This document shows, piece after piece, positions 1 through 64,000 of a DNA stretch of 64,000 bases (the stretch's first letter is position 1; each line of letters begins with the position of its first letter). Source of the DNA: Candidatus Poseidoniaceae archaeon (GTDB taxonomy: Archaea; Thermoplasmatota; Poseidoniia; Poseidoniales; Poseidoniaceae). The position numbers and the translations under genes were made by a program. The notes under the pieces were generated by a model. That model ran no database searches, was not told the origin of the DNA, and was given only the letters and a program-made list of their open reading frames with translations. The DNA is taken from positions 96,001 to 160,000 of the forward strand of contig CBFIJH010000002.1 in assembly GCA_965662895.1 (NCBI GenBank). Reading direction: 5' to 3'.

Positions 1-856
1 AAGAGAATTGATCAATCGCTTGTGTCTCATGCAGTCCAGTCAAACGTTCTTCGTTGTGAGCACCGTAAACAGACATGTGCTTCTCGATGTTTCGGCCAAA
101 GGCTTCACAGATACTGTCAAACAATTCCTTGCCGCCCGTGTCGCGCATGGCCCCATTGGAGAAATTGGCGTGCATTCCTGAACCGTTCCAGTCGCCCTTG
201 ATCGGCTTTGGATGGTATTCGATGTAGTAACCGTAACTTTCGGTCAATCGGTCAAGCAAATAGCGGGCAACCCACAATTCGTCACCAGCTTGCTTTGCAC
301 CCTTAGCAAAAATTTGGAACTCCCACTGGCCGCAGGCAACTTCTTGGTTGATTCCTTCGAAGTTGAGTCCAGCCTCAAGACAGAGATCAGCGTGCTCTTC
401 AACAAGTGATCGGCCGTGTGTATTCTTTCCACCAACGGAACAGTAGTAGAGTCCTTGCGGGCCTGGGTAACCGCCAACTGGGAAACCAAGAGGTAATTGT
501 GTGTCGACATCCATGATGAAGTATTCTTGTTCAAATCCGAACCAGAAATCATCGTCATCGTCATCGATGGTTGCTCGGCCGTTGCTTGGATGAGGTGTGC
601 CATCTGGGTTGAGAACCTCGCACATGACAAGGTATCCATTGACGCGCTGCGGATCGGGGAAAATGTTCACAGGTTTGAGAAGACAGTCGGATGAACTGCC
701 GTCTGCTTGCTTGGTTGAAGAACCATCAAACATCCAAATCGGACATTCTTCCAACGTTCCAGTAAAATTCGAACGAACCATTGTTTTGCTACGCATGTTT
801 TGCGTTGGTTCGTATCCATCTAGCCAAATATACTCAAGTTTTGCTTTATCACTCAT
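1..856 (-). CDS. glnA: Glutamine synthetase, type II-like (runs off the window start; C-terminal part missing)
   Basis: Manual translation from ATG at 856: MSDKAKLEYIWLDGYEPTQNMRSKT...WMFDGSSTKQA; later EVACGQWEFQIF and HPKPIKGDWNGSGMHANFS, typical GS motifs. Absent from the ORF track because it is open at the window edge. Confidence 0.93.
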   Translation of the reverse strand, partial: MSDKAKLEYIWLDGYEPTQNMRSKTMVRSNFTGTLEECPIWMFDGSSTKQADGSSSDCLLKPVNIFPDPQRVNGYLVMCEVLNPDGTPHPSNGRATIDDDDDDFWFGFEQEYFIMDVDTQLPLGFPVGGYPGPQGLYYCSVGGKNTHGRSLVEEHADLCLEAGLNFEGINQEVACGQWEFQIFAKGAKQAGDELWVARYLLDRLTESYGYYIEYHPKPIKGDWNGSGMHANFSNGAMRDTGGKELFDSICEAFGRNIEKHMSVYGAHNEERLTGLHETQAIDQFS

Positions 857-1064
857 GGTATCAAATGACCCGCTGTGAGGGCGGTATATGAACCATTTGC
901 CTATTATTTTTGGAATTAAGTGTGATTAATGAGCAATAATACACCTTTCATCTCATCAAACGATTAATTACTTAGTTTGAAATGTATTCCGATTTGTCCG
1001 AATGCGCGAAAAAATACCCGAAAACTAGCAAATGACCAAAAGGTGAAAATTGCGAAGCATTAGG

Positions 1065-2882
1065 TCACTGATTGTTCGCCGCTTCTTCGGATTGGGGTGT
1101 GATGAGAACATCATCCGAAAAACGTTCAATGATTGGTAATTCTGCAACAGATAAGGAAGGTAAGACGTGAACTGTGCACGTGTTACCACATGCTGGAGCG
1201 AGATAGTCTTCGCCTTGATCGGTAAGGACAAATCGAATACCATGTCCTGCTGGGAGGAGCGCGTCAATGGCTTGAAACTCCATGAGCATGGTGATCTCTT
1301 GACCTGGCACAACGGTTTGGGCATCGTATCCGCCAGCATGGTAACGCACATCCATCGTAGCGTGGCCGAGGCGCAGTCCCGTCTCAGCATCTTGCATTTC
1401 GACAAAGATTTGCCCTCCATCAAAGGTTGGTACTGCAGAAAGATGGATGGTCGCTAAGCCTGCAATGTGGAGATTGTTCGTTTCACTCAATGCTGAACAA
1501 TCCACTGTCAAAGATTGGCCACCGCCCACGACAGGTGCACCACCGCCGACGAACGCTCCGTCGTTTGTGCAATCGCCTAAATCGAGTTGAAGGCGTTCAA
1601 CGTCGGCCGGTGGCCATGTCTCCTCAATCCTCCACTGGCCGTCATTACGCTGGATTTGGGCATGCAGAGCTGGCTTTTCTCCAATACCTTTCAGATAATA
1701 TTCCATCCATTCGAAGAGTTCTTGCCCCCAATCCCATCGAGTCATATTCTGTATGGCTTCACCGCCATAACCGGATGCCTGTGCGTTGTGTTTTGTCCAT
1801 TGATCAGGATAGTTGTGCTCCCATTGCCCAATCATTCCAGCAACGTCGTACCCATTATCGATGTATTCCTGATACCAATTGACACCTGGTGGACCACCGA
1901 AGACCATATGAGGGTCAACGTTCCAATCTTGAAGGCCTTGAACCCAGTAGATACTTCCGTTGTACTTTCCAAGTGCTTTGTCGATGTGACTTCGTTCGTC
2001 GTAATAATTGTCCATGTATAGGTCGGCCTCTCCTAGACCGTAGCGGGTAGGTCCGGCAAGGAACCCTTCAACGACATCCCCGCATAAATTATCCAAATCA
2101 TCGTTGTCATAATCGAGAATTGACCCGCCATAGTTTGAGTGCATCACTTGGCTTCGGGCTTCTGCGCTACCGTTCTTGTAGAGCAATGGACCAAGAGCAG
2201 TTGTACCTGAAATGGGGACGATGGTTTTCAGGTACTGACTACCTTGAGCAGCAGCCTCCCATGCCGTTGCCCCTTCGTAGGATTTGCCGTAAATCGCAAC
2301 ATGTCCATTGCTCCAATTCTGGGTTCCAAGCCACTCCACCGCCATGTGAATGCCAAGCCCTTCACCATCACCTCGATAGTCAAAACAGCCTGTGCTCTCT
2401 TCGGTTGCGAACACAGCTACTTGTGCGAGAGCGTAACCGTGAGGTACGAAATTCTCGTAGATGAATTCACCACGACCAGCACTAACCACGTTGGTTGGTG
2501 ACGATTGGCTTCCAGGTGAACCATAATCGAAATATGGACTCACGACTGCAATGACTGGGACTTGCTCGCCTTCTTCTGTGTTCGATGGCAACCAATACGA
2601 GAGGTGCACTTCAGCTGTGTTTGGACCTCCTTCCCATGTGCCCGACGTATCAACCTCGATGTTCACTTCTTGAACAGGGAGTGGTTCGTATGGCCCATCT
2701 TCCAGTACCCGCGAATAGGAGCCTGTCCAATTCCATTCGAGCGTGTGCCGGTCATAGACGTCTGGATACGTTTCCGACGTCTGTGTTTCGAATGCGGATG
2801 TTGCATTTCCAAAACATCCAGAGAGCGTCATGCTCAGCATCATTGCAACGAGAAGGACGGCCAATCCACCTTTTCTCGCCAT
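1065..2882 (-). CDS. CocE/NonD family hydrolase (peptidase S15-like) lipoprotein
   Basis: Lipobox LSGC, VIAVVSPY, nucleophile motif GKSYEG, GLQDWNV, C-terminal PepX-like domain. Start set at MARKGG (2882); 2906 is an alternative. Confidence 0.85.
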   Translation of the reverse strand: MARKGGLAVLLVAMMLSMTLSGCFGNATSAFETQTSETYPDVYDRHTLEWNWTGSYSRVLEDGPYEPLPVQEVNIEVDTSGTWEGGPNTAEVHLSYWLPSNTEEGEQVPVIAVVSPYFDYGSPGSQSSPTNVVSAGRGEFIYENFVPHGYALAQVAVFATEESTGCFDYRGDGEGLGIHMAVEWLGTQNWSNGHVAIYGKSYEGATAWEAAAQGSQYLKTIVPISGTTALGPLLYKNGSAEARSQVMHSNYGGSILDYDNDDLDNLCGDVVEGFLAGPTRYGLGEADLYMDNYYDERSHIDKALGKYNGSIYWVQGLQDWNVDPHMVFGGPPGVNWYQEYIDNGYDVAGMIGQWEHNYPDQWTKHNAQASGYGGEAIQNMTRWDWGQELFEWMEYYLKGIGEKPALHAQIQRNDGQWRIEETWPPADVERLQLDLGDCTNDGAFVGGGAPVVGGGQSLTVDCSALSETNNLHIAGLATIHLSAVPTFDGGQIFVEMQDAETGLRLGHATMDVRYHAGGYDAQTVVPGQEITMLMEFQAIDALLPAGHGIRFVLTDQGEDYLAPACGNTCTVHVLPSLSVAELPIIERFSDDVLITPQSEEAANNQ

Positions 2883-2962
2883 GTTCCTCCCTAGTCGATG
2901 TGACATAAACGGTTTGCGTCTTTTCCGCAAACTATGATTGATAGCAATGCTTGGAGATGAAC

Positions 2963-3757
2963 ATGGAGGCAAGTGAAGCATGGGGCGTTCGCTGGGAAGC
3001 CTCAACATTACCAATGGCAAAAACCTTCATGGAAGTTGCTTGTCGCAAACAGAGTCTGGTCTGTCTCGCTGCCGATCGATACACAATGGCTGAATTATTC
3101 GAGTTGCTTGAATCCGTGGGTGGTTCCATTGCAGCATTGAAGACCCATGTCGACCTCATTGACGACTGGAATGAGAATGATTGGGGGCGCTTCTGCGCAC
3201 GTGCGCAAGAAATGGACCTCCTTATCTTTGAAGACCGTAAATTTGCAGATATTGGTAAAATTTCTCGAAGGCAAATGGGCGGAATTTACAACATCAAGGA
3301 ATGGAGTGATCTCGTCACAGCCCATCTCATCAGCGGCCCGGATATCGTAGATGGTTTGCAAGCGGCGTGGGACGACGCTTCGAGGATGGGTGGTGTTTTG
3401 TTGCTCGCACAAATGTCCAGTCGTGGAAACCTTCTCAATCCTGAATACACTTCTACGGTTGTCGAGGCAGGACGGGTCCATCCGGGAGTGTTTGGATTCA
3501 TTGGGAATGGATCAAATCCTGATTCTGTTCGCGAACTGCGCTCTTTGATCGGTGATGAAAAGATGATTTGGACACCCGGCGTCAATCTCGCAACCGGTGA
3601 CGGAGAGATGGGTCAACGATATGGTGATCCATACGAAGCTGTTCTTGCAGGTTCTGACTGTATAATTGTAGGATCTGGTATTCACAGCGCAGAGGATCCT
3701 GCATCAGCAGCCGCTGCCTATGCTGAACGGTCATGGAAAGCATTGCTGGAGCGATAA
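2963..3757 (+). CDS. pyrF: Orotidine-5'-phosphate decarboxylase (URA3-like subtype)
   Basis: CLAAD, KTHVD, FEDRKFADIG, LLLAQMSSRGNL, TPGV and GQRY motifs. Confidence 0.95.
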   Translation: MEASEAWGVRWEASTLPMAKTFMEVACRKQSLVCLAADRYTMAELFELLESVGGSIAALKTHVDLIDDWNENDWGRFCARAQEMDLLIFEDRKFADIGKISRRQMGGIYNIKEWSDLVTAHLISGPDIVDGLQAAWDDASRMGGVLLLAQMSSRGNLLNPEYTSTVVEAGRVHPGVFGFIGNGSNPDSVRELRSLIGDEKMIWTPGVNLATGDGEMGQRYGDPYEAVLAGSDCIIVGSGIHSAEDPASAAAAYAERSWKALLER

Positions 3758-4020
3758 TGATGCAAGTCTTGCTCGTTCTTATTGGACTTCTTCTCTTTGT
3801 GGGAGTGTTGGGCCTCTTATACTGGGGCTATTGGAACGCCCGGAAATTGGATCAGCAAATTCTTCGAGGCGACCCCTCTTTGTTGACAACAAACACATAC
3901 AAGCGCGAAGAAGTCATTCAAGCCCCGCAAGGCTCGACAATCATGGAGGGGCAAATCGTCCCGGTTCCAGGCCAGTACATCCAAGCCATCCAAATCCAGC
4001 AAACAAGATTACAGGAATGA
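3757..4020 (+). CDS. Small single-TM hypothetical protein
   Basis: Start overlaps the pyrF stop (TAATG); N-terminal hydrophobic helix followed by a Gln-rich tail. Confidence 0.6.
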   Translation: MMQVLLVLIGLLLFVGVLGLLYWGYWNARKLDQQILRGDPSLLTTNTYKREEVIQAPQGSTIMEGQIVPVPGQYIQAIQIQQTRLQE

Positions 4021-4674
4021 GTCAAGATACCCTTGTTGGTAGGCGGCTCCAGCACCGGCCAGAATAACGAGAACTACGACAAAGAGTCCTGTCCACTTTT
4101 TTCTTGGCCGTGAAGATGGAGGGGTGGCTGGCACAATCAAGGGTACCTCAGCAAGTGGCGGAAGTGATTCCAATGGAGGCAATTCTTCAACAGGTGGAAG
4201 TTCAATCTGAATAGGTTGGGGTTTGATTCGATCTTCTGGGTACAATTCATCCAGGTCTTCGAGACCTGGTGCCTCTGGAATATCGCCAAGAACTTGATCC
4301 CATATTTCGTCAAGTTGGGTCTGACTGACTGGTTTGGTAAGCCAGCCAACTGCACCAGCAGAGTATGTTGCATGAACAGCTAATTCTGAAAGTCGATTTG
4401 GTGCGATGAAAAGTATTCTTGAGTCACCTCCATGCTCACGCATCTCGAGTGCTGCAAGGTGGCCGTCAAGGGAAGGAATGTCCAAGGACATAACTACAAG
4501 TTCCGGATCCAGTTTGATGTATTCATCAACTGCGAGGTCGCCATCTTCACAGACTTGAATGGCGAAACCGCGCTTTCGAAACACTTCACGTAGACGCATA
4601 ATGGACATCTGGTTGTTGTCAACAATCAACACCGTCGGTGCTTCATCGGAAGAAACTTCACTGACGTACGACAT
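4009..4674 (-). CDS. CheY-like (pseudo)receiver domain protein with Pro-rich linker and C-terminal TM anchor
   Basis: VLIVDNN...PELVVMSLDIPSLDG...GAVGWLTKPV receiver pattern; C-terminal hydrophobic helix. Confidence 0.8.
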   Translation of the reverse strand: MSYVSEVSSDEAPTVLIVDNNQMSIMRLREVFRKRGFAIQVCEDGDLAVDEYIKLDPELVVMSLDIPSLDGHLAALEMREHGGDSRILFIAPNRLSELAVHATYSAGAVGWLTKPVSQTQLDEIWDQVLGDIPEAPGLEDLDELYPEDRIKPQPIQIELPPVEELPPLESLPPLAEVPLIVPATPPSSRPRKKWTGLFVVVLVILAGAGAAYQQGYLDSFL

Positions 4675-4739
4675 CGCGACCGTTTGTCCTGATTCGACTC
4701 TTGCTCATCAATGAACCGATGAAATGATTGCGTTTCACC

Positions 4740-5096
4740 TTATTCTTCACTCGAAAGGTCTTCGACGGGTGCTTCCCTCGGATTTTCAAACGTTTGCCGT
4801 ACGTTTTCCATATTCGCTTCTTCTTCTTCCATTCGCTTTTTTCGTTTCGGAGCCTGCATAAACTGCATTTGCAATTCGCTTATGACCCCTTTGAGCATTG
4901 CTTCTGCGGATGCATCAAGGTTGCCCTGTGTTTTGTTTTGAAGCATGCGAAGAATGTCAATGATGTCTCGCGCCTCTGAAAAATTGAATTGTAAGCCTCC
5001 TGCGGGATGTTCCAACAGACCAAGATTGGCCATTGCAGACCGTTGAAACATATGAACGACTGTAAAAAACGTCTCCGTCTCTTTATCTTCAAACAT
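4740..5096 (-). CDS. DUF1844-like protein
   Basis: AMANLGLLEHP...ARDIIDILRMLQNKTQGNL...LKGVISELQMQF pattern. Confidence 0.75.
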   Translation of the reverse strand: MFEDKETETFFTVVHMFQRSAMANLGLLEHPAGGLQFNFSEARDIIDILRMLQNKTQGNLDASAEAMLKGVISELQMQFMQAPKRKKRMEEEEANMENVRQTFENPREAPVEDLSSEE

Positions 5097-5107
5097 TCAA
5101 AATCTCC

Positions 5108-6475
5108 TCATGCAAACATTTCATCAAGCAACCAATCTGGATTAAATTGGAGAAGATCATCGTACCCTTGGCCGGTTCCTGCAAAGACAATTGGTCGGCC
5201 AGTTGCGAAGGCAATTGAAAGACCGGCACCTCCTTTTGCATCCGTGTCCATTTTTGATAGGACCGCCCCATCAAAGCGCATCATTTCTTGAAACATCTTG
5301 GCTTGGTCGACAGCGTCATTGCCAGCGAGAGCATCGCCTACGAAGAGGACGAGATGAGGGTTTGCAACGCGTCGAACCTTCTCGAGTTCTTTCATAAGAT
5401 TGGTCTTATTCTGCATCCGACCTGCGGTGTCAACCAAAACAACGTCGATGTTTTTGGCTTTTGCAGATTCAATCGCATCACGAGCAATGGCTGCAGCATC
5501 GCCCCCGCGCTGACTCGATATGCACCGAATGCCAAGGTTTTCACAGTGCGATTCAAGTTGCTGGATAGCACCTGCACGGAACGTATCTCCAGCAGCAGCG
5601 ATGACAGAGTGTCCGTTTGATTGAAGTCGATGTGCAATCTTTGCTGCCGTCGTAGTCTTCCCAGTTCCATTCACCCCTACGAGCATTACAACAACTGGGG
5701 CATCGCCTTGATCGAGAAAGGATTGAACCGAGGCATCAAAATCCCAATAGCCGGCGGACAGGAGATTCCGTAAAGCACGTTTGAGTGCCGCCTCCAACAC
5801 TTTTGCCAGTTCTGCACCACGACGCAAACGCGAGCCAACAAGGCTCTTGCGAAGAGCATTGAGAACTGACGTAACGGCTTCGCTGGATATGTCGGATTCA
5901 AGAAGCATCCACTCGAGTTCTTCGAGCAGTTCATCGAGCACCTTGCCTTCCTTGATGACTCGGCCTCCATGTTCAACGATTCCTCCTCCGAGTTCAATCG
6001 AGACTTTACCTGCCTCGGTTTCAATATCTGCAGTTTTTGATGAGCCTCTTGGAGCAGCCTTGACTTCAACCAATTGCCGGCCTGTTGTTGTACGCATCAT
6101 CGAAAGATCGACTTTGGAACCTTTTGGTTTCGCAACGAGAGTGGCTTTTCTTCTCTTGAGTTCTTTCTGACGTTTTTTCTCAAGTTTTTCTAGTCGTTTG
6201 CGTTCTCTTTTTGTAAGTTGAACTGGAAGTTCAATGTCATCTTCTTCGTCGTCCCAATCGTCCCAGTCATCATCTTCGATTTTTTCTTCCTCGATGGGTG
6301 GAAGAGCTTGGTTCAACTCTTCAGTATCAGCATCTTCCCATTCGTCTTCATGAACAGCAGACGTTTTTAGAGCAAGTTTGCCCTCTGCAGAATCCTCTGT
6401 CGCAGTTAAAGCCTCAGAATCGACCTCCTCAGCAACTTCTTTTACGCGCTTTTTGAATCGATCAAAGAGACCCAT
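5108..6475 (-). CDS. ftsY: Signal recognition particle receptor FtsY
   Basis: Acidic N-terminal region, GVNGTGKTT, DTFRAGA, DTAGR, KMDTDAKGG. Confidence 0.97.
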   Translation of the reverse strand: MGLFDRFKKRVKEVAEEVDSEALTATEDSAEGKLALKTSAVHEDEWEDADTEELNQALPPIEEEKIEDDDWDDWDDEEDDIELPVQLTKRERKRLEKLEKKRQKELKRRKATLVAKPKGSKVDLSMMRTTTGRQLVEVKAAPRGSSKTADIETEAGKVSIELGGGIVEHGGRVIKEGKVLDELLEELEWMLLESDISSEAVTSVLNALRKSLVGSRLRRGAELAKVLEAALKRALRNLLSAGYWDFDASVQSFLDQGDAPVVVMLVGVNGTGKTTTAAKIAHRLQSNGHSVIAAAGDTFRAGAIQQLESHCENLGIRCISSQRGGDAAAIARDAIESAKAKNIDVVLVDTAGRMQNKTNLMKELEKVRRVANPHLVLFVGDALAGNDAVDQAKMFQEMMRFDGAVLSKMDTDAKGGAGLSIAFATGRPIVFAGTGQGYDDLLQFNPDWLLDEMFA

Positions 6476-6483
6476 TGAATCAC

Positions 6484-7032
6484 CTAGTCGTCCAACGTTA
6501 ATTCATTTCCAAACATTCCACCACGGCGCCGTTTGGATTTCTGTTGAGGAGGATCGGGTTCAGGAGCTTGGAGTTCTTGCTTCTCTACAGGCTCACTGGA
6601 TTCACTTTTCGATTGGGTTTCAGCCGCTGCGGTAAACGATTGTGCAAGGGTTGAAATCGTCGCTTCAAGTTGCTGGCTTTGGGATTGAAGGTTTTCAAGA
6701 AGTGAGCCGAGTTCCTCCATCCGTTCTCGCGTCAAGGATGCCGCATCGGACCATGTTCGTTCACCAAAAATACCGCTGCCGAGATCAACGATTGTCGAAC
6801 CTTCTCCGCCTCCTGGATGTTGACAGGTGAGTGTTACACCAGCACCAATTGAAACGTGCATCTTCATCGCTGAATCGTGGTTTTTCTTGGCCAGCGTTTC
6901 GAGAATTGTTGCCGTGACATCGTGTTCGCCAAGGACGTTGATCACTTGTTCAATCCGTTCTTGAACCTCATGGAATCGCTCGCGATTCATTTCGACAAGC
7001 CTTGCCGTTTGTTGAAGTTCAGATTGTTCCAC
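6484..7032 (-). CDS. pfdA: Prefoldin alpha subunit
   Basis: Coiled coil with VSIGAG and IVDLGSGIF hairpins; canonical archaeal L18Ae-pfdA-ftsY gene order. Confidence 0.85.
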   Translation of the reverse strand: MEQSELQQTARLVEMNRERFHEVQERIEQVINVLGEHDVTATILETLAKKNHDSAMKMHVSIGAGVTLTCQHPGGGEGSTIVDLGSGIFGERTWSDAASLTRERMEELGSLLENLQSQSQQLEATISTLAQSFTAAAETQSKSESSEPVEKQELQAPEPDPPQQKSKRRRGGMFGNELTLDD

Positions 7033-7088
7033 GAGACCGCCTCAGCAATTCCTGTGGGCCGCCCCTCATCAATGCGGCGATGTTGCAT

Positions 7089-7361
7089 TCACTCTTCTTC
7101 GGCAACTGGAGCAACTTTTCCACCGGCTGCAGCAATTTCTTCCCGGAAGTGGTGGAGAACCGCTGGCTCGGTAGAAGTTCGTGGATCGATTTCATTGATT
7201 GATTCAATCGTGATTGAGCGTCGGGTTGCTTTGTGGCGGGAGCCAATGATTGAGTAAACGCGATGTTCGGCATCGTCTTTTGAAGATGCGACAACATCGA
7301 GTGAGAATTTTTGTCGTAGACTTCCAAACGGGGCTTGTCCATCAACACGGAATGCCTTCAT
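7089..7361 (-). CDS. rpl18a: 50S ribosomal protein L18Ae (LX)
   Basis: MKAFRVDG...FSLDVVA...VYSIIGSRHKATRRSITIESI; conserved synteny. Confidence 0.92.
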   Translation of the reverse strand: MKAFRVDGQAPFGSLRQKFSLDVVASSKDDAEHRVYSIIGSRHKATRRSITIESINEIDPRTSTEPAVLHHFREEIAAAGGKVAPVAEEE

Positions 7362-7457
7362 GAATTCAACCCCAATCGTTTCTTAATTTAAACGCGATGG
7401 TTGAGGTTTAGCGAATGCATCGCGTGTTTCATCAACGTGGAGGGACACGAGGAAAAC

Positions 7458-10316
7458 GTGCGAAGTCTTCTCGTAGCGGTCCTTATTCTCGCTTCACCTC
7501 TTCCACTTGGGTGGGTTAGCGATGCACCAACCAACGGTGGTTATGAAGTCCTTCTTCATGATACAGACGACGAAATGTGGGCGCAATCTGAATGGGAGGG
7601 ACTCAAAGAATTCGGTTACACGCCGCTACGTCTCTTGTCACCGAAGACACTCGTCGCTTGGAAACATGTTGATGCGTTTCTGCCCACAACAATTCTCGAA
7701 TCTGAAGCACCGCTTGCTCCTTGGAAATCCATCCCATTCGAAGGACAAACGGTTCGCATCGTGCTTGAACCCGGCCTGCCGGATTCGGCGCTCGACGATT
7801 TGCATACCGAGTTTCAGGAACTGCTCAGAACCTCACTTCCTCCCGCTGATACTGGACATCTTACCTCAATCAACGTCGTATGGGAGCCAACCTACCATAT
7901 GGAATGGTTCGAGAACGTTCCAGGCGTCTTATGGATTGAACCTGAACAAACCACTACGGGAAGGAACCTTGACTCAGCTGCTCTACTCTCTGGTAAAGAA
8001 ACTGATGAACATCCGTTGACATGGCAACTCGGTTTGAATGGCTCCGGTGTCGTCATAGGGGTTGCTGATACTGGAATTGATTCAGATCATTCCTGTTTCC
8101 ATGATGTCTCCAATGCAACAATTGGAGAAGGCCATCGAAAGCTCGTCTTTGTGAACACGACCATCGATGACTGGGATTCTTCAGGTCATGTGGATTACCG
8201 CCATGGCACCCATACTGCCGGAATTCTTGGGTGTCATCCTACTGGAACCCTGCTTGAAGAAAACATCCCCTCTGCCCTTATGTCGCTTGGTTACGGCACG
8301 AGGCTTGTTGTACAAGATATCGTTTCAGAAAATGGTTGGTCACCCCCAGACGTCGACCTCCTCCTCGCAGAATCGGCAATGTATGGTGGATATCTTCATT
8401 CCAATTCTTGGGGCGATGATACAACGGATTACACATTGCGGTCAGCAGATTTTGATGCTTTCACGCGTGAGTTTCCTTGGACACTACCGATTATTGCACC
8501 AGGAAATAACGGTGGATCGGTTCTTGAGCCAGCGAATGCACGAAATGTCATTGCAATCGGTGCATCAACCAAAGATACCGTTACTGAGCGATGGATGTCA
8601 TCTGTTCATGGGCCTACAGATGCCGAAACGCGAGGCATCTTTGCACTTGCGCCTGGTGTTGCAATCGTTTCTGCTCGATCGGATGGTTCGCCCAATACAT
8701 ACAACTCGGGCCATCATACCTTGAGTGGTACCAGCATGTCAACGCCGATGGCTGGAGCATACGCAAGCATTCTTCAGCAAATGGTACAAGATGGTTGGTT
8801 GACTGGTCATAATGAGAGCTTAAACGAACATTCCCTTCAAGACGATTCGCCATGGTTTGATTCAAATTCTGTTGAACGTTCAATTCTGCTTGGTGAGGGT
8901 TTTACTCCATCTGCACCACTGATGAAAGCCCTCATGTCGATTTCAACAACTCCACTCAATGATGAACATCGAAATGGAGGTGATGGAGGATCACACGCTC
9001 CGAACAACTATGATGGATGGGGCGTTCTCAACCTGAGCACGATTGTTGATTTTGAGAATCTCACGTCGTCTACAACAGAAATTGCCCGACCAATCTCCAA
9101 TGTCTGGATTCACGATTCCTATCGACTTCGTGACGGGATTCCCTCTGAACATCTCGTGAGTCGTGATGGACAGAAAGACCCAATCGAGGATTTGATGGAT
9201 AATGGATGGGATGGGTCCAATGCTGTTGGGCCATTCCTGTCGACTGGAGATGTTTTTCAGCAACGTTTCATTCTTCAAGAAGGTGAGTCCCTTGACGTTC
9301 GATTTTCGTTCCAAGCCAAGCCAGAACCTCATCTTGTTGACGATATTCAACTCATGGTTCGTTTTCCGGACGGAAGGTTTGCCCTAGGCGATGAATATCG
9401 GCAGGATGGACGTTCCCAATTGTACTATGATTTCGTTAATCCCCTCAATACAACAGCGTTCCCTCCAACGAACGAGACAACGGTTGGAGTTCACTTCGAT
9501 AGCGTTACGTTGGAAGACATCGATTACGTCGACATCATCGTTACGGGTCGTTACGTTTCTCCAGGAAATCAGCCAGGTACCTTAGGTATTGAGGGGGATC
9601 GTACTGGATTCGCTCTCGCTATCAAAGGTGTTGAAATCGATCCTCTCAATCACTCCGATGGCGATGGTGATGGTGTTCCATACGAACTCGACATCTGTCC
9701 GTTTACCAATGCATTTGATTGGGATCTGGATGGTGATGGTTGCATCGACGATAATGACATCGATGGTGTAAACGACGACGTTGATTCGTGCCCAACGACG
9801 CAAGCACTTGTCCCTGTGGACTCGGTTGGATGTTCGTTACAGAATCAAGCACCGCGTATCTTTTTGGACGAATCGTCGTTAAGTTCTCACGATAATGAAA
9901 CAATCGAGGTTCTTTTCTCGGTGCTTGATGAAGATAACGTAACGGTAACCATCGTTCTCGAACGATTTGGCCAACCGCCAGGTACCGTTGAAGTATGTAC
10001 TGCAATTGTTTCAAACGATTCTTGGGTGCGCTGCTCTGTTAACGTCAGTCAGAACTTTTTCCCGCTCAATGCTGAAGGGAATTGGACTGCATATATTGTT
10101 GCAGAAGACGATAATTCTAGTTCATGGACCGAGCCTGCTGCGTCAAATTATCGATCAACTGTCTTTGCAATACAACTTCCAGAGAAGCCTTTGCAAGAGG
10201 AGGCTGTGTCTGATTCGTGGTTCGCCACGGCCATGGTGGCCTCCATCGCCACAGCCATCGCAGTTGCCTTTATGGGTCAATTTTGGATTTTTTACCGGAA
10301 GAAAGAGAACAAATAG
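7458..10316 (+). CDS. S8 (subtilisin-like) serine peptidase, secreted, with Asp-rich TSP3-like repeats and C-terminal TM anchor
   Basis: Catalytic triad motifs ADTG, HGTH, GTSMS; HSNSWG; DGDGDG/DLDGDG repeats; signal peptide after GTG 7458. Confidence 0.92.
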   Translation: MRSLLVAVLILASPLPLGWVSDAPTNGGYEVLLHDTDDEMWAQSEWEGLKEFGYTPLRLLSPKTLVAWKHVDAFLPTTILESEAPLAPWKSIPFEGQTVRIVLEPGLPDSALDDLHTEFQELLRTSLPPADTGHLTSINVVWEPTYHMEWFENVPGVLWIEPEQTTTGRNLDSAALLSGKETDEHPLTWQLGLNGSGVVIGVADTGIDSDHSCFHDVSNATIGEGHRKLVFVNTTIDDWDSSGHVDYRHGTHTAGILGCHPTGTLLEENIPSALMSLGYGTRLVVQDIVSENGWSPPDVDLLLAESAMYGGYLHSNSWGDDTTDYTLRSADFDAFTREFPWTLPIIAPGNNGGSVLEPANARNVIAIGASTKDTVTERWMSSVHGPTDAETRGIFALAPGVAIVSARSDGSPNTYNSGHHTLSGTSMSTPMAGAYASILQQMVQDGWLTGHNESLNEHSLQDDSPWFDSNSVERSILLGEGFTPSAPLMKALMSISTTPLNDEHRNGGDGGSHAPNNYDGWGVLNLSTIVDFENLTSSTTEIARPISNVWIHDSYRLRDGIPSEHLVSRDGQKDPIEDLMDNGWDGSNAVGPFLSTGDVFQQRFILQEGESLDVRFSFQAKPEPHLVDDIQLMVRFPDGRFALGDEYRQDGRSQLYYDFVNPLNTTAFPPTNETTVGVHFDSVTLEDIDYVDIIVTGRYVSPGNQPGTLGIEGDRTGFALAIKGVEIDPLNHSDGDGDGVPYELDICPFTNAFDWDLDGDGCIDDNDIDGVNDDVDSCPTTQALVPVDSVGCSLQNQAPRIFLDESSLSSHDNETIEVLFSVLDEDNVTVTIVLERFGQPPGTVEVCTAIVSNDSWVRCSVNVSQNFFPLNAEGNWTAYIVAEDDNSSSWTEPAASNYRSTVFAIQLPEKPLQEEAVSDSWFATAMVASIATAIAVAFMGQFWIFYRKKENK

Positions 10317-10397
10317 AGGACTTTTTGCTCATCCGTTTCAAGGGCTATCTTCAAACCTTATGGCATCCTCGGACGTTCATCACAGAAGGTGTTTACG

Positions 10398-11402
10398 ATG
10401 AGCGGACGATTATATGTTGGAATAGACCTAGGAACGTTTCAATCAACCATTGCTTCAAGCGCTGGAGCCATGCATTCGATTGAGACTGTCGTCGGACGGC
10501 CAAAAGACCCAGTTGCACGAAACTTCTTGAAGCGAGACGTGCTTTTTGGTGCTGATGCTCTGAAAAACAAACTTGCATGCAATCTTTACCGACCAATGGC
10601 TGCGGGTGTTACCCAAGATGATGAAGCAAATCTTGCTGCTGCCAAAGCCTTCGTTTCACACCTCATCGAGACCGTTGACCCAGAAGAATTTGACGAAGTG
10701 TTTGGGGTCATTTGCTCGCCAAGCCACGTTTCTTTCACTGACAAGAGCAATCTTGTTGCCACACTACGGGGACAAGTCAATGCAATTATGGTGGTTACTG
10801 AGCCATTCGCAACCGCATTTGCGATTAACGAAATCGGCGGTTCAATCGTCGTTGACATCGGTGCTGGAACCACAGATATCGCTCGAATTCACGGAACCTT
10901 CCCAACCGATGATGATCAAGTTACAATACAAGAAGCTGGTGACTGGCTTGACCTTGAATTGCAAACCCTCATCGCCAAGAAATTCACTGGAGCCCAGATT
11001 ACCAAAGACATGGTTCGAAAGTGGAAGGAAGAATCGTCCTACGTTGGCGGAGATGTTCGAACTGTCGAAGTTTCGCTCTCCGTTGATGGAAAAAGCCAGA
11101 ATGTTGACATTGGAGACCTCATCCAAGAGGCTTGTGAAATGCTCATTCCTAAGGTAGGAAACGCAATCAAGAGAATTGTTGCTGAGGCCGATCCTGAATA
11201 CCAACCCGTTCTTCGAAACAACATCATTCTTTCAGGCGGAGGATCCCTCATCGAAGGTCTTGCAGAGAGAGTTGCTCGTGAGATATCGGATATTGGTGAC
11301 GTAAACGTTTGGTGTGTTGAGAACCCACTCGAAAAGGTTGCAGAAGGTGCACTCATGCTTGCGGGTGAAATGCCTGACGACATGTACACCTCCATCAACT
11401 GA
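10398..11402 (+). CDS. Actin-fold ATPase, MamK/MreB family (MamK-like)
   Basis: GIDLGT (phosphate 1), VVTEPF, VDIGAGTTD (phosphate 2), LSGGGS (adenosine); SD-like AGGTG upstream. Confidence 0.92.
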   Translation: MSGRLYVGIDLGTFQSTIASSAGAMHSIETVVGRPKDPVARNFLKRDVLFGADALKNKLACNLYRPMAAGVTQDDEANLAAAKAFVSHLIETVDPEEFDEVFGVICSPSHVSFTDKSNLVATLRGQVNAIMVVTEPFATAFAINEIGGSIVVDIGAGTTDIARIHGTFPTDDDQVTIQEAGDWLDLELQTLIAKKFTGAQITKDMVRKWKEESSYVGGDVRTVEVSLSVDGKSQNVDIGDLIQEACEMLIPKVGNAIKRIVAEADPEYQPVLRNNIILSGGGSLIEGLAERVAREISDIGDVNVWCVENPLEKVAEGALMLAGEMPDDMYTSIN

Positions 11403-11420
11403 ATTGGCTTCAAGAATTCA

Positions 11421-11455
11421 CTGTTAAATCGGGGCTTGATTGCCCAGATTCACAG
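11421..11455 (+). terminator. Imperfect hairpin between actin and coiled-coil genes
   Basis: CTGT..AATC.GGGC-TTGATT-GCCC.GATT.ACAG inverted repeat. Confidence 0.4.
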
Positions 11456-11494
11456 GGAAGGTTCAAGAGTGGTTGAGTTTCCATCGTTTCTTGT

Positions 11495-12775
11495 ATGACG
11501 CTCGGCGCTTCAAATCCTGATGCCTCTCGTGGGCAACAAAACAGTATTGGAAATGACCGGGCTGCTTTGGAAGGGATGTTGAAAACCTACCCGGTTGAAC
11601 AACTCGTCGAGGAAGTTCTCATTGCTTGGGATGAGCTTGGGAAAAGAAATGACGAAGTTGTAACCATTAAACAACGATTACGCGTTCTTGAACTCGACCT
11701 CGCTGAGCGTGAAGATGAAGTTGCGCCAGAAATCCAACGCCTCCATGAATCTGAAGAGCAACTCAAAGAGGCTGAAGCTCGAATTGTTCACCTCGATCGT
11801 TTGTTGAACGATACTCGGCAAGAGCTCGATGCCCAAACCTCATCCCTTTCCAAAGAACAACAAGATGCCTTGCATGAGGAAGTTGAACAACTACGCAATC
11901 TAAGCACATCTCAAGATGAGGTCATTGCCGAGATGGAAGGACGAATGGGGTTGATGGTCGAAGCACTGGAGAAAGCTGCTGACGCTGGATTAACGTCTGT
12001 TACTGCTGACGAAGTCCGTTCACTGAAAAATCAACTCGATGAAAAGACTGCTCAATACGAGGCTGAAGTCGCTGCCAATACTGCATTGGAAGAGGAGCGT
12101 CAACGGTTGCGTGATATTGCTGACCGTATGCGTGGACTTTTGGATGCACGTGACAAGCGCTTGGCTGATTTGGAAGAGCAACTCGAACGCGTTATGCAGG
12201 GCCCACGTTCTGTATCAGCAGAACATGACTACCTCGTCGAACAAATCGAAGAGATGAAACGTCGTCTTCTTGAACGTAATCGCGAGTACGAATCGCTTCG
12301 TCGACGTGAACGTCGACTCCACACCGATGTGTTTGAACGGGATGAACGCATCCAACAGATGTCGCTCACGATTACCGATCTTGAGGCTGCTCTTACAGAC
12401 CGTGTTGCTGAAATTCGCGAATTGGAAACACAGAATGCTGTCGCAATGCAAGAGGTTACCAGCGTTCGTCGGGGAGAGAGAACCCGAGAGGTCGTTGGGC
12501 GCGTCTTTGCAGACTCATTGTCATTGGTTCGAGGCCATGATGCCAGGGAAGCGAAGAGAGATGCGTATGCCAACGCCCCCGATGTGGAGCGGAGTTTATC
12601 GACACCGGATACAGACGATATGCGAAACCTTGCAGAAGGCGGTACTGTAGATTTGGACGTGGAAGAATCTGAATTGTCACAAGGCATGGACGTTGATGAG
12701 AAGCGCCCGCCGTCACCTGGAGGCAGCGGCGACCCAGTACTTTTTGATGAAGATTCAGAGGACAGCAATGAGTGA
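11495..12775 (+). CDS. Long acidic coiled-coil protein
   Basis: About 300 aa of E/R/L/Q-rich heptad sequence, acidic disordered tail, no TM segment or ATPase motif. Confidence 0.85.
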   Translation: MTLGASNPDASRGQQNSIGNDRAALEGMLKTYPVEQLVEEVLIAWDELGKRNDEVVTIKQRLRVLELDLAEREDEVAPEIQRLHESEEQLKEAEARIVHLDRLLNDTRQELDAQTSSLSKEQQDALHEEVEQLRNLSTSQDEVIAEMEGRMGLMVEALEKAADAGLTSVTADEVRSLKNQLDEKTAQYEAEVAANTALEEERQRLRDIADRMRGLLDARDKRLADLEEQLERVMQGPRSVSAEHDYLVEQIEEMKRRLLERNREYESLRRRERRLHTDVFERDERIQQMSLTITDLEAALTDRVAEIRELETQNAVAMQEVTSVRRGERTREVVGRVFADSLSLVRGHDAREAKRDAYANAPDVERSLSTPDTDDMRNLAEGGTVDLDVEESELSQGMDVDEKRPPSPGGSGDPVLFDEDSEDSNE

Positions 12776-13552
12776 TTGCAATCGTTCCTTGAGTAGTCCT
12801 AAATCCTCGAATTCTTCGGTAATCGTTCCCGTTACGATGTAATCTGCCCCTGCCTCCGCAGCAGCGTTCATTTGTTCAGGCGTGCGTATACCACCGCCAA
12901 TGATTAACGCACAGTTCATCGATGCTCGAGCAGTCTTGATGAGATCAATGGATACCGGTGATGATGCTCCAGAACCTGCCTCGAGATAGACCGTCGAGAA
13001 CCCATACATTTCTGCGGTTTGGCAATAAGCAGAAACCAATTCTGCGTCGTTTGGATGGATGAGGTCGGCATGGCCAACTTCGCCTACAGCTCCACCCGGG
13101 GCACACACGATGTATCCGGTCGGTATGGTTTGCAATCCCGCCTTGGCAATGTACGGTGCGCCGCGAAGTTGTTCTTCGATCAAGAATTTTCGGTTGGTAC
13201 TGTTCATGAGCATCATGAACAAGATTCCATCCGCTTTTGCAGACATGGCATGGGCCCCTCCTGGAAAAAGAATGACTGGAACATTCCACGTTTCTTCGTC
13301 GGCATCTGGATGTTGGCTTGCTGCGAACATCGACAATTCAAGCGCTTCTTGGATGGATGCGCACGTCGCATCGACAATGTTGCTACCCGTATCTGTTGAA
13401 CCACCCACAAAAATCGCTGACGTACCGCATTCAACAGCCACAAGTGCACGTTGTGCTGCAACCTCTGGTGATTGTTTGTCTGGATCGATGAGTGTGATAT
13501 GTTTCGTCCCCCCATCGCTTCTTGGAAGCATTGGTTCTCCGTGCGACCACAT
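12755..13552 (-). CDS. Geranylgeranylglyceryl phosphate synthase (GGGPS/PcrB family)
   Basis: TLIDPDK, IFVGGST, VILFPG, YLEAGSGA, IGGGIR and VTGT motifs. Confidence 0.93.
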   Translation of the reverse strand: MWSHGEPMLPRSDGGTKHITLIDPDKQSPEVAAQRALVAVECGTSAIFVGGSTDTGSNIVDATCASIQEALELSMFAASQHPDADEETWNVPVILFPGGAHAMSAKADGILFMMLMNSTNRKFLIEEQLRGAPYIAKAGLQTIPTGYIVCAPGGAVGEVGHADLIHPNDAELVSAYCQTAEMYGFSTVYLEAGSGASSPVSIDLIKTARASMNCALIIGGGIRTPEQMNAAAEAGADYIVTGTITEEFEDLGLLKERLQSLIAVL

Positions 13553-13652
13553 TTTTCGACACCCGTTGTGTTGAGTCTAGGGGATAGAGTTGTTAAGGAA
13601 TTTCATGATTCATGAGCAAGAATTCACATACCGCATTGGAGAAGGGCGGTCC

Positions 13653-15431
13653 ATGGTTGATGTCGAGAGGCCTTTACGGAACATACTCTCGCGCTCCGAT
13701 GCCCCGAAAGGAAAGATTCGTCTCGCAATTCTCTGTTCAATTCTGAACAAAATATGGGATTTAGCCCCTCCACTCCTCATTGGAGTTGCAGTCGATGTTG
13801 TTGTTCAAAAGGAAGAATCGCTTCTTGCCCAATGGGGAATCATCGACCCTTGGAATCAACTGATTGTGCTTGCAGTTGCAACATTCATTATTTGGGGTCT
13901 TGAATCCTTATTCGAATATTTCTACGCAGTGTTATGGAGAAATTTAGCACAAACCGTCCAACACAATCTTCGAATTATCACATTCGATCATGTACAAAAC
14001 CAATCCATGACTTGGTTTGACGAGCATCAAAAAGGAGATTTACTCGCTATTATGAACGACGATGTCAATCAACTCGAACGCTTCTTGGACAAGGGTGCAA
14101 ACGATCTATTGCAAGTTTCAACAACCGTCGTTGTTGTTGGTGCTGTCTTCTTGTATCTCTCATGGGAAATTGCACTGTTCGCTGTACTGCCCATTCCTGT
14201 CATTCTTTGGGGTTCATTCCTCTACCAAAAGAGACTCGAGGTTCGCTATCGAGACGTTCGAACAACTGCAGGTCAATTGAATGCATTGCTCGAAAACGAT
14301 TTGACGGGTATGGCAACCATTCAGTCCTTTACCAACGAATCATTGGAATTGAAGAGAGTTCAGGCGTTATCCGAAGAATACAGAAACGCAAATCGCTCCG
14401 CAATTCGCCTCTCAGCAGCATTTGTTCCTCTTATCCGCATGGCAATTCTTGCTGGATTTACTGCAACGCTTCTTCTCGGTGGACGCCTTGCATTGGATGG
14501 TGTGCTTGCAGTTGGGGCTTATTCCGTTCTGGTGTTTATGACGCAGCGGTTGTTGTGGCCATTGACCCGTCTCGGAGAAACCTTTGATTTGTACCAACGG
14601 GCGATGGCGTCCTCGGTTCGAATTCTCACCCTTCTCAACGAGCCAAGCACAGTGACTGGAGGAAGTCATGTCCTGAATCAAGAGGTAGCCAAAGGTTCGC
14701 CACTTCTCTTCGAAAATGTTGGGTTTGCATATCCCGAGCGTACCGCCCTTTTCACGGATTTTAGTATCGAAATAAAGCCTGGAGAAACGCTTGGTGTTGT
14801 CGGTTCGACTGGTTCAGGAAAAACAACCCTCACAAGATTTCTCTTACGCTTTGTTGAACCAAAAAAGGGATCGATCACATGGGGTGGGAAAAACATCGGC
14901 GAGTATACGCTTGAATCATTACGTCATTCAATCGCCCTTGTTTCGCAACATGTCACACTTTTCCCGACCTCCATACTCGAAAACATCCGATACGGTAGAA
15001 ACGATGCCACCGATGAGGAGGTCAAACGAGCAGCACTCGCAGCTGAAGCATTTGATTTCATTGAGGATCTTCCCAATCAATGGGATACGTTTGTTGGGGA
15101 AGGGGGGTATCGTCTCTCTGGCGGTCAGCGACAACGTATTGCCATTGCTCGAGCAGTATTGAAAGATGCCCCGCTCCTTATTCTTGATGAAGCAACGTCG
15201 GCTGTTGACAATGAAACCGAAGCTGCACTGCAGCGAAGTATCGCTCGGATTAGTAAGAATCGTACAACCATTATCGTCGCTCACAGACTTTCGACCGTAA
15301 GGCACTCAAATTCCATTCTGGTGTTAGAAAGTGGAGAGGTTATTGAACAAGGCAAACATGAGGATTTGCTCGCTCTTTCGGGCAAATATGCGTCCCTGTG
15401 GTCCGTTCAAATGGGTGAGAAAAACGGCTGA
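13653..15431 (+). CDS. ABC exporter, fused permease and ATPase (MsbA-like)
   Basis: TM domain plus GSTGSGKT, LSGGQRQR, LILDEATS, AHRLST. Confidence 0.95.
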   Translation: MVDVERPLRNILSRSDAPKGKIRLAILCSILNKIWDLAPPLLIGVAVDVVVQKEESLLAQWGIIDPWNQLIVLAVATFIIWGLESLFEYFYAVLWRNLAQTVQHNLRIITFDHVQNQSMTWFDEHQKGDLLAIMNDDVNQLERFLDKGANDLLQVSTTVVVVGAVFLYLSWEIALFAVLPIPVILWGSFLYQKRLEVRYRDVRTTAGQLNALLENDLTGMATIQSFTNESLELKRVQALSEEYRNANRSAIRLSAAFVPLIRMAILAGFTATLLLGGRLALDGVLAVGAYSVLVFMTQRLLWPLTRLGETFDLYQRAMASSVRILTLLNEPSTVTGGSHVLNQEVAKGSPLLFENVGFAYPERTALFTDFSIEIKPGETLGVVGSTGSGKTTLTRFLLRFVEPKKGSITWGGKNIGEYTLESLRHSIALVSQHVTLFPTSILENIRYGRNDATDEEVKRAALAAEAFDFIEDLPNQWDTFVGEGGYRLSGGQRQRIAIARAVLKDAPLLILDEATSAVDNETEAALQRSIARISKNRTTIIVAHRLSTVRHSNSILVLESGEVIEQGKHEDLLALSGKYASLWSVQMGEKNG

Positions 15432-15486
15432 TAAGTTTACACGCGAAAACGAAAGTATATATCCGCGAAGAAATTATTACGTTTTG

Positions 15487-16380
15487 ATGAACATGCAGTA
15501 TGAAAACTCATCAAAACTACGAAGCCTGAAGTTGAACCGCCGAAATAGCGCTGTACTCGCTGTTATGCTGTTTGCACTTGCAGCCGTTGCTCTACCAGCA
15601 GCAGCTGAAACAACCAACCCTGCCACAGTCGAATGGCTAAATGACAACGAGAACGACGGACTCGAACTCGTTACCTTCTTCTTGTTCTTCGTCGGATACA
15701 TTTCGATGGGTGCAGCGTTCGTCTTTTTCATGAGTGAGCGCTCGAATGTAGGACCAGAACACCGCACAACCATGACAATCTCCGCATTGATCGTCGGTAT
15801 TGCAGCGTTCCACTACTACTACATGCGTGGCGTGTACGTCGACCACCAAGTCGTCTCCATCGAGTACCGATACATGGACTGGATCATTACCGTTCCACTC
15901 ATGGCACTCAAGTTCCCAAGCCTCGTTGGCAAGGATGCTATCACCGATGCAAAGTTCGCTGGTCTCGGATTCACAGGAATCTGTTTCACTGGTGCACTCA
16001 TCATGATCGGATTCGGATACGCTGGTGAAGCTGGTCTCATGAACGCATGGGCTGGTCTCCTCCTCGGTGGAATGGGATGGGCAATGATCATTGTTGCAAC
16101 AGGTACCCCATGGTCCGATGGACTCGGTGTCGACAACAGCAAGATCGCTGACGAGCTCAAGTGGAGCGCTGACGCACTCCGCTGGTTCATCGTTGTTGGA
16201 TGGATCATCTATCCTCTCGGTTACCTCTTCAGCCCAGAAGTCAAAATCATCGACGCTGGTACAGAAGGCGAACTCTGGATGGGTATCGCTTACAACATCG
16301 CTGACATGATCAACAAGATCGGATTCGGTGTCGTAGCATGGATGGGAGCCAAGAAGGCTGCCGAAGCTATCACAGAGTGA
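15487..16380 (+). CDS. Proteorhodopsin-like microbial rhodopsin (DTK motif)
   Basis: Seven TM helices, HYYYMR, RYMDWIITVPLMALK, retinal-binding ADMINK; N-terminal signal-like segment; strong C-ending codon bias. Confidence 0.97.
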   Translation: MNMQYENSSKLRSLKLNRRNSAVLAVMLFALAAVALPAAAETTNPATVEWLNDNENDGLELVTFFLFFVGYISMGAAFVFFMSERSNVGPEHRTTMTISALIVGIAAFHYYYMRGVYVDHQVVSIEYRYMDWIITVPLMALKFPSLVGKDAITDAKFAGLGFTGICFTGALIMIGFGYAGEAGLMNAWAGLLLGGMGWAMIIVATGTPWSDGLGVDNSKIADELKWSADALRWFIVVGWIIYPLGYLFSPEVKIIDAGTEGELWMGIAYNIADMINKIGFGVVAWMGAKKAAEAITE

Positions 16381-16411
16381 GAGTAAAACAATACCGCATG
16401 TCATAACTGGG

Positions 16412-16433
16412 GAGGGCGCCTTACGGCGCCCTC
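16412..16433. terminator. GC-rich hairpin between convergent genes
   Basis: GAGGGCGCC-TTAC-GGCGCCCTC, a perfect 9-bp stem just after the rhodopsin stop and overlapping the stop of the convergent gene. Confidence 0.6.
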
Positions 16434-17428
16434 TCCTCTTCATGACGAGTTACCTGTCGTAACGCATACTCAAGCGAGTATGTTGGAAACCGTGTTCTCC
16501 AGAACACACTCAATGGCCACCAAACCAATGTGAATCCAATCACAACTGGTACAGCCGATGACCACGATAATGCAGCGCCTGAACCCAAGTAAATTGGGAT
16601 AAAATGGGCGAGGTATAACGTGAGAGAAAGCTGCCCGAGGTGATGAATTCCACGGAATGGTTGCCGATTCTCAAGGAGTATCCATAAGATCAAAACGCCA
16701 GTGCATGCTGCGATAAGAAACGGAGTGTTTGCTGGAAAAAAGGTCAGGACTGCTTCTCCTTGAGGTTGAGCAAATGGAATGCCTTTGTGAATTGATTCAT
16801 ACAGAAACGATACACACAACAAAATTCCAGCCACAACTACCATAGAAAGACTCTTGATTGTTGGAGCATGCACATTGATGCCCGCACCAAGGATCGAAAA
16901 GAAGACCCATGGGAAGAGTGGGTAGGTACCCGTTAGCACTAAGTGAGATACAAATTGGCTAACACCCAAGACCTCGACTCTGTCATTCCATGAAAGTGTG
17001 GAGTCTCCAGGTGAAAGTATTGTATTGATGACTCCAAGAGCAGTGAGAGTTGCTACGAATGCAATGCTGTTTCGTGCAATGCGAATCCACAGTGGTGCTA
17101 CAAGGTACAGGAGAGCAAACAAAGAGAGAACGCCTGGTGTGAAAGGATCGAAAAGATGAGAAGCAGTCATGTTAACAATAAACTGCGCTACAATCAGAAA
17201 TGCGAATCGGATCAATGCCTTTCGAACCGTCCAAGTTGATTGGACAGTGACCCAACCTCCAACGGTTACGAATAACGGAGCTGCTAGTCCACCAAGGCCT
17301 GCAACAACGAGTGCAAGAAAAGAGGTTGTTGATGCCTCATTTGGAGCCCATGTGGCGGCAGCATGAACCATAATCATGAGAAGAATTGCAAGACCTCGAA
17401 TCTGATCGATGTCTTGGCGACGTCCCAT
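16421..17428 (-). CDS. DUF1624/HGSNAT-like multi-pass membrane protein (putative acyltransferase)
   Basis: IDQIRGLAILLMIMVH, AAPLF, YPLFPW, LGQLSLTLYLAH. Confidence 0.8.
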   Translation of the reverse strand: MGRRQDIDQIRGLAILLMIMVHAAATWAPNEASTTSFLALVVAGLGGLAAPLFVTVGGWVTVQSTWTVRKALIRFAFLIVAQFIVNMTASHLFDPFTPGVLSLFALLYLVAPLWIRIARNSIAFVATLTALGVINTILSPGDSTLSWNDRVEVLGVSQFVSHLVLTGTYPLFPWVFFSILGAGINVHAPTIKSLSMVVVAGILLCVSFLYESIHKGIPFAQPQGEAVLTFFPANTPFLIAACTGVLILWILLENRQPFRGIHHLGQLSLTLYLAHFIPIYLGSGAALSWSSAVPVVIGFTLVWWPLSVFWRTRFPTYSLEYALRQVTRHEEERAP

Positions 17429-17434
17429 TCTGCG

Positions 17435-18268
17435 TCACCGCTGACTCAAAACGTATTCGATTGCATTTCGGAAAATCTGCAGTCCTTCCCCTTCCCAGTT
17501 ATCATCAATATCCATCGAGGTATGTTCAGGGTGCAGCCACATACTGTAGAAGGCTTCGGGGTGTGGCATAAGCCCGAAAACCAATCCCGTAGCATCGCAT
17601 ATTCCTGCGATGTTTCTCATACTTCCATTTGGACTCATTGGAAAGGGGAGAAGTTCATTCTGAATTCCTTGGCCTACTGGCGCCATAGGATCAACGTAAC
17701 GTACTGTCAGTTGATGATTTGCATCAAGGTTGTCAAAATCTTGAGCTGCTGGCATAACAAATCTTCCTTCACCGTGACGTACTGGGCATTCAATTCTCCG
17801 AATCCCCTTTGTCCAAATGCATGGGCTTTCAGAATCGAATTCCAATGTAACCCATCGATCCTCATAACGACCCGTATTGTTGAGTGTAAGGCTCGCACGC
17901 TGGACCAAGTCGGGTTCGAGAGAAGCATCCGCAGGACCTGGTAGAAGCCCAGTCTTAACGAGGGCTTGAAATCCATTGCAGATGCCAATAATTGGTTTCC
18001 CACCGGTCACGAATTGCTGCAATTGCTCACGTAGTGCAAATCGCAACCGATTGCCGAGAAGTCTCCCACTACCAAGGTGGTCGCCGAATGAAAAGCCACC
18101 AGGTACTGCCAATATATCGAATTCAGACAGGGTTCGTTCCCCTTGGACGAGGCGGTTGACATGCAATCGCTCCGAGGTTCCACCAACCATATCAAAAACA
18201 GCGGCTGTTTCTCGATCGCAATTGATTCCAAATCCAAAAAGAACGCAAACCTTGACCTCTTGGCTCAT
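17435..18268 (-). CDS. purQ: FGAM synthase glutaminase subunit
   Basis: GINCDRE, PGGFSFGD, GICNGFQ, HGEG, MPHPE. Confidence 0.97.
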   Translation of the reverse strand: MSQEVKVCVLFGFGINCDRETAAVFDMVGGTSERLHVNRLVQGERTLSEFDILAVPGGFSFGDHLGSGRLLGNRLRFALREQLQQFVTGGKPIIGICNGFQALVKTGLLPGPADASLEPDLVQRASLTLNNTGRYEDRWVTLEFDSESPCIWTKGIRRIECPVRHGEGRFVMPAAQDFDNLDANHQLTVRYVDPMAPVGQGIQNELLPFPMSPNGSMRNIAGICDATGLVFGLMPHPEAFYSMWLHPEHTSMDIDDNWEGEGLQIFRNAIEYVLSQR

Positions 18269-21200
18269 TCAATCGCCCCCGTCATATCAAGTGCATTTTT
18301 CCAATGGTTCGTTAGTTCATCAACATCTGCATGTACAATCGAATCATAACCATCCTCAATAATGAGCTCAGAAGACTCCGTTACCATCCCAACAAGGTGG
18401 ACTTCGGCACCGTCCATCATTTGAATAAAATCAAGTTCGTTTTGTGAATCAACTGAAACAACGATTCTTCCCAAAGATTCGCTCCATAATCGGGTAAACG
18501 CATCTCCTTCTCCAATACCGTCAATATCAATGATTGCACCACATCGGCCACCGATGCACATTTCTGCGAGTGCAATAGCCAACCCTCCTTCACTGCAATC
18601 ATGGGCAGTTCGAATAAGCCCGTTCTGAATCGAAGCCGAAAGTTTTCGATAGACTTCAAGTTGCTTTTTTGGATCTTCTAAAAGCGGAACTTGTCCGCCG
18701 ATACCTTTTGCGTCACCTCGCTCCTTGAGATGGAATGCAACTTCTGCAGCACCCAATTCGTTGTATGTTGTTCCAACGAGATAGATTCTTTCCCCATGAT
18801 GTTTGAAATTTGAAGTAGCAGTCTTACGAACATCCGGCTGATTTCCAAACAATGAAAATAGCATTGTTGGAGGTATTGAGATCTTATTCGGCCAAACGCC
18901 GTAATCGTTCTTCATTGAATCCTTACCAGATACACAAGGTAAGCGATAAGCGCGACAAACTCGCTCAAGCTCTCGGTTTGCACGAACCAATTGTGCAAGT
19001 TTGAATTTTCCATCAGGTGTCTTTTCAGATTCTATCGGGTCAGGCCAACAGAAATTGTCCAATCCGGCCATTTTATCGATGTCGACGCCAACACAAACAG
19101 CGTTACGGACTGCCTCATCAATTGAGGCTGCAACCATCGCGCCAGCGTCAATATCGGAATAACGCGGAGCAATACCACAAGAAACCACAATCCCTTGCGG
19201 ATTTCCATGTATTGGAGCTATCAAGCCTGCGTCTCCTGGGCCATCCCGTTCAACCCCTACAAATGGCTTCACAACGGTTTGGGCTATGACTTCATGATCG
19301 TATTGGCGAACCCATGTTTCCTTCGATGCAATGTTCGGTCGAGCAAGCATTTCTTTGAGAAGGAGATTTTGATCAATGTTCGCCGGCGGAATAAATTCAC
19401 TATGCTGGGGAGGCGACCATTCGGACTCCAATTCGAGTTGAGGAACGCCATCGTGCAGGAATGAGATTGGGAGGTAGGCGACCGTGTCTTCGCCATGTTT
19501 CACATGAAAATATCCTGTGTTTGTGAATGTGGCAACCTGAGTTGCTTCAACCTCATGCAGTTTTGCAAGTGCTTCAAATGCTTCTCTGTCCTTCGGCGCC
19601 ACTGCAACAGTCATTCGTTCCTGAGATTCGGAAACAAGTATTTCCCAAGAAGACAATCCTTCTTGCTTTAGGGGGACTTTTCCAAGGTCAATTTCACATC
19701 CATTGGTGTATTCTGCCATTTCACCAATTGAGGATGAAAGGCCCCCGGCACCATTGTCGGTCGTACATGTTATCAGACATGCGTCTCGCGCTTCGAGAAG
19801 CATATCCATCATCTTCTTTTGTGTGATTGGGTCACCAATTTGAACGGCACTTGAGGGGGATTCGTCAGTTAATTCGAGTGATGAAAAGGTGGCGCCGTGG
19901 ATACCATCGGAACCGACTCGGCCCCCAACCATGTAAACGAGGTCCCCTGATGACGGATTCTTTTCATGCGATTCTCGTCCATCTGCAAGGCGTCTTGGCA
20001 TGAGCCCGACGGTTCCACAATATACGAGGGGTTTACCGATGTAACGTTCGTCAAACACAATGGCTCCGTTGATTGTAGGGATACCGGACTCATTTCCGCC
20101 TACACGTACACCAGCATGAACTCCTCGGAGCACTCGTGATGGATGGAAAAGTGTTGAAGGTAGTTCTCCCGTCCAATTCGGTGGACCAAAGCAGAATACA
20201 TCGGTGTTGGCTATCGGTCGAGCGCCAAGGCCTGTACCAAGGATGTCTCGGTTGACACCCACAATACCTGTCATCGCGCCTCCGTACGGATCAAGAGCGG
20301 AGGGTGAGTTATGGGTCTCTGCTTTCATACAAATGGACCACTCGTCGTTCCAAGCAATGACGCCTGAGTTATCATGAAACACCGAGAGAAGCCAGTCAAC
20401 CTCTTCAGCCATATCATGCGTTGGTTTCATAATATGCGTTTTGAAAAGAGAATCAATCACAGTGTCTTCATTTGTTTCTGTATCGATATGGTGAATTTTG
20501 CTTGCAAAAATCTTGTGTTTGCAATGTTCGCTCCATGTTTGAGCCAAACATTCCAATTCCACATCGGTTGGTGCATTCGGAAATATCCCTTCATTTTCCC
20601 TTTTTTTACGTGTTGATTCATCTCGAAAATAGTCACGTATGGTTTGCATCTCATTGAGATTCAGAGCAAGAAGACCATCTGTGGAGAGTTTCATTAATTC
20701 ATCATCGCTGACTTCAAGATCGATTGTGGAAGGTTGTTGGCGTTGAATTGAAGGACGCTCTGGATACGAAAGATGGGTTGCATTACCAGATTCTAACTGT
20801 TGTTTCGTGGTTAAAATGGATTTTTCGATGAGTCCATTGTACAATGTAGAAGCTAACCAATCATGATCAATATCGACTGGAAGTTGAAGAAATGCGTAAG
20901 AGATGTATGTTGATATCGAAGAAGGCCCATCAGGGAACAAGACCTTGAATCCATCATTCGCAGCCGCGCCGGGATTGTCCGTAACACCTGGTTTGAAACC
21001 AACTGTAACCGTAAGTGTTGGTGGATTTGGGAAGAAGTTTTTGTCTTCTAGAAGCGCTGTGTTTGTTGCCCCAAATTCGATAATTGGGTCAGAAAAAATA
21101 TCTTGAACTCGAGGTTCGATCTCTGTAGCGCTGTATTGGCTGCGGATAAGGTAGCCACGAATACTACGTACTTGCCCAACGTCAATACCATGGTCAGCAA

Positions 21201-21309
21201 ACAATTGACGTCGTACTACGTTTCCAAGCACATCTTGCATCCCTTCTGACTGTAAGGGAGTAACCTCAACTCGGACGTCTTGCACTGTCATAGGTTCCAG
21301 CCCAGACAC
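18265..21309 (-). CDS. purL: FGAM synthase synthetase subunit (with N-terminal PurS-like region)
   Basis: QTWSEHCKH, ETHNSPS, DNGAGG, SESQERM, SGKDSM. Start may be ATG 21291. Confidence 0.97.
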   Translation of the reverse strand: MSGLEPMTVQDVRVEVTPLQSEGMQDVLGNVVRRQLFADHGIDVGQVRSIRGYLIRSQYSATEIEPRVQDIFSDPIIEFGATNTALLEDKNFFPNPPTLTVTVGFKPGVTDNPGAAANDGFKVLFPDGPSSISTYISYAFLQLPVDIDHDWLASTLYNGLIEKSILTTKQQLESGNATHLSYPERPSIQRQQPSTIDLEVSDDELMKLSTDGLLALNLNEMQTIRDYFRDESTRKKRENEGIFPNAPTDVELECLAQTWSEHCKHKIFASKIHHIDTETNEDTVIDSLFKTHIMKPTHDMAEEVDWLLSVFHDNSGVIAWNDEWSICMKAETHNSPSALDPYGGAMTGIVGVNRDILGTGLGARPIANTDVFCFGPPNWTGELPSTLFHPSRVLRGVHAGVRVGGNESGIPTINGAIVFDERYIGKPLVYCGTVGLMPRRLADGRESHEKNPSSGDLVYMVGGRVGSDGIHGATFSSLELTDESPSSAVQIGDPITQKKMMDMLLEARDACLITCTTDNGAGGLSSSIGEMAEYTNGCEIDLGKVPLKQEGLSSWEILVSESQERMTVAVAPKDREAFEALAKLHEVEATQVATFTNTGYFHVKHGEDTVAYLPISFLHDGVPQLELESEWSPPQHSEFIPPANIDQNLLLKEMLARPNIASKETWVRQYDHEVIAQTVVKPFVGVERDGPGDAGLIAPIHGNPQGIVVSCGIAPRYSDIDAGAMVAASIDEAVRNAVCVGVDIDKMAGLDNFCWPDPIESEKTPDGKFKLAQLVRANRELERVCRAYRLPCVSGKDSMKNDYGVWPNKISIPPTMLFSLFGNQPDVRKTATSNFKHHGERIYLVGTTYNELGAAEVAFHLKERGDAKGIGGQVPLLEDPKKQLEVYRKLSASIQNGLIRTAHDCSEGGLAIALAEMCIGGRCGAIIDIDGIGEGDAFTRLWSESLGRIVVSVDSQNELDFIQMMDGAEVHLVGMVTESSELIIEDGYDSIVHADVDELTNHWKNALDMTGAIE

Positions 21310-21347
21310 AGTTCATCGCATACGCTCTTTGAACAATACGGAGAGGT

Positions 21348-24281
21348 TTACTCCGAGTTGAGCATGGATTTGAGGAATTGTCCAGTATAGCTTTGCGGCA
21401 CTTCAGCAACTTCTTCAGGCGTTCCTTCAGCAACAATCTGACCACCTCGATCGCCTCCTTCAGGACCAAGGTCGATGACATAATCACTGCATTTGACAAC
21501 GTCAAGATGATGTTCAATCACGACAACAGTATGGCCTTTAGTTCGCAGTTCAAGCAACACATCAACCAGCAATTGGACATCGCTAAACGATAGGCCTGTT
21601 GTCGGTTCATCAAGAATGTACACTGTGTGTTTGTGTGGGGGGCGACGTAATTCGCTTGCAAGTTTTACGCGTTGAGCTTCCCCTCCAGACAATGTTGTCG
21701 CAGGTTGGCCGAGTCGAATGTATGCGAGACCCACAGCGTTTAGGGTTTCAAGAGTGCGATGAATCTTCTTGTGATTTTTGAAAAATGAGACCGCTTCACC
21801 AACGGGCATCTGAAGAACATCATGGATTGTTTTTCCCTTCCATGTCACCTCGAGACACTCTCGCGTGTAGCGCTTACCATTGCAAATATCGCATTCAATC
21901 CAGACATCGGGTAAGAAATTCATTTCCAACTTAATCGACCCTGCACCGGAACAAGCTTCACAACGCCCACCTTTTACGTTAAAACTGAATGTTCCCGGAG
22001 TATAACCACGCTCCTTAGCAAGCGTTGTGTTGGAAAACAATTTACGGATTTCATCGAAAACCTTGGTGTATGTTGCGGGATTTGAGCGAGGTGTTCGCCC
22101 AATTGGTGACTGATCGATGATGATGGCTTTGTCCACATGCTGAAGCCCATCAACGGACGCATGTTTTCCTGGCAATTTCTCAGAATTATGGAGGTGTCGC
22201 TGCAGAGCAGGAGCGAGTATTCCTGAAATGAGCGAAGACTTGCCAGAACCTGAAACCCCTGTAATTGAGGTAAAACATCCCAGTGGAATTTTGACATCGA
22301 TGTTGCTGAGATTGTTGTGCTGAGCATTGACAATCTTCAGCCAATTCTTTTTTGGAGATGTTCGCTCTACTGCAGAAGTAATGGAACGGCGCCCAGAAAG
22401 ATACGCTCCTGTAATGGACGCTTTGGATTTCATAACTTTGTTTGGAGGGCCGTTTGCAACAACTACCCCGCCTTCGAGACCTGCTCCAGGACCTAAATCG
22501 CAAATCCAGTCAGCTTGGCGGAGGGTGTCCTCATCGTGTTCAACGACCAGAAGTGTATTGCCTAAATCCGTTAATTCCCGGAGCGTTTTGAGGAGGCGTT
22601 CATTGTCGCGTTGGTGTAAACCGATTGAAGGCTCATCGAGGACATACATCACACCAGTAAGTCGCGATCCTATTTGAGTCGCAAGGCGGATTCGTTGGCT
22701 TTCACCGCCAGAAAGCGTGTTCGCCTTACGGTCCAGTGTAAGATAATCAAGACCAACGGAATCGAGGAAGCCAAGTCGGCTTTCAATTTCTTTCAATATT
22801 TCATTTCCGATGAACAAAGAACGGTCGTCGAGCGTATTCAGTACATCTGCATACTGTTCAGGTGGTCCATCTGCATCGGGGTGGAGGGCCTTGATCAATT
22901 GATATGCTTCATACACTGAACTTCGGCTTACCTCTGGGAGACGAATACCGCCTACTGTAACAAATCGTGCTGCTGGGTTGAGTTTTTCTCCATCGCAAGC
23001 ATGACAGTCCAAATCTGTCATGCATGCAATCAATCTATTGCGCGTTCGATCGGAAGACGTTTCCGAATAGGTTCTCTCCAGTCGTGCAATGATGCCCTCC
23101 CATGGGCGGTTCATCTTGTAGACAGATCCATTATCGGATTCAAAATGAAAGTGTATAATCGTTGATCCCGAACCATTCAAGAGAATGTCTTTCGCATCTT
23201 CATCCAGCAAACCGAACGGTATGTTTGGAGAAATTCCATAATGTTCACACACTTGTTGTAAGAGTTTTTTGTACCAACCAGGGGACATGGATTGCCGCCA
23301 TGGAAGGACGCATCCATTTGCCACTGTTAACGTGTCATCAATGATGAGTTCTGGGTTGAATTGGCGTTGAATGCCAAGGCCTTGACATTCTGGACAAGCC
23401 CCTAACGGTGAGTTAAACGAAAAGACTCGGGGGGAAAGTTCGGGCATGAATGCCCCGTGTTCTGGACAAGCAAAGTCCTCTGACCAAGACACTGTCGTTC
23501 CTTCTGGGTGGTCTGGACGGGTCGTTCCTTCCGATTCGAGTGGCTTTTTGGGTCTTCGCAAACTTGTTACTGCGAGAGCGCCGCCACCAAGTCGCAACGC
23601 GTTCTCAACTGCTTCTGTCGTTCTATGACGTCGATCCTTTGAGAGAACAAAGCGATCGATTCGAACATCAATATCATGACGGAAATTTTTGTCAAGGGTA
23701 GGTGGATTTTCAAAATCCGTATCATGGCCATTTACGCGACCATTCATGTACCCCTGTTCAACAAATTGCTTGAACAATTCCGCATGCGTTCCTTTACGAG
23801 CACGGACAACCGGACTCCATACTGCAATGGTATGTTGCTCAAAGTTCCAAAGAATATCATCGACGATTTCCTGCACGGTTCGACGCGCAACTTCCTTACC
23901 ACAATCTGGACAATGTGGTTTCCCAATTCGCGCCCAGAGTAGACGAAGATAGTCTTGGATTTCTGTCACCGTTGCAACGGTTGAACGTGGATTGTGCGAT
24001 CCCTGTTTTTGATCGATAGAAATGGCCGGTGAAAGGCCTTCGATACCGTCACAATCAGCTTTTTTCATCTGTCCTATGAATTGGCGCGCATAAGAGGACA
24101 GGGATTCGACATATCGCCGTTGGCCTTCAGCGTACAGTGTATCAAATGCCAAACTGGATTTACCGGAACCTGAGACACCTGAAATGACAACAAATTGTCC
24201 GCGCGGTAATCGAACATCAATATCTTGGAGATTGTGTGTTCGCGCTCCGCGAACCGTAATCCAGTTCTGATTCTTTGCCAT
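21348..24281 (-). CDS. uvrA: Excinuclease ABC subunit A
   Basis: Two GVSGSGKSS Walker A motifs, LSGGESQRI and LSGGEAQRV, zinc fingers. Confidence 0.98.
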   Translation of the reverse strand: MAKNQNWITVRGARTHNLQDIDVRLPRGQFVVISGVSGSGKSSLAFDTLYAEGQRRYVESLSSYARQFIGQMKKADCDGIEGLSPAISIDQKQGSHNPRSTVATVTEIQDYLRLLWARIGKPHCPDCGKEVARRTVQEIVDDILWNFEQHTIAVWSPVVRARKGTHAELFKQFVEQGYMNGRVNGHDTDFENPPTLDKNFRHDIDVRIDRFVLSKDRRHRTTEAVENALRLGGGALAVTSLRRPKKPLESEGTTRPDHPEGTTVSWSEDFACPEHGAFMPELSPRVFSFNSPLGACPECQGLGIQRQFNPELIIDDTLTVANGCVLPWRQSMSPGWYKKLLQQVCEHYGISPNIPFGLLDEDAKDILLNGSGSTIIHFHFESDNGSVYKMNRPWEGIIARLERTYSETSSDRTRNRLIACMTDLDCHACDGEKLNPAARFVTVGGIRLPEVSRSSVYEAYQLIKALHPDADGPPEQYADVLNTLDDRSLFIGNEILKEIESRLGFLDSVGLDYLTLDRKANTLSGGESQRIRLATQIGSRLTGVMYVLDEPSIGLHQRDNERLLKTLRELTDLGNTLLVVEHDEDTLRQADWICDLGPGAGLEGGVVVANGPPNKVMKSKASITGAYLSGRRSITSAVERTSPKKNWLKIVNAQHNNLSNIDVKIPLGCFTSITGVSGSGKSSLISGILAPALQRHLHNSEKLPGKHASVDGLQHVDKAIIIDQSPIGRTPRSNPATYTKVFDEIRKLFSNTTLAKERGYTPGTFSFNVKGGRCEACSGAGSIKLEMNFLPDVWIECDICNGKRYTRECLEVTWKGKTIHDVLQMPVGEAVSFFKNHKKIHRTLETLNAVGLAYIRLGQPATTLSGGEAQRVKLASELRRPPHKHTVYILDEPTTGLSFSDVQLLVDVLLELRTKGHTVVVIEHHLDVVKCSDYVIDLGPEGGDRGGQIVAEGTPEEVAEVPQSYTGQFLKSMLNSE

Positions 24282-24302
24282 TTGAACAATTCTACCGTAA
24301 CG

Positions 24303-25187
24303 TCAAGGGTTCTTCAATTCGTGCCTCCAAGCAGGGTTAAATTTTGACTCGAAACGAACAGGGTCATCGGTTTGAGGGTGAAGAAACTCCAAAGCTACTG
24401 CGTGAAGGCAAATTCGTCCAAAAGGATTCATCTCGGCTCCATGAGTTTTGTCACCAACCACTGGATGTCCACTTTTTGCCATAGCGACCCGAATTTGATG
24501 ACGGCGGCCTGTTTCAATCACGATATCGAGTAGTGTACGCTCCTCATTTTTTGCAAGGACATCCCAAGTCGTGATTGCTCGTTTGCTGTCTTTTGTTGGC
24601 TTTTCAGATACATGAATTCTCAAAGTTTTGTCTTCGATGAGATGATGATCCGCACGACCGGGATGAGCAATTCCCTCGACGAGAGCAACATAGTGCCGGT
24701 GGACAAGACGTTCAGAAAATTGGTCTTGTAGATACTGTTTTGCAGTTTCTGACTTCGCTAAAACCATGATGCCGGACGTGGCTTTATCCAATCGATGAAC
24801 AATAAAACACCAGCCACCTTTCTTGTTGGTTCGGCAGTATTCGACACATCGGCTGTGCAGTGTATCGGTTTCAAGACGATCGGTCGCAACAGAAAGTAAG
24901 CCTGCTGGTTTTTCGACGACAAGAATGGTATCATCTTCAAAGAGAATGGTAATGTTATGTGCTTGCGCATTGATTTTTTGTTCTTCTTCGATTGAAATTT
25001 TTTGTTTCGGTAGAATTTCTACGATTTGTCCTGCAGTCACAGGTTCTTTGGCCCGATGGATAATGGTTTCATCAACCGAAATACGTTGGTTTGTAAGCAT
25101 TTTTCTGAGAACGTTTGTGCTCGAATTTGGTTGCATCGTTTTGATGAATTCAAGCAGTGTGGTGTCCTCAGTTACTGTCTTTTTCAT
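24303..25187 (-). CDS. RluA-family pseudouridine synthase with S4-like N-terminus
   Basis: KPAGL, VHRLDKATSG, TGRRHQIR, LHA. Confidence 0.93.
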   Translation of the reverse strand: MKKTVTEDTTLLEFIKTMQPNSSTNVLRKMLTNQRISVDETIIHRAKEPVTAGQIVEILPKQKISIEEEQKINAQAHNITILFEDDTILVVEKPAGLLSVATDRLETDTLHSRCVEYCRTNKKGGWCFIVHRLDKATSGIMVLAKSETAKQYLQDQFSERLVHRHYVALVEGIAHPGRADHHLIEDKTLRIHVSEKPTKDSKRAITTWDVLAKNEERTLLDIVIETGRRHQIRVAMAKSGHPVVGDKTHGAEMNPFGRICLHAVALEFLHPQTDDPVRFESKFNPAWRHELKNP

Positions 25188-25196
25188 ACCAATCAC

Positions 25197-26402
25197 TCAC
25201 AAGAGAAGAACCTCGATTAATTCTCCAACTTCGCCTGATTGTCCGGGTTGCAAAAGTGTTAGAGCATCAGCTGAAGAGAGACTGTCGATGTTGCCAGAGC
25301 CTTGATGTTTCGGTTGATCTGCGACAAACCCGTCTGAGGTTGATACAAGCGTTACCCGTCGTAAGGTCAAGCAATCTTTTGTTGAACGAACCTTTGTTCT
25401 GAGGCGTGCATGAACGATCCGGTCTGAAGGATAAGGCGTTCCAAATGAACCCCGGAGATAAGGAACAACGAGCATTCGAAAAACAACATGGCTACTTACT
25501 GGGTTTCCAGGAAGTCCAAACATTGGTGTATTGTTCCAATGACCGAAGAGAGGTGGAGAACCCGGACGAATCTTGACTCTCCAGAAAACAAGTTCGCCTT
25601 CTGTCTCCATTAATTTTCGAACAAAATCCCACTCCCCCATCGAAACTCCACCAGAAGTGATGAAGAGGTCACATTCTTCTGCTGCGATATCGAATTGGTT
25701 TCGTAATGCATCCATTGAGTCGTGAACCGCAGGGTATCGTATTGGGATGTGCCCAAGCATCTTCACAAGTCCAGAAATTCCGTAGGAATTTGATTCGTAT
25801 ATTTCACCGTAATTCAAATCTTCACCGGGTGACTTGAGTTCATCTCCAGTTGAGATGATGCCTATTTTCAATCGTTTCATTACGGGTATCGTAGCGTAAC
25901 CCATGGTGGCACACATGGAGATCGATTGGGGGGTAAGATACGTTCCTTTTTTCAGTCCAACCTCTTCCTTTGCGATGTTTTCTCCACATTTTCGAATAAA
26001 GTGTGGTTTTGAAGGTTCATTCAGCGTCACAGAATCTCCGTCGATTGAGCATGCTTCAATTGGTACAATAGCATCTGCGCCTTTCGGTAATGGTGCACCT
26101 GTCATAATTCGGATTGCTTGTCCAGAACTGAGTGTGAGGTTCTCGTCCCCTGCTGCTGCTTGGGATGTTGCGACGATTTCAAGCGTTGAAGGGGCTGTTT
26201 TTGTATCCTGGAATTGAACTGCAAAGCCGTCCATTGCTGAATTATCAAAGGGTGGGTCGTTCACTTTTGAAGAAAGATCTGTGGCAAGAATGCGTTGATG
26301 AGCGTCATCAATACCAACGTTCTCAGTGGATACTGCGATTTTATGATTCAGTGCAAGAGATACGGCCTCTTGAAGAGGTAAAAAATACGGGACTTCTTTC
26401 AT
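25197..26402 (-). CDS. moeA: Molybdopterin molybdotransferase
   Basis: PPFDNSAMDGFA, IMTGAP, STGDEL, TSGGVSMG, LPGNPVS. Confidence 0.96.
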   Translation of the reverse strand: MKEVPYFLPLQEAVSLALNHKIAVSTENVGIDDAHQRILATDLSSKVNDPPFDNSAMDGFAVQFQDTKTAPSTLEIVATSQAAAGDENLTLSSGQAIRIMTGAPLPKGADAIVPIEACSIDGDSVTLNEPSKPHFIRKCGENIAKEEVGLKKGTYLTPQSISMCATMGYATIPVMKRLKIGIISTGDELKSPGEDLNYGEIYESNSYGISGLVKMLGHIPIRYPAVHDSMDALRNQFDIAAEECDLFITSGGVSMGEWDFVRKLMETEGELVFWRVKIRPGSPPLFGHWNNTPMFGLPGNPVSSHVVFRMLVVPYLRGSFGTPYPSDRIVHARLRTKVRSTKDCLTLRRVTLVSTSDGFVADQPKHQGSGNIDSLSSADALTLLQPGQSGEVGELIEVLLL

Positions 26403-26450
26403 TTTCTCACTTCTTTAACCAGTGGCTCTCTTCGCCAAACTCAAAGGTTT

Positions 26451-27797
26451 GTGTTGCTTCGCCATGATGTGGTTGATTCTACGAACCTTTTGGATGTGGT
26501 CATTCGAACCCTGTTAACAAGTGGTTCGGCGACGTTAATCGCTGGGGTACTTGGGATTGGTTTTGCTCTTATTCTCGCAAATGTAAGTTGGAAAGTGAAA
26601 CCATTTCTTCGCGCAGTCACCCAAGCATTGTACGGTCTACCTCCAGTCGTAGTAGGAATCGTTGTCTACATTGCGCTGAGCAAAGATGGAGTTTTTGGCT
26701 CGCTCAATTGGTTGTTTACAATTCAAGGAATGGTTGTCGCGCAGACAATTTTGATTTTTCCACTCATTTTTGGCATTTCATGGGCTGCATTGGAACGCGT
26801 CTCTTCGGAAAAAAGGGATGTGTTTCGAGTCATGAATGCCGGTCCCAAACAGCGAATTTTGCTTGAAATGTACTGTGCTCGAAGAGGCATAACAAATGCA
26901 GTTCTTCTAGGATTTGGACGTGCAATTGCAGAGGTTGGGGCCGTTATGATGGTTGGAGGAAATATTGCAGGGAAAACAAGAGTGTTGACCACCAGTGTGG
27001 TTCTTGAAACAAGTGTTGGCCATCTCGATGTTGCTCTGCAGATTGGTTTTGTATTGCTTCTCATTTCATTGATCACAGCCTTTGCACTTCAATTCCTTCA
27101 AGTCTTCAGATTTTTCGAACAGAAATCATTTGGAGAGGAAGACGGTCTTATGTCTTCATTTGATGATTTTATAGCAAGTTGGGAGAATATCAGTGTGAGC
27201 AAAGATGACACCAAAATTCTTGATCAATGTTCGATATCTGTTTCAAGTAACGAAATTGTTGCATTGATGGGAGAGTCCGGATCTGGAAAATCAACACTCC
27301 TGAGGGCTCTGGTGGGGCTGGAAGATTATGAATCCGAATACACTGATAATTTAGCATATGTAGCACAAAATCCGATGATGGTTATGGATACCATTGCAAT
27401 GGAGCTTGGTTTGTGCTCTCGCTTACACAGCGATTTGCCAAATGCTGGATTTTACTTCGCATCCCTTTGTGGTTTTGAAGAGAAGGGGGGGCAGCGCACT
27501 GAGACGCTTTCGGGGGGTGAAACTCAACGCCTGGCATTTTTACGAGCTCTGTCCATGAACAGAAAAATTCTGATTCTTGATGAGGTTACTTCTGAACTCG
27601 ATGGTACATCCATCGAGCGAATTGAACAGGAAATTCTGTCATTCAAGAGCCGCGGAGGAAGTGTAATTTTTGCAACACACAATCCATTTCAGGCTCAACG
27701 GTTGGCAGACCGAATACTCTACATTCATGATGGGAAACTAATCGATGAGAACCACGCAATTGCGGAACAAATTCGAGACGGGTCGATGATAGGTTAG
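26451..27797 (+). CDS. Fused tungstate/molybdate ABC permease and ATPase (TupB-TupC-like)
   Basis: LPPVVVG and FGRAIAEVGAVMMVGGNIAGKTRVLTT (TupB-like), then GESGSGKS, LSGGE, LILDE in the same frame. Confidence 0.88.
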   Translation: MLLRHDVVDSTNLLDVVIRTLLTSGSATLIAGVLGIGFALILANVSWKVKPFLRAVTQALYGLPPVVVGIVVYIALSKDGVFGSLNWLFTIQGMVVAQTILIFPLIFGISWAALERVSSEKRDVFRVMNAGPKQRILLEMYCARRGITNAVLLGFGRAIAEVGAVMMVGGNIAGKTRVLTTSVVLETSVGHLDVALQIGFVLLLISLITAFALQFLQVFRFFEQKSFGEEDGLMSSFDDFIASWENISVSKDDTKILDQCSISVSSNEIVALMGESGSGKSTLLRALVGLEDYESEYTDNLAYVAQNPMMVMDTIAMELGLCSRLHSDLPNAGFYFASLCGFEEKGGQRTETLSGGETQRLAFLRALSMNRKILILDEVTSELDGTSIERIEQEILSFKSRGGSVIFATHNPFQAQRLADRILYIHDGKLIDENHAIAEQIRDGSMIG

Positions 27798-28618
27798 TCC
27801 ACTGGTTGGCCGCTGTGGAATAGGGTTTGATTGTTTACGGTATAATTGTCAATTTCTTCGGCCGAGGATAGCAAAAAACTTCTCAATTCTAAAGTCGCAT
27901 CATTCTGCTCATTCTCGATAAGAAGAATGGAATATGGATTTACAAACAGCGTTTCATTAAATTCATGCATAAACAAATTCGTATTTTCTTGACGATAGAG
28001 TGCTGTTCCTCGATCGGATAAAGTCCAACATTCAAGTTCATTGGAAATCGTTATCGCAGCACCCATTCCTTGTCCAATTGATTGATATCCGTCCCAAACA
28101 GGATGGAACCCTAAAGAATCATCCACAAACTCAAAACTTGAATTGTTTGAGAAATCTCTCCATAATGCTTGTTCTTTTTGATGTGTACCTGAGTCGTCAC
28201 CGCGCGATACAAAACATTGATTTTGTGCAATAATCGAGTGAAGTGTCTCAAATAAATTACTTGACGGCTCCTTAGGCCCCAGAAGGACAAAGTAATTCCA
28301 AGCAAATGTTGTACGGTTGTTTGCAAATCCATCCTCAATAAATTGCATCTCGCGCTCGGGATCATGTGTAATGAGAACGTCAACATCGTTGTTCTTGGCA
28401 AGGGTCATCGCAGCACCAGAACCAACTGCGATGACATCAACATGGATGCCTGTTTGTTCCGTGAAATCCGGTAAAAGTTCTGAGAGAAGTCCAGAATCTC
28501 GTAACGATGTTGTGGTTGCAAGCCGTATTGTTGTTGATTCAGATTCATCCGCAACTTGCAAACAGCCCTGAAGCGATGGGAGGAGCAATAAGAAAATGAC
28601 AAGAATCCGTCGGTTCAT
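27794..28618 (-). CDS. tupA: Tungstate-binding lipoprotein, TupA-like
   Basis: Lipobox LQGC, RLATTTSLRDSGLL, FVSRGDDSGTH, GQGMG, LSDRGT, NPY. Confidence 0.88.
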   Translation of the reverse strand: MNRRILVIFLLLLPSLQGCLQVADESESTTIRLATTTSLRDSGLLSELLPDFTEQTGIHVDVIAVGSGAAMTLAKNNDVDVLITHDPEREMQFIEDGFANNRTTFAWNYFVLLGPKEPSSNLFETLHSIIAQNQCFVSRGDDSGTHQKEQALWRDFSNNSSFEFVDDSLGFHPVWDGYQSIGQGMGAAITISNELECWTLSDRGTALYRQENTNLFMHEFNETLFVNPYSILLIENEQNDATLELRSFLLSSAEEIDNYTVNNQTLFHSGQPVD

Positions 28619-28619
28619 T

Positions 28620-28910
28620 TCAATCGAATGACATAATATTGCCACATTCAGGATATGTACATGTCACTGAATATCTTGCTCGTTTTGGTTTGCGAATCTT
28701 TAGTCTCGAACCGCACATATCACACTGAATTGTGATTGTCTCCGGCTCTTGTTTTTTCGGTGCATCCTCAAGTGTTCGGCCAACATCGGTCGACCATCCT
28801 AAAGAATCGGTATAGGAATCTGCCTTCTTGATCTTACTTTGACGGAGTGAGAGTCTTAGCTTTCGTTTCCTTCGTGGGCGTCTCTTACCACCTGGTGCTT
28901 TTGCCGCCAT
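28620..28910 (-). CDS. Small basic Zn-ribbon protein
   Basis: K/R-rich N-terminus; CDMC...CTYPEC. Confidence 0.7.
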   Translation of the reverse strand: MAAKAPGGKRRPRRKRKLRLSLRQSKIKKADSYTDSLGWSTDVGRTLEDAPKKQEPETITIQCDMCGSRLKIRKPKRARYSVTCTYPECGNIMSFD

Positions 28911-28962
28911 GCTATCGACTATCGCTTTAGGTTGATGTATTCAACCCCTTCGGCGTATTGAA

Positions 28963-30276
28963 TCAATCCAAAATACCTGAAATTCCATTTTCTGGAACAT
29001 GAACGTTATGCCCCTTGGATTCCAGTGCTTCTGCGAGTGGAGGACGGGCCATGTTTGGATCCGAGTGATAGATGACGACATCCTCTGCTTGGCAGTCCTC
29101 AGCGAATTGAACAATTTCTTGATGTCCTGCATGGGTTGAAAAGGAGTATTGGTCGACATCAAGTTCAATGTTTGACAGCTTACCAAAGATGGGTACACGA
29201 CCTTCTTCGAGCAGTCTTCGACCTCCTGTATTTCGAGCTTGGTAGCCTGTAAGTAAAATTGCATTTTTTCTATCATGGCGTAATCGATTAAGGTACCAAA
29301 TCGACGGACCACCTTCCAGCATGCCCGATGTTGAAACAATAACGTCTGCATCGAGAGCCTTTTTACGATCTGATTTACTTGAAACACGGCGACACCATCT
29401 CCAAGCTGATTCAAGAGCTGTTGGATCTCGCAACGTTTCGGGGTGTTCCATTTGCAATTTAGCCACGCGCTTGCCCATACCGTCAACATGAACATCCAAT
29501 TCTGGGAGGTGTTTGTGTAAAAGCATGACAACATCCTGTGTCCGCCCATTTGCAAATGCCGGAATCAGTGCAGTTCCACCACGATCAACAACTTCTACGA
29601 CTCGTTCAATGAATCGCTCGTTCTCTTCCTGTTTTGGTGGATGATCACGACCACCATACGTCCCTTCAACAAAAAGGACGTCTGTCTTAACGGGTTTTGC
29701 ACCCTTTGTAAGTTGTGAATCTCTCGTATCAAAATCCCCAGAGAATAACACAGACTTGCTCGGAGTTTCGACATGAAGCATAGCTGCACCTGGAATGTGG
29801 CCGGCGCCATGAAGTTCGAGTTTCCAATTATCCTGTCTCCAGGATTTGTTGAACTTGTGTGTTTTCCATGCTGACAACGCAAGATCAATATCTCGTTTAT
29901 CCCAAGGAAGAGGATATCTTTCAATTGATGAAACCTTGTGGCAATCATACCACATCATTTCCGAAATCGCTGCAGTTAACTCTGTACCATGAAGTGTCGA
30001 ATTGTGGTTTGATGCAAGCCATGGTACCATCCCAAGGTGATCAATATGGGAATGTGTAATGATTGCATGAGCGACATGTGGCGCTTCGTTAGGATAACGG
30101 GGTGGTTTCGTCGGAGCGATACCATAATCAAGAAGAAGACGATTTGAGGATGGATCTTCGAGCACAATTCCAACATTGCCTACTTCGTTACCACCACCGA
30201 GATAATGATACCGTAGTCCACGTTCTGGAGGGGTTTGTGGGTAGCCAGATGTTCGACCTGGTGCATAGACGACCAT
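28963..30276 (-). CDS. Beta-CASP MBL-fold ribonuclease (aCPSF-type)
   Basis: LGGGNEVG, THSHIDH, AGHIPG, SGD, EGTYG, STHAG. Confidence 0.92.
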   Translation of the reverse strand: MVVYAPGRTSGYPQTPPERGLRYHYLGGGNEVGNVGIVLEDPSSNRLLLDYGIAPTKPPRYPNEAPHVAHAIITHSHIDHLGMVPWLASNHNSTLHGTELTAAISEMMWYDCHKVSSIERYPLPWDKRDIDLALSAWKTHKFNKSWRQDNWKLELHGAGHIPGAAMLHVETPSKSVLFSGDFDTRDSQLTKGAKPVKTDVLFVEGTYGGRDHPPKQEENERFIERVVEVVDRGGTALIPAFANGRTQDVVMLLHKHLPELDVHVDGMGKRVAKLQMEHPETLRDPTALESAWRWCRRVSSKSDRKKALDADVIVSTSGMLEGGPSIWYLNRLRHDRKNAILLTGYQARNTGGRRLLEEGRVPIFGKLSNIELDVDQYSFSTHAGHQEIVQFAEDCQAEDVVIYHSDPNMARPPLAEALESKGHNVHVPENGISGILD

Positions 30277-30317
30277 AACTCAACGAATGAATTGTTATGA
30301 ATGAACTTGTGGGTGAC

Positions 30318-30499
30318 ACCCCTAGGTTTCCAGTGGAATCTGTTTGAGAGTCGAGACAATATATTTTCAGTGAGATTCTACAATAACAATATACACTATA
30401 CGCGAAATAATACGATTGTACTTTGTTGATTTATATCTATTATTTTCTTTGTTGATCTTTTGTCAAGCATCAGAGTAACTCCAGTGGAAATTAAGGGGT
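30318..30499. other. oriC: Candidate archaeal replication origin (two inverted ORB elements around an AT-rich element)
   Basis: Minus strand 30318-30338 TTCCACTGGAAACCTAGGGGT; plus strand 30479-30499 CTCCAGTGGAAATTAAGGGGT; about 140 bp AT-rich spacer in the largest intergenic gap. Confidence 0.8.
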
Positions 30500-30621
30500 A
30501 GGGATATGAATCTTCTTTGTAACAAGTGAAATCGAAAGGTTCTTTCTCTTGGACATAAATCTCTACAAAATTATTTCAAAATCATGGAAGATGAAATATG
30601 ACAGTGTCCACTGGAGCAAAC

Positions 30622-30810
30622 ATGCCACAACCATTCTTTGTTGTTGACGAAGATCTGTGCTATGGTTGTGGTGCGTGTATTGGCTTATGTCCAACAAGTG
30701 CGTTGTCAATGAAAGGTCTTCTTGCTCTTGTAGAACAGTCGAGTTGCACATATTGTGAACTATGCATCCCAAGCTGTCCCGTGGATGCTCTCTTTATTGA
30801 ATCGAGATGA
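30622..30810 (+). CDS. 2[4Fe-4S] ferredoxin
   Basis: CYGCGACIGLCP and CTYCELCIPSCP. Confidence 0.93.
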   Translation: MPQPFFVVDEDLCYGCGACIGLCPTSALSMKGLLALVEQSSCTYCELCIPSCPVDALFIESR

Positions 30811-30814
30811 AAGC

Positions 30815-31504
30815 ATGAAGATTCTCATTGTTGGTGCAGGTCTTGTAGGTTATGGGTATGCTTATTCAGCTCTTAACAAAGGTTATGAAGTCCATATCGC
30901 AGACCATTCAATAGAATTCGGTTTACCAAATGTGTGGCCAAGTATTCTTTATGATCGCAAATCGATTCCACTTTCCTTTACAACCGATCAAGGATTTGAA
31001 GGTACAGATTCTTCATTTCGACATGAATGGATTATGAAAGGAATGAGCATTGAGTTGGCAAAACTTGGCGCAGAATTTTTTCACCGAACTCGAGTTTTAT
31101 CATCTCGGAAATCAGAAGATGGAATGTACTCCATAGATTTCAAAGGAGCCGGTCAGAAAACGGGTATGTTCGAATACAACAGAGTTATCGATACAACACA
31201 AGATACCTGGATACCTTGGGCAACCTCACACGTCCTTTCAGACGTATCCGTGCGGTACGATGTTGAACGAAGGGAAGCAACAGGATATGTTCATCTTCAA
31301 TCACACATGAATGAATTTAACGATGCAATTTACCAAATTCATCGACAAGATGGGCTATCTGAGTCGTGGTATTCGGGAAAACATACATCAACAAATCGAA
31401 AAGTGATTGAGATTATTTCAACAATGCTGCCAACAAATCACTCTTTGTGGGATTGTAGTCAACGTTTCCAACTAGGTATAGATTTGGAGAGTGGAACAAA
31501 ATGA
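30815..31504 (+). CDS. FAD/NAD(P)-binding protein (short, divergent)
   Basis: Rossmann start MKILIVGAGLVG; the rest is not recognisable. Confidence 0.65.
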   Translation: MKILIVGAGLVGYGYAYSALNKGYEVHIADHSIEFGLPNVWPSILYDRKSIPLSFTTDQGFEGTDSSFRHEWIMKGMSIELAKLGAEFFHRTRVLSSRKSEDGMYSIDFKGAGQKTGMFEYNRVIDTTQDTWIPWATSHVLSDVSVRYDVERREATGYVHLQSHMNEFNDAIYQIHRQDGLSESWYSGKHTSTNRKVIEIISTMLPTNHSLWDCSQRFQLGIDLESGTK

Positions 31505-32229
31505 GAACAAAAAAACTCTATCTCGAATCAATTGAAGCAGCGTATATTGATGAATTTGCAGCAGAGGTTGTTGCAATTGAAGAAAACAAAATAGTTCTTG
31601 ATCAAACGCTGTTCTACCCACTTGGAGGTGGGCAGAATTGGGATCTTGGCACACTTGTTGGGCCAAATGGTGAAATGAATGTCGTCGAAGTTCGTGGGAG
31701 AGATGCTATTCATCATACAGTTGAAGACGCATTTGATCTTCAAATCGGCGATGAAGTTCGTGGAACAATCGACTTTGAACGACGTTATGCACACATGAGA
31801 ATGCATACGGCGCAACATCTTGTGAGTGGGATAGCCTATGAGATGTTTGACGGAGTTCGAACGGTTGGAAATCAAATCCATACAGAAAAGTCTCGAATTG
31901 ATTTCAAACCAATTCAATTTACTGAAGAGATGCTATTGGAACTCCAAGATGCTGTAAATGAACAGATACAGCATGGTTTGGAGGTTAGTGATTCTGAAAT
32001 GACGCGAGACCAAATCAATTCAATTATGCCAGAAGAAAGGACAAACATGGACCTCATACCTTCATTTATCAACGATCTACGTGTAATTACAATAGGAGAT
32101 AAACAAGACCTTTGCCCGTGTGCTGGAACGCACGTACGTAATATTTCGGAAATCAAGGGCATCGAGTTTATTGGAAAAAAATCGAAGGGGAAAGGGACAC
32201 AACGAGTTACGTACCAACTTCGTGGTTAA
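31501..32229 (+). CDS. alaX: AlaX alanyl-tRNA editing protein
   Basis: LDQTLFYPLGGGQ, HTAQH, CAGTH. Confidence 0.93.
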   Translation: MRTKKLYLESIEAAYIDEFAAEVVAIEENKIVLDQTLFYPLGGGQNWDLGTLVGPNGEMNVVEVRGRDAIHHTVEDAFDLQIGDEVRGTIDFERRYAHMRMHTAQHLVSGIAYEMFDGVRTVGNQIHTEKSRIDFKPIQFTEEMLLELQDAVNEQIQHGLEVSDSEMTRDQINSIMPEERTNMDLIPSFINDLRVITIGDKQDLCPCAGTHVRNISEIKGIEFIGKKSKGKGTQRVTYQLRG

Positions 32230-32275
32230 TTATCCCAATAAGTTTAATCATAATCGTTTTTTGAAAGATGTAAAA

Positions 32276-32977
32276 TTAATCTTCATCTTCAAGTAAATCG
32301 AGAACATCAGAAACTGCCGAATCCCAAACCATTTTCTTTGTTTTCTTCTGGTGTAATTCTTCATTTTCAAGGATCTCAAGTATTCCATCATCGACACCGA
32401 CATTTCCTGCTTTAATGTTGGTCCGCGTAACCATTTCAACATCTTCTCCTGCACGATCCGAACGGTCAACTGGTGCAATATCCTTACTTGGAATGGTTCG
32501 TCCTGCGTGATAATGGTCACGATCAAAGTCTTTTTCGCTCCAGGTGTCGGTACCGATTTTTCTTGCCACTTCCGGTTCAGGAGGCTTGTCTTTCCATTGA
32601 TTCTTGTTTGCGATATTTTGGATGATTGATTGTTTTTCGACGCTCTTTTGAAGTTCAAAAATCTCCAAAACATCCTGTCCTGATCGTTCCTTTTCCTTTG
32701 GTGCGTATTGACTTGCTCGATGTTGTTGTTCGTCCAACCATGGGCCGTGAATAGGGTCAGTATCATGGCGATGAGGAGCGACAGACATAGCTAGCAACTC
32801 CTTCGCGAATTGATAGAATGCGTCTTCAGGAGGTGCTTTAGCCATTTCATCGCGAATTCGTTTGTGAGAAGCAATGCATTTCTGGCATCTTGAACTCCCG
32901 ACTTCGTCTGGCTCATCGCACCACAGGCAACATGCCTGGAATCCCATGTCCTTCATTGCTCGCCTAGGCATTGACAT
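32276..32977 (-). CDS. Hypothetical protein with N-terminal Cys cluster
   Basis: CCLWC...RCQKC followed by a charged region. Confidence 0.7.
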   Translation of the reverse strand: MSMPRRAMKDMGFQACCLWCDEPDEVGSSRCQKCIASHKRIRDEMAKAPPEDAFYQFAKELLAMSVAPHRHDTDPIHGPWLDEQQHRASQYAPKEKERSGQDVLEIFELQKSVEKQSIIQNIANKNQWKDKPPEPEVARKIGTDTWSEKDFDRDHYHAGRTIPSKDIAPVDRSDRAGEDVEMVTRTNIKAGNVGVDDGILEILENEELHQKKTKKMVWDSAVSDVLDLLEDED

Positions 32978-33065
32978 GGTGCTCAACGAACCCTAGTTGT
33001 TCAAACACATGAACTCTCGCACATCGCGAGCGAGGATTGAAAGAAGACAACGAATTGAGAAGAGC

Positions 33066-33953
33066 ATGGTTCGAGACTCACGTGCGGATATTCTCGAACC
33101 GAGTCCATTTTATGGAACACAACAAAAAATCCATCGCGTTCATGCAGGACAACAATCGCAATCAAGTTCTCCAATCAATAATTTCTTTCGCGTCATGACA
33201 CAGACTCAACCTAAACTCCACAAGGGTGGAATTTGGCATTTCAGTGAAGAAGAGAAGAAACATTTGTTGTATGCAACTGCAGCTTTCACACTTGCCCTTG
33301 GTTTTATGGCTGCAGGTGGACTTGGTGGACTTTCAATCAACGGGCCATCAACATGGATACTTCAAATTCTTTTATCGATGCCAATTATGCTGATTGCAGT
33401 TGGTCCTGCATTCGTTCTCCATGAAATTGGACACAAAATTGTCGCAAAAAAGAATGGTTGTTGGGCAGAATTCCGAGCCGATCCCAAAGGCTTACAATTT
33501 GGCGTTCTTATTTCTCTCTTTCTTGGTGTCCTTTTCATGGCTCCTGGTGCAGTGATGGTTGCAGGTCTTGTAACACGTCGGCAAAACGGGCATATCGCTG
33601 TTGCAGGGCCGTTGGTAAATCTTGGATTGTTTGTGATTGGTATTCCATTGGGTGCCCTGCTGTTTATGTTAACGAATGCACAAGACTACAGCACGATGGG
33701 TTATTTGCAAGATGGGGCACTTATTTGGCAATCAATGGTCTATGACATTGTTCTTTACTGGATTGGTGCAAATCTCATTCTTGGTCTGTTTAACATGATC
33801 CCATTGGGTCCGCTTGATGGTGTGAAAGTTAAGGATTGGAACAACGGTGTTTGGTGGGGTGTCTTTCTAATATTCCTATCACCAATAATCATCTATTTGA
33901 CGACACCGTATTCGCCAATGACGCTTGTCATTTGGCTCTCGAATCTCGTTTAA
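33066..33953 (+). CDS. M50 (site-2) membrane metalloprotease
   Basis: HEIGH, AVAGP, FNMIPLGPLDG. Confidence 0.92.
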   Translation: MVRDSRADILEPSPFYGTQQKIHRVHAGQQSQSSSPINNFFRVMTQTQPKLHKGGIWHFSEEEKKHLLYATAAFTLALGFMAAGGLGGLSINGPSTWILQILLSMPIMLIAVGPAFVLHEIGHKIVAKKNGCWAEFRADPKGLQFGVLISLFLGVLFMAPGAVMVAGLVTRRQNGHIAVAGPLVNLGLFVIGIPLGALLFMLTNAQDYSTMGYLQDGALIWQSMVYDIVLYWIGANLILGLFNMIPLGPLDGVKVKDWNNGVWWGVFLIFLSPIIIYLTTPYSPMTLVIWLSNLV

Positions 33954-35993
33954 TCAAAGACCGTGGATTTCCTTGGACTTATCGTGACTCCAGTGGTAAC
34001 ACAATCGGAGGAGGTTGAGATAGTGTCCCTGGCCGTCTTTGACCATCTTCTCGTGAAGCGGCTCATTGGTCATGAACATGTCACCCCAAACGTTGGCAGA
34101 TGTACCCTTCTTGCCCTTTGGCAGGTCAAAGACTTCGTTTGTTGTTGGTTCCAACAAGTTCTTCCAAACAATTGCTGGATTGACAGCCATCGTTACTTCC
34201 ACGATGATTTCGTCCTCGTTGAGGCCAGTTCCTGTCTGCCAGGATTCTTCTCCCATATCAGCAAGGAATGGGAGACATAGATCGATGATGGAGAGTCCAG
34301 TCATTGGGTCAGCACCGGTCATTTGACCGTAAGCTTCTCGCATTCGTCCACGGTCAGCGCCACGAGCACCCGTGATCATGCGTAGCTTGTCGATAGATGT
34401 TGGAACGAGGAATCGAATGTCCGTGTAGTAGACAAGCGCCTGTTCACTGCTGCCTGCAGGTGCAAAGATGTGTGAGAACGGCTGTGCACCACTGCTTTCA
34501 CCAAGCATGTCCATCGGGAACAATGTCTTGAGTGCGTTCGTTGCAACGGATTGGACAACGCGTCGAATCAATCGCTCTGGAGCGGCTGAAACGTCGTTAA
34601 ACGATTCCATGTATTCATCGAGGTTGAGAATATCGTATCCACGAACAGCGAGGATTGAATGGACGTTTGGACCAAGGATCTTGTCACCCTCAATCATTGC
34701 CTGACTAATCCAGCGAGCACCCTTAGCGAAATCGCTTGCAGTAACGAGATCAGCATATGCCTTGTATCGACGAGCAACACGGTTCATGAAGTCCGCTTGG
34801 TCGAGCTTGGTGAAGACCGTAGCAGCGTAGTTTGACTTCAGTGCGTGGTCGGCTACCTGACTTGCGTTGACACACGTTAAGAGATTTCCTTGGTCGTGAG
34901 GGTAGAGCAACAATCGTCGACGCTTGGCAGCGCCACCAAGTGAGCCAACCTTCGGATCGGTCAAGATGTAGCCGAGACAAGCAGTGACTTCGAACAGACG
35001 AGCGTATTTGTCTTCATCGCTTGCGTTTTTGATCCACTCGTCAAGACCTGGCTCGACACAGTGGAATTCAAGTGGGACCATTTCGGAACCTGCACCGAAC
35101 ATCTGTCGAACAGTCGAAGAGGACATCATACCCATCATGGTGTACAATGACGTTTTTCCAGTGGTGAGGAAGACGTCAGTGATTCCTTCTTCACCGAAGG
35201 AGATACGTCGGTCTGGCAGGTTCACCAAGAGATTGAATGCAGTAGCAGTATCTCGGTTTCCATCAACAGCGGGATGAATCCATGTCGTTGGTTTGGTCAT
35301 GAGGTAACCACTTGCATCCTTTCCAAATCCAGCAGGGGAGTATCGAATCCACCCGAGTCGGTTGTTGAACGCAACACCACGGTGCATCAATGAAGGGTAG
35401 TAGACCTTGTCTTGTGGGTCTGAATCTGGTACAACACCTCGGTGTCCGAGACCCCATAGGATTGGTTCCCACTCAGCAACACCATCTTCATCGCCACCAT
35501 CACCTAGGAATGGATGGCCACTTGAGACGGTTTCACCAGTGAGCATGGAACCACCCAATCGCTCTTCATCGCCTGTTGAACAGAAGAAGAACGTCTGTGT
35601 GGTGACGAGTTGCTTTGGCGTCCACATGTTCGCATTGACGACTGTCTTTTGCTTAAGGAAGTCCGAGAGTGTGCTGATTCGACGTTCAAACTTGAATCGC
35701 TCAGATTCAATCCACGTGGAACCGAAGAAGAGGTTAGTGTTGAGTAACTTTGGACGACCAGGTCCGATGTAACGTGAACGAGGATCTCCCTTTGTGTCAT
35801 CCGTTTCATGAATAGGTTCCCACGGTCCTTGTGTTGGAATGTACTTGAGGAATTCTTCGTGATCAAAAGGCATCTTTTGTGCTTCTTTGACGGCGTCTTC
35901 GACTTTATCCATCAACTGGACATAAGTTTCAGTTGGTGTAATTCGTCCACTTTCTTTGAATTGCTTATGCGATACTGCTCGATGTTCCCACAT
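33954..35993 (-). CDS. Hypothetical 679-aa soluble protein, probably highly expressed
   Basis: Long ORF, GAGGTG SD upstream, C-ending codon bias; no family recognised. Confidence 0.85.
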   Translation of the reverse strand: MWEHRAVSHKQFKESGRITPTETYVQLMDKVEDAVKEAQKMPFDHEEFLKYIPTQGPWEPIHETDDTKGDPRSRYIGPGRPKLLNTNLFFGSTWIESERFKFERRISTLSDFLKQKTVVNANMWTPKQLVTTQTFFFCSTGDEERLGGSMLTGETVSSGHPFLGDGGDEDGVAEWEPILWGLGHRGVVPDSDPQDKVYYPSLMHRGVAFNNRLGWIRYSPAGFGKDASGYLMTKPTTWIHPAVDGNRDTATAFNLLVNLPDRRISFGEEGITDVFLTTGKTSLYTMMGMMSSSTVRQMFGAGSEMVPLEFHCVEPGLDEWIKNASDEDKYARLFEVTACLGYILTDPKVGSLGGAAKRRRLLLYPHDQGNLLTCVNASQVADHALKSNYAATVFTKLDQADFMNRVARRYKAYADLVTASDFAKGARWISQAMIEGDKILGPNVHSILAVRGYDILNLDEYMESFNDVSAAPERLIRRVVQSVATNALKTLFPMDMLGESSGAQPFSHIFAPAGSSEQALVYYTDIRFLVPTSIDKLRMITGARGADRGRMREAYGQMTGADPMTGLSIIDLCLPFLADMGEESWQTGTGLNEDEIIVEVTMAVNPAIVWKNLLEPTTNEVFDLPKGKKGTSANVWGDMFMTNEPLHEKMVKDGQGHYLNLLRLCYHWSHDKSKEIHGL

Positions 35994-36004
35994 TCTTCTT
36001 CACC

Positions 36005-36559
36005 TCAAAACTTCTTTTTCTTGATAGGAATTTTTTCCTCTTCTTTAGGAGCTTCTTCTTCAGGAGTCTCCTCGGCTTCGTCTTCAACGACTTGGTCTTC
36101 CTCTTCAAGGCTATCCCCATCACCAGTTGAATTCTCTTCCACGATTTCGTCTTCAGAAATTTCTTGTTCTTCCTCTGATTCTTCTTCATCTTCACCATCA
36201 TCGGATTCGATATCTTCCATCATGATGTCCACAACTTCGTCGATTTCTTCGTCTTCTTCAGGTTCAGATTCAGCAACAGTTTCTGATTCTTCTCGCGGAA
36301 TGAGGAGCTGCAAAACGAGACCAAAAGTTCCGGCTACTGCGCCAAGTCCGATAATTGCTCCGTTATTGGTTCGTTGTGTATCATCAGGATCGCTGTTTGT
36401 TTCTACACCGGTGACGGGCGGAATCTCATTACCAGTGACGTTTGTCACGATTTCGACAGCAGCCCATGCTGCAAAAACGAGCATGATAATTGACAATAGA
36501 TTTGCGGTCGAGGCATTCGTTTTGACCCAATTTGCAAAGGGCGTCTGACCATCTTCCAT
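36005..36559 (-). CDS. Two-TM protein with very acidic C-terminal tail
   Basis: Two hydrophobic helices, an E/D-rich tail and a basic terminus IKKKKF. Confidence 0.75.
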   Translation of the reverse strand: MEDGQTPFANWVKTNASTANLLSIIMLVFAAWAAVEIVTNVTGNEIPPVTGVETNSDPDDTQRTNNGAIIGLGAVAGTFGLVLQLLIPREESETVAESEPEEDEEIDEVVDIMMEDIESDDGEDEEESEEEQEISEDEIVEENSTGDGDSLEEEDQVVEDEAEETPEEEAPKEEEKIPIKKKKF

Positions 36560-36620
36560 ACTCGTGCCTCGCGACGTTTGCATATAACTTGTGTGCCTTT
36601 AATAAAGAAAAATGAATCAA

Positions 36621-38387
36621 TCACTCATCCAAGTAAGCGTTCTTTACAGGGGTCTCATCAAGGTGGAAGAAAGAATACGTCGCCCACCATGTAATGGTAT
36701 CCAATGCATCGACAAGGTTGCTTGTCCCACTTCGCTCTTCACCGTAATCTTTGCCTGTTGTATCCATCCAGTCAATCATTTCGTCAAGCGTGTCGCATGT
36801 TTGGTGGTAGCACCAATAACCGTCAACAAGTCCACCAAAGCCCATTGTTACGGTGCCAAGATTGTCTTGGAATGTAGCGTGGTCGGAACGTGCGGTCGTA
36901 TCTTCATACACAATAATCTCGGGACGATCTTTTGCAAGCCAATCGTCAACCTTCCATGTTTCAGCATCGTATCCTTCACCAAGGAGTGGAGACATCTGCT
37001 CTTCAACACCGATGGCATCGGAGCCAATCCACATCGCTAGGCCAACCATACCCGGCTGATTCATGACATCATGTTCGAGACTTGGTCCGATGTAAACACG
37101 CATTGGCCATACTTCGTCATCTTTCGGATAACCATCAGGATCGATTTCTGGATTTGGATCGCAACCACCGTCAGGACCGTGATTACCTCCACAAGGAGCT
37201 CCTCCACCACCCGGCCAATTCACACCAGCCATATCGAGATTGACGTAATTAGTCACTTCCACATTTGGATTCTCATTCTTAACCCATTCATCGGTCCAGA
37301 AGTCACTTCCACGCTTACCACCTTCTTCACCAGACCACAGGCAGAATACCATGGTGTTTCGAGTACTGTAGCCAGCCATTGCTTCAGCAACGGTCAACAC
37401 CATACTTGTCCCAGCAGTGTTGTCGTAAGCGCCGACACGTGTACCGTAAGTACGGCCGAAGATATGTGGGTCAAGTGCAACAGCGTTCACAGGCGGAGCG
37501 ATATCAAAGTGAGCACCGAAAACCATCCACTTGTCTCGGTCCACTTCACCCCATCGGTAGCCACAGATGTTGTAAGCTTCTGGATTCTGGGAACCTGTCA
37601 TAACCGAATCGTAGACAAATCGTTGTGTGATCACTTCAAGACCAAAATTTTCCAAGGTTTGGATGAGATGCAATGCAGCATCTTCGTAAGCGGCATTACC
37701 TTGTCCAGCCCAACGGTCCAGATAACCAAGAGCACCATCGACCACATCGGTTGGATCTGCAGTTTGATCGCTCAAACTCGATAGATAATTGAACGTCGTC
37801 CTGCCGTTCACAACACCAGTTGAGTGCCGTCCACCATCAGCTTCAGAGTACGCAGGCGCAGCTGGACGTTCGACTGAAAGGAGCACAGGCGTCACTCCAC
37901 CACCATTTGAATTGGATGTCTGGACCGTGTTTAGACTACCATTTTCACCAATCACTCGTGAGATGCCTTGGGAATTTTCGCCATCATAACCCCCTCGCTC
38001 CCACCACGTTTTCCACGATTCGTTGAGTTCACGGATTGGCCAGTTTTCCCGCCCGTAATCACCGAGCAAAACAACAGCTGTATCGGTTCGAGGTGGTGCA
38101 AGGACGGTGAGCAAGGCGTTCTCGCCTGCTTTGAGATCGACCACGGTTGAATTTTGAACAAAGCCTGTGTCAGGATTCAACATCAAGTACGGAACAAAGG
38201 CTGAGAGATCACGATCTGCAGATATTGTGAGACCTTGGAAGATTCCACCAATGAGCGTTTCAGGTGTTATGGTAACGTCATTTTCACCAATTTGCCCGTT
38301 ATCGTCTCCTTCTCCAAAGCAACCAGAGAGTGGAGCGAGCATCATGATGCACACGAGACCGAGTGCCCGACGTGCATCTCTCCCCAT
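36621..38387 (-). CDS. M28 family metallopeptidase lipoprotein
   Basis: Lipobox LSGC, GAHFD, GAYDN, GEEGG, NLDM, SDH, YHQTCD. Confidence 0.92.
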   Translation of the reverse strand: MGRDARRALGLVCIMMLAPLSGCFGEGDDNGQIGENDVTITPETLIGGIFQGLTISADRDLSAFVPYLMLNPDTGFVQNSTVVDLKAGENALLTVLAPPRTDTAVVLLGDYGRENWPIRELNESWKTWWERGGYDGENSQGISRVIGENGSLNTVQTSNSNGGGVTPVLLSVERPAAPAYSEADGGRHSTGVVNGRTTFNYLSSLSDQTADPTDVVDGALGYLDRWAGQGNAAYEDAALHLIQTLENFGLEVITQRFVYDSVMTGSQNPEAYNICGYRWGEVDRDKWMVFGAHFDIAPPVNAVALDPHIFGRTYGTRVGAYDNTAGTSMVLTVAEAMAGYSTRNTMVFCLWSGEEGGKRGSDFWTDEWVKNENPNVEVTNYVNLDMAGVNWPGGGGAPCGGNHGPDGGCDPNPEIDPDGYPKDDEVWPMRVYIGPSLEHDVMNQPGMVGLAMWIGSDAIGVEEQMSPLLGEGYDAETWKVDDWLAKDRPEIIVYEDTTARSDHATFQDNLGTVTMGFGGLVDGYWCYHQTCDTLDEMIDWMDTTGKDYGEERSGTSNLVDALDTITWWATYSFFHLDETPVKNAYLDE

Positions 38388-38418
38388 AATTCAACGCAAA
38401 CCGTCTCTCTATCTCAAT

Positions 38419-38700
38419 TCTTTGTTCCAGGTGATGACACTTGAATCATGGTCGAACGGCATTGTTCGGCAGTTGATTGAAGAAGAAGGTTGGTGGGTTG
38501 GCTTTTATTTCGTTATCTTCATCTTCATGACGACATTCACATTCCTCAACATGTTTGTTGCTATCTTCACAAATACCGTTGTTGCATTGGAAGCTGACTC
38601 TGAGGAAGGTATCAACAGTGAAGTTCGCAAGATACAATCCCAACTTGATGTTCTGGTTGATGAAATTAAGCAGTTGCGAGCAGGGCTCGAAGAAGAGTGA
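38419..38700 (+). pseudogene. Truncated bacterial-type voltage-gated Na+ channel (P-loop, S6 and coiled coil only)
   Basis: SLFQVMTLESWSNGIVRQL...FLNMFVAIF plus C-terminal coiled coil; S1-S5 are absent. Confidence 0.75.
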
Positions 38701-39201
38701 TTACCACTCTGAATCGAAAATGGCACTCTCGTCTTTGAACGATTTGAATTCAAGATGATTTCCTGCAGGATCGACAATGAACATGGTTGCTTGTGATCCG
38801 GGCTGATCTTCGTATCGAGTGTATGGGCCGATAACAAATTCAACACCGTTTTTGGCAAGTTTGTCTTTGAGCTGATGCCAATCGTTCCATTCCATAACGA
38901 GGCCGAAATGCATCGCGGGGACTTGCTTTCCATCAACTAGATTTGTGGTTAATTCAGGCATATTTGGTACCAAGTGTGCAACGATTTGATGGCCGAAGAA
39001 CTTGAACACACACGATTCTTCTTTCTCTCGACCTGTTGTACAACCGAGAACGTTGACGTAGAATTGCTTTGCTTTTTCTAAATCATTAACAGGAAAGGCG
39101 AGATGGAAAGGACGGAGTTTCTTTGGTGGAGAATAATCGGTACCACAACTCCGACAGACGTCGTTTTCGTCCCAATCGCATTGCCGAATGCAACCTGCCA
39201 A
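38701..39201 (-). CDS. VOC/glyoxalase family protein with N-terminal Cys-rich motif
   Basis: PFHLAFPV, HQIVAH, HFG, QATMFIVDPAGNHLEFK; probable TTG start at 39201. Confidence 0.85.
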   Translation of the reverse strand: MAGCIRQCDWDENDVCRSCGTDYSPPKKLRPFHLAFPVNDLEKAKQFYVNVLGCTTGREKEESCVFKFFGHQIVAHLVPNMPELTTNLVDGKQVPAMHFGLVMEWNDWHQLKDKLAKNGVEFVIGPYTRYEDQPGSQATMFIVDPAGNHLEFKSFKDESAIFDSEW

Positions 39202-39205
39202 CCCA

Positions 39206-39745
39206 TCACTTCCATTTGACTGAGCAGCCAATGGAATCTGTGGATTGAACCACTGGTGTCGATCCAGCAAGCATAGCATCGATGGCATCCTTCAACTCAC
39301 TGGTCGTCACTTTTGTAGGGTCTCGAGGGCTATCATCCATGCGTCCATGGTACGTGACGACTCCATTTGCGTCGAGCAAGAAAAATTCGGGTGTTCGCTG
39401 AGCTCCCCAAGCGGTTGCAACGTCTTGTGTACTATCATGGAGGTATGCGTACGGCATCCCTTTATCCGCCCTTTTGACCATGTTCTCAAAAGAGTCGACA
39501 GGATAATTGTCTGGGTCGTTTGAATTGATTCCGACAAATCCGATGCCGTTGACGTTACAATATTCTGCCATGTTGTTCATTCTGTCGATGCTGGCGATTA
39601 CGTATGGGCAATGATTGCATTCGAATACAACGACGCAACCATTTGATTTCATTGAGGAACTCAAAGAAGCGAGTTCTCCTCCGATGGATGCGTTTGCATT
39701 TTTTAGATTGAATTTAGGAGCCGTGTTGCCAATCTGGAGGGGCAT
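39206..39745 (-). CDS. Thioredoxin family (AhpC/TSA-like) protein
   Basis: CNHCPYV, INSND, TPEFF, GCSVKWK. Confidence 0.92.
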   Translation of the reverse strand: MPLQIGNTAPKFNLKNANASIGGELASLSSSMKSNGCVVVFECNHCPYVIASIDRMNNMAEYCNVNGIGFVGINSNDPDNYPVDSFENMVKRADKGMPYAYLHDSTQDVATAWGAQRTPEFFLLDANGVVTYHGRMDDSPRDPTKVTTSELKDAIDAMLAGSTPVVQSTDSIGCSVKWK

Positions 39746-39787
39746 ACTTACGCCTCACTGAAGTTATTGATATGTGTTCGCTTATGT

Positions 39788-42061
39788 TCATGTGGTAGCG
39801 AGTTGCTGTTCGCATTGCTTCAAACGATGCCGAGCAATTGGGTGATTGGGCTCCAAAGCAAGTACGCCTCTCCACGCAGCCATGGCTTGGTCGACATTGT
39901 TCATCGCGTGATAAATAGCGGCTGCTTGCAAGCGCGCATTGATGTTGCTACCATCTGCTCGAATGGCAGCCTCAAAATCACTGAGTGCCGCTTCGTGTTT
40001 TTCCCACGCAGAGTACAACATACCTCGCTGATGCCAAGCATCAGCATAGTCCGGGGCAAGACGAAGTGCTTCGTTAATCGGACCTTCAGCCCGCTCGGGA
40101 CGGTCTAATGCGAGGTAGCATGCTCCGAGTTTTGTTAACGCTTGATAGTGATGCGGAGCTTCCTCAAGCACCGATAGGAAACCTTCCTTCGCTTCACTCC
40201 ATTCACCTAAACGAGATTGAGCGTCGGCTCGTGCAAACACTGCAACAGCAAGCTTCGGAGCAAGCGAAAGTAGGATATCAGCATCTTCCTTTGCTTCTAC
40301 GGCTTTGTCGAGTGCAAGGTAGCAACTGATTCGATTAAGCCGTGCTCGAATGTGTTTTGGATTTTCATTTAACGTATCAGAATACATAGCAATGGCCCGT
40401 TCAGGGTCGCCCGATCGAATAGCGATGTTTCCACGAACGTATGCAATCGTCGGCCCCTTGCCTTGTATCTCAGCGGCGTCAATGTATCGTGTAGCTGCAT
40501 GGATGTCGTCGAAATCAATAGCCAACAGAGCAGCTTCGATTGAACAAGATGAATCTGTATCACCCAGCAAACGGCGAGCCCGGGTCAGTGAAACACTCGC
40601 CTCTTCGAGATCTTTCATTAGGCGTTGTGTGCGAGCTAATCCAAGCCAAGCAACACCGAGTTCCCGGTCGAGATTGAGTGCTGCCTCGAAGGACTTGATA
40701 GCAGAACTGAGAAGCAGTTCATCGGTGGTTCCCGTTCCATCTCGTAATCGATCTGCTTTTGCCAAATGCAGCCGACCTTCAACGATGTGAAGTTCTGGAT
40801 GGTCAATCTTTGGAGGTGTCCCATCAAGCAATGCTTGAGCGACCTCAATCCGTCCTTCAGATAATCGTCGGGAAGCCACCGTGCTACGCAGTTCTGCATC
40901 GAGCGGAAATTTCTCAATTGCTTTCTCAAGGGATGTTTCGGCAGCCATAATATCTCCGCTTTCTGCAAGAAGATCAGCCTTGAGAACGATAAGTTCCGCA
41001 CCTCCACAGTCCAATGCAACAGCATGTGTTGCTGCCTTTAGAGCATCTTTTTCTCGTCCCTGCTTAACACTGAGTAACTTTGCTCGTAATGCCCAAGCGT
41101 CACCGATTTGACGGTCCAAATTCAAACAACTATCCACAGCTTCAAGTGCCCGTTCAGATTCTTCTTCCTCATACAATAATTGAGCATATTGGAGCCAATA
41201 ATCTGGCTTTTTGTTATCTTCTGCCAACGCCTGTTCAATCGCATCAATGGCTTCATTTGCCGATCCTGCGCGATGACGAAGTCCTGCGAGTAGTGAGCGA
41301 TCAGCCGGCGTGTCCAGTCCCAACGCTTCCAAACGGAGGACGTCCTTCTCTGCGTTTCCATCACCCTGTTGAACAAGAATATGCGCGTGCGTACGCAACA
41401 ACTCAGGGTTGTCTGGGTCAAGTTGCAATTGCGATTCTAGCCAGTGGAGTCTTAGTACACCATCTCCTTTCAGTATTGCAACCTTTTCTAATCCCCTCAA
41501 TACAACTACATTTCCTGGTAGAGCCTGATGGGCAACACCCAATGCATTCTCAGCCCACGATAGGTTCTGAAGAGAAAGGGCGCACAAACCAACTTGCAAG
41601 GCCTGCCGTCCATCAAGATCAAGAGCACGCACATTTACCGAATTTTGATAAAAAACAGTAAAGAGCCTTTTCGCCATTTCGGATTGCATTGGTGACAGTT
41701 GTACATCCATATCGTTGAGCGGTACTGATGAACAAACAGCCTCAATAGCATGATGCGCTAATTCCGGCGAGAATTGTCCATTTTCGAGTGTTTCAATCGC
41801 TTGATAGGCTCGAATTCCATGATTCACATCTGGATGCGTTGCACGTACAGCGTTGAGAAGTGAATCGTATTCCTCGATTTTGTTTTGCAATGAAATCAAC
41901 GTCTCAGTTGTTTGTTTGGCATGAGCGCCTTGTGACTCAGAGAGGACGAGTGTTCGATCTGAAACCCTCTGCAAAGCCGCTTTTGCGTGATACAGGTTCC
42001 AAGAGAGGGCAAAACCTGCACCGATTGAAAGTCCAATGATAATGAAGGAAATTGGTTCCAT
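39788..42061 (-). CDS. Membrane-anchored TPR protein
   Basis: N-terminal TM segment and many TPR-like repeats. Confidence 0.88.
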   Translation of the reverse strand: MEPISFIIIGLSIGAGFALSWNLYHAKAALQRVSDRTLVLSESQGAHAKQTTETLISLQNKIEEYDSLLNAVRATHPDVNHGIRAYQAIETLENGQFSPELAHHAIEAVCSSVPLNDMDVQLSPMQSEMAKRLFTVFYQNSVNVRALDLDGRQALQVGLCALSLQNLSWAENALGVAHQALPGNVVVLRGLEKVAILKGDGVLRLHWLESQLQLDPDNPELLRTHAHILVQQGDGNAEKDVLRLEALGLDTPADRSLLAGLRHRAGSANEAIDAIEQALAEDNKKPDYWLQYAQLLYEEEESERALEAVDSCLNLDRQIGDAWALRAKLLSVKQGREKDALKAATHAVALDCGGAELIVLKADLLAESGDIMAAETSLEKAIEKFPLDAELRSTVASRRLSEGRIEVAQALLDGTPPKIDHPELHIVEGRLHLAKADRLRDGTGTTDELLLSSAIKSFEAALNLDRELGVAWLGLARTQRLMKDLEEASVSLTRARRLLGDTDSSCSIEAALLAIDFDDIHAATRYIDAAEIQGKGPTIAYVRGNIAIRSGDPERAIAMYSDTLNENPKHIRARLNRISCYLALDKAVEAKEDADILLSLAPKLAVAVFARADAQSRLGEWSEAKEGFLSVLEEAPHHYQALTKLGACYLALDRPERAEGPINEALRLAPDYADAWHQRGMLYSAWEKHEAALSDFEAAIRADGSNINARLQAAAIYHAMNNVDQAMAAWRGVLALEPNHPIARHRLKQCEQQLATT

Positions 42062-42234
42062 TGCTTGTTTAGTTGTCCAAGTGCCTTTATGTTCTGCGGT
42101 CTTGGTGAACCTATTGACCCCTATTTCCAGACCCTTTGGTGAAACCCAAACAGGTCTATTTTTTGAGAAAATTGCTGGATTTTCGGCTCACATTGAAAAC
42201 CTATGTGAAAATATGCGTTTTTTGAGGAGAGGGC

Positions 42235-44907
42235 ATGAGTAGTGATGGCGTCTCCGAAGAACGAGTAAACATAGAACCGTACATTGAGCGATGGAAAGAA
42301 TCCGGTCTCGGCGAATTAATGTTTGAAAATCTAAACATAAACTCAGTTTCAGACTTGGAGCGTCTACAAGCAACCGTCGAATCAATAATTTCCCTCATCC
42401 AAAGACTCCAGCCTTTCATTGCTTCAGAGAAAATCCAACAAATGCGCCATGATTTGAACGAAATCAAGAATCTTGAAGATGTCAGTCACCAATTCCATGC
42501 TTGGACATCCACTCACGCTCCATGGGAGGAAGGTTACTTCCGATACTACCAAAATTGGTCAGAGCAGAACGAAACGAGGGCACAGTATTGGAACATCATT
42601 GCCATATGTGCAACGCTTGATGAATCGAGTTGGCCATCGTTGAATCTTTTCCTTCCACTTTTCTCAAACCCAGAGAACCATTCTGAAATTATGATTCAAC
42701 TGGAAAAGCTGGTGGACGATGAACAGCGTCAACGCCTTCTTCTCGAAAAAGCAGTTTCTCAACTCAACGACAAAGGATTTACCGTCGAATTCGAAACAAC
42801 GAAAATCATCGATCAATTCAACGAGGTGGAAAAAATGCAAAACTTCTCTGCCCAAATCGCACTCCTTGAACTGGAAATACAATCCTCCATCTTACCGTAC
42901 GACCCGGTTCTTGCTGAAACTTTTACAAATCGGCTTGAAGAATGCATTAAGAATCCTTCAAATGATATTTCAACATTGGAAGAGAATGTGCAAACAATTT
43001 CCAAACATCTCAAATCACGATTGAATGATATGAACGCACTGCTCCAAAAATGGAGGTCAGAGGGCTATTCATTCGAAGAACGTTCCACAATTCCACCTGA
43101 AGAATTACTCGAGTGGGAGCATCTTTTACCTGAGATTGAACAGCAATATCACCGTCATGTGAATGCTTACCAACGCTGGGAAGAAATTGTAAAGTTGTGG
43201 GATATCGAAGATTCATCCATTGATCGTATTGCAGGAAGGTTGGAACACACAGACACCTTCCTAGAGAAGATTGATTCCTTAGAACAAGAGTGGACAAAAA
43301 ATGAATTGCAAGGGGCATCTCTTATTGAGCGATGGGAGCAACTTGGCTTTGAGATGGACATTTGGCGATACAAAATCACTCAGGATCCGCGCCAGGCGCT
43401 CGCTGAACTCAACCAACAAATTCCTTTCCTTGAACGAGCAAATGAGATTCTCGACAGGGTTCTTCATCTCGACACATCTCTTGGTGGTGAAGATGAGGTA
43501 GAACGTAGGACAGCAATTCTTCGAACATTGGAACTGGATGACGATCTACTCGATGAGATGGAAAACTGGATTGATAAAAAGACACTGCGAAATACGCGAC
43601 ATCGCCGTATGCTACAAAGTGAGTGGGAGAAGGCTGCAAGAGAAGGAAAAGTTGAGGCTGGTAAAACTTTTTCAGATCTTCATTCCTTTGAACAGGCGAT
43701 TGCTTCAATCGAACATCAATCACGATACAGTTTTGCGAGTAGCACGACTTCTCACGCCATAGAGCGGACCAAGGCCGAGCTTTTGCGTCTTGAAGAACGT
43801 GGTTGGAACATCACAGAATTGCTACAACTCCTCAATAAGCAACCCGATACCTTCTTTCAACAATTTCCAAAGGCAATGGAAGCCATGTCACGTATCGCAT
43901 CAACACAACGTCGAATTGCTAATCTCGACTGGCGACGTGATGTGAATCGTGCTGGGGAAATTACTCTACATGTTCGTAATCCATTACAATTGGTCAAAAT
44001 TGAACAACAAATTCCAGCATTCATCCGTCATCTTGCAGAACGAGATATCGAAGATGAAGATTACACATACACCACTTGGCTTCCTGAAAAGCGACCTATT
44101 CTCGTCCCTCGTGAACAATCACGAATACGAAAAGTGCCTGCAAAAGTCCAGCCTCAATCAACTCTTGAAGAGGCTCATGAAGCGATGCTTGAAGCGATGG
44201 ACTCCAAGTCATCGCCAGATGTTGAAGAGGTAGAAACGGTCCCGAACATTGAGGAAGCCCACAACGAAGCAACGCAAGAGGAGTGGCGGCCCCCGGATAC
44301 GAATCACTTGCACGATGATGGTGTGTCGGACGAGGACATCAAAACCATGGCAAAAGAAGAAGAACGTGTTGGAGTAGAGCCGAAAACAGTTGTTGCACCA
44401 GCATCTACCACAGGTGTCGAAGGTGATCTAACCCCCTATGAACGCCTTCTTCGTCATATCGGTTTATCGGAAGAGGCAGATATTCTCGCCGGTTCGAGAG
44501 ATGTTTCTGTTGTACGAAGAGCCTTAGCGTCGCATGTTGGCACTGAGCCTCGCGATGTTCGAGTCGATCGATTGCTTCGATTGATGTTGCGTCTTCTTCC
44601 TCAAGGTGACCTAGGAGATCGTGAACGATCAGAGTTAATTGACGCAATCAGCGAGGCCCTTCCAAAGTACAACCAATGGGTTCGAATGCGCCTCGAATCA
44701 AGGCATATGGGCGCATCTGGGACATTCTTTGAGGATGCGAACCGATTAGGTACAGCTTTGCATAGAGTACCTGGACCTGGCGTTCGTGTACCTCTCAATG
44801 CAGATACATATGTGCTTCCTGAACCATCGAATTTGAACGAATTACGCCAACAAACACAACGGTTAATCCAATCGATGAATCTTCCCGCTGCTGGTGGAAT
44901 CAACTAA
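42235..44907 (+). CDS. Large helical hypothetical protein
   Basis: 890-aa ORF, helical/coiled-coil, recurring (W/L)xxxG(F/Y/W) turns. Confidence 0.8.
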   Translation: MSSDGVSEERVNIEPYIERWKESGLGELMFENLNINSVSDLERLQATVESIISLIQRLQPFIASEKIQQMRHDLNEIKNLEDVSHQFHAWTSTHAPWEEGYFRYYQNWSEQNETRAQYWNIIAICATLDESSWPSLNLFLPLFSNPENHSEIMIQLEKLVDDEQRQRLLLEKAVSQLNDKGFTVEFETTKIIDQFNEVEKMQNFSAQIALLELEIQSSILPYDPVLAETFTNRLEECIKNPSNDISTLEENVQTISKHLKSRLNDMNALLQKWRSEGYSFEERSTIPPEELLEWEHLLPEIEQQYHRHVNAYQRWEEIVKLWDIEDSSIDRIAGRLEHTDTFLEKIDSLEQEWTKNELQGASLIERWEQLGFEMDIWRYKITQDPRQALAELNQQIPFLERANEILDRVLHLDTSLGGEDEVERRTAILRTLELDDDLLDEMENWIDKKTLRNTRHRRMLQSEWEKAAREGKVEAGKTFSDLHSFEQAIASIEHQSRYSFASSTTSHAIERTKAELLRLEERGWNITELLQLLNKQPDTFFQQFPKAMEAMSRIASTQRRIANLDWRRDVNRAGEITLHVRNPLQLVKIEQQIPAFIRHLAERDIEDEDYTYTTWLPEKRPILVPREQSRIRKVPAKVQPQSTLEEAHEAMLEAMDSKSSPDVEEVETVPNIEEAHNEATQEEWRPPDTNHLHDDGVSDEDIKTMAKEEERVGVEPKTVVAPASTTGVEGDLTPYERLLRHIGLSEEADILAGSRDVSVVRRALASHVGTEPRDVRVDRLLRLMLRLLPQGDLGDRERSELIDAISEALPKYNQWVRMRLESRHMGASGTFFEDANRLGTALHRVPGPGVRVPLNADTYVLPEPSNLNELRQQTQRLIQSMNLPAAGGIN

Positions 44908-46032
44908 TCAGGACAATTCATCAAGAAGTGCATCTTGTTCTTCCTGCGAAATTGATGGTTCCTCGCTCGGTGTTGCTTGAACGGCAACCCGTGGGGCTTC
45001 AGGCATTGGCATGTTGAGTGGAACCGGCTGATTTATTCCAGGAGGACTTGATGGAAGCGGGGCAATTGGTGGCGGTAATGGCGCAGGCATCGCTGCGTTG
45101 ACGACAGGCGGTGGTACAGGACTTGGCGGACTTATTGGTGGTGCAAGTGGAGGTGGAAGTGGAGCGGGAACCGGTTCTGGAGGAACCGGTGCCGATACTG
45201 GTGGACCCATAGGTACTGGCATTTCCTGCATGGGAGTTTCATTGGCATCAAGCACTGCTTCTGGAGCGTTTGTTGCGTCAATCACCCCCGGTGTTTGCAA
45301 AGGAACAATTTCGACTGGTGCGACAGATTCGGTTAATTGTGGTGCAATCGGTTGCTCGATCGTTGGAACGATTGGAGACCGAAGTTGCTTGTGTAAGTTA
45401 TTTATTTCAGAAACATCAAAATGACCCATGCGCATGTAATCGGCCATTGTCGGACCAATCAACGCCATGCTTGCCCGGAATCCTGGAGTAAAGACATTCC
45501 AAGCCGACAATTCAATTTCATGAGAATTGCCGCAAGAGGAAAAGATAAGTCGGTGCTTTGCCAAATGTGCTGGAAGAAATTTCAATCCAACAAAGAACAA
45601 ACCGAGTCCTAAAACAATAGGAGTCAGTCCTTGAATCATCATCAATAGAATTCCTGCAAGTACGAACCCTCCTGAAAGGCCGAATTCAATGGATGTAGGC
45701 TTCTCAATAATATGTTGAAATCCTGTTATCTCAGAGTCCATGACCAGCTGAACATCAATCCTCGGCCCATCTTGATGCAATGTTGTTTCTACGATTCGAA
45801 ATAAGCCATTCCCAACAACAATCGACGTAGAATTTGCACCATCTTTCGATTCGACCAACGGGAATTCTTCAACCTCTTCTTTGTTGTTGTGAAACAGCGG
45901 TTTTGCACGTATTGGAAGGGCAAGCGCATCCATCGTTTCAAATGGTTCAGCAGGAATTTCTTCGACTTCCTCTTGATGAACAGACTCTTCGTTTTCGCCA
46001 TCCACAACGAGCGGTTCGGCATGTTCTTCCAT
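44908..46032 (-). CDS. Two-TM protein with Pro-rich C-terminus
   Basis: Hydrophobic hairpin and PPP-rich tail; SD GGTGA upstream. Confidence 0.78.
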   Translation of the reverse strand: MEEHAEPLVVDGENEESVHQEEVEEIPAEPFETMDALALPIRAKPLFHNNKEEVEEFPLVESKDGANSTSIVVGNGLFRIVETTLHQDGPRIDVQLVMDSEITGFQHIIEKPTSIEFGLSGGFVLAGILLMMIQGLTPIVLGLGLFFVGLKFLPAHLAKHRLIFSSCGNSHEIELSAWNVFTPGFRASMALIGPTMADYMRMGHFDVSEINNLHKQLRSPIVPTIEQPIAPQLTESVAPVEIVPLQTPGVIDATNAPEAVLDANETPMQEMPVPMGPPVSAPVPPEPVPAPLPPPLAPPISPPSPVPPPVVNAAMPAPLPPPIAPLPSSPPGINQPVPLNMPMPEAPRVAVQATPSEEPSISQEEQDALLDELS

Positions 46033-46072
46033 GTTCTCACCTTAATGGAACAATAAAATCAAGGTAACGGAA

Positions 46073-47302
46073 TCATCGATGTGTTTCAGAAAACCATGAT
46101 TTTGCGCCACTTTTCACATCAAATCCTTTTCCGGGCTTGGTTCCAACAACCGTAGAAATGGATGCTTCTGCAGCAATTTCTTGGATTCGATCGCTGATTG
46201 GTCCATTGATAATCAGGGCCTGAACCCCCTCACTTGCCGCCGCAGACTTGGCTATTGATCCGGCGCCCATTTCTTCGCTTACAGTACCATCGGATAAGAC
46301 AAACATCGCCTTATTCCTTCCTAATCCATCTTGATGATCAAACATTTCTTGGATTTCGGCTGGCGCGATTTCAGACTCATAGACTTCGGACATTTCCTCA
46401 GCCCATTCATCATTCTTCCCGCCGTGTTTCTTTGCATCTTCCTCGTCTTGAGCCTTCATGGTCTTCGCAAATTTTGCTGCATCGACCTTCATCGAGAGGC
46501 ATTTTGTAATCGTCTTCTGAGGAAGGAGCTCCCACTCCTGTCCAACTGGTGCTTGTGCAACGAAGCCAATCTTCAAGATAGCGTTCAATTGCCTGAACAA
46601 CATTTCGCCGCCACGGTCACCGTCAATTGCAAGCGTAACGGATTGCTTTCCATTCGCTAAGTCAATCAACTCTTGTTTGATGTTCCCTGCACCATCTGCG
46701 CTGATAGCATTTTTCACACCACAGTTTAGCAAATTGATGACATCGTTCCGTCCTTCAACAATAATCAATGAGTCAGAACTTTCCACATTCGGGCCACAGG
46801 TCAAACCGTGAAAATTGGTAGCGGTTCCCACGGTCAAGACAGAGCGAACTTCCTCAACCACGGTTTTGCTTGCAGCTTCGCCAGAGTTGACCAAAGCGAG
46901 GAGCAACTCCTTTGCACGATCAACAACAGCGGTGCGTTTGGTTGCTCGAACGTCTGATATTTCAACGACTGAAATCTTTGCTTGACATGGGCCGATGCGG
47001 TCGATCGTTTCCAAGGCAGAACCAATAATTGCGGTTTCTACGTTATCCATGCTGCTTGGAATGAGGATCATTCCATGCACCTTTCCGCCTTTGGTTTCCA
47101 TTTCGACATCGACATGTCCCACACGTGCAGTACGCTGGAGTTTTCGAAGTTCGAGATCATCACCGAGTAATCCTTCCGTTTGTCCCATAATTGCACCGAT
47201 AATGTCCTTCCGCTGGACAGTACCGTTGACCTTGATATCGGCCTTTATCATGTACTTCATTGCTTTATTTTGTTTGTTTCCTGAGTTAGTTCTTCGACCC
47301 AT
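46073..47302 (-). CDS. dnaG: Archaeal DnaG-type primase / exosome-associated protein
   Basis: GAIMGQTEGLLG, LETIDRIGPC, TOPRIM IIVEGRND and DGDRGG. Confidence 0.95.
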   Translation of the reverse strand: MGRRTNSGNKQNKAMKYMIKADIKVNGTVQRKDIIGAIMGQTEGLLGDDLELRKLQRTARVGHVDVEMETKGGKVHGMILIPSSMDNVETAIIGSALETIDRIGPCQAKISVVEISDVRATKRTAVVDRAKELLLALVNSGEAASKTVVEEVRSVLTVGTATNFHGLTCGPNVESSDSLIIVEGRNDVINLLNCGVKNAISADGAGNIKQELIDLANGKQSVTLAIDGDRGGEMLFRQLNAILKIGFVAQAPVGQEWELLPQKTITKCLSMKVDAAKFAKTMKAQDEEDAKKHGGKNDEWAEEMSEVYESEIAPAEIQEMFDHQDGLGRNKAMFVLSDGTVSEEMGAGSIAKSAAASEGVQALIINGPISDRIQEIAAEASISTVVGTKPGKGFDVKSGAKSWFSETHR

Positions 47303-47390
47303 ATGAGGTCCTCCTTTCGTCCTCCTCACAGTCGGTGCATCAACCCCAAAAGGGATGCAGTACAACGGTATGACGCAGTCGCCATACCAA
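47303..47390 (-). promoter_or_regulatory. Structured 5' leader of dnaG (three hairpins)
   Basis: Stems at 47367-47388, 47336-47359 and 47304-47328; the last encloses the AGGAGG SD. Confidence 0.45.
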
Positions 47391-47558
47391 GTGAATGTGA
47401 TTCAGCAGTTGTCCGTATATCCCGCCCCTTTTCAATGCATTGGAGAAAATCACCATGAATCTGTAGATTCTATTTCTGTATTCGAATTCTTAAAAAATCA
47501 TGAAAAAATGCAAAAATCGTCGCGTGGGTTCAAGAAGAGGTTCTTCTTACGTCAGCGC

Positions 47559-48044
47559 GTGTCCGCCGAGTCCGTTTACCGCCTCGCTGCGTTTCGTAGT
47601 ACAATCGAGGTGATGTTACTCGACGGCGTCCTCACTCGTGAAGAAAAGCGGTTGATTATCCGCTTATCTTCTATCCTCAATCTTGAACCACATCAACCTG
47701 CTGAGATTTATCAAGCAATTCTCAATAATGAAAAAACGGAAGATGGGGATGAACTTACAACCAAAGAGCAACATGAGATATACAAGACAGTTTTTGAGGT
47801 AGCAATCATCAATGCTTCACTATCAAAAGATGAGTTCCGAGTTATGGCTCACTTACGCGATATTTTCTCCATCGATGACCAAGAGCATGACCTCGTTGAG
47901 CGTGAATTGAAAGATATGGTCAAACAACGGTTTGAAGATCCTAATATGGTCGAAAAAACACTTACAACGCTTCGTGATTCGGTTCGAGTGGTTACGACTT
48001 TGTTCGATAATGTTCGGAAGAAGAACAACGGTGAAACGCAATGA
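47559..48044 (+). CDS. TerB-like domain protein
   Basis: DGVLTREEKRLI...LNL and a second LSKDEFRVM...FSI repeat; GTG start inferred. Confidence 0.65.
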   Translation: MSAESVYRLAAFRSTIEVMLLDGVLTREEKRLIIRLSSILNLEPHQPAEIYQAILNNEKTEDGDELTTKEQHEIYKTVFEVAIINASLSKDEFRVMAHLRDIFSIDDQEHDLVERELKDMVKQRFEDPNMVEKTLTTLRDSVRVVTTLFDNVRKKNNGETQ

Positions 48045-48664
48045 GCACGCCCTCACTTGACGATTATCTGGCCGGTTTTTCCTCGTTCCCAAACCGTCGT
48101 AAAAAGCGAATGCTCCTGCTCCGAGAAGCCTACACATTTGGCGTTCCTGGGATGATAACAAAATCCATGACAGATCGCCTAGCGCAATCGGGCCATTATT
48201 CATTCCACATTGGAACCCCAGACCCTGAAATGAGGCGCATAGCATCTTGGTTGTTAACAAACGAAAAAGATCGAAAAAAGATTGCGAAATTTATCCCTCA
48301 GATTTGGAAGAGAGGGGGCCGAGAGGATCTGAAACTTGTTGGACTTCTCTTGGCGAATATGTCCGACGATGAGTTGGGTGAAAATGGTTGGACAATCTTT
48401 CTCCATCTCATCCAAAATCGCGTATCGGTTGAAGTCTTCCTTGAGACCGCTGAAGAATTTATTCGCGGAGGTCGCACATTGCCTGATGATGCTTGGATTC
48501 AAGAAGCAGCGGACCAGAGCGTTGTTTGGGCTCAATTGATGATTCTCCTCCTATCGCTTGATGAAAACCGCTGCATTCAACATGAACATCTTGTAAAAAA
48601 TACGCCACAAGGCGGTGAATTGTTTGAACGCATCCGCGACCGCCTTCTTGAACGACTATCTTGA
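48041..48664 (+). CDS. Hypothetical helical-repeat protein (possibly AlkD-like)
   Basis: ATGA overlap with the upstream gene; weak resemblance only (GxxxPEMRRIA, WxxGGRE). Confidence 0.6.
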   Translation: MSTPSLDDYLAGFSSFPNRRKKRMLLLREAYTFGVPGMITKSMTDRLAQSGHYSFHIGTPDPEMRRIASWLLTNEKDRKKIAKFIPQIWKRGGREDLKLVGLLLANMSDDELGENGWTIFLHLIQNRVSVEVFLETAEEFIRGGRTLPDDAWIQEAADQSVVWAQLMILLLSLDENRCIQHEHLVKNTPQGGELFERIRDRLLERLS

Positions 48665-48689
48665 TGAGCCTCACAGTTCTGGTATCATC

Positions 48690-48899
48690 ATGGCTGAGCG
48701 TTTCCTCCCAACCGAGGATCCTGTACTTGAACAGGTTCTCACATGGACGGTCAAGAGAGATGCGAGAGACGTTCGCCGTCTTCTGGAGTGGTTGCCACAA
48801 GCCAGGTCAAAAAGAGAACGACAGGCACTCCTTGATCGTGTTCGAGATTTGCTCGATGAACTCGAACAGGCCATGTCCTCGCTTGATGATCTGGAGTGA
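48690..48899 (+). CDS. Small helical hypothetical protein
   Basis: MAERFLPTEDPVLE..., 69 aa; stop overlaps the next start. Confidence 0.65.
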   Translation: MAERFLPTEDPVLEQVLTWTVKRDARDVRRLLEWLPQARSKRERQALLDRVRDLLDELEQAMSSLDDLE

Positions 48900-49420
48900 A
48901 CGCTATGCCGCTTCTCTGCCTAATTCTTGCTGGTGGAAAGAGCGAACGTATGGGTCGTGACAAGGCTTTACTTTACGATTCTGTCAACGCACTTGCAGAG
49001 GAACTTGAAGCAAAAGGATGCAAAGTTGTGGTCGCTTGCGGAAGCGAAAATAGAGCACATCACTTTCATTCAACGTGCTGGCCTGACCCTGAGAATACCG
49101 AATCACTTGCTGAAATAATCAGGGCTTTTGCAGGAAAAAACAATGAAGAAATCCAATTATTTCCTTGCGATATGTATCGACTCGATTCTCGTGCAATCGA
49201 GACTGTTCTCGGCCAACCACCGGGAGTCCCTGTTGATGCTCAAAACAAGGAACAATTCACACTTGCCCGCATAGCAAAACATTGTCAATTACCAGAATCG
49301 AAGAGCTTACGCGACCTTTTTTCTAATTTTCAACGCAATGATATGAGCATTCTTGAAGATCGAATTGAGAATTTTAATCTTCCAAATCAAATCGATGCCC
49401 TGAACAAATCAAATCAATAA
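48896..49420 (+). CDS. mobA: MobA-like NTP transferase
   Basis: ILAGGKSERMGRDKALL, PCDM, NFN. Confidence 0.8.
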   Translation: MNAMPLLCLILAGGKSERMGRDKALLYDSVNALAEELEAKGCKVVVACGSENRAHHFHSTCWPDPENTESLAEIIRAFAGKNNEEIQLFPCDMYRLDSRAIETVLGQPPGVPVDAQNKEQFTLARIAKHCQLPESKSLRDLFSNFQRNDMSILEDRIENFNLPNQIDALNKSNQ

Positions 49421-50018
49421 TATGAGGATAAATTCGGTGTTCTTCAATTTGAACTCTTTTCGCTAATTGAGCACGTGTATCGGACGCAAAAACAGGTACG
49501 CGACGTTGAGCGAGAATCGGTCCTGAATCCATGCCTGCATCTACAATATGTACGGTACAACCACTAACTTGAACTCCTGATTTGAGAACATCCGTGTGTG
49601 CATCAGCCCCCGGAAATGCTGGAAGCAATGATGGATGAATGTTGACGATTCGAGGGTAATATCGCTCAACAAATTCCTTTGAAAGAAGGCGCATGTATCC
49701 GGATAGGACAATGAGGTCAACTTCAAACGAGTCAAGATGCGCTTGAATTCTCGCTTCATGTTCATGCCGTCGTTCTTCTTTCGGTTGCTCTATATCAACG
49801 GTTTCAACAAAAGTTGGAACATTGTGATGATGTGCGTGCTCAATTCCACCAGCGCCTTCTTTGTCTGTTATGCACAAAACGGTTTCATGAAGACAATCGG
49901 TTTGTTTTTGATGCGTCAATAATGCATTCAAACCGGTTCCGGACCCAGAGAAAAACACAGCAATCCGAATTGGATTGGACGAATTGGGTGTTTTGGTTAG
50001 CACCCGAGCCCCCGCCAT
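49374..50018 (-). CDS. purN: Phosphoribosylglycinamide formyltransferase
   Basis: SGSGTG, LSGYMR, NIHPSLLP, GCTVH, DSGPI. Confidence 0.96.
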   Translation of the reverse strand: MAGARVLTKTPNSSNPIRIAVFFSGSGTGLNALLTHQKQTDCLHETVLCITDKEGAGGIEHAHHHNVPTFVETVDIEQPKEERRHEHEARIQAHLDSFEVDLIVLSGYMRLLSKEFVERYYPRIVNIHPSLLPAFPGADAHTDVLKSGVQVSGCTVHIVDAGMDSGPILAQRRVPVFASDTRAQLAKRVQIEEHRIYPHIIDLICSGHRFDLED

Positions 50019-50121
50019 GATTCGACGAATGCACACTGGATTTCAGTCCTTTGGCTCGTACTGGGCTCACCCCTATTCCTTATGAGTGACGTTCCTTAGG
50101 CTTGGTTGAGGAAGTGCGGTA

Positions 50122-50625
50122 ATGGAGGGTACATCATCCAGCCAAATCAACCCACTAGGCTTCGAAGGCTTGCCCGATGAGGAAATACTTGAGCGCATTC
50201 TTGACATGCATAAACCATCAAAAAACCCTGTCGTGCGTTGGCTTTGGACAAGCCTTGGCAGTGTTTTTGTTGTATTTGCAGCAATCGGAACAGTCGTTCC
50301 GGGTTGGCCAACGACGTCATGGCTCGTGGCAGCCGGATTTTGCTTTGGACGTTCTTCACGTCGAATGTTTCGCTGGCTACTAACGAACAAAATATTCGGA
50401 AGCGCTTTGCTTGATTATTACAAAGCAGGGCGAGCCTTGCCACTTCACTCGAAGATTGTTATCATAGGGATTATTTCGGTCGTTTCTGCCTTTTCGATTT
50501 ACGTTGTCACAAAACTTGGCGATCCGGGTTTTGGTCAAGCGACAATTGCAATTGTTGCACTGATCGGAATCTGGTTCGTTGGGTGGAAGGTTCCAACTGT
50601 ACATCTTCAAGTACAGCCGAATTAG
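50122..50625 (+). CDS. YbaN/DUF454 membrane protein
   Basis: IGTVVPGWPTT...CFGRSS...WLL...FG pattern. Confidence 0.85.
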   Translation: MEGTSSSQINPLGFEGLPDEEILERILDMHKPSKNPVVRWLWTSLGSVFVVFAAIGTVVPGWPTTSWLVAAGFCFGRSSRRMFRWLLTNKIFGSALLDYYKAGRALPLHSKIVIIGIISVVSAFSIYVVTKLGDPGFGQATIAIVALIGIWFVGWKVPTVHLQVQPN

Positions 50626-51803
50626 AGTTCTTTCAGATGTGAAGCCAAGCGATTTGCTATTGATGTTCCCACGTCACTGCACGAAGCGGTTCCTCCTAAA
50701 TCATAGGTGAGCGAGGTTCCATCCTTCAGATGTTCAGCGACACTTCGATCAAGGATTTTTGACACGTTCAGCAAATCATCATCATTGGAACGTCGGGCAA
50801 GCCAGTCCAACATCATTTGAATAGAATTGATACTCGCGATTGGGTTGACTTTGTTTTGGCCAGCGTGTTTCGGTGCCGATCCATGAACGGGTTCGAAGAA
50901 CGCATGGTCGTCACCAATGTTTCCCGATGCAGCCATCCCCATACCACCTTGCAGAACCGAAGCCAAATCGGTAGCAATGTCACCGAACATGTTGGAGGTG
51001 ACAACTACGTCGTAAAATTCAGGCGTACGCGTCAGCCATTGGGTGAATGCGTCGATGTATCCGTAATCTTTCTCAACGTGCTGATATGAATTGGCAATGT
51101 TGTCGAAACTTCTTCGGAACAATTGACAACCTCGTGTAACGTTGCTCTTGTCGATGCAAGAAACACGAGAGACCCCATCAACAGGAGCACCGCTTCTCGT
51201 ATCACAGATATCGAAACCCATTTTGATAAGGCGTTCAGACCCATGTGAAGAGATTGGCCTCGGGTCGTAAGCAACTTCACCATGCAAACCAGGGAAATCG
51301 ATTTCTGGAGGCTCGTATCCTTCGAGACCCTTAGCTCGCTGAGCACTACGATGTAGAAGTGAATGATAGAGCCCTTCAGTGTTCTCTCGAAGGATAACCA
51401 TGTTGACCATGTCTGGATCCCAAATGTTGGTAAATCGACCATGGACCTTGTGCGGTACGCCCTCATACAATCGAATTGGTCGGACGTTTGCATAGAGGTC
51501 AAGACCACTTCGCATACCCAAGATCACGGATCCGCCTGCAAGGTCACCATTCGGCAATCTTGCACCTGGATAGCCAATAGCTCCCATGAAAATTGCATCT
51601 GCATCATCTCGACAGAATTCGAACGAACCTTCTGCCCATTCTTCACCCGTTGCCTGGTAATGTTGCCCTCCACAAGGAATCACGGTTTGTTCGAATCCGT
51701 GATTTGTATGTTCTTGGATGGTATCCAAAATACGCTGGGCTTCGACCGCTACTTCCTTCCCTGTACCGTCGCCGGGAAGCACCGCAATGATGTGGTCGCT
51801 CAT
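50622..51803 (-). CDS. Isocitrate/isopropylmalate dehydrogenase family
   Basis: PGDGTGKEV, LYANVRP, RENTEG, NMFGDIATD, EPVHGSAP. Confidence 0.93.
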   Translation of the reverse strand: MSDHIIAVLPGDGTGKEVAVEAQRILDTIQEHTNHGFEQTVIPCGGQHYQATGEEWAEGSFEFCRDDADAIFMGAIGYPGARLPNGDLAGGSVILGMRSGLDLYANVRPIRLYEGVPHKVHGRFTNIWDPDMVNMVILRENTEGLYHSLLHRSAQRAKGLEGYEPPEIDFPGLHGEVAYDPRPISSHGSERLIKMGFDICDTRSGAPVDGVSRVSCIDKSNVTRGCQLFRRSFDNIANSYQHVEKDYGYIDAFTQWLTRTPEFYDVVVTSNMFGDIATDLASVLQGGMGMAASGNIGDDHAFFEPVHGSAPKHAGQNKVNPIASINSIQMMLDWLARRSNDDDLLNVSKILDRSVAEHLKDGTSLTYDLGGTASCSDVGTSIANRLASHLKEL

Positions 51804-51857
51804 GGTTGCTCGATATGGCAATACTACATGAATGAGACCCATTTCTCACCTGATGCA

Positions 51858-53495
51858 TCAATGGCGAAACAGCCTGTGACCGGTGAAGAGCATGGATACA
51901 CCGAGGTGGTTGGCGGCGTCAATAACCTCTTGATCGCGAATGGAACCTCCAGGCTGAACGATTGATGAAGCACCTGCAGCAGCTGCCTGCTCCAAACCAT
52001 CAGCAAATGGGAAAAACGCATCACTTGCAAGCACACAACCATGTGCTCGTTCTCCAGCTCTTCGGGCAGCAATCCGTACAGCCTCGACCCGGCTCGTTTG
52101 TCCAGGACCGATTCCAACGGTGGCCAACCCCTGCACCATGACGATAGCGTTTGATTTCACTTGTTCACAAACACGCACTGCAAATTTCATCGAATCCATT
52201 TCGTCCCGTGTCACTTCTTTTTCAGTAACGGTTCGTGCGGAATCCCAATCGATGATTGGAGGCTCTTCTGTCTGAACAATCCAACCGCCTTCAATTTGCT
52301 TCAGAATTCGCTTTCTTTCAAGCGGAGCAAGGCGATTGTTTGGAGATTCAATTGTCAGAAGCCTTCGATTGCCTTTCTTCATAATGAATTCCTTTGCTTC
52401 TTCAGTGTACCCGGGTGCAATGAGAACTTCAATGAACAAATCAGCCATTGCTTGAGCAGTTTCAATGGTGACGATTTCATTGAAACAAATGATCGAACCA
52501 AAAGCGGATTCAGGGTCACTTGCGAGCGCATTCTTGTACGCTTCGGTTTGATTTGCGGCCAAAGCAACGCCACACGGGTTGTTATGTTTCACGATGACAC
52601 AGGCATGCGGGGTTTCTGGCCATTCATTGGTCGAGAGTGAACGGCACAGGCGAAGCGTCGCATCGGCATCCGAGTAATTGTTGTACGACATTGCCTTACC
52701 GCCTTCGACATGGGCCGTGACGAGCGTTGAATGGCTTCCAAGTTCAGCATCATCAACAAAGAGAGCTGCGCTTTGATGTGCATTTTCTCCGTATCTCAGT
52801 GTCTGTGATTTTATCGAAGATGCGAGCAGAGTTTCGTGGAATCTTCCTGACTGATCATCAATAGCATCAAACGATTCTGGAACTCCATTCCAACGTTCGT
52901 GAAGAACGTTAGCGATAGCAACATCATAGGAAGCTGTGTGCTGGTATGCGGTCAGTGCAAGTTCCTGCCGTCGAGACACAGGCACACCGGACGGGTCGCC
53001 TTTGGCACGTTCCAAATCATCGATAATCGAGTCGTAATCGTCAGGATTGCAGCAGATGATGACGTTTGCGTGATTTTTTGCAGATGCACGAACCATGGTT
53101 GGCCCGCCAATATCAATCATTTCCAGCAAAGCGTCCTTTTCAAGAGGAGGTTCGGCTGAAGCCGCCGATACAAATGGGTATAGATTGCAAGCGACCAACG
53201 CAATTGGAGTGTATTGAAGTTCTTCCATTCCAATCCGATCTTCCTCTTTTTGTAGACGTGCGAGCAATGGCCCGTGAATTGCGGGGTGCAGCGTTTTTAC
53301 CCGACCATCAAAGATTTCAGGATGTTGTGTCACTTCTGATACACTTTTGACCTCCAAACCCGACTCCATGAGTTTTCGAGCAGTCCCTCCGGTTGAGACC
53401 AGTTCAAAACCGAGATTTGAGAGCGAAGTCGCAAATTCAACGATACCTGTTTTATCCCATACGCTAAGTAGCGCTCGAGGTTTTACCGAGTCCAT
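51858..53495 (-). CDS. purH: Bifunctional AICAR transformylase/IMP cyclohydrolase
   Basis: ALLSVWDK, GRVKTLHP, IDIGGP, LRYGEN, KHNNPCG, ASDAFFPF, RLFRH. Confidence 0.98.
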   Translation of the reverse strand: MDSVKPRALLSVWDKTGIVEFATSLSNLGFELVSTGGTARKLMESGLEVKSVSEVTQHPEIFDGRVKTLHPAIHGPLLARLQKEEDRIGMEELQYTPIALVACNLYPFVSAASAEPPLEKDALLEMIDIGGPTMVRASAKNHANVIICCNPDDYDSIIDDLERAKGDPSGVPVSRRQELALTAYQHTASYDVAIANVLHERWNGVPESFDAIDDQSGRFHETLLASSIKSQTLRYGENAHQSAALFVDDAELGSHSTLVTAHVEGGKAMSYNNYSDADATLRLCRSLSTNEWPETPHACVIVKHNNPCGVALAANQTEAYKNALASDPESAFGSIICFNEIVTIETAQAMADLFIEVLIAPGYTEEAKEFIMKKGNRRLLTIESPNNRLAPLERKRILKQIEGGWIVQTEEPPIIDWDSARTVTEKEVTRDEMDSMKFAVRVCEQVKSNAIVMVQGLATVGIGPGQTSRVEAVRIAARRAGERAHGCVLASDAFFPFADGLEQAAAAGASSIVQPGGSIRDQEVIDAANHLGVSMLFTGHRLFRH

Positions 53496-53558
53496 GATTG
53501 CACCCGTTATCGCACTCTAGTGTGTCTTCGTTATCAAGCATGTGATGAATCCACATCC

Positions 53559-55142
53559 TCAATCTCCACGGGAAGAGATCACTTGATCGACTCGAAGCAA
53601 ACCGCATGTTGTCTCAACCGCCGATTGCAACGCATGCGATACAGTGAATGATGAGAGAAGGACACCTTCGATTTGACCCACACTTCCATCGATGCAAACA
53701 CCAAATTGGCTCGATTGATTCCGGTGTGCTGCACGCAATTGCAGCAAGGTATCAATTTGATCTTCTCCGGCGTTGAGTGCGAGTGTGCTCGGGATGGTTT
53801 CCAGCGCGCGTGCAAAACCTTCGATGGCTAACCGTTGGCGACCAGAAACAGACTCTGCATGTTCTCGCAGTTGGAGTGCTGCGGCAATATGGAAGGCTCC
53901 TCCTCCAAGCAAAGTTGTTTGATGTTCGATGACCGATTCGAGCGATCGAAGAGCATCGTACATAGCTCGAATGTATTCTTCAACAGCAGCACCATGGCCG
54001 CCCCCAACATCGATGGTTACAAGACCTGATTTTTCTCCAGCATCGACAATTAATCGAGTCTTTCGTCCATCTTCTTGTTCCGAAACATCGACGACGGCTG
54101 ATTCAGCAGAACCTAGCACTTCAGGCGACACATCGTCAAGATGATTGACCAAAGATGCCCCAGTTGCAGCAGAAATATCCTCAATACCATCGTCTTCCAT
54201 CATTCCGACAATTAGAATTCCAAGGTCATTGCATGCGTGTTGAATTCGGTCATCAACTTCTTTTGAAGTAAACACAACCTTCGCTGTTGATGCTGCCAGA
54301 ACATCGATTTTTGATTGAAGAATCTTCTCTTCAGCATCTAGGAAAGCCATCATTTGTTCGGGATGTTCAATTTCGACTTCCGCATCCCGCTTGGTTTTTT
54401 GAATGGTCAATGGACAGGTAAGGGCGAGAACATTCGCAGGGCCAGCAATCTTTGGTGTGCGCTCAGAATCAAACTTCTTTTCGACGACAACACCCCTGAT
54501 CAATTTGGTCTCTTCTAGGGAATCGTGTCCTCGCTTTACCATTCGAACATTTTCTGCACGAACTGGACGCCCACTCGATTGAATGGTTGTCATACAATCG
54601 ACCAATAGTTCGGCAAGAGATTCTCTGCCAGATTCCGCAGATTTTCCAACCATTGCTGTCTTGGCAACCGCCAACAAAGACGCTCGTCCGATATCTATCA
54701 TAGAATGTTCCTCAAGGATTTTTTGAGTCCGTTCCATTGCATCTTGGTACGCTTCAACAAGCAAAAGAGGGTGGACGCTGCGTTCCAACAATCGACCAGC
54801 CTCCTTCATCAACTCGCTTGCAAACAACAAGCAACCTGTCACGCCATCGCCACAAGCATTTTCTTGGGACTCTGCAAGTTGAACGAATGCCTTCGCAGCC
54901 GGATGTTTTACCAACAAATCGGCAACAATCTTTGCGCCATCGTTGGTGATTGCTGTTTCCCCATTTGACTTGTACATCATTTTATCCAGACCATTCGGGC
55001 CAAATGTGCGGCGGAGTATATCACCAAATGCTGCTGAAGCACCAATCAATTTCTGTGTGACGGCAACGCCACTCGTTACCGAGGTTGTTGGTCGAACAAT
55101 GACGACTGGAGCGCGACCTGAACCATCGTCTTGTTGCGCCAT
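53559..55142 (-). CDS. Group II chaperonin (thermosome) subunit, divergent
   Basis: FGPNGLDKM, TNDGA, HPAAK, GDGVTG, GGGA. Confidence 0.9.
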   Translation of the reverse strand: MAQQDDGSGRAPVVIVRPTTSVTSGVAVTQKLIGASAAFGDILRRTFGPNGLDKMMYKSNGETAITNDGAKIVADLLVKHPAAKAFVQLAESQENACGDGVTGCLLFASELMKEAGRLLERSVHPLLLVEAYQDAMERTQKILEEHSMIDIGRASLLAVAKTAMVGKSAESGRESLAELLVDCMTTIQSSGRPVRAENVRMVKRGHDSLEETKLIRGVVVEKKFDSERTPKIAGPANVLALTCPLTIQKTKRDAEVEIEHPEQMMAFLDAEEKILQSKIDVLAASTAKVVFTSKEVDDRIQHACNDLGILIVGMMEDDGIEDISAATGASLVNHLDDVSPEVLGSAESAVVDVSEQEDGRKTRLIVDAGEKSGLVTIDVGGGHGAAVEEYIRAMYDALRSLESVIEHQTTLLGGGAFHIAAALQLREHAESVSGRQRLAIEGFARALETIPSTLALNAGEDQIDTLLQLRAAHRNQSSQFGVCIDGSVGQIEGVLLSSFTVSHALQSAVETTCGLLRVDQVISSRGD

Positions 55143-55180
55143 GATTCACCGTTGCAACCGCTCTTCAAGAAGTCTCCTTT

Positions 55181-56524
55181 TCAACGTCGACGACCCTTTC
55201 TCGTCTTTTTTGAGCGCCCTTGTCGCTCATACGCACGGCTCTGATATGCACGACGGTCTTGATCATCTGTCCAGATTGAATGTTCTGAAACATCATCGGA
55301 ATCGGGCAAATTGTCGAGCGATTCTATCGTTAGACGCAATCCTCCTAACTGGTCTTGGAGGGCTCGAACATTGTCGCCACCCCTACCAACCAATGTTGAG
55401 ATCATATTGCTTGGAGCATAAACCGTTGCTGAAGCATCACTCGTAAATTGAACACGAACATGCACACCAGCCCATTGCCGTATGGTATGGATGAGTTGTT
55501 TTTGAGCGAGTTGTTGAATGGGCTTTTTTTGCCCCGTCTCTGTAACGGGAACGACAGCAAGTTCTGAGCCAAAAGCGAACATTTCGTGTGTGACATTACC
55601 GGATGGGAATTCAACAACTTCGATGACGGGTCGTGCCAGTTCTTCTTGCATCCCCGATGGTGGTTTGACAGTCATTCTTAGTTCAAGCACTTGTTGTATC
55701 TTTCCGGCTTCAACGTGCAAAACAGTGTCAAGCACTTGAGAAACCAATCCGAGCTCGACTTTCCCAATCAGCCGCTGAATCGCTTCAAGCGCTGAGTTGG
55801 CATGCGTAACACCGAGTAGACCGACACCAGCAAGTCGTACATCAGCAAAGATCTCGAAATCCCTTGCTCGGCGTACTTCATCAAAAATAACGAAGTCTGG
55901 GCGTACAAGGAAAATGATTTCTGCGGTCTTCTCTAAATCGCCTTCCAGTGGAGCATACTGTGTAATTCGGTCAGCGAGTTGCAAATCTCTTGGTGCTTCC
56001 ATGGTTTTGACCATGGCTCCGATATCGTCATCGAGATACTCAGCAATGGCTTGCGCCAACGTCGTCTTTCCAGAACCAGGACGACCACAAATGAAGACTC
56101 CTCGATGATGATTGGACAATCGTTCAATGATTTTGGAATCGAGGTTGTAATCACTGAGCGATAGTTTTGCTACAGGTCGAACCACTGTGATTTCTCGAGC
56201 ATCTGAGAAAGGGGGGCTTGCACATGTTATTCTTAGGTCACCAAGTTGCAAGACTTGGCAACCCTTACGATCGATTTCAAGAAAACAATCACTTCGGTGT
56301 TGGTTTGCTTCAACGATTGTTTGCAAAGATTCCTGGAGCGATTCCAACCGTAGGTTATCCCACTCTTCTCCTTCCAATTCGAGCTCAACCAATTCGAGGT
56401 TTCCAATCGTTCCTCGCTTGACTCGAGGAGGACAATCGGCTTTCAGAAAAATTGTGTGGACTTCTGCTTCGAGAAGATCTTCCATTTCAGAGGGGAGGCT
56501 TGGGTGTTCACCGTGCTTTGCCAT
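55181..56524 (-). CDS. PINA-like ATPase with KH domain, lacking the PIN domain
   Basis: GRPGSGKTT, KTMEAPRDL, FDEVR, DVRLAGVG, C-terminal KH motif VGRGG. Confidence 0.88.
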   Translation of the reverse strand: MAKHGEHPSLPSEMEDLLEAEVHTIFLKADCPPRVKRGTIGNLELVELELEGEEWDNLRLESLQESLQTIVEANQHRSDCFLEIDRKGCQVLQLGDLRITCASPPFSDAREITVVRPVAKLSLSDYNLDSKIIERLSNHHRGVFICGRPGSGKTTLAQAIAEYLDDDIGAMVKTMEAPRDLQLADRITQYAPLEGDLEKTAEIIFLVRPDFVIFDEVRRARDFEIFADVRLAGVGLLGVTHANSALEAIQRLIGKVELGLVSQVLDTVLHVEAGKIQQVLELRMTVKPPSGMQEELARPVIEVVEFPSGNVTHEMFAFGSELAVVPVTETGQKKPIQQLAQKQLIHTIRQWAGVHVRVQFTSDASATVYAPSNMISTLVGRGGDNVRALQDQLGGLRLTIESLDNLPDSDDVSEHSIWTDDQDRRAYQSRAYERQGRSKKTRKGRRR

Positions 56525-56565
56525 CGAGACGATGTCTGGTAGGAAGCCTTTGACACTTCGCACAG

Positions 56566-56943
56566 TTATGCAGATGGTGTCCCCGGTTCGAGCATGCCGA
56601 AGGTCCACCAGATGTAGGCATTGGTTCCAATGCTGCCGATGATTGATCCAACCAATGGGAATTCATAGAAGTAGATGCACCAGTATGTAAGACCAGCAGT
56701 GACGACAACAAATGCGAGAATGTTGAGTATACCTCCATTTTTCATTCCGCTCAACTGGACGGTCTTTTCATAGTGGTTTGCCCCCCAGATGATGGCGATA
56801 AGGCAAGAAAGGATAGAAAACGTCACGACTGCATCGAAGACAGAATCCTGCACAAACCAAGTCGCCAAAGAGGCAATTGTGGTGCCGGCGAGTAACCAGA
56901 GCATGACACGTTCGGGGGTCATGTTCCTCCCAGTGGACATCAT
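56566..56943 (-). CDS. Small four-TM membrane protein
   Basis: Hydrophobic helices; ATGA overlap with the upstream gene. Confidence 0.7.
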   Translation of the reverse strand: MMSTGRNMTPERVMLWLLAGTTIASLATWFVQDSVFDAVVTFSILSCLIAIIWGANHYEKTVQLSGMKNGGILNILAFVVVTAGLTYWCIYFYEFPLVGSIIGSIGTNAYIWWTFGMLEPGTPSA

Positions 56944-57881
56944 CTCTTCAATTCTCGTGTGTTCAGACTTCCTGAGCCAGCCAATTGTTGCCGAGCGATG
57001 TCGATGCAGTTGATGGTGCGTAAGATTGACCCAGTTGAAGCTGCAGAAGAAAGAGATTCATTATGAAGAAAATCGCGAAGAACTCCTTCCAACGGTGTTT
57101 GGAAGGAATCAACGACAATGGATTGCTTTTGTTCACGGAGAACAACGAATTTTTGATGATTATCCAAAGTAACCAAAATGCTACCATCCGTGCCAACAAT
57201 GCTGACCTTTCCGATATCGGTGTCGGAATTCCAACCTACATCGATGCGGACCTCGACCTGATTTGGATATTCGAGTGTCAAATTTGTGGAAATCCGAGAA
57301 CCGTTGATTTCAGAGATGCGCGTCGGCCCTTGACCATCGAGCAAAAATTCTGCCAAATCAACCCCGTGTATAGCCAATGAATCAAGAGCGTGGGAGACCC
57401 CATCCCCTGCACGTATGGTTTTTTTCAGATACTCCATCGACTGAATAGCTCCAATCTCTCCTTTTCGAATACGCTCTCGGACATTGACAAGACAGGGGTG
57501 GAATCGTAAGAGGAAACCAGTCTTCAAGGTCTTTCCTTCTTGGATTGCAGTAGCAACGAGTGAAGACGCGTGTTCGAAGGTTTCAGCAATTGGCTTCTCT
57601 AAGAACACATCAACTCCCTGCTGAAGAAATTGTTTTCCTAAGTGATAATGTGAACCGTTCGGAGTAGCAATGACGACCGCGTCAAGTTGGAACAGTTTGA
57701 CGAGTGTTTCTGGATCATCGTGAACTTGAAATCCCATTGAACGGGCCTTCTGCAGTGCAACTGTGTCCACATCACAAGCAACAATCGCTTCAATTGATTC
57801 TTTTTGAGCAATCTGACGTAATGCCTGAAGATGCTTTGAGCCCCATCTGCCACAACCAACTACACCTATTCGTCGCGGCAT
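56940..57881 (-). CDS. Gfo/Idh/MocA oxidoreductase
   Basis: IGVVGCGRWG, IATP, EKP, GFLLRF, HGVD. Confidence 0.92.
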   Translation of the reverse strand: MPRRIGVVGCGRWGSKHLQALRQIAQKESIEAIVACDVDTVALQKARSMGFQVHDDPETLVKLFQLDAVVIATPNGSHYHLGKQFLQQGVDVFLEKPIAETFEHASSLVATAIQEGKTLKTGFLLRFHPCLVNVRERIRKGEIGAIQSMEYLKKTIRAGDGVSHALDSLAIHGVDLAEFLLDGQGPTRISEINGSRISTNLTLEYPNQVEVRIDVGWNSDTDIGKVSIVGTDGSILVTLDNHQKFVVLREQKQSIVVDSFQTPLEGVLRDFLHNESLSSAASTGSILRTINCIDIARQQLAGSGSLNTRELKR

Positions 57882-57929
57882 GGTTTCAGGGCGGCTTTGG
57901 AGCAATTGAGGTTTGGCTTCTCACCGTAC

Positions 57930-60167
57930 CTAGTACGCGTCGTAATAGGCATAATCCGGGTATTCAATGTCAAAGGTTACAACATCGGTCAATTCCATAC
58001 TTGTTAGGTTGTGAACGGTGACGCCTGCTCCAGAGAAAGCATAGATGAAGTCACCCATGAAGATGGTCCGTCGAATGTTTTCGTTCCCGCCCCACCAATG
58101 GTTGACATCTTCATGATTGAGGAGAGAAGAATGATTCACTTCACCATGAACGGACATGCTTCCAGTTGCTTCATCGACATTGACAATGATAGCCTTTGAA
58201 ACGTATTCATAGTTCCACAGATAACCCCAATCTTCGTTGTAGGTCTCAACATATCGATAGGTTGAGAGTGGAACAGCGAGCATTTCCTTTGGCCCCCAAT
58301 ACTGGAACGCCTTGTGCTCGTACATTGCCTCTGAATAGGACCATGTCCACTGACCATTATCCGGATCGTTCACAGGCGAGAGCATCAGTGTATCAGCCAC
58401 AGCTGGTTGTGTTAAATCGCTAATATTGAACGTTGAAAGCCGCGTACTCGACCAATCCAAACCCAATCCATCTTCTCCAGCAGGCCCCATACCAATGGTG
58501 AGGAGCATATCATCGTGAAGTGGATGAATGTAGGTTGAAACGCCTGGGACTTCCAATTCACCAAGGATTGTCGGTGTTGCTGGATCCGATAAATCGATGG
58601 TCCAAAGTGGGTCAATTTGCTCGAATGTAACAAGGTAAGCCCGATCTTCGACAAATCGTGCTGACCAGATACGTTCACCTTCTGCAATACCATCAATACG
58701 ACCGTATTCAAGCAGAATTTGTTGATCGGTTTGTGGATCGACACCGCGGACGAGTGTAATGATTGAAGATGACATCGGTTCTGGATTTTCCATCCACCAC
58801 CGATTCCATTGACCAACGGTCGTCGCAACACGAAGAACTCCTTCGTATTCTGAAATACTGAATTGATTCAAAATCTGACCATCAATCCGTCCCGATCCCG
58901 TATACATCGTAACCCCAGGTACGGAGATGTCGAAGGTGTGAATGTTGGTCATCTCGTCAACATCATCTTGACCCCAGAACCACCACCAATCCCATGCGTT
59001 TTCAGCGAGAACCAGTACATCCGTTGAAGCGTAAACAAGTGGATGGTTGCTGAGGAGGTGGTCGGACTCGTAATCGAAGTCAGAAGAAAACAAATCGAGG
59101 GAGAGAATGTTGGTAAATCCACGACTAAAGCCATCCATAGGTTTTGCAAAGTTCTCACATTCCTCAGAACGCATATCGTGCTCAATGATTTGACCATCAA
59201 TCCGTTGGTAGATTTTTGGCACAAGCTCCTCTAAGGTTATGGCTTCAAGAACTTCATCGTTTGCTTGAATTGTCTCGTAGGCAATCATTTCACGGTAGGT
59301 CCGCCGTTGGGGATCGTCCCACTTCAGATCATAGTAGGGGCTCGGCATGTTGAGCCAACTCACCAAGCCTGGAATGTTCAACCATGAGTGGGTGACGGCC
59401 CGAATGGAACCATCAATCTCTCTTGCATCCACGTTGTACCCTTCCAGGTAGAGTTCTTGGACAACCTCTGGATTTGATCTGTCTGATATGTTGTATGTGG
59501 TGTATTTGGTCAATGAATTAACGCGCCACTCGCTGTAATCTCCTCCCCAACGCAGATATTCGTAAAGAGCATCATCAGCGTCGATGCTCCATGGGTTATA
59601 ACTTGAGAGAACAATCAATCGATCTCCTCGCAACATCATGGAAATTGGCGAACCTTCAATGGAAGAGTTGCTAGCGAATTCAATTTCACCGTATTCTGGA
59701 ACGCCCATAATCGAGAGTGATGACCCCTGCAAGGCGTAAATAAAGTACCCATCCGTCTTGATGAAATCCGCTTCATCAACACCTTGCTCTTGGTTGTTGG
59801 TACCACTGAAATCTTCGCCTTGAGTTCGCGTTTGCGGTTGAGTGGAACTTGTTGCAGCATCACCATCCATTGCAGCTTCTGCAACCATCCCATCATCGAA
59901 CATTATCCCTCCGTAGTAGTACTGTTCTTCGACAGCCTGCAACAACTCCGTTCGATACTCTTCGGCAATACTTGCCTTGAGATCGTATTCCATGTCCAAA
60001 CACGAATCGAACTGAACCAGGTGTGGTTGTGAAATGGTCCGACTTGTTTCGGTTCTCCAATCATCCGGCAATTCGGTGGTGATAATTTCATCACGTACAC
60101 TACCAATACAACCAGCTGTGAGCATCAAAAGTACAAGCCCGATGGAAGTAACCATCCTTTTGTTCAT
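57930..60167 (-). CDS. Secreted beta-propeller domain lipoprotein
   Basis: AGC lipobox, TNNQEQGVDEADFIKTDG, LNQFSISEY, RVATT, VTFEQIDPL, PGVSTYIHP. Confidence 0.88.
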   Translation of the reverse strand: MNKRMVTSIGLVLLMLTAGCIGSVRDEIITTELPDDWRTETSRTISQPHLVQFDSCLDMEYDLKASIAEEYRTELLQAVEEQYYYGGIMFDDGMVAEAAMDGDAATSSTQPQTRTQGEDFSGTNNQEQGVDEADFIKTDGYFIYALQGSSLSIMGVPEYGEIEFASNSSIEGSPISMMLRGDRLIVLSSYNPWSIDADDALYEYLRWGGDYSEWRVNSLTKYTTYNISDRSNPEVVQELYLEGYNVDAREIDGSIRAVTHSWLNIPGLVSWLNMPSPYYDLKWDDPQRRTYREMIAYETIQANDEVLEAITLEELVPKIYQRIDGQIIEHDMRSEECENFAKPMDGFSRGFTNILSLDLFSSDFDYESDHLLSNHPLVYASTDVLVLAENAWDWWWFWGQDDVDEMTNIHTFDISVPGVTMYTGSGRIDGQILNQFSISEYEGVLRVATTVGQWNRWWMENPEPMSSSIITLVRGVDPQTDQQILLEYGRIDGIAEGERIWSARFVEDRAYLVTFEQIDPLWTIDLSDPATPTILGELEVPGVSTYIHPLHDDMLLTIGMGPAGEDGLGLDWSSTRLSTFNISDLTQPAVADTLMLSPVNDPDNGQWTWSYSEAMYEHKAFQYWGPKEMLAVPLSTYRYVETYNEDWGYLWNYEYVSKAIIVNVDEATGSMSVHGEVNHSSLLNHEDVNHWWGGNENIRRTIFMGDFIYAFSGAGVTVHNLTSMELTDVVTFDIEYPDYAYYDAY

Positions 60168-60220
60168 GTGCGTATGAGGGGAGAGTGCATTATGAAGAAG
60201 TTGGTAAATTGATTTGACTT

Positions 60221-61033
60221 TCAAGCAATAACTTGCAATGCTTGAATGCCATCGCGTGATATTTTCCATGGTGCTTTTTTTGAAGAACCTATCCTTTCTA
60301 TGAGCCCTTTGTTGCTGAGTACTCGGAGGTGATGAGATAACAACTGCCGCGAGATCTTTAATTTTGTTCGGATTACTTTCCCGTCGAGTCCAAGATTACC
60401 GGATTGAGCCAAAACCTGTAAAATCGCTAATCGTGTTCCGGCTAATGGGCTTTTAATTGAATCAATATCATTTGGATGAATTGTCGAAACCGCAAATCGA
60501 CGTAATTTTCCATCCCGCCATGAAATTATCGAACCTTCCTTTTCGAGTATTTGTAAATGATAAGATGTTACACCATTTGCGAGACCCAACCCGTCTCGGA
60601 GTGCTGTAAAGTGGATTCCTGCGTTTGCTTCGATAAAGCCAAGAACTCGTCCCCGGTTTCGTTCGTTATCGTGCTTTTTCCGAACAATCAACGGCGTCAA
60701 AAAAGCGACTATACACAGAACACGGACGAATTCAAAGAAGAGTGAGCCTACCAGAAGAAAAGAAAGTACGCCGCCACCAATCAATATCATGATCGGGCCG
60801 TAATTTTCATGCCTCTCCACTGGAGTTTCCTCCCTATCAGGAGAGAAATCTGCTCTTGCGGGAGCACCATCACTTTCAGTAGCACTTTCTTCATTGATTG
60901 TACCTGTGGCTGGCTCATCCAAGTTGTCGTGAGGAGATGTCTCTTCGCCGTTGTAATTGATGATAGAAATTCCAGTAATTATTGAGACAAAGCACAGGAA
61001 AACGAGAAGCCGAAGAAAAACCACCCCTCGCAT
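60221..61033 (-). CDS. Membrane-anchored double winged-HTH regulator
   Basis: TM segments, then GIHFTAL...YHLQILE and a second HTH LSHHLRVL. Confidence 0.82.
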   Translation of the reverse strand: MRGVVFLRLLVFLCFVSIITGISIINYNGEETSPHDNLDEPATGTINEESATESDGAPARADFSPDREETPVERHENYGPIMILIGGGVLSFLLVGSLFFEFVRVLCIVAFLTPLIVRKKHDNERNRGRVLGFIEANAGIHFTALRDGLGLANGVTSYHLQILEKEGSIISWRDGKLRRFAVSTIHPNDIDSIKSPLAGTRLAILQVLAQSGNLGLDGKVIRTKLKISRQLLSHHLRVLSNKGLIERIGSSKKAPWKISRDGIQALQVIA

Positions 61034-61130
61034 ACCCTCCTTTTTTCGACGAATGCATATCAAATCCGTGGTAAAATGATTTGACAATTGCTCAAACAGC
61101 ATTATGTGCTGAGGTTGAGTAGCACCAATT

Positions 61131-61709
61131 ATGCCAGAAAACGTTGAAATCGAACGACGTTTTCTTGTCGACGGTCGATTCCATCGCCCTTGGATTGATA
61201 CTTCGCATCAATGCATCGAGATTCAACAATGGTATCTGAATAAAACCGGCTTGGAGGTATCAATTGACCAAGGTACAGTAGGATACGAAGGCAACCTTCT
61301 CGTATCCAACGTGTCCGAGCAAATCTGTCGACAATTATCCGAACAACCGGAATGGACCATTCGCATACGCAAATCACATTCAGCGTACTTGCTCACACTC
61401 AAGGGGTCAAGGAAAGGCGCGGCAGCTGCAGAATTTGAATGGGGAATTGAACAAAAGAAGGCTCAATCGATTATCCAACGTTCGACGTTTCCCTACGTTG
61501 AAAAGAAACGATATCTTTGGCGAAATACAGATGGATTTGAGTGGGAAATAGATGAGTTTGAGGGCAATCTAGCCGGTTTGATTATTGCAGAGGTTGAACT
61601 TGAGGAAGAAGAGGCTGAAGTCCAAATCCCAACGTGGACAGGGATGGAATTGACCTATTTGCGCGGTTGGTCGAATGCATCCCTAGCACGAATGCTCACT
61701 CAGCAATAA
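61131..61709 (+). CDS. CYTH domain protein
   Basis: EIERRFLV, IRIR, LTLKG, WEIDEF, AEVE. Confidence 0.92.
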   Translation: MPENVEIERRFLVDGRFHRPWIDTSHQCIEIQQWYLNKTGLEVSIDQGTVGYEGNLLVSNVSEQICRQLSEQPEWTIRIRKSHSAYLLTLKGSRKGAAAAEFEWGIEQKKAQSIIQRSTFPYVEKKRYLWRNTDGFEWEIDEFEGNLAGLIIAEVELEEEEAEVQIPTWTGMELTYLRGWSNASLARMLTQQ

Positions 61710-62800
61710 GTTTCCAAAGCATGAACAATCCGTTCAATTTCAGACTCGATTAAACCGTGATGTACCGGAATCGAGACAAGTTGATTCGAAAGGATTTCGG
61801 TGACTGAGAAGTGTTCGTTTGCTTGAGCATGATCAGCATAAACGGGATGTTGGTGGCAAGGGACAGGATAGATTTGTCGAGCATCTATCCCAAATTTCTC
61901 CATGTGTTGGATGAGTGAATGAATGTCTTCGGTTTGTATGCAGTATTGATGCCAAGCGTGCTTGGAAAATGGGCGGATTGCAGGCGATTTTAATTTCGGA
62001 TTTGATTCGAGGATCGCCGTAAACCGAGAAGCAATTGAACGTCGTTTCGCTAACCAGCCATCAAGATGTTTGAGTTGTATGCGACCAATGGCTGCAAATA
62101 CCTCAGACATCCGCATGTTTGTTCCAACTTCTTGAGATTGGAGCGAACCATCCCGGCCATGGTTCACAATGGCGTTGATCCTCGCTCCAATTTCCGCATG
62201 TGCGGAGGTAATCATTCCGCCTTCTCCTCCAACCGCAACATTTTTTGATGGGAAAAATGAGAAGCATGACACTGTTCCGAGTGAACCAGCAATCCTCTTC
62301 TCATCATTCACAAGGATGGACGCACCGTGTGCTTGGGCAGCATCCTCAATCACTGCAATACCGTGTTTTTCACAAAGATCGAGAAGTAAGGTATCGTAAC
62401 ATTGTCCAAAGAGATGAACACCAATGACTGCTTTTGTTTTAGAGGTCAACCTTCTTTCAACATCTTCAACATCAAGACACCAATACTCTGGTTCAACTTC
62501 AGCAAAAATGGGGGTTGCTCCCGTCATGGAAACCGATGTTGCCGTGGCGATAAAAGTTAGAGAAGGCACAATAACCTCGTCACCAGGCCCTACGTCAAGA
62601 AGTCGCAAAGCTGCAATCAACGCACCGGATCCACTGTTGCACGGTGAGGCATATTTGACTCCACAATAGTTTGCAAATTCTTCAGAGAAGGCCTTGCCTT
62701 GCGGCCCTTTGACCCAACGGCCAGAATCCAGTGTATTGATTGCGACCTCTCGCATCTCTTCCGTCCACGTTGGGCGAGCAAGTGGAATACGTTCAGGCAT
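61700..62800 (-). CDS. DegT/DnrJ/EryC1/StrS aminotransferase
   Basis: TFIAT, EDAAQAHG, SFFPSKN, GEGG. Confidence 0.95.
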   Translation of the reverse strand: MPERIPLARPTWTEEMREVAINTLDSGRWVKGPQGKAFSEEFANYCGVKYASPCNSGSGALIAALRLLDVGPGDEVIVPSLTFIATATSVSMTGATPIFAEVEPEYWCLDVEDVERRLTSKTKAVIGVHLFGQCYDTLLLDLCEKHGIAVIEDAAQAHGASILVNDEKRIAGSLGTVSCFSFFPSKNVAVGGEGGMITSAHAEIGARINAIVNHGRDGSLQSQEVGTNMRMSEVFAAIGRIQLKHLDGWLAKRRSIASRFTAILESNPKLKSPAIRPFSKHAWHQYCIQTEDIHSLIQHMEKFGIDARQIYPVPCHQHPVYADHAQANEHFSVTEILSNQLVSIPVHHGLIESEIERIVHALETYC

Positions 62801-62890
62801 GATTCGGCGAACGATTCAACCTTCAAGAGCATGCGCTTTGACCCACTTGCGCGACGCACAATTCAAGACCTCAACGGCATTTGGTCTGCT

Positions 62891-64000
62891 ATGGTGTCCG
62901 ATGAAGAGCAACCCTCTCCATCAGAACTGGCTTCTTTGGTGAACGATATTCTCGAGCCACCAAGCCCAGCAGAATCCAAGGAGAAATTCAAACCCAAGGG
63001 CATGTTTTTGGGCGAGCGAAGAGACTCTGGAACGCCAATCGATATTCCTCCACAGGTCCTTGCACGCCATGCAGCAATGTTGGGCTCAACAGGTTCGGGA
63101 AAAACTGTTATGGCAAAGGCGTTGATTGAAGAAGCAGCCCTTGCGGGAATTCCCGCATTGATCATCGACCCCCAAGGTGATCTCGCACGACTTGCCCTTG
63201 GAATCGATGAAACCGAACTGCTTGAAAAGAACGGGGACATCGACCGGAAGCGAAACTTGCTTGAAAATTCTGAGGTCCGAATTTGGACTCCCCTTCGGAG
63301 CAAAGGCCTCCCCTTGTGCATTGATCCATTTCGAGCTCCACCAGCAGATCTAGACCCAGAAGAAGCAATTACTGCATGGGATATGGTTGCAGCAGGATTC
63401 ACAAGTTTGGCTGGTTACGATGTTGAAAAAGCGCAAGGCAAGGTTGTGAAACCTTTCCTTTACGAAATTCTCGTTGAAGGTACACGATGCGGCCTCGACG
63501 TTGGTGATTTTCAATCACTTGCCCGAGTCGTTCGTGAGCCACATCAAGAATTTACACGATACCTCTATCCACATTGTTTCGTTGAGGACGATGAAGGCGA
63601 GAAGCTAGACGCTCCGACATGGGACGAGGTCATGTTTGAACATCGCCTCACAAATTTTGAAGAACGGTTGCCGAAAACCACGCGCAACGACTTGGCACGC
63701 CGTCTTGCAGCATTTTCGAGCGGCGTCAACCAACTTTTGTTTTCAAACGGTGTACCCATTGACATCGATTCGTTTGTTGAGCCCGCCATTCCTGGGAAAA
63801 CGCCTCTCAATATTGTTTATTTGAATACCATACAGGATGAAGCACAAAAGCAATATTTTGTTCAAGAGCTTTCTCGAGAATTGTACGATTGGATGTTGAC
63901 ACAACAACCAGCAGAAGGGGAACTCAAACTCCTGTTCTTTATGGATGAAGTCGCACCATACCTCCCCCCACATCCACGAAATCCTCCGGCAAAAGATCTG
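62891..64000 (+). CDS. HerA/FtsK-like (DUF87) ATPase (runs off the window end)
   Basis: Manual translation: RHAAMLGSTGSGKT, IIDPQGD, and Walker B LFFMDEV near the end. Confidence 0.88.
   Translation, partial: MVSDEEQPSPSELASLVNDILEPPSPAESKEKFKPKGMFLGERRDSGTPIDIPPQVLARHAAMLGSTGSGKTVMAKALIEEAALAGIPALIIDPQGDLARLALGIDETELLEKNGDIDRKRNLLENSEVRIWTPLRSKGLPLCIDPFRAPPADLDPEEAITAWDMVAAGFTSLAGYDVEKAQGKVVKPFLYEILVEGTRCGLDVGDFQSLARVVREPHQEFTRYLYPHCFVEDDEGEKLDAPTWDEVMFEHRLTNFEERLPKTTRNDLARRLAAFSSGVNQLLFSNGVPIDIDSFVEPAIPGKTPLNIVYLNTIQDEAQKQYFVQELSRELYDWMLTQQPAEGELKLLFFMDEVAPYLPPHPRNPPAKDL

Follow-up and report, generated by a model that had tools for sequence, protein, structure and literature searches.

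Inverted ORBs remote from orc1-1 mark a probable chromosomal replication origin in a Marine Group II archaeon

Two inverted ORBs at positions 30318–30499 of the DNA analysed here most probably constitute the chromosomal replication origin, of the oriC1 type, of a Marine Group II (MG-II) archaeon, a reading to which we assign a probability of about 85%. Orc1 binding, MCM loading and firing at the pair are what we infer by analogy with the oriC1 origins of Sulfolobus and the haloarchaea. The stretch under study, called the window throughout, is 64 kb long (C2:96001-160000 of genome G000) and belongs to a 1.86-Mb assembly of 26 contigs; the loci closest to it come from Candidatus Poseidoniaceae / Poseidoniales, that is, from Marine Group II. 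A preliminary description of this DNA had proposed a replication origin at the site, and the proposal is now supported by the conservation of the boxes, by the uniqueness of the pair and by a switch of gene orientation in relatives from two families. An origin of the oriC1 type requires at least two inverted ORBs, each consisting of a dyad and a G-string, an AT-rich unwinding element between them, and a cognate Orc1/Cdc6 encoded in the genome, and each of these was found. A directly adjacent initiator gene, which is typical of the type and not strictly defining, is absent from the site.

The left ORB occupies positions 30318–30338 on the minus strand, where it reads TTCCACTGGAAACCTAGGGGT and combines the dyad TTCCACTGGAA with the G-string GGGGT. 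The right ORB lies at 30479–30499 on the plus strand, reads CTCCAGTGGAAATTAAGGGGT and consists of the dyad CTCCAGTGGAAA and, again, the G-string GGGGT. Both of the inverted 21-bp boxes previously described are thus present at their coordinates, and their likeness to the archaeal ORB pattern was borne out by a match to the archaeal and Methanomassiliicoccales consensus published in Table 2 of PMC4153887. The left G-string aims outward, at a beta-CASP gene, and ends 42 bp from the start codon of that gene; the right one also aims outward, with a ferredoxin gene 99 bp off. These two neighbours, which had been named from the letters of the DNA, were identified as such by Pfam. The first encodes a beta-CASP metallo-beta-lactamase ribonuclease of 437 aa on the minus strand (28963–30276; Pfam Beta-Casp, Lactamase_B and RMMBL), a short form lacking KH domains that scores under the NCBIfam aCPSF1 cut-off. 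The second encodes a 2x[4Fe-4S] ferredoxin of 70 aa on the plus strand (30598–30810; Pfam Fer4 families). The promoter region of the beta-CASP gene probably abuts the left ORB, and a conserved TTCAT word is found at about -25 to -29 of this gene, beside the left G-string.

The gap between the two genes (30277–30597) had been called free of ORFs. The divergent arrangement of the neighbours stands, and the only long ORF is a TTG frame of 59 aa, overlapping with the start of the beta-CASP gene. An Rfam scan of 30100–30800 with E values up to 1 returned zero RNA families, which rules out a known non-coding RNA gene in the gap. Elsewhere in the window but near the site, two ORFs on the minus strand (32276-32986, 236 aa, and 33954-35993, 679 aa) had no Pfam match at E <= 0.001.

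Full ORBs are rare in this genome. The pattern TCCANTGGAAA-N2-8-GGGG occurs in four copies in the 1.86 Mb, as compared to 0.25 expected from 20 Markov-1 simulated genomes (mean 0.25, maximum 1). The four are the two boxes of the window, a copy in coding sequence at C3:7191 and one upstream of mcm. The boxes starting at 30318 and 30479 form the only ORB pair in the genome, and the genome G039, a single contig of 1,598,520 bp from another family of the order, likewise has one pair only. The copy at C3:7191 was set aside as a functional ORB, since it encodes a conserved peptide and is probably a coding coincidence. In both G000 (C3:7191-7211) and G039 (519,054-519,074), the ORB-like word lies inside an ORF of about 850 aa, at roughly 5 kb from orc1-1; the two proteins share 26% identity, and the word encodes a conserved S-T-G-basic-x-G peptide. 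The similar distance of this word to orc1-1 in the two genomes is a curious observation.

Conservation of the boxes in related genomes had been set as a check on the proposal, and position, spacing and polarity were found to be kept within the genus, the family and the order. We searched 40 relatives for the beta-CASP protein and scanned the flanks of each hit for boxes; as relatives are non-independent samples, all conservation counts given in this text have to be read accordingly. Within the same genus, 16 of the 19 loci (L006-L024) carry both boxes at <=1 mismatch, with a start-to-start distance of 153 bp (152-153). Two of the remaining three loci end at contig ends, and the third has a single box at threshold. 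For two other families of the order, seven out of eight loci keep the succession of beta-CASP gene, box, spacer, box and ferredoxin gene; four loci have both boxes at <=1 mismatch, the others of the seven being more degenerate, and at L032 the synteny is broken. Orthologues of the beta-CASP gene adjoin the ORB pair throughout the order, with the ferredoxin gene at the same place in the loci of the other families.

The survey was extended by a set of public genomes comprising 80 loci, 77 of which were usable (>=400 bp upstream). Demanding <=2 core mismatches per box together with GGGG, we observed an outward-facing ORB pair between the beta-CASP and ferredoxin genes in 73 of these 77 family-level loci. 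The inner spacing of the boxes in the 73 loci was 135-147 bp, and the G-string proximal to the beta-CASP gene lay 38-73 bp from its start. At the family level, the left ORB has the consensus tTCCANTGGAAAcAaAGGGGTGtG and the right ORB the consensus cTCCANTGGAAAtaAAGGGGT. Information content is near its maximum at TCCA, TGGAAA and GGGGT, and low at the centre base of the dyad, in the 4-nt linker and over most of the spacer. Judged from these alignments, the pattern is as expected of protein-binding boxes and not of a conserved RNA or peptide.

Between the ORBs lies the presumed duplex unwinding element (30340–30478), where the preliminary description had placed an AT-rich core of about 140 bp. 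The spacer measures 139 bp and has a GC content of 28.8% vs 46.8% in the window; equally AT-rich were only 0.023% of the 139-bp windows sampled genome-wide. An alignment of 75 sequences revealed that the spacer diverges freely, with the exception of a conserved central motif. In the window, this motif is located at 30394–30414, about 6 bp off the midpoint between the ORBs, and reads CACTATACGCGAAATAATACG, the family consensus being aCTtNtCGCGAccAtATtC. The word CGCGA is found in 70 of the 75 spacers, at a median offset from the midpoint of 6 bp, and the extended central pattern CT-N3-CGCGA-N2-A-N-AT has a single occurrence in the whole genome, which is at the spacer.

Two further words lie outside the right ORB. 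At a distance of 64-65 bp (30543–30555), there is the position of a mini-ORB-like dyad lacking a G-string, which is degenerate in the window (TTTCTCTTGGACA). Allowing <=2 mismatches, a dyad at offset +64/+65 was detected on one strand in up to 46 of 75 loci, with the consensus tTTCc..T.gAaa. Both this mini-ORB and the CGCGA motif probably serve as accessory sites, and the central motif may be where an accessory factor acts. The second word, TGTCCACTGGAG, is dyad-like with one mismatch and lies 126-127 bp outside the right ORB (30605–30616), within codons 3-6 of the ferredoxin gene. It is kept mainly within the genus, occurring in 13 of 75 family-level loci, and coding constraint could be the cause of its conservation.

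The layout of the site resembles that of well-characterised archaeal origins. Sulfolobus oriC1 is described as an ORB3-DUE-ORB2 arrangement, which depends on Orc1-1 and in which inverted ORBs, each binding one Orc1-1 monomer in a fixed polarity, enclose an AT-rich segment of about 130 bp, and a short essential motif termed ucm, positioned midway between ORB2 and ORB3, is bound by the protein UBP (PMC12141716). The MG-II site likewise has inverted ORBs around 139 bp of AT-rich DNA and a conserved motif about 6 bp off the midpoint. The motifs themselves differ: the MG-II motif contains CGCGA, the ucm oligonucleotide listed by those authors is rich in A and T, and the two sequences are unrelated. 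UBP is described there as restricted to Desulfurococcales and Sulfolobales (PMC12141716). In the haloarchaeal oriC1 of Haloarcula hispanica and Haloferax volcanii, an AT-rich element is bordered by inverted ORBs whose G-strings lie on the outside, and ARS activity is reported to need both boxes and both G-strings (PMC3936714). For the predicted origins of Methanomassiliicoccales, a sister lineage within Thermoplasmatota, the ORB consensus, GTTCCAGTGGAAATGG-AGGGGTA, is nearly identical (PMC4153887, Table 2).

The outward direction of both G-strings, away from the AT-rich core, is as stated in the preliminary description, which had recommended a comparison of this polarity with characterised origins. 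In this comparison, the polarity did not look unusual. All three orc1-linked ORB pairs from other Thermoplasmatota (L271, L278 and L281) have outward G-strings, the left box lying on the minus strand and its partner on the plus strand, and an outward polarity for the Haloarcula hispanica oriC1 is implied by the wording of the mutant descriptions in PMC3936714. The polarity of the window pair therefore appears to be the ordinary one. Extending these known systems to the MG-II site, one Orc1-1 monomer would occupy each ORB in a fixed polarity, its winged helix contacting the dyad and its AAA+ domain the G-string. Bound to ATP and inverted relative to each other, the two monomers would recruit MCM onto the 139-bp AT-rich spacer, from which replication would then run in both directions.

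A genome-wide skew analysis had been suggested as a further check, and it gave a mixed outcome: a switch at the ORB pair was seen in gene orientation in G039 and in both gene orientation and GC skew in the MG-II chromosome G041 (CM001443.1), but neither on the window's own contig nor in some of the skew measures. For G039, ORFs of >=100 aa were called greedily. The cumulative gene orientation reaches its global minimum at 185,987; this position belongs to the same intergenic gap as the pair (186,218-186,391), in a genome with 234 divergent junctions. The curve forms a single V and peaks at 941,666, at a distance of 47% of the circle. When two symmetric replichores were fitted, gene orientation was best served by an axis at 165-180 kb and AT3 skew by one at 225-230 kb. 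The raw GC and AT skews of G039 are weak, with a cumulative GC-skew maximum at 192.6 kb. A raw GC3-skew fit preferred 475 kb or 1,275-1,310 kb, with the ORB site ranking 128 of 320, and the raw AT-skew extremes are away from the site, at 342 and 1,175 kb.

For G041, the analysis covered the initial 800 kb of a record of 2,064 kb. In this segment, the ORB pair at 203,746-203,929 encloses two extremes, the minimum of gene orientation at 203,799 and the maximum of cumulative GC skew at 203,822. With gene strand controlled, GC3 skew and all-site GC skew both had their best step at 205,000 (rank 1 of 152); the AT-skew step was found at about 100 kb, the ORB site ranking 129-142 of 152. In both G039 and G041, the top strand is relatively G-rich to the left of the site and C-rich to the right, in genes of either strand, and genes point away from the site, with minus-strand genes making up 57-65% on the left and plus-strand genes 66-77% on the right. 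Because of this direction of the genes, the site behaves in these two genomes like an origin whose leading strand is C-rich. An inverted GC-skew polarity of this kind was described for haloarchaea by Norais et al. (PMC1868953), to which the MG-II sites are similar in this respect.

On the window's own contig C2, the GC-skew contrast (left minus right) at the site formed a weak local peak of 418, as compared to a 95th percentile of 774, and was not significant; the gene-orientation minimum of the contig is at C2:156 kb and not at the ORB site. The missing switch finds a partial explanation in an inversion of about 44 kb relative to G041 (C2 about 130-174 kb), which adjoins the site just to its right. 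As the contig itself gives no significant skew, the origin call for the window depends on orthology with the relatives. In coordinates of the window, the inverted block spans about 34000-64000 and runs on to C2:174 kb (vs CM001443.1). Comparing C2 with G039, we counted 68 orthologues within 150 kb of the pair, of which 35 changed side. Distances to the site are conserved (Spearman 0.83), and a side switch is accompanied by a strand flip in 51 of the 68. This is the pattern of inversions symmetric about the site (X-pattern), with the axis resolved to about 20 kb.

The relation of the pair to the initiator gene is atypical. Two orc1/cdc6 genes of the genome exceed the TIGR02928 cut-off, and the window, on C2, contains neither of them, in agreement with the earlier remark that no cdc6 was recognised in the 64 kb. 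One, orc1-1, is located at C3:12506-13600 (TIGR02928, 414 bits; NF001625, 471 bits, below the cut-off of 501); the second, faster-evolving copy is at C11:42869-43936 (TIGR02928, 239 bits). Orc1-1 is intact, and its best solved relatives are the ORB-bound 2v1u_A (A. pernix ORC1, 1.7e-91) and 2qby_A (S. solfataricus Orc1-1). From the positions of the contig ends, a distance of at least about 98 kb separates the ORB pair of G000 from orc1-1. The proposal of an origin without an adjacent orc1/cdc6 holds here and in four relatives, where the distance between pair and orc1-1 amounts to 337 kb (G039), about 309 kb (G037), about 437 kb across the ends of the record (G041) and about 467 kb on the same contig (G042). 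In these four genomes, which represent two families, the separation is roughly a fifth of the genome.

Linkage between orc1/cdc6 and the origin is described as typical in reviews (PMC5333045). Sulfolobus oriC1 adjoins orc1-1, and in Methanomassiliicoccales the ORBs adjoin orc1/cdc6.1; in Poseidoniales, by contrast, none of nine orc1-1 loci (G000 and eight others) has an ORB within 1.5 kb. In the order Poseidoniales, the initiator gene would be separated from its origin. Sulfolobus oriC3, an unlinked case, uses WhiP rather than a canonical ORB and Orc1-1, whereas the MG-II site represents a fully canonical oriC1-type element lying apart from orc1-1 throughout an entire order. Origins away from orc1/cdc6 are described as existing in Sulfolobus and maybe in Halobacterium NRC-1, and as forming a minority that is small and difficult to predict (PMC3528665).

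The remaining full ORB of G000 is solitary and located at C6:108674-108692, 69 bp from the MCM start and pointing at mcm. A lone ORB at 69-87 bp upstream of mcm is found in 28 of 29 Poseidoniales loci (L299-L327), and also in G039 and G041, showing that promoter-proximal ORBs occur in this order. In Pyrococcus, a single full ORB is reported to bind Cdc6 with high affinity, single mini-ORBs not being stably bound in vivo (PMC1904270). Because a single full ORB suffices for binding in that organism, the mcm ORB is by analogy a plausible real target of Orc1. The recurrence of this ORB suggests that expression of the helicase gene, too, is under the control of the initiator. Orc1-1 may have a second role, in controlling the promoters adjacent to the pair and mcm.

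A more far-reaching scheme, which we put forward only tentatively, involves the position of the origin about a fifth of the chromosome from orc1-1 and the conserved lone ORB 69-87 bp upstream of mcm. In Poseidoniales, Orc1-1 would act entirely in trans as both initiator and transcription factor, serving a distant origin, and the mcm ORB would set the helicase supply. Initiation would moreover require a factor acting at CGCGA, which would be lineage-specific and a functional analogue, in a distant phylum, of the Sulfolobus ucm/UBP system.

A regulatory function could also be the sole function of the boxes. They would then be mere operators, through which Orc1-1 (or Orc1-2) regulates the divergent beta-CASP and ferredoxin promoters, and replication would start elsewhere. 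The geometry at the beta-CASP gene would suit an operator, with the left G-string ending 42 bp from the ATG and next to the conserved TTCAT word; the single ORB before mcm shows a like geometry in 28 of 29 loci, and an Orc1-type transcription regulator is known in Sulfolobus (PMC9738581). This geometry is compatible with a second, regulatory role of the left ORB. As the complete explanation, however, we consider regulation unlikely: it leaves unexplained why an inverted pair should enclose a conserved AT-rich spacer of 135-147 bp with a central motif, and it does not account for the orientation and GC-skew switches in two genomes or for the symmetric rearrangements. In addition, neither G000 nor G039 has another ORB pair able to serve as origin, and orc1-1 is without a nearby ORB in nine of nine Poseidoniales loci.

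That the pair is a secondary or dormant origin, the main one lying elsewhere and lacking canonical ORBs, seems quite improbable to us. Multi-origin archaea and dormant origins are documented (PMC4595724), the genome encodes a second, faster-evolving orc1/cdc6 on C11, and the GC3 and AT skews of G039 fit the site poorly. Yet the single V of gene orientation in G039, lowest at the pair and highest at 47% of the circle from it, fits one dominant origin, and published work describes the second core Orc1/Cdc6 as never linked to an origin (PMC5333045). Least credible is a terminus or other chromosome landmark. This explanation takes the usual rule of a G-rich leading strand to apply, and by that bacterial rule the cumulative GC skew, which is maximal and not minimal at the site, would indicate a terminus. 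Genes on both sides point away from the site, however, which is the pattern of an origin, ORBs are initiator sites, and haloarchaeal origins are described as showing a like inverted skew polarity (PMC1868953). We consider all of these alternatives weaker than a replication origin, as none accounts jointly for three features: the paired architecture, the uniqueness of the pair, and a switch of gene orientation in relatives from two families.

The ocean plankton is rich in Marine Group II archaea, which are uncultured, and in the literature searched (subscription journals and DoriC lay outside its scope) we found no published replication origin of MG-II or Poseidoniales. The element is thus of a canonical kind, in a lineage for which that literature yielded no origin. 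A fixed and recognisable origin would provide an anchor for orienting and closing metagenome-assembled genomes, as well as for peak-to-trough coverage estimates of growth at sea. Origin finders that scan only beside orc1/cdc6 would miss Poseidoniales, which provide a clear natural example of separation between a canonical ORB origin and its initiator gene. The central motif, in turn, bears on the existence of accessory origin factors outside Sulfolobales, a question raised in PMC12141716.

Elsewhere in the phylum, the linkage of ORBs and orc1-1 is variable. In other Thermoplasmatota families, at least one ORB is found within 1.5 kb of orc1-1 in 8 of 21 loci, usually 60-400 bp upstream and pointing at orc1. 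For one family of the phylum (f5; L270, L272, L277, L279 and L282), in turn, orc1-1 is without an ORB within 1.5 kb in all five loci. In the genome G069, three ORBs cluster on C42, a contig other than that of orc1. A genome of the same class and another order (L288, G064:C70:30135-30245) has an outward ORB pair 73 bp apart, with orc1 on another contig; this pair sits between convergent genes, one encoding a phosphopantothenate synthetase-family protein and the other a class II tRNA synthetase. Given the G064 pair and the f5 loci without an ORB beside orc1, unlinking is not confined to Poseidoniales, and origins may have parted from their initiator genes on more than one occasion within Thermoplasmatota.
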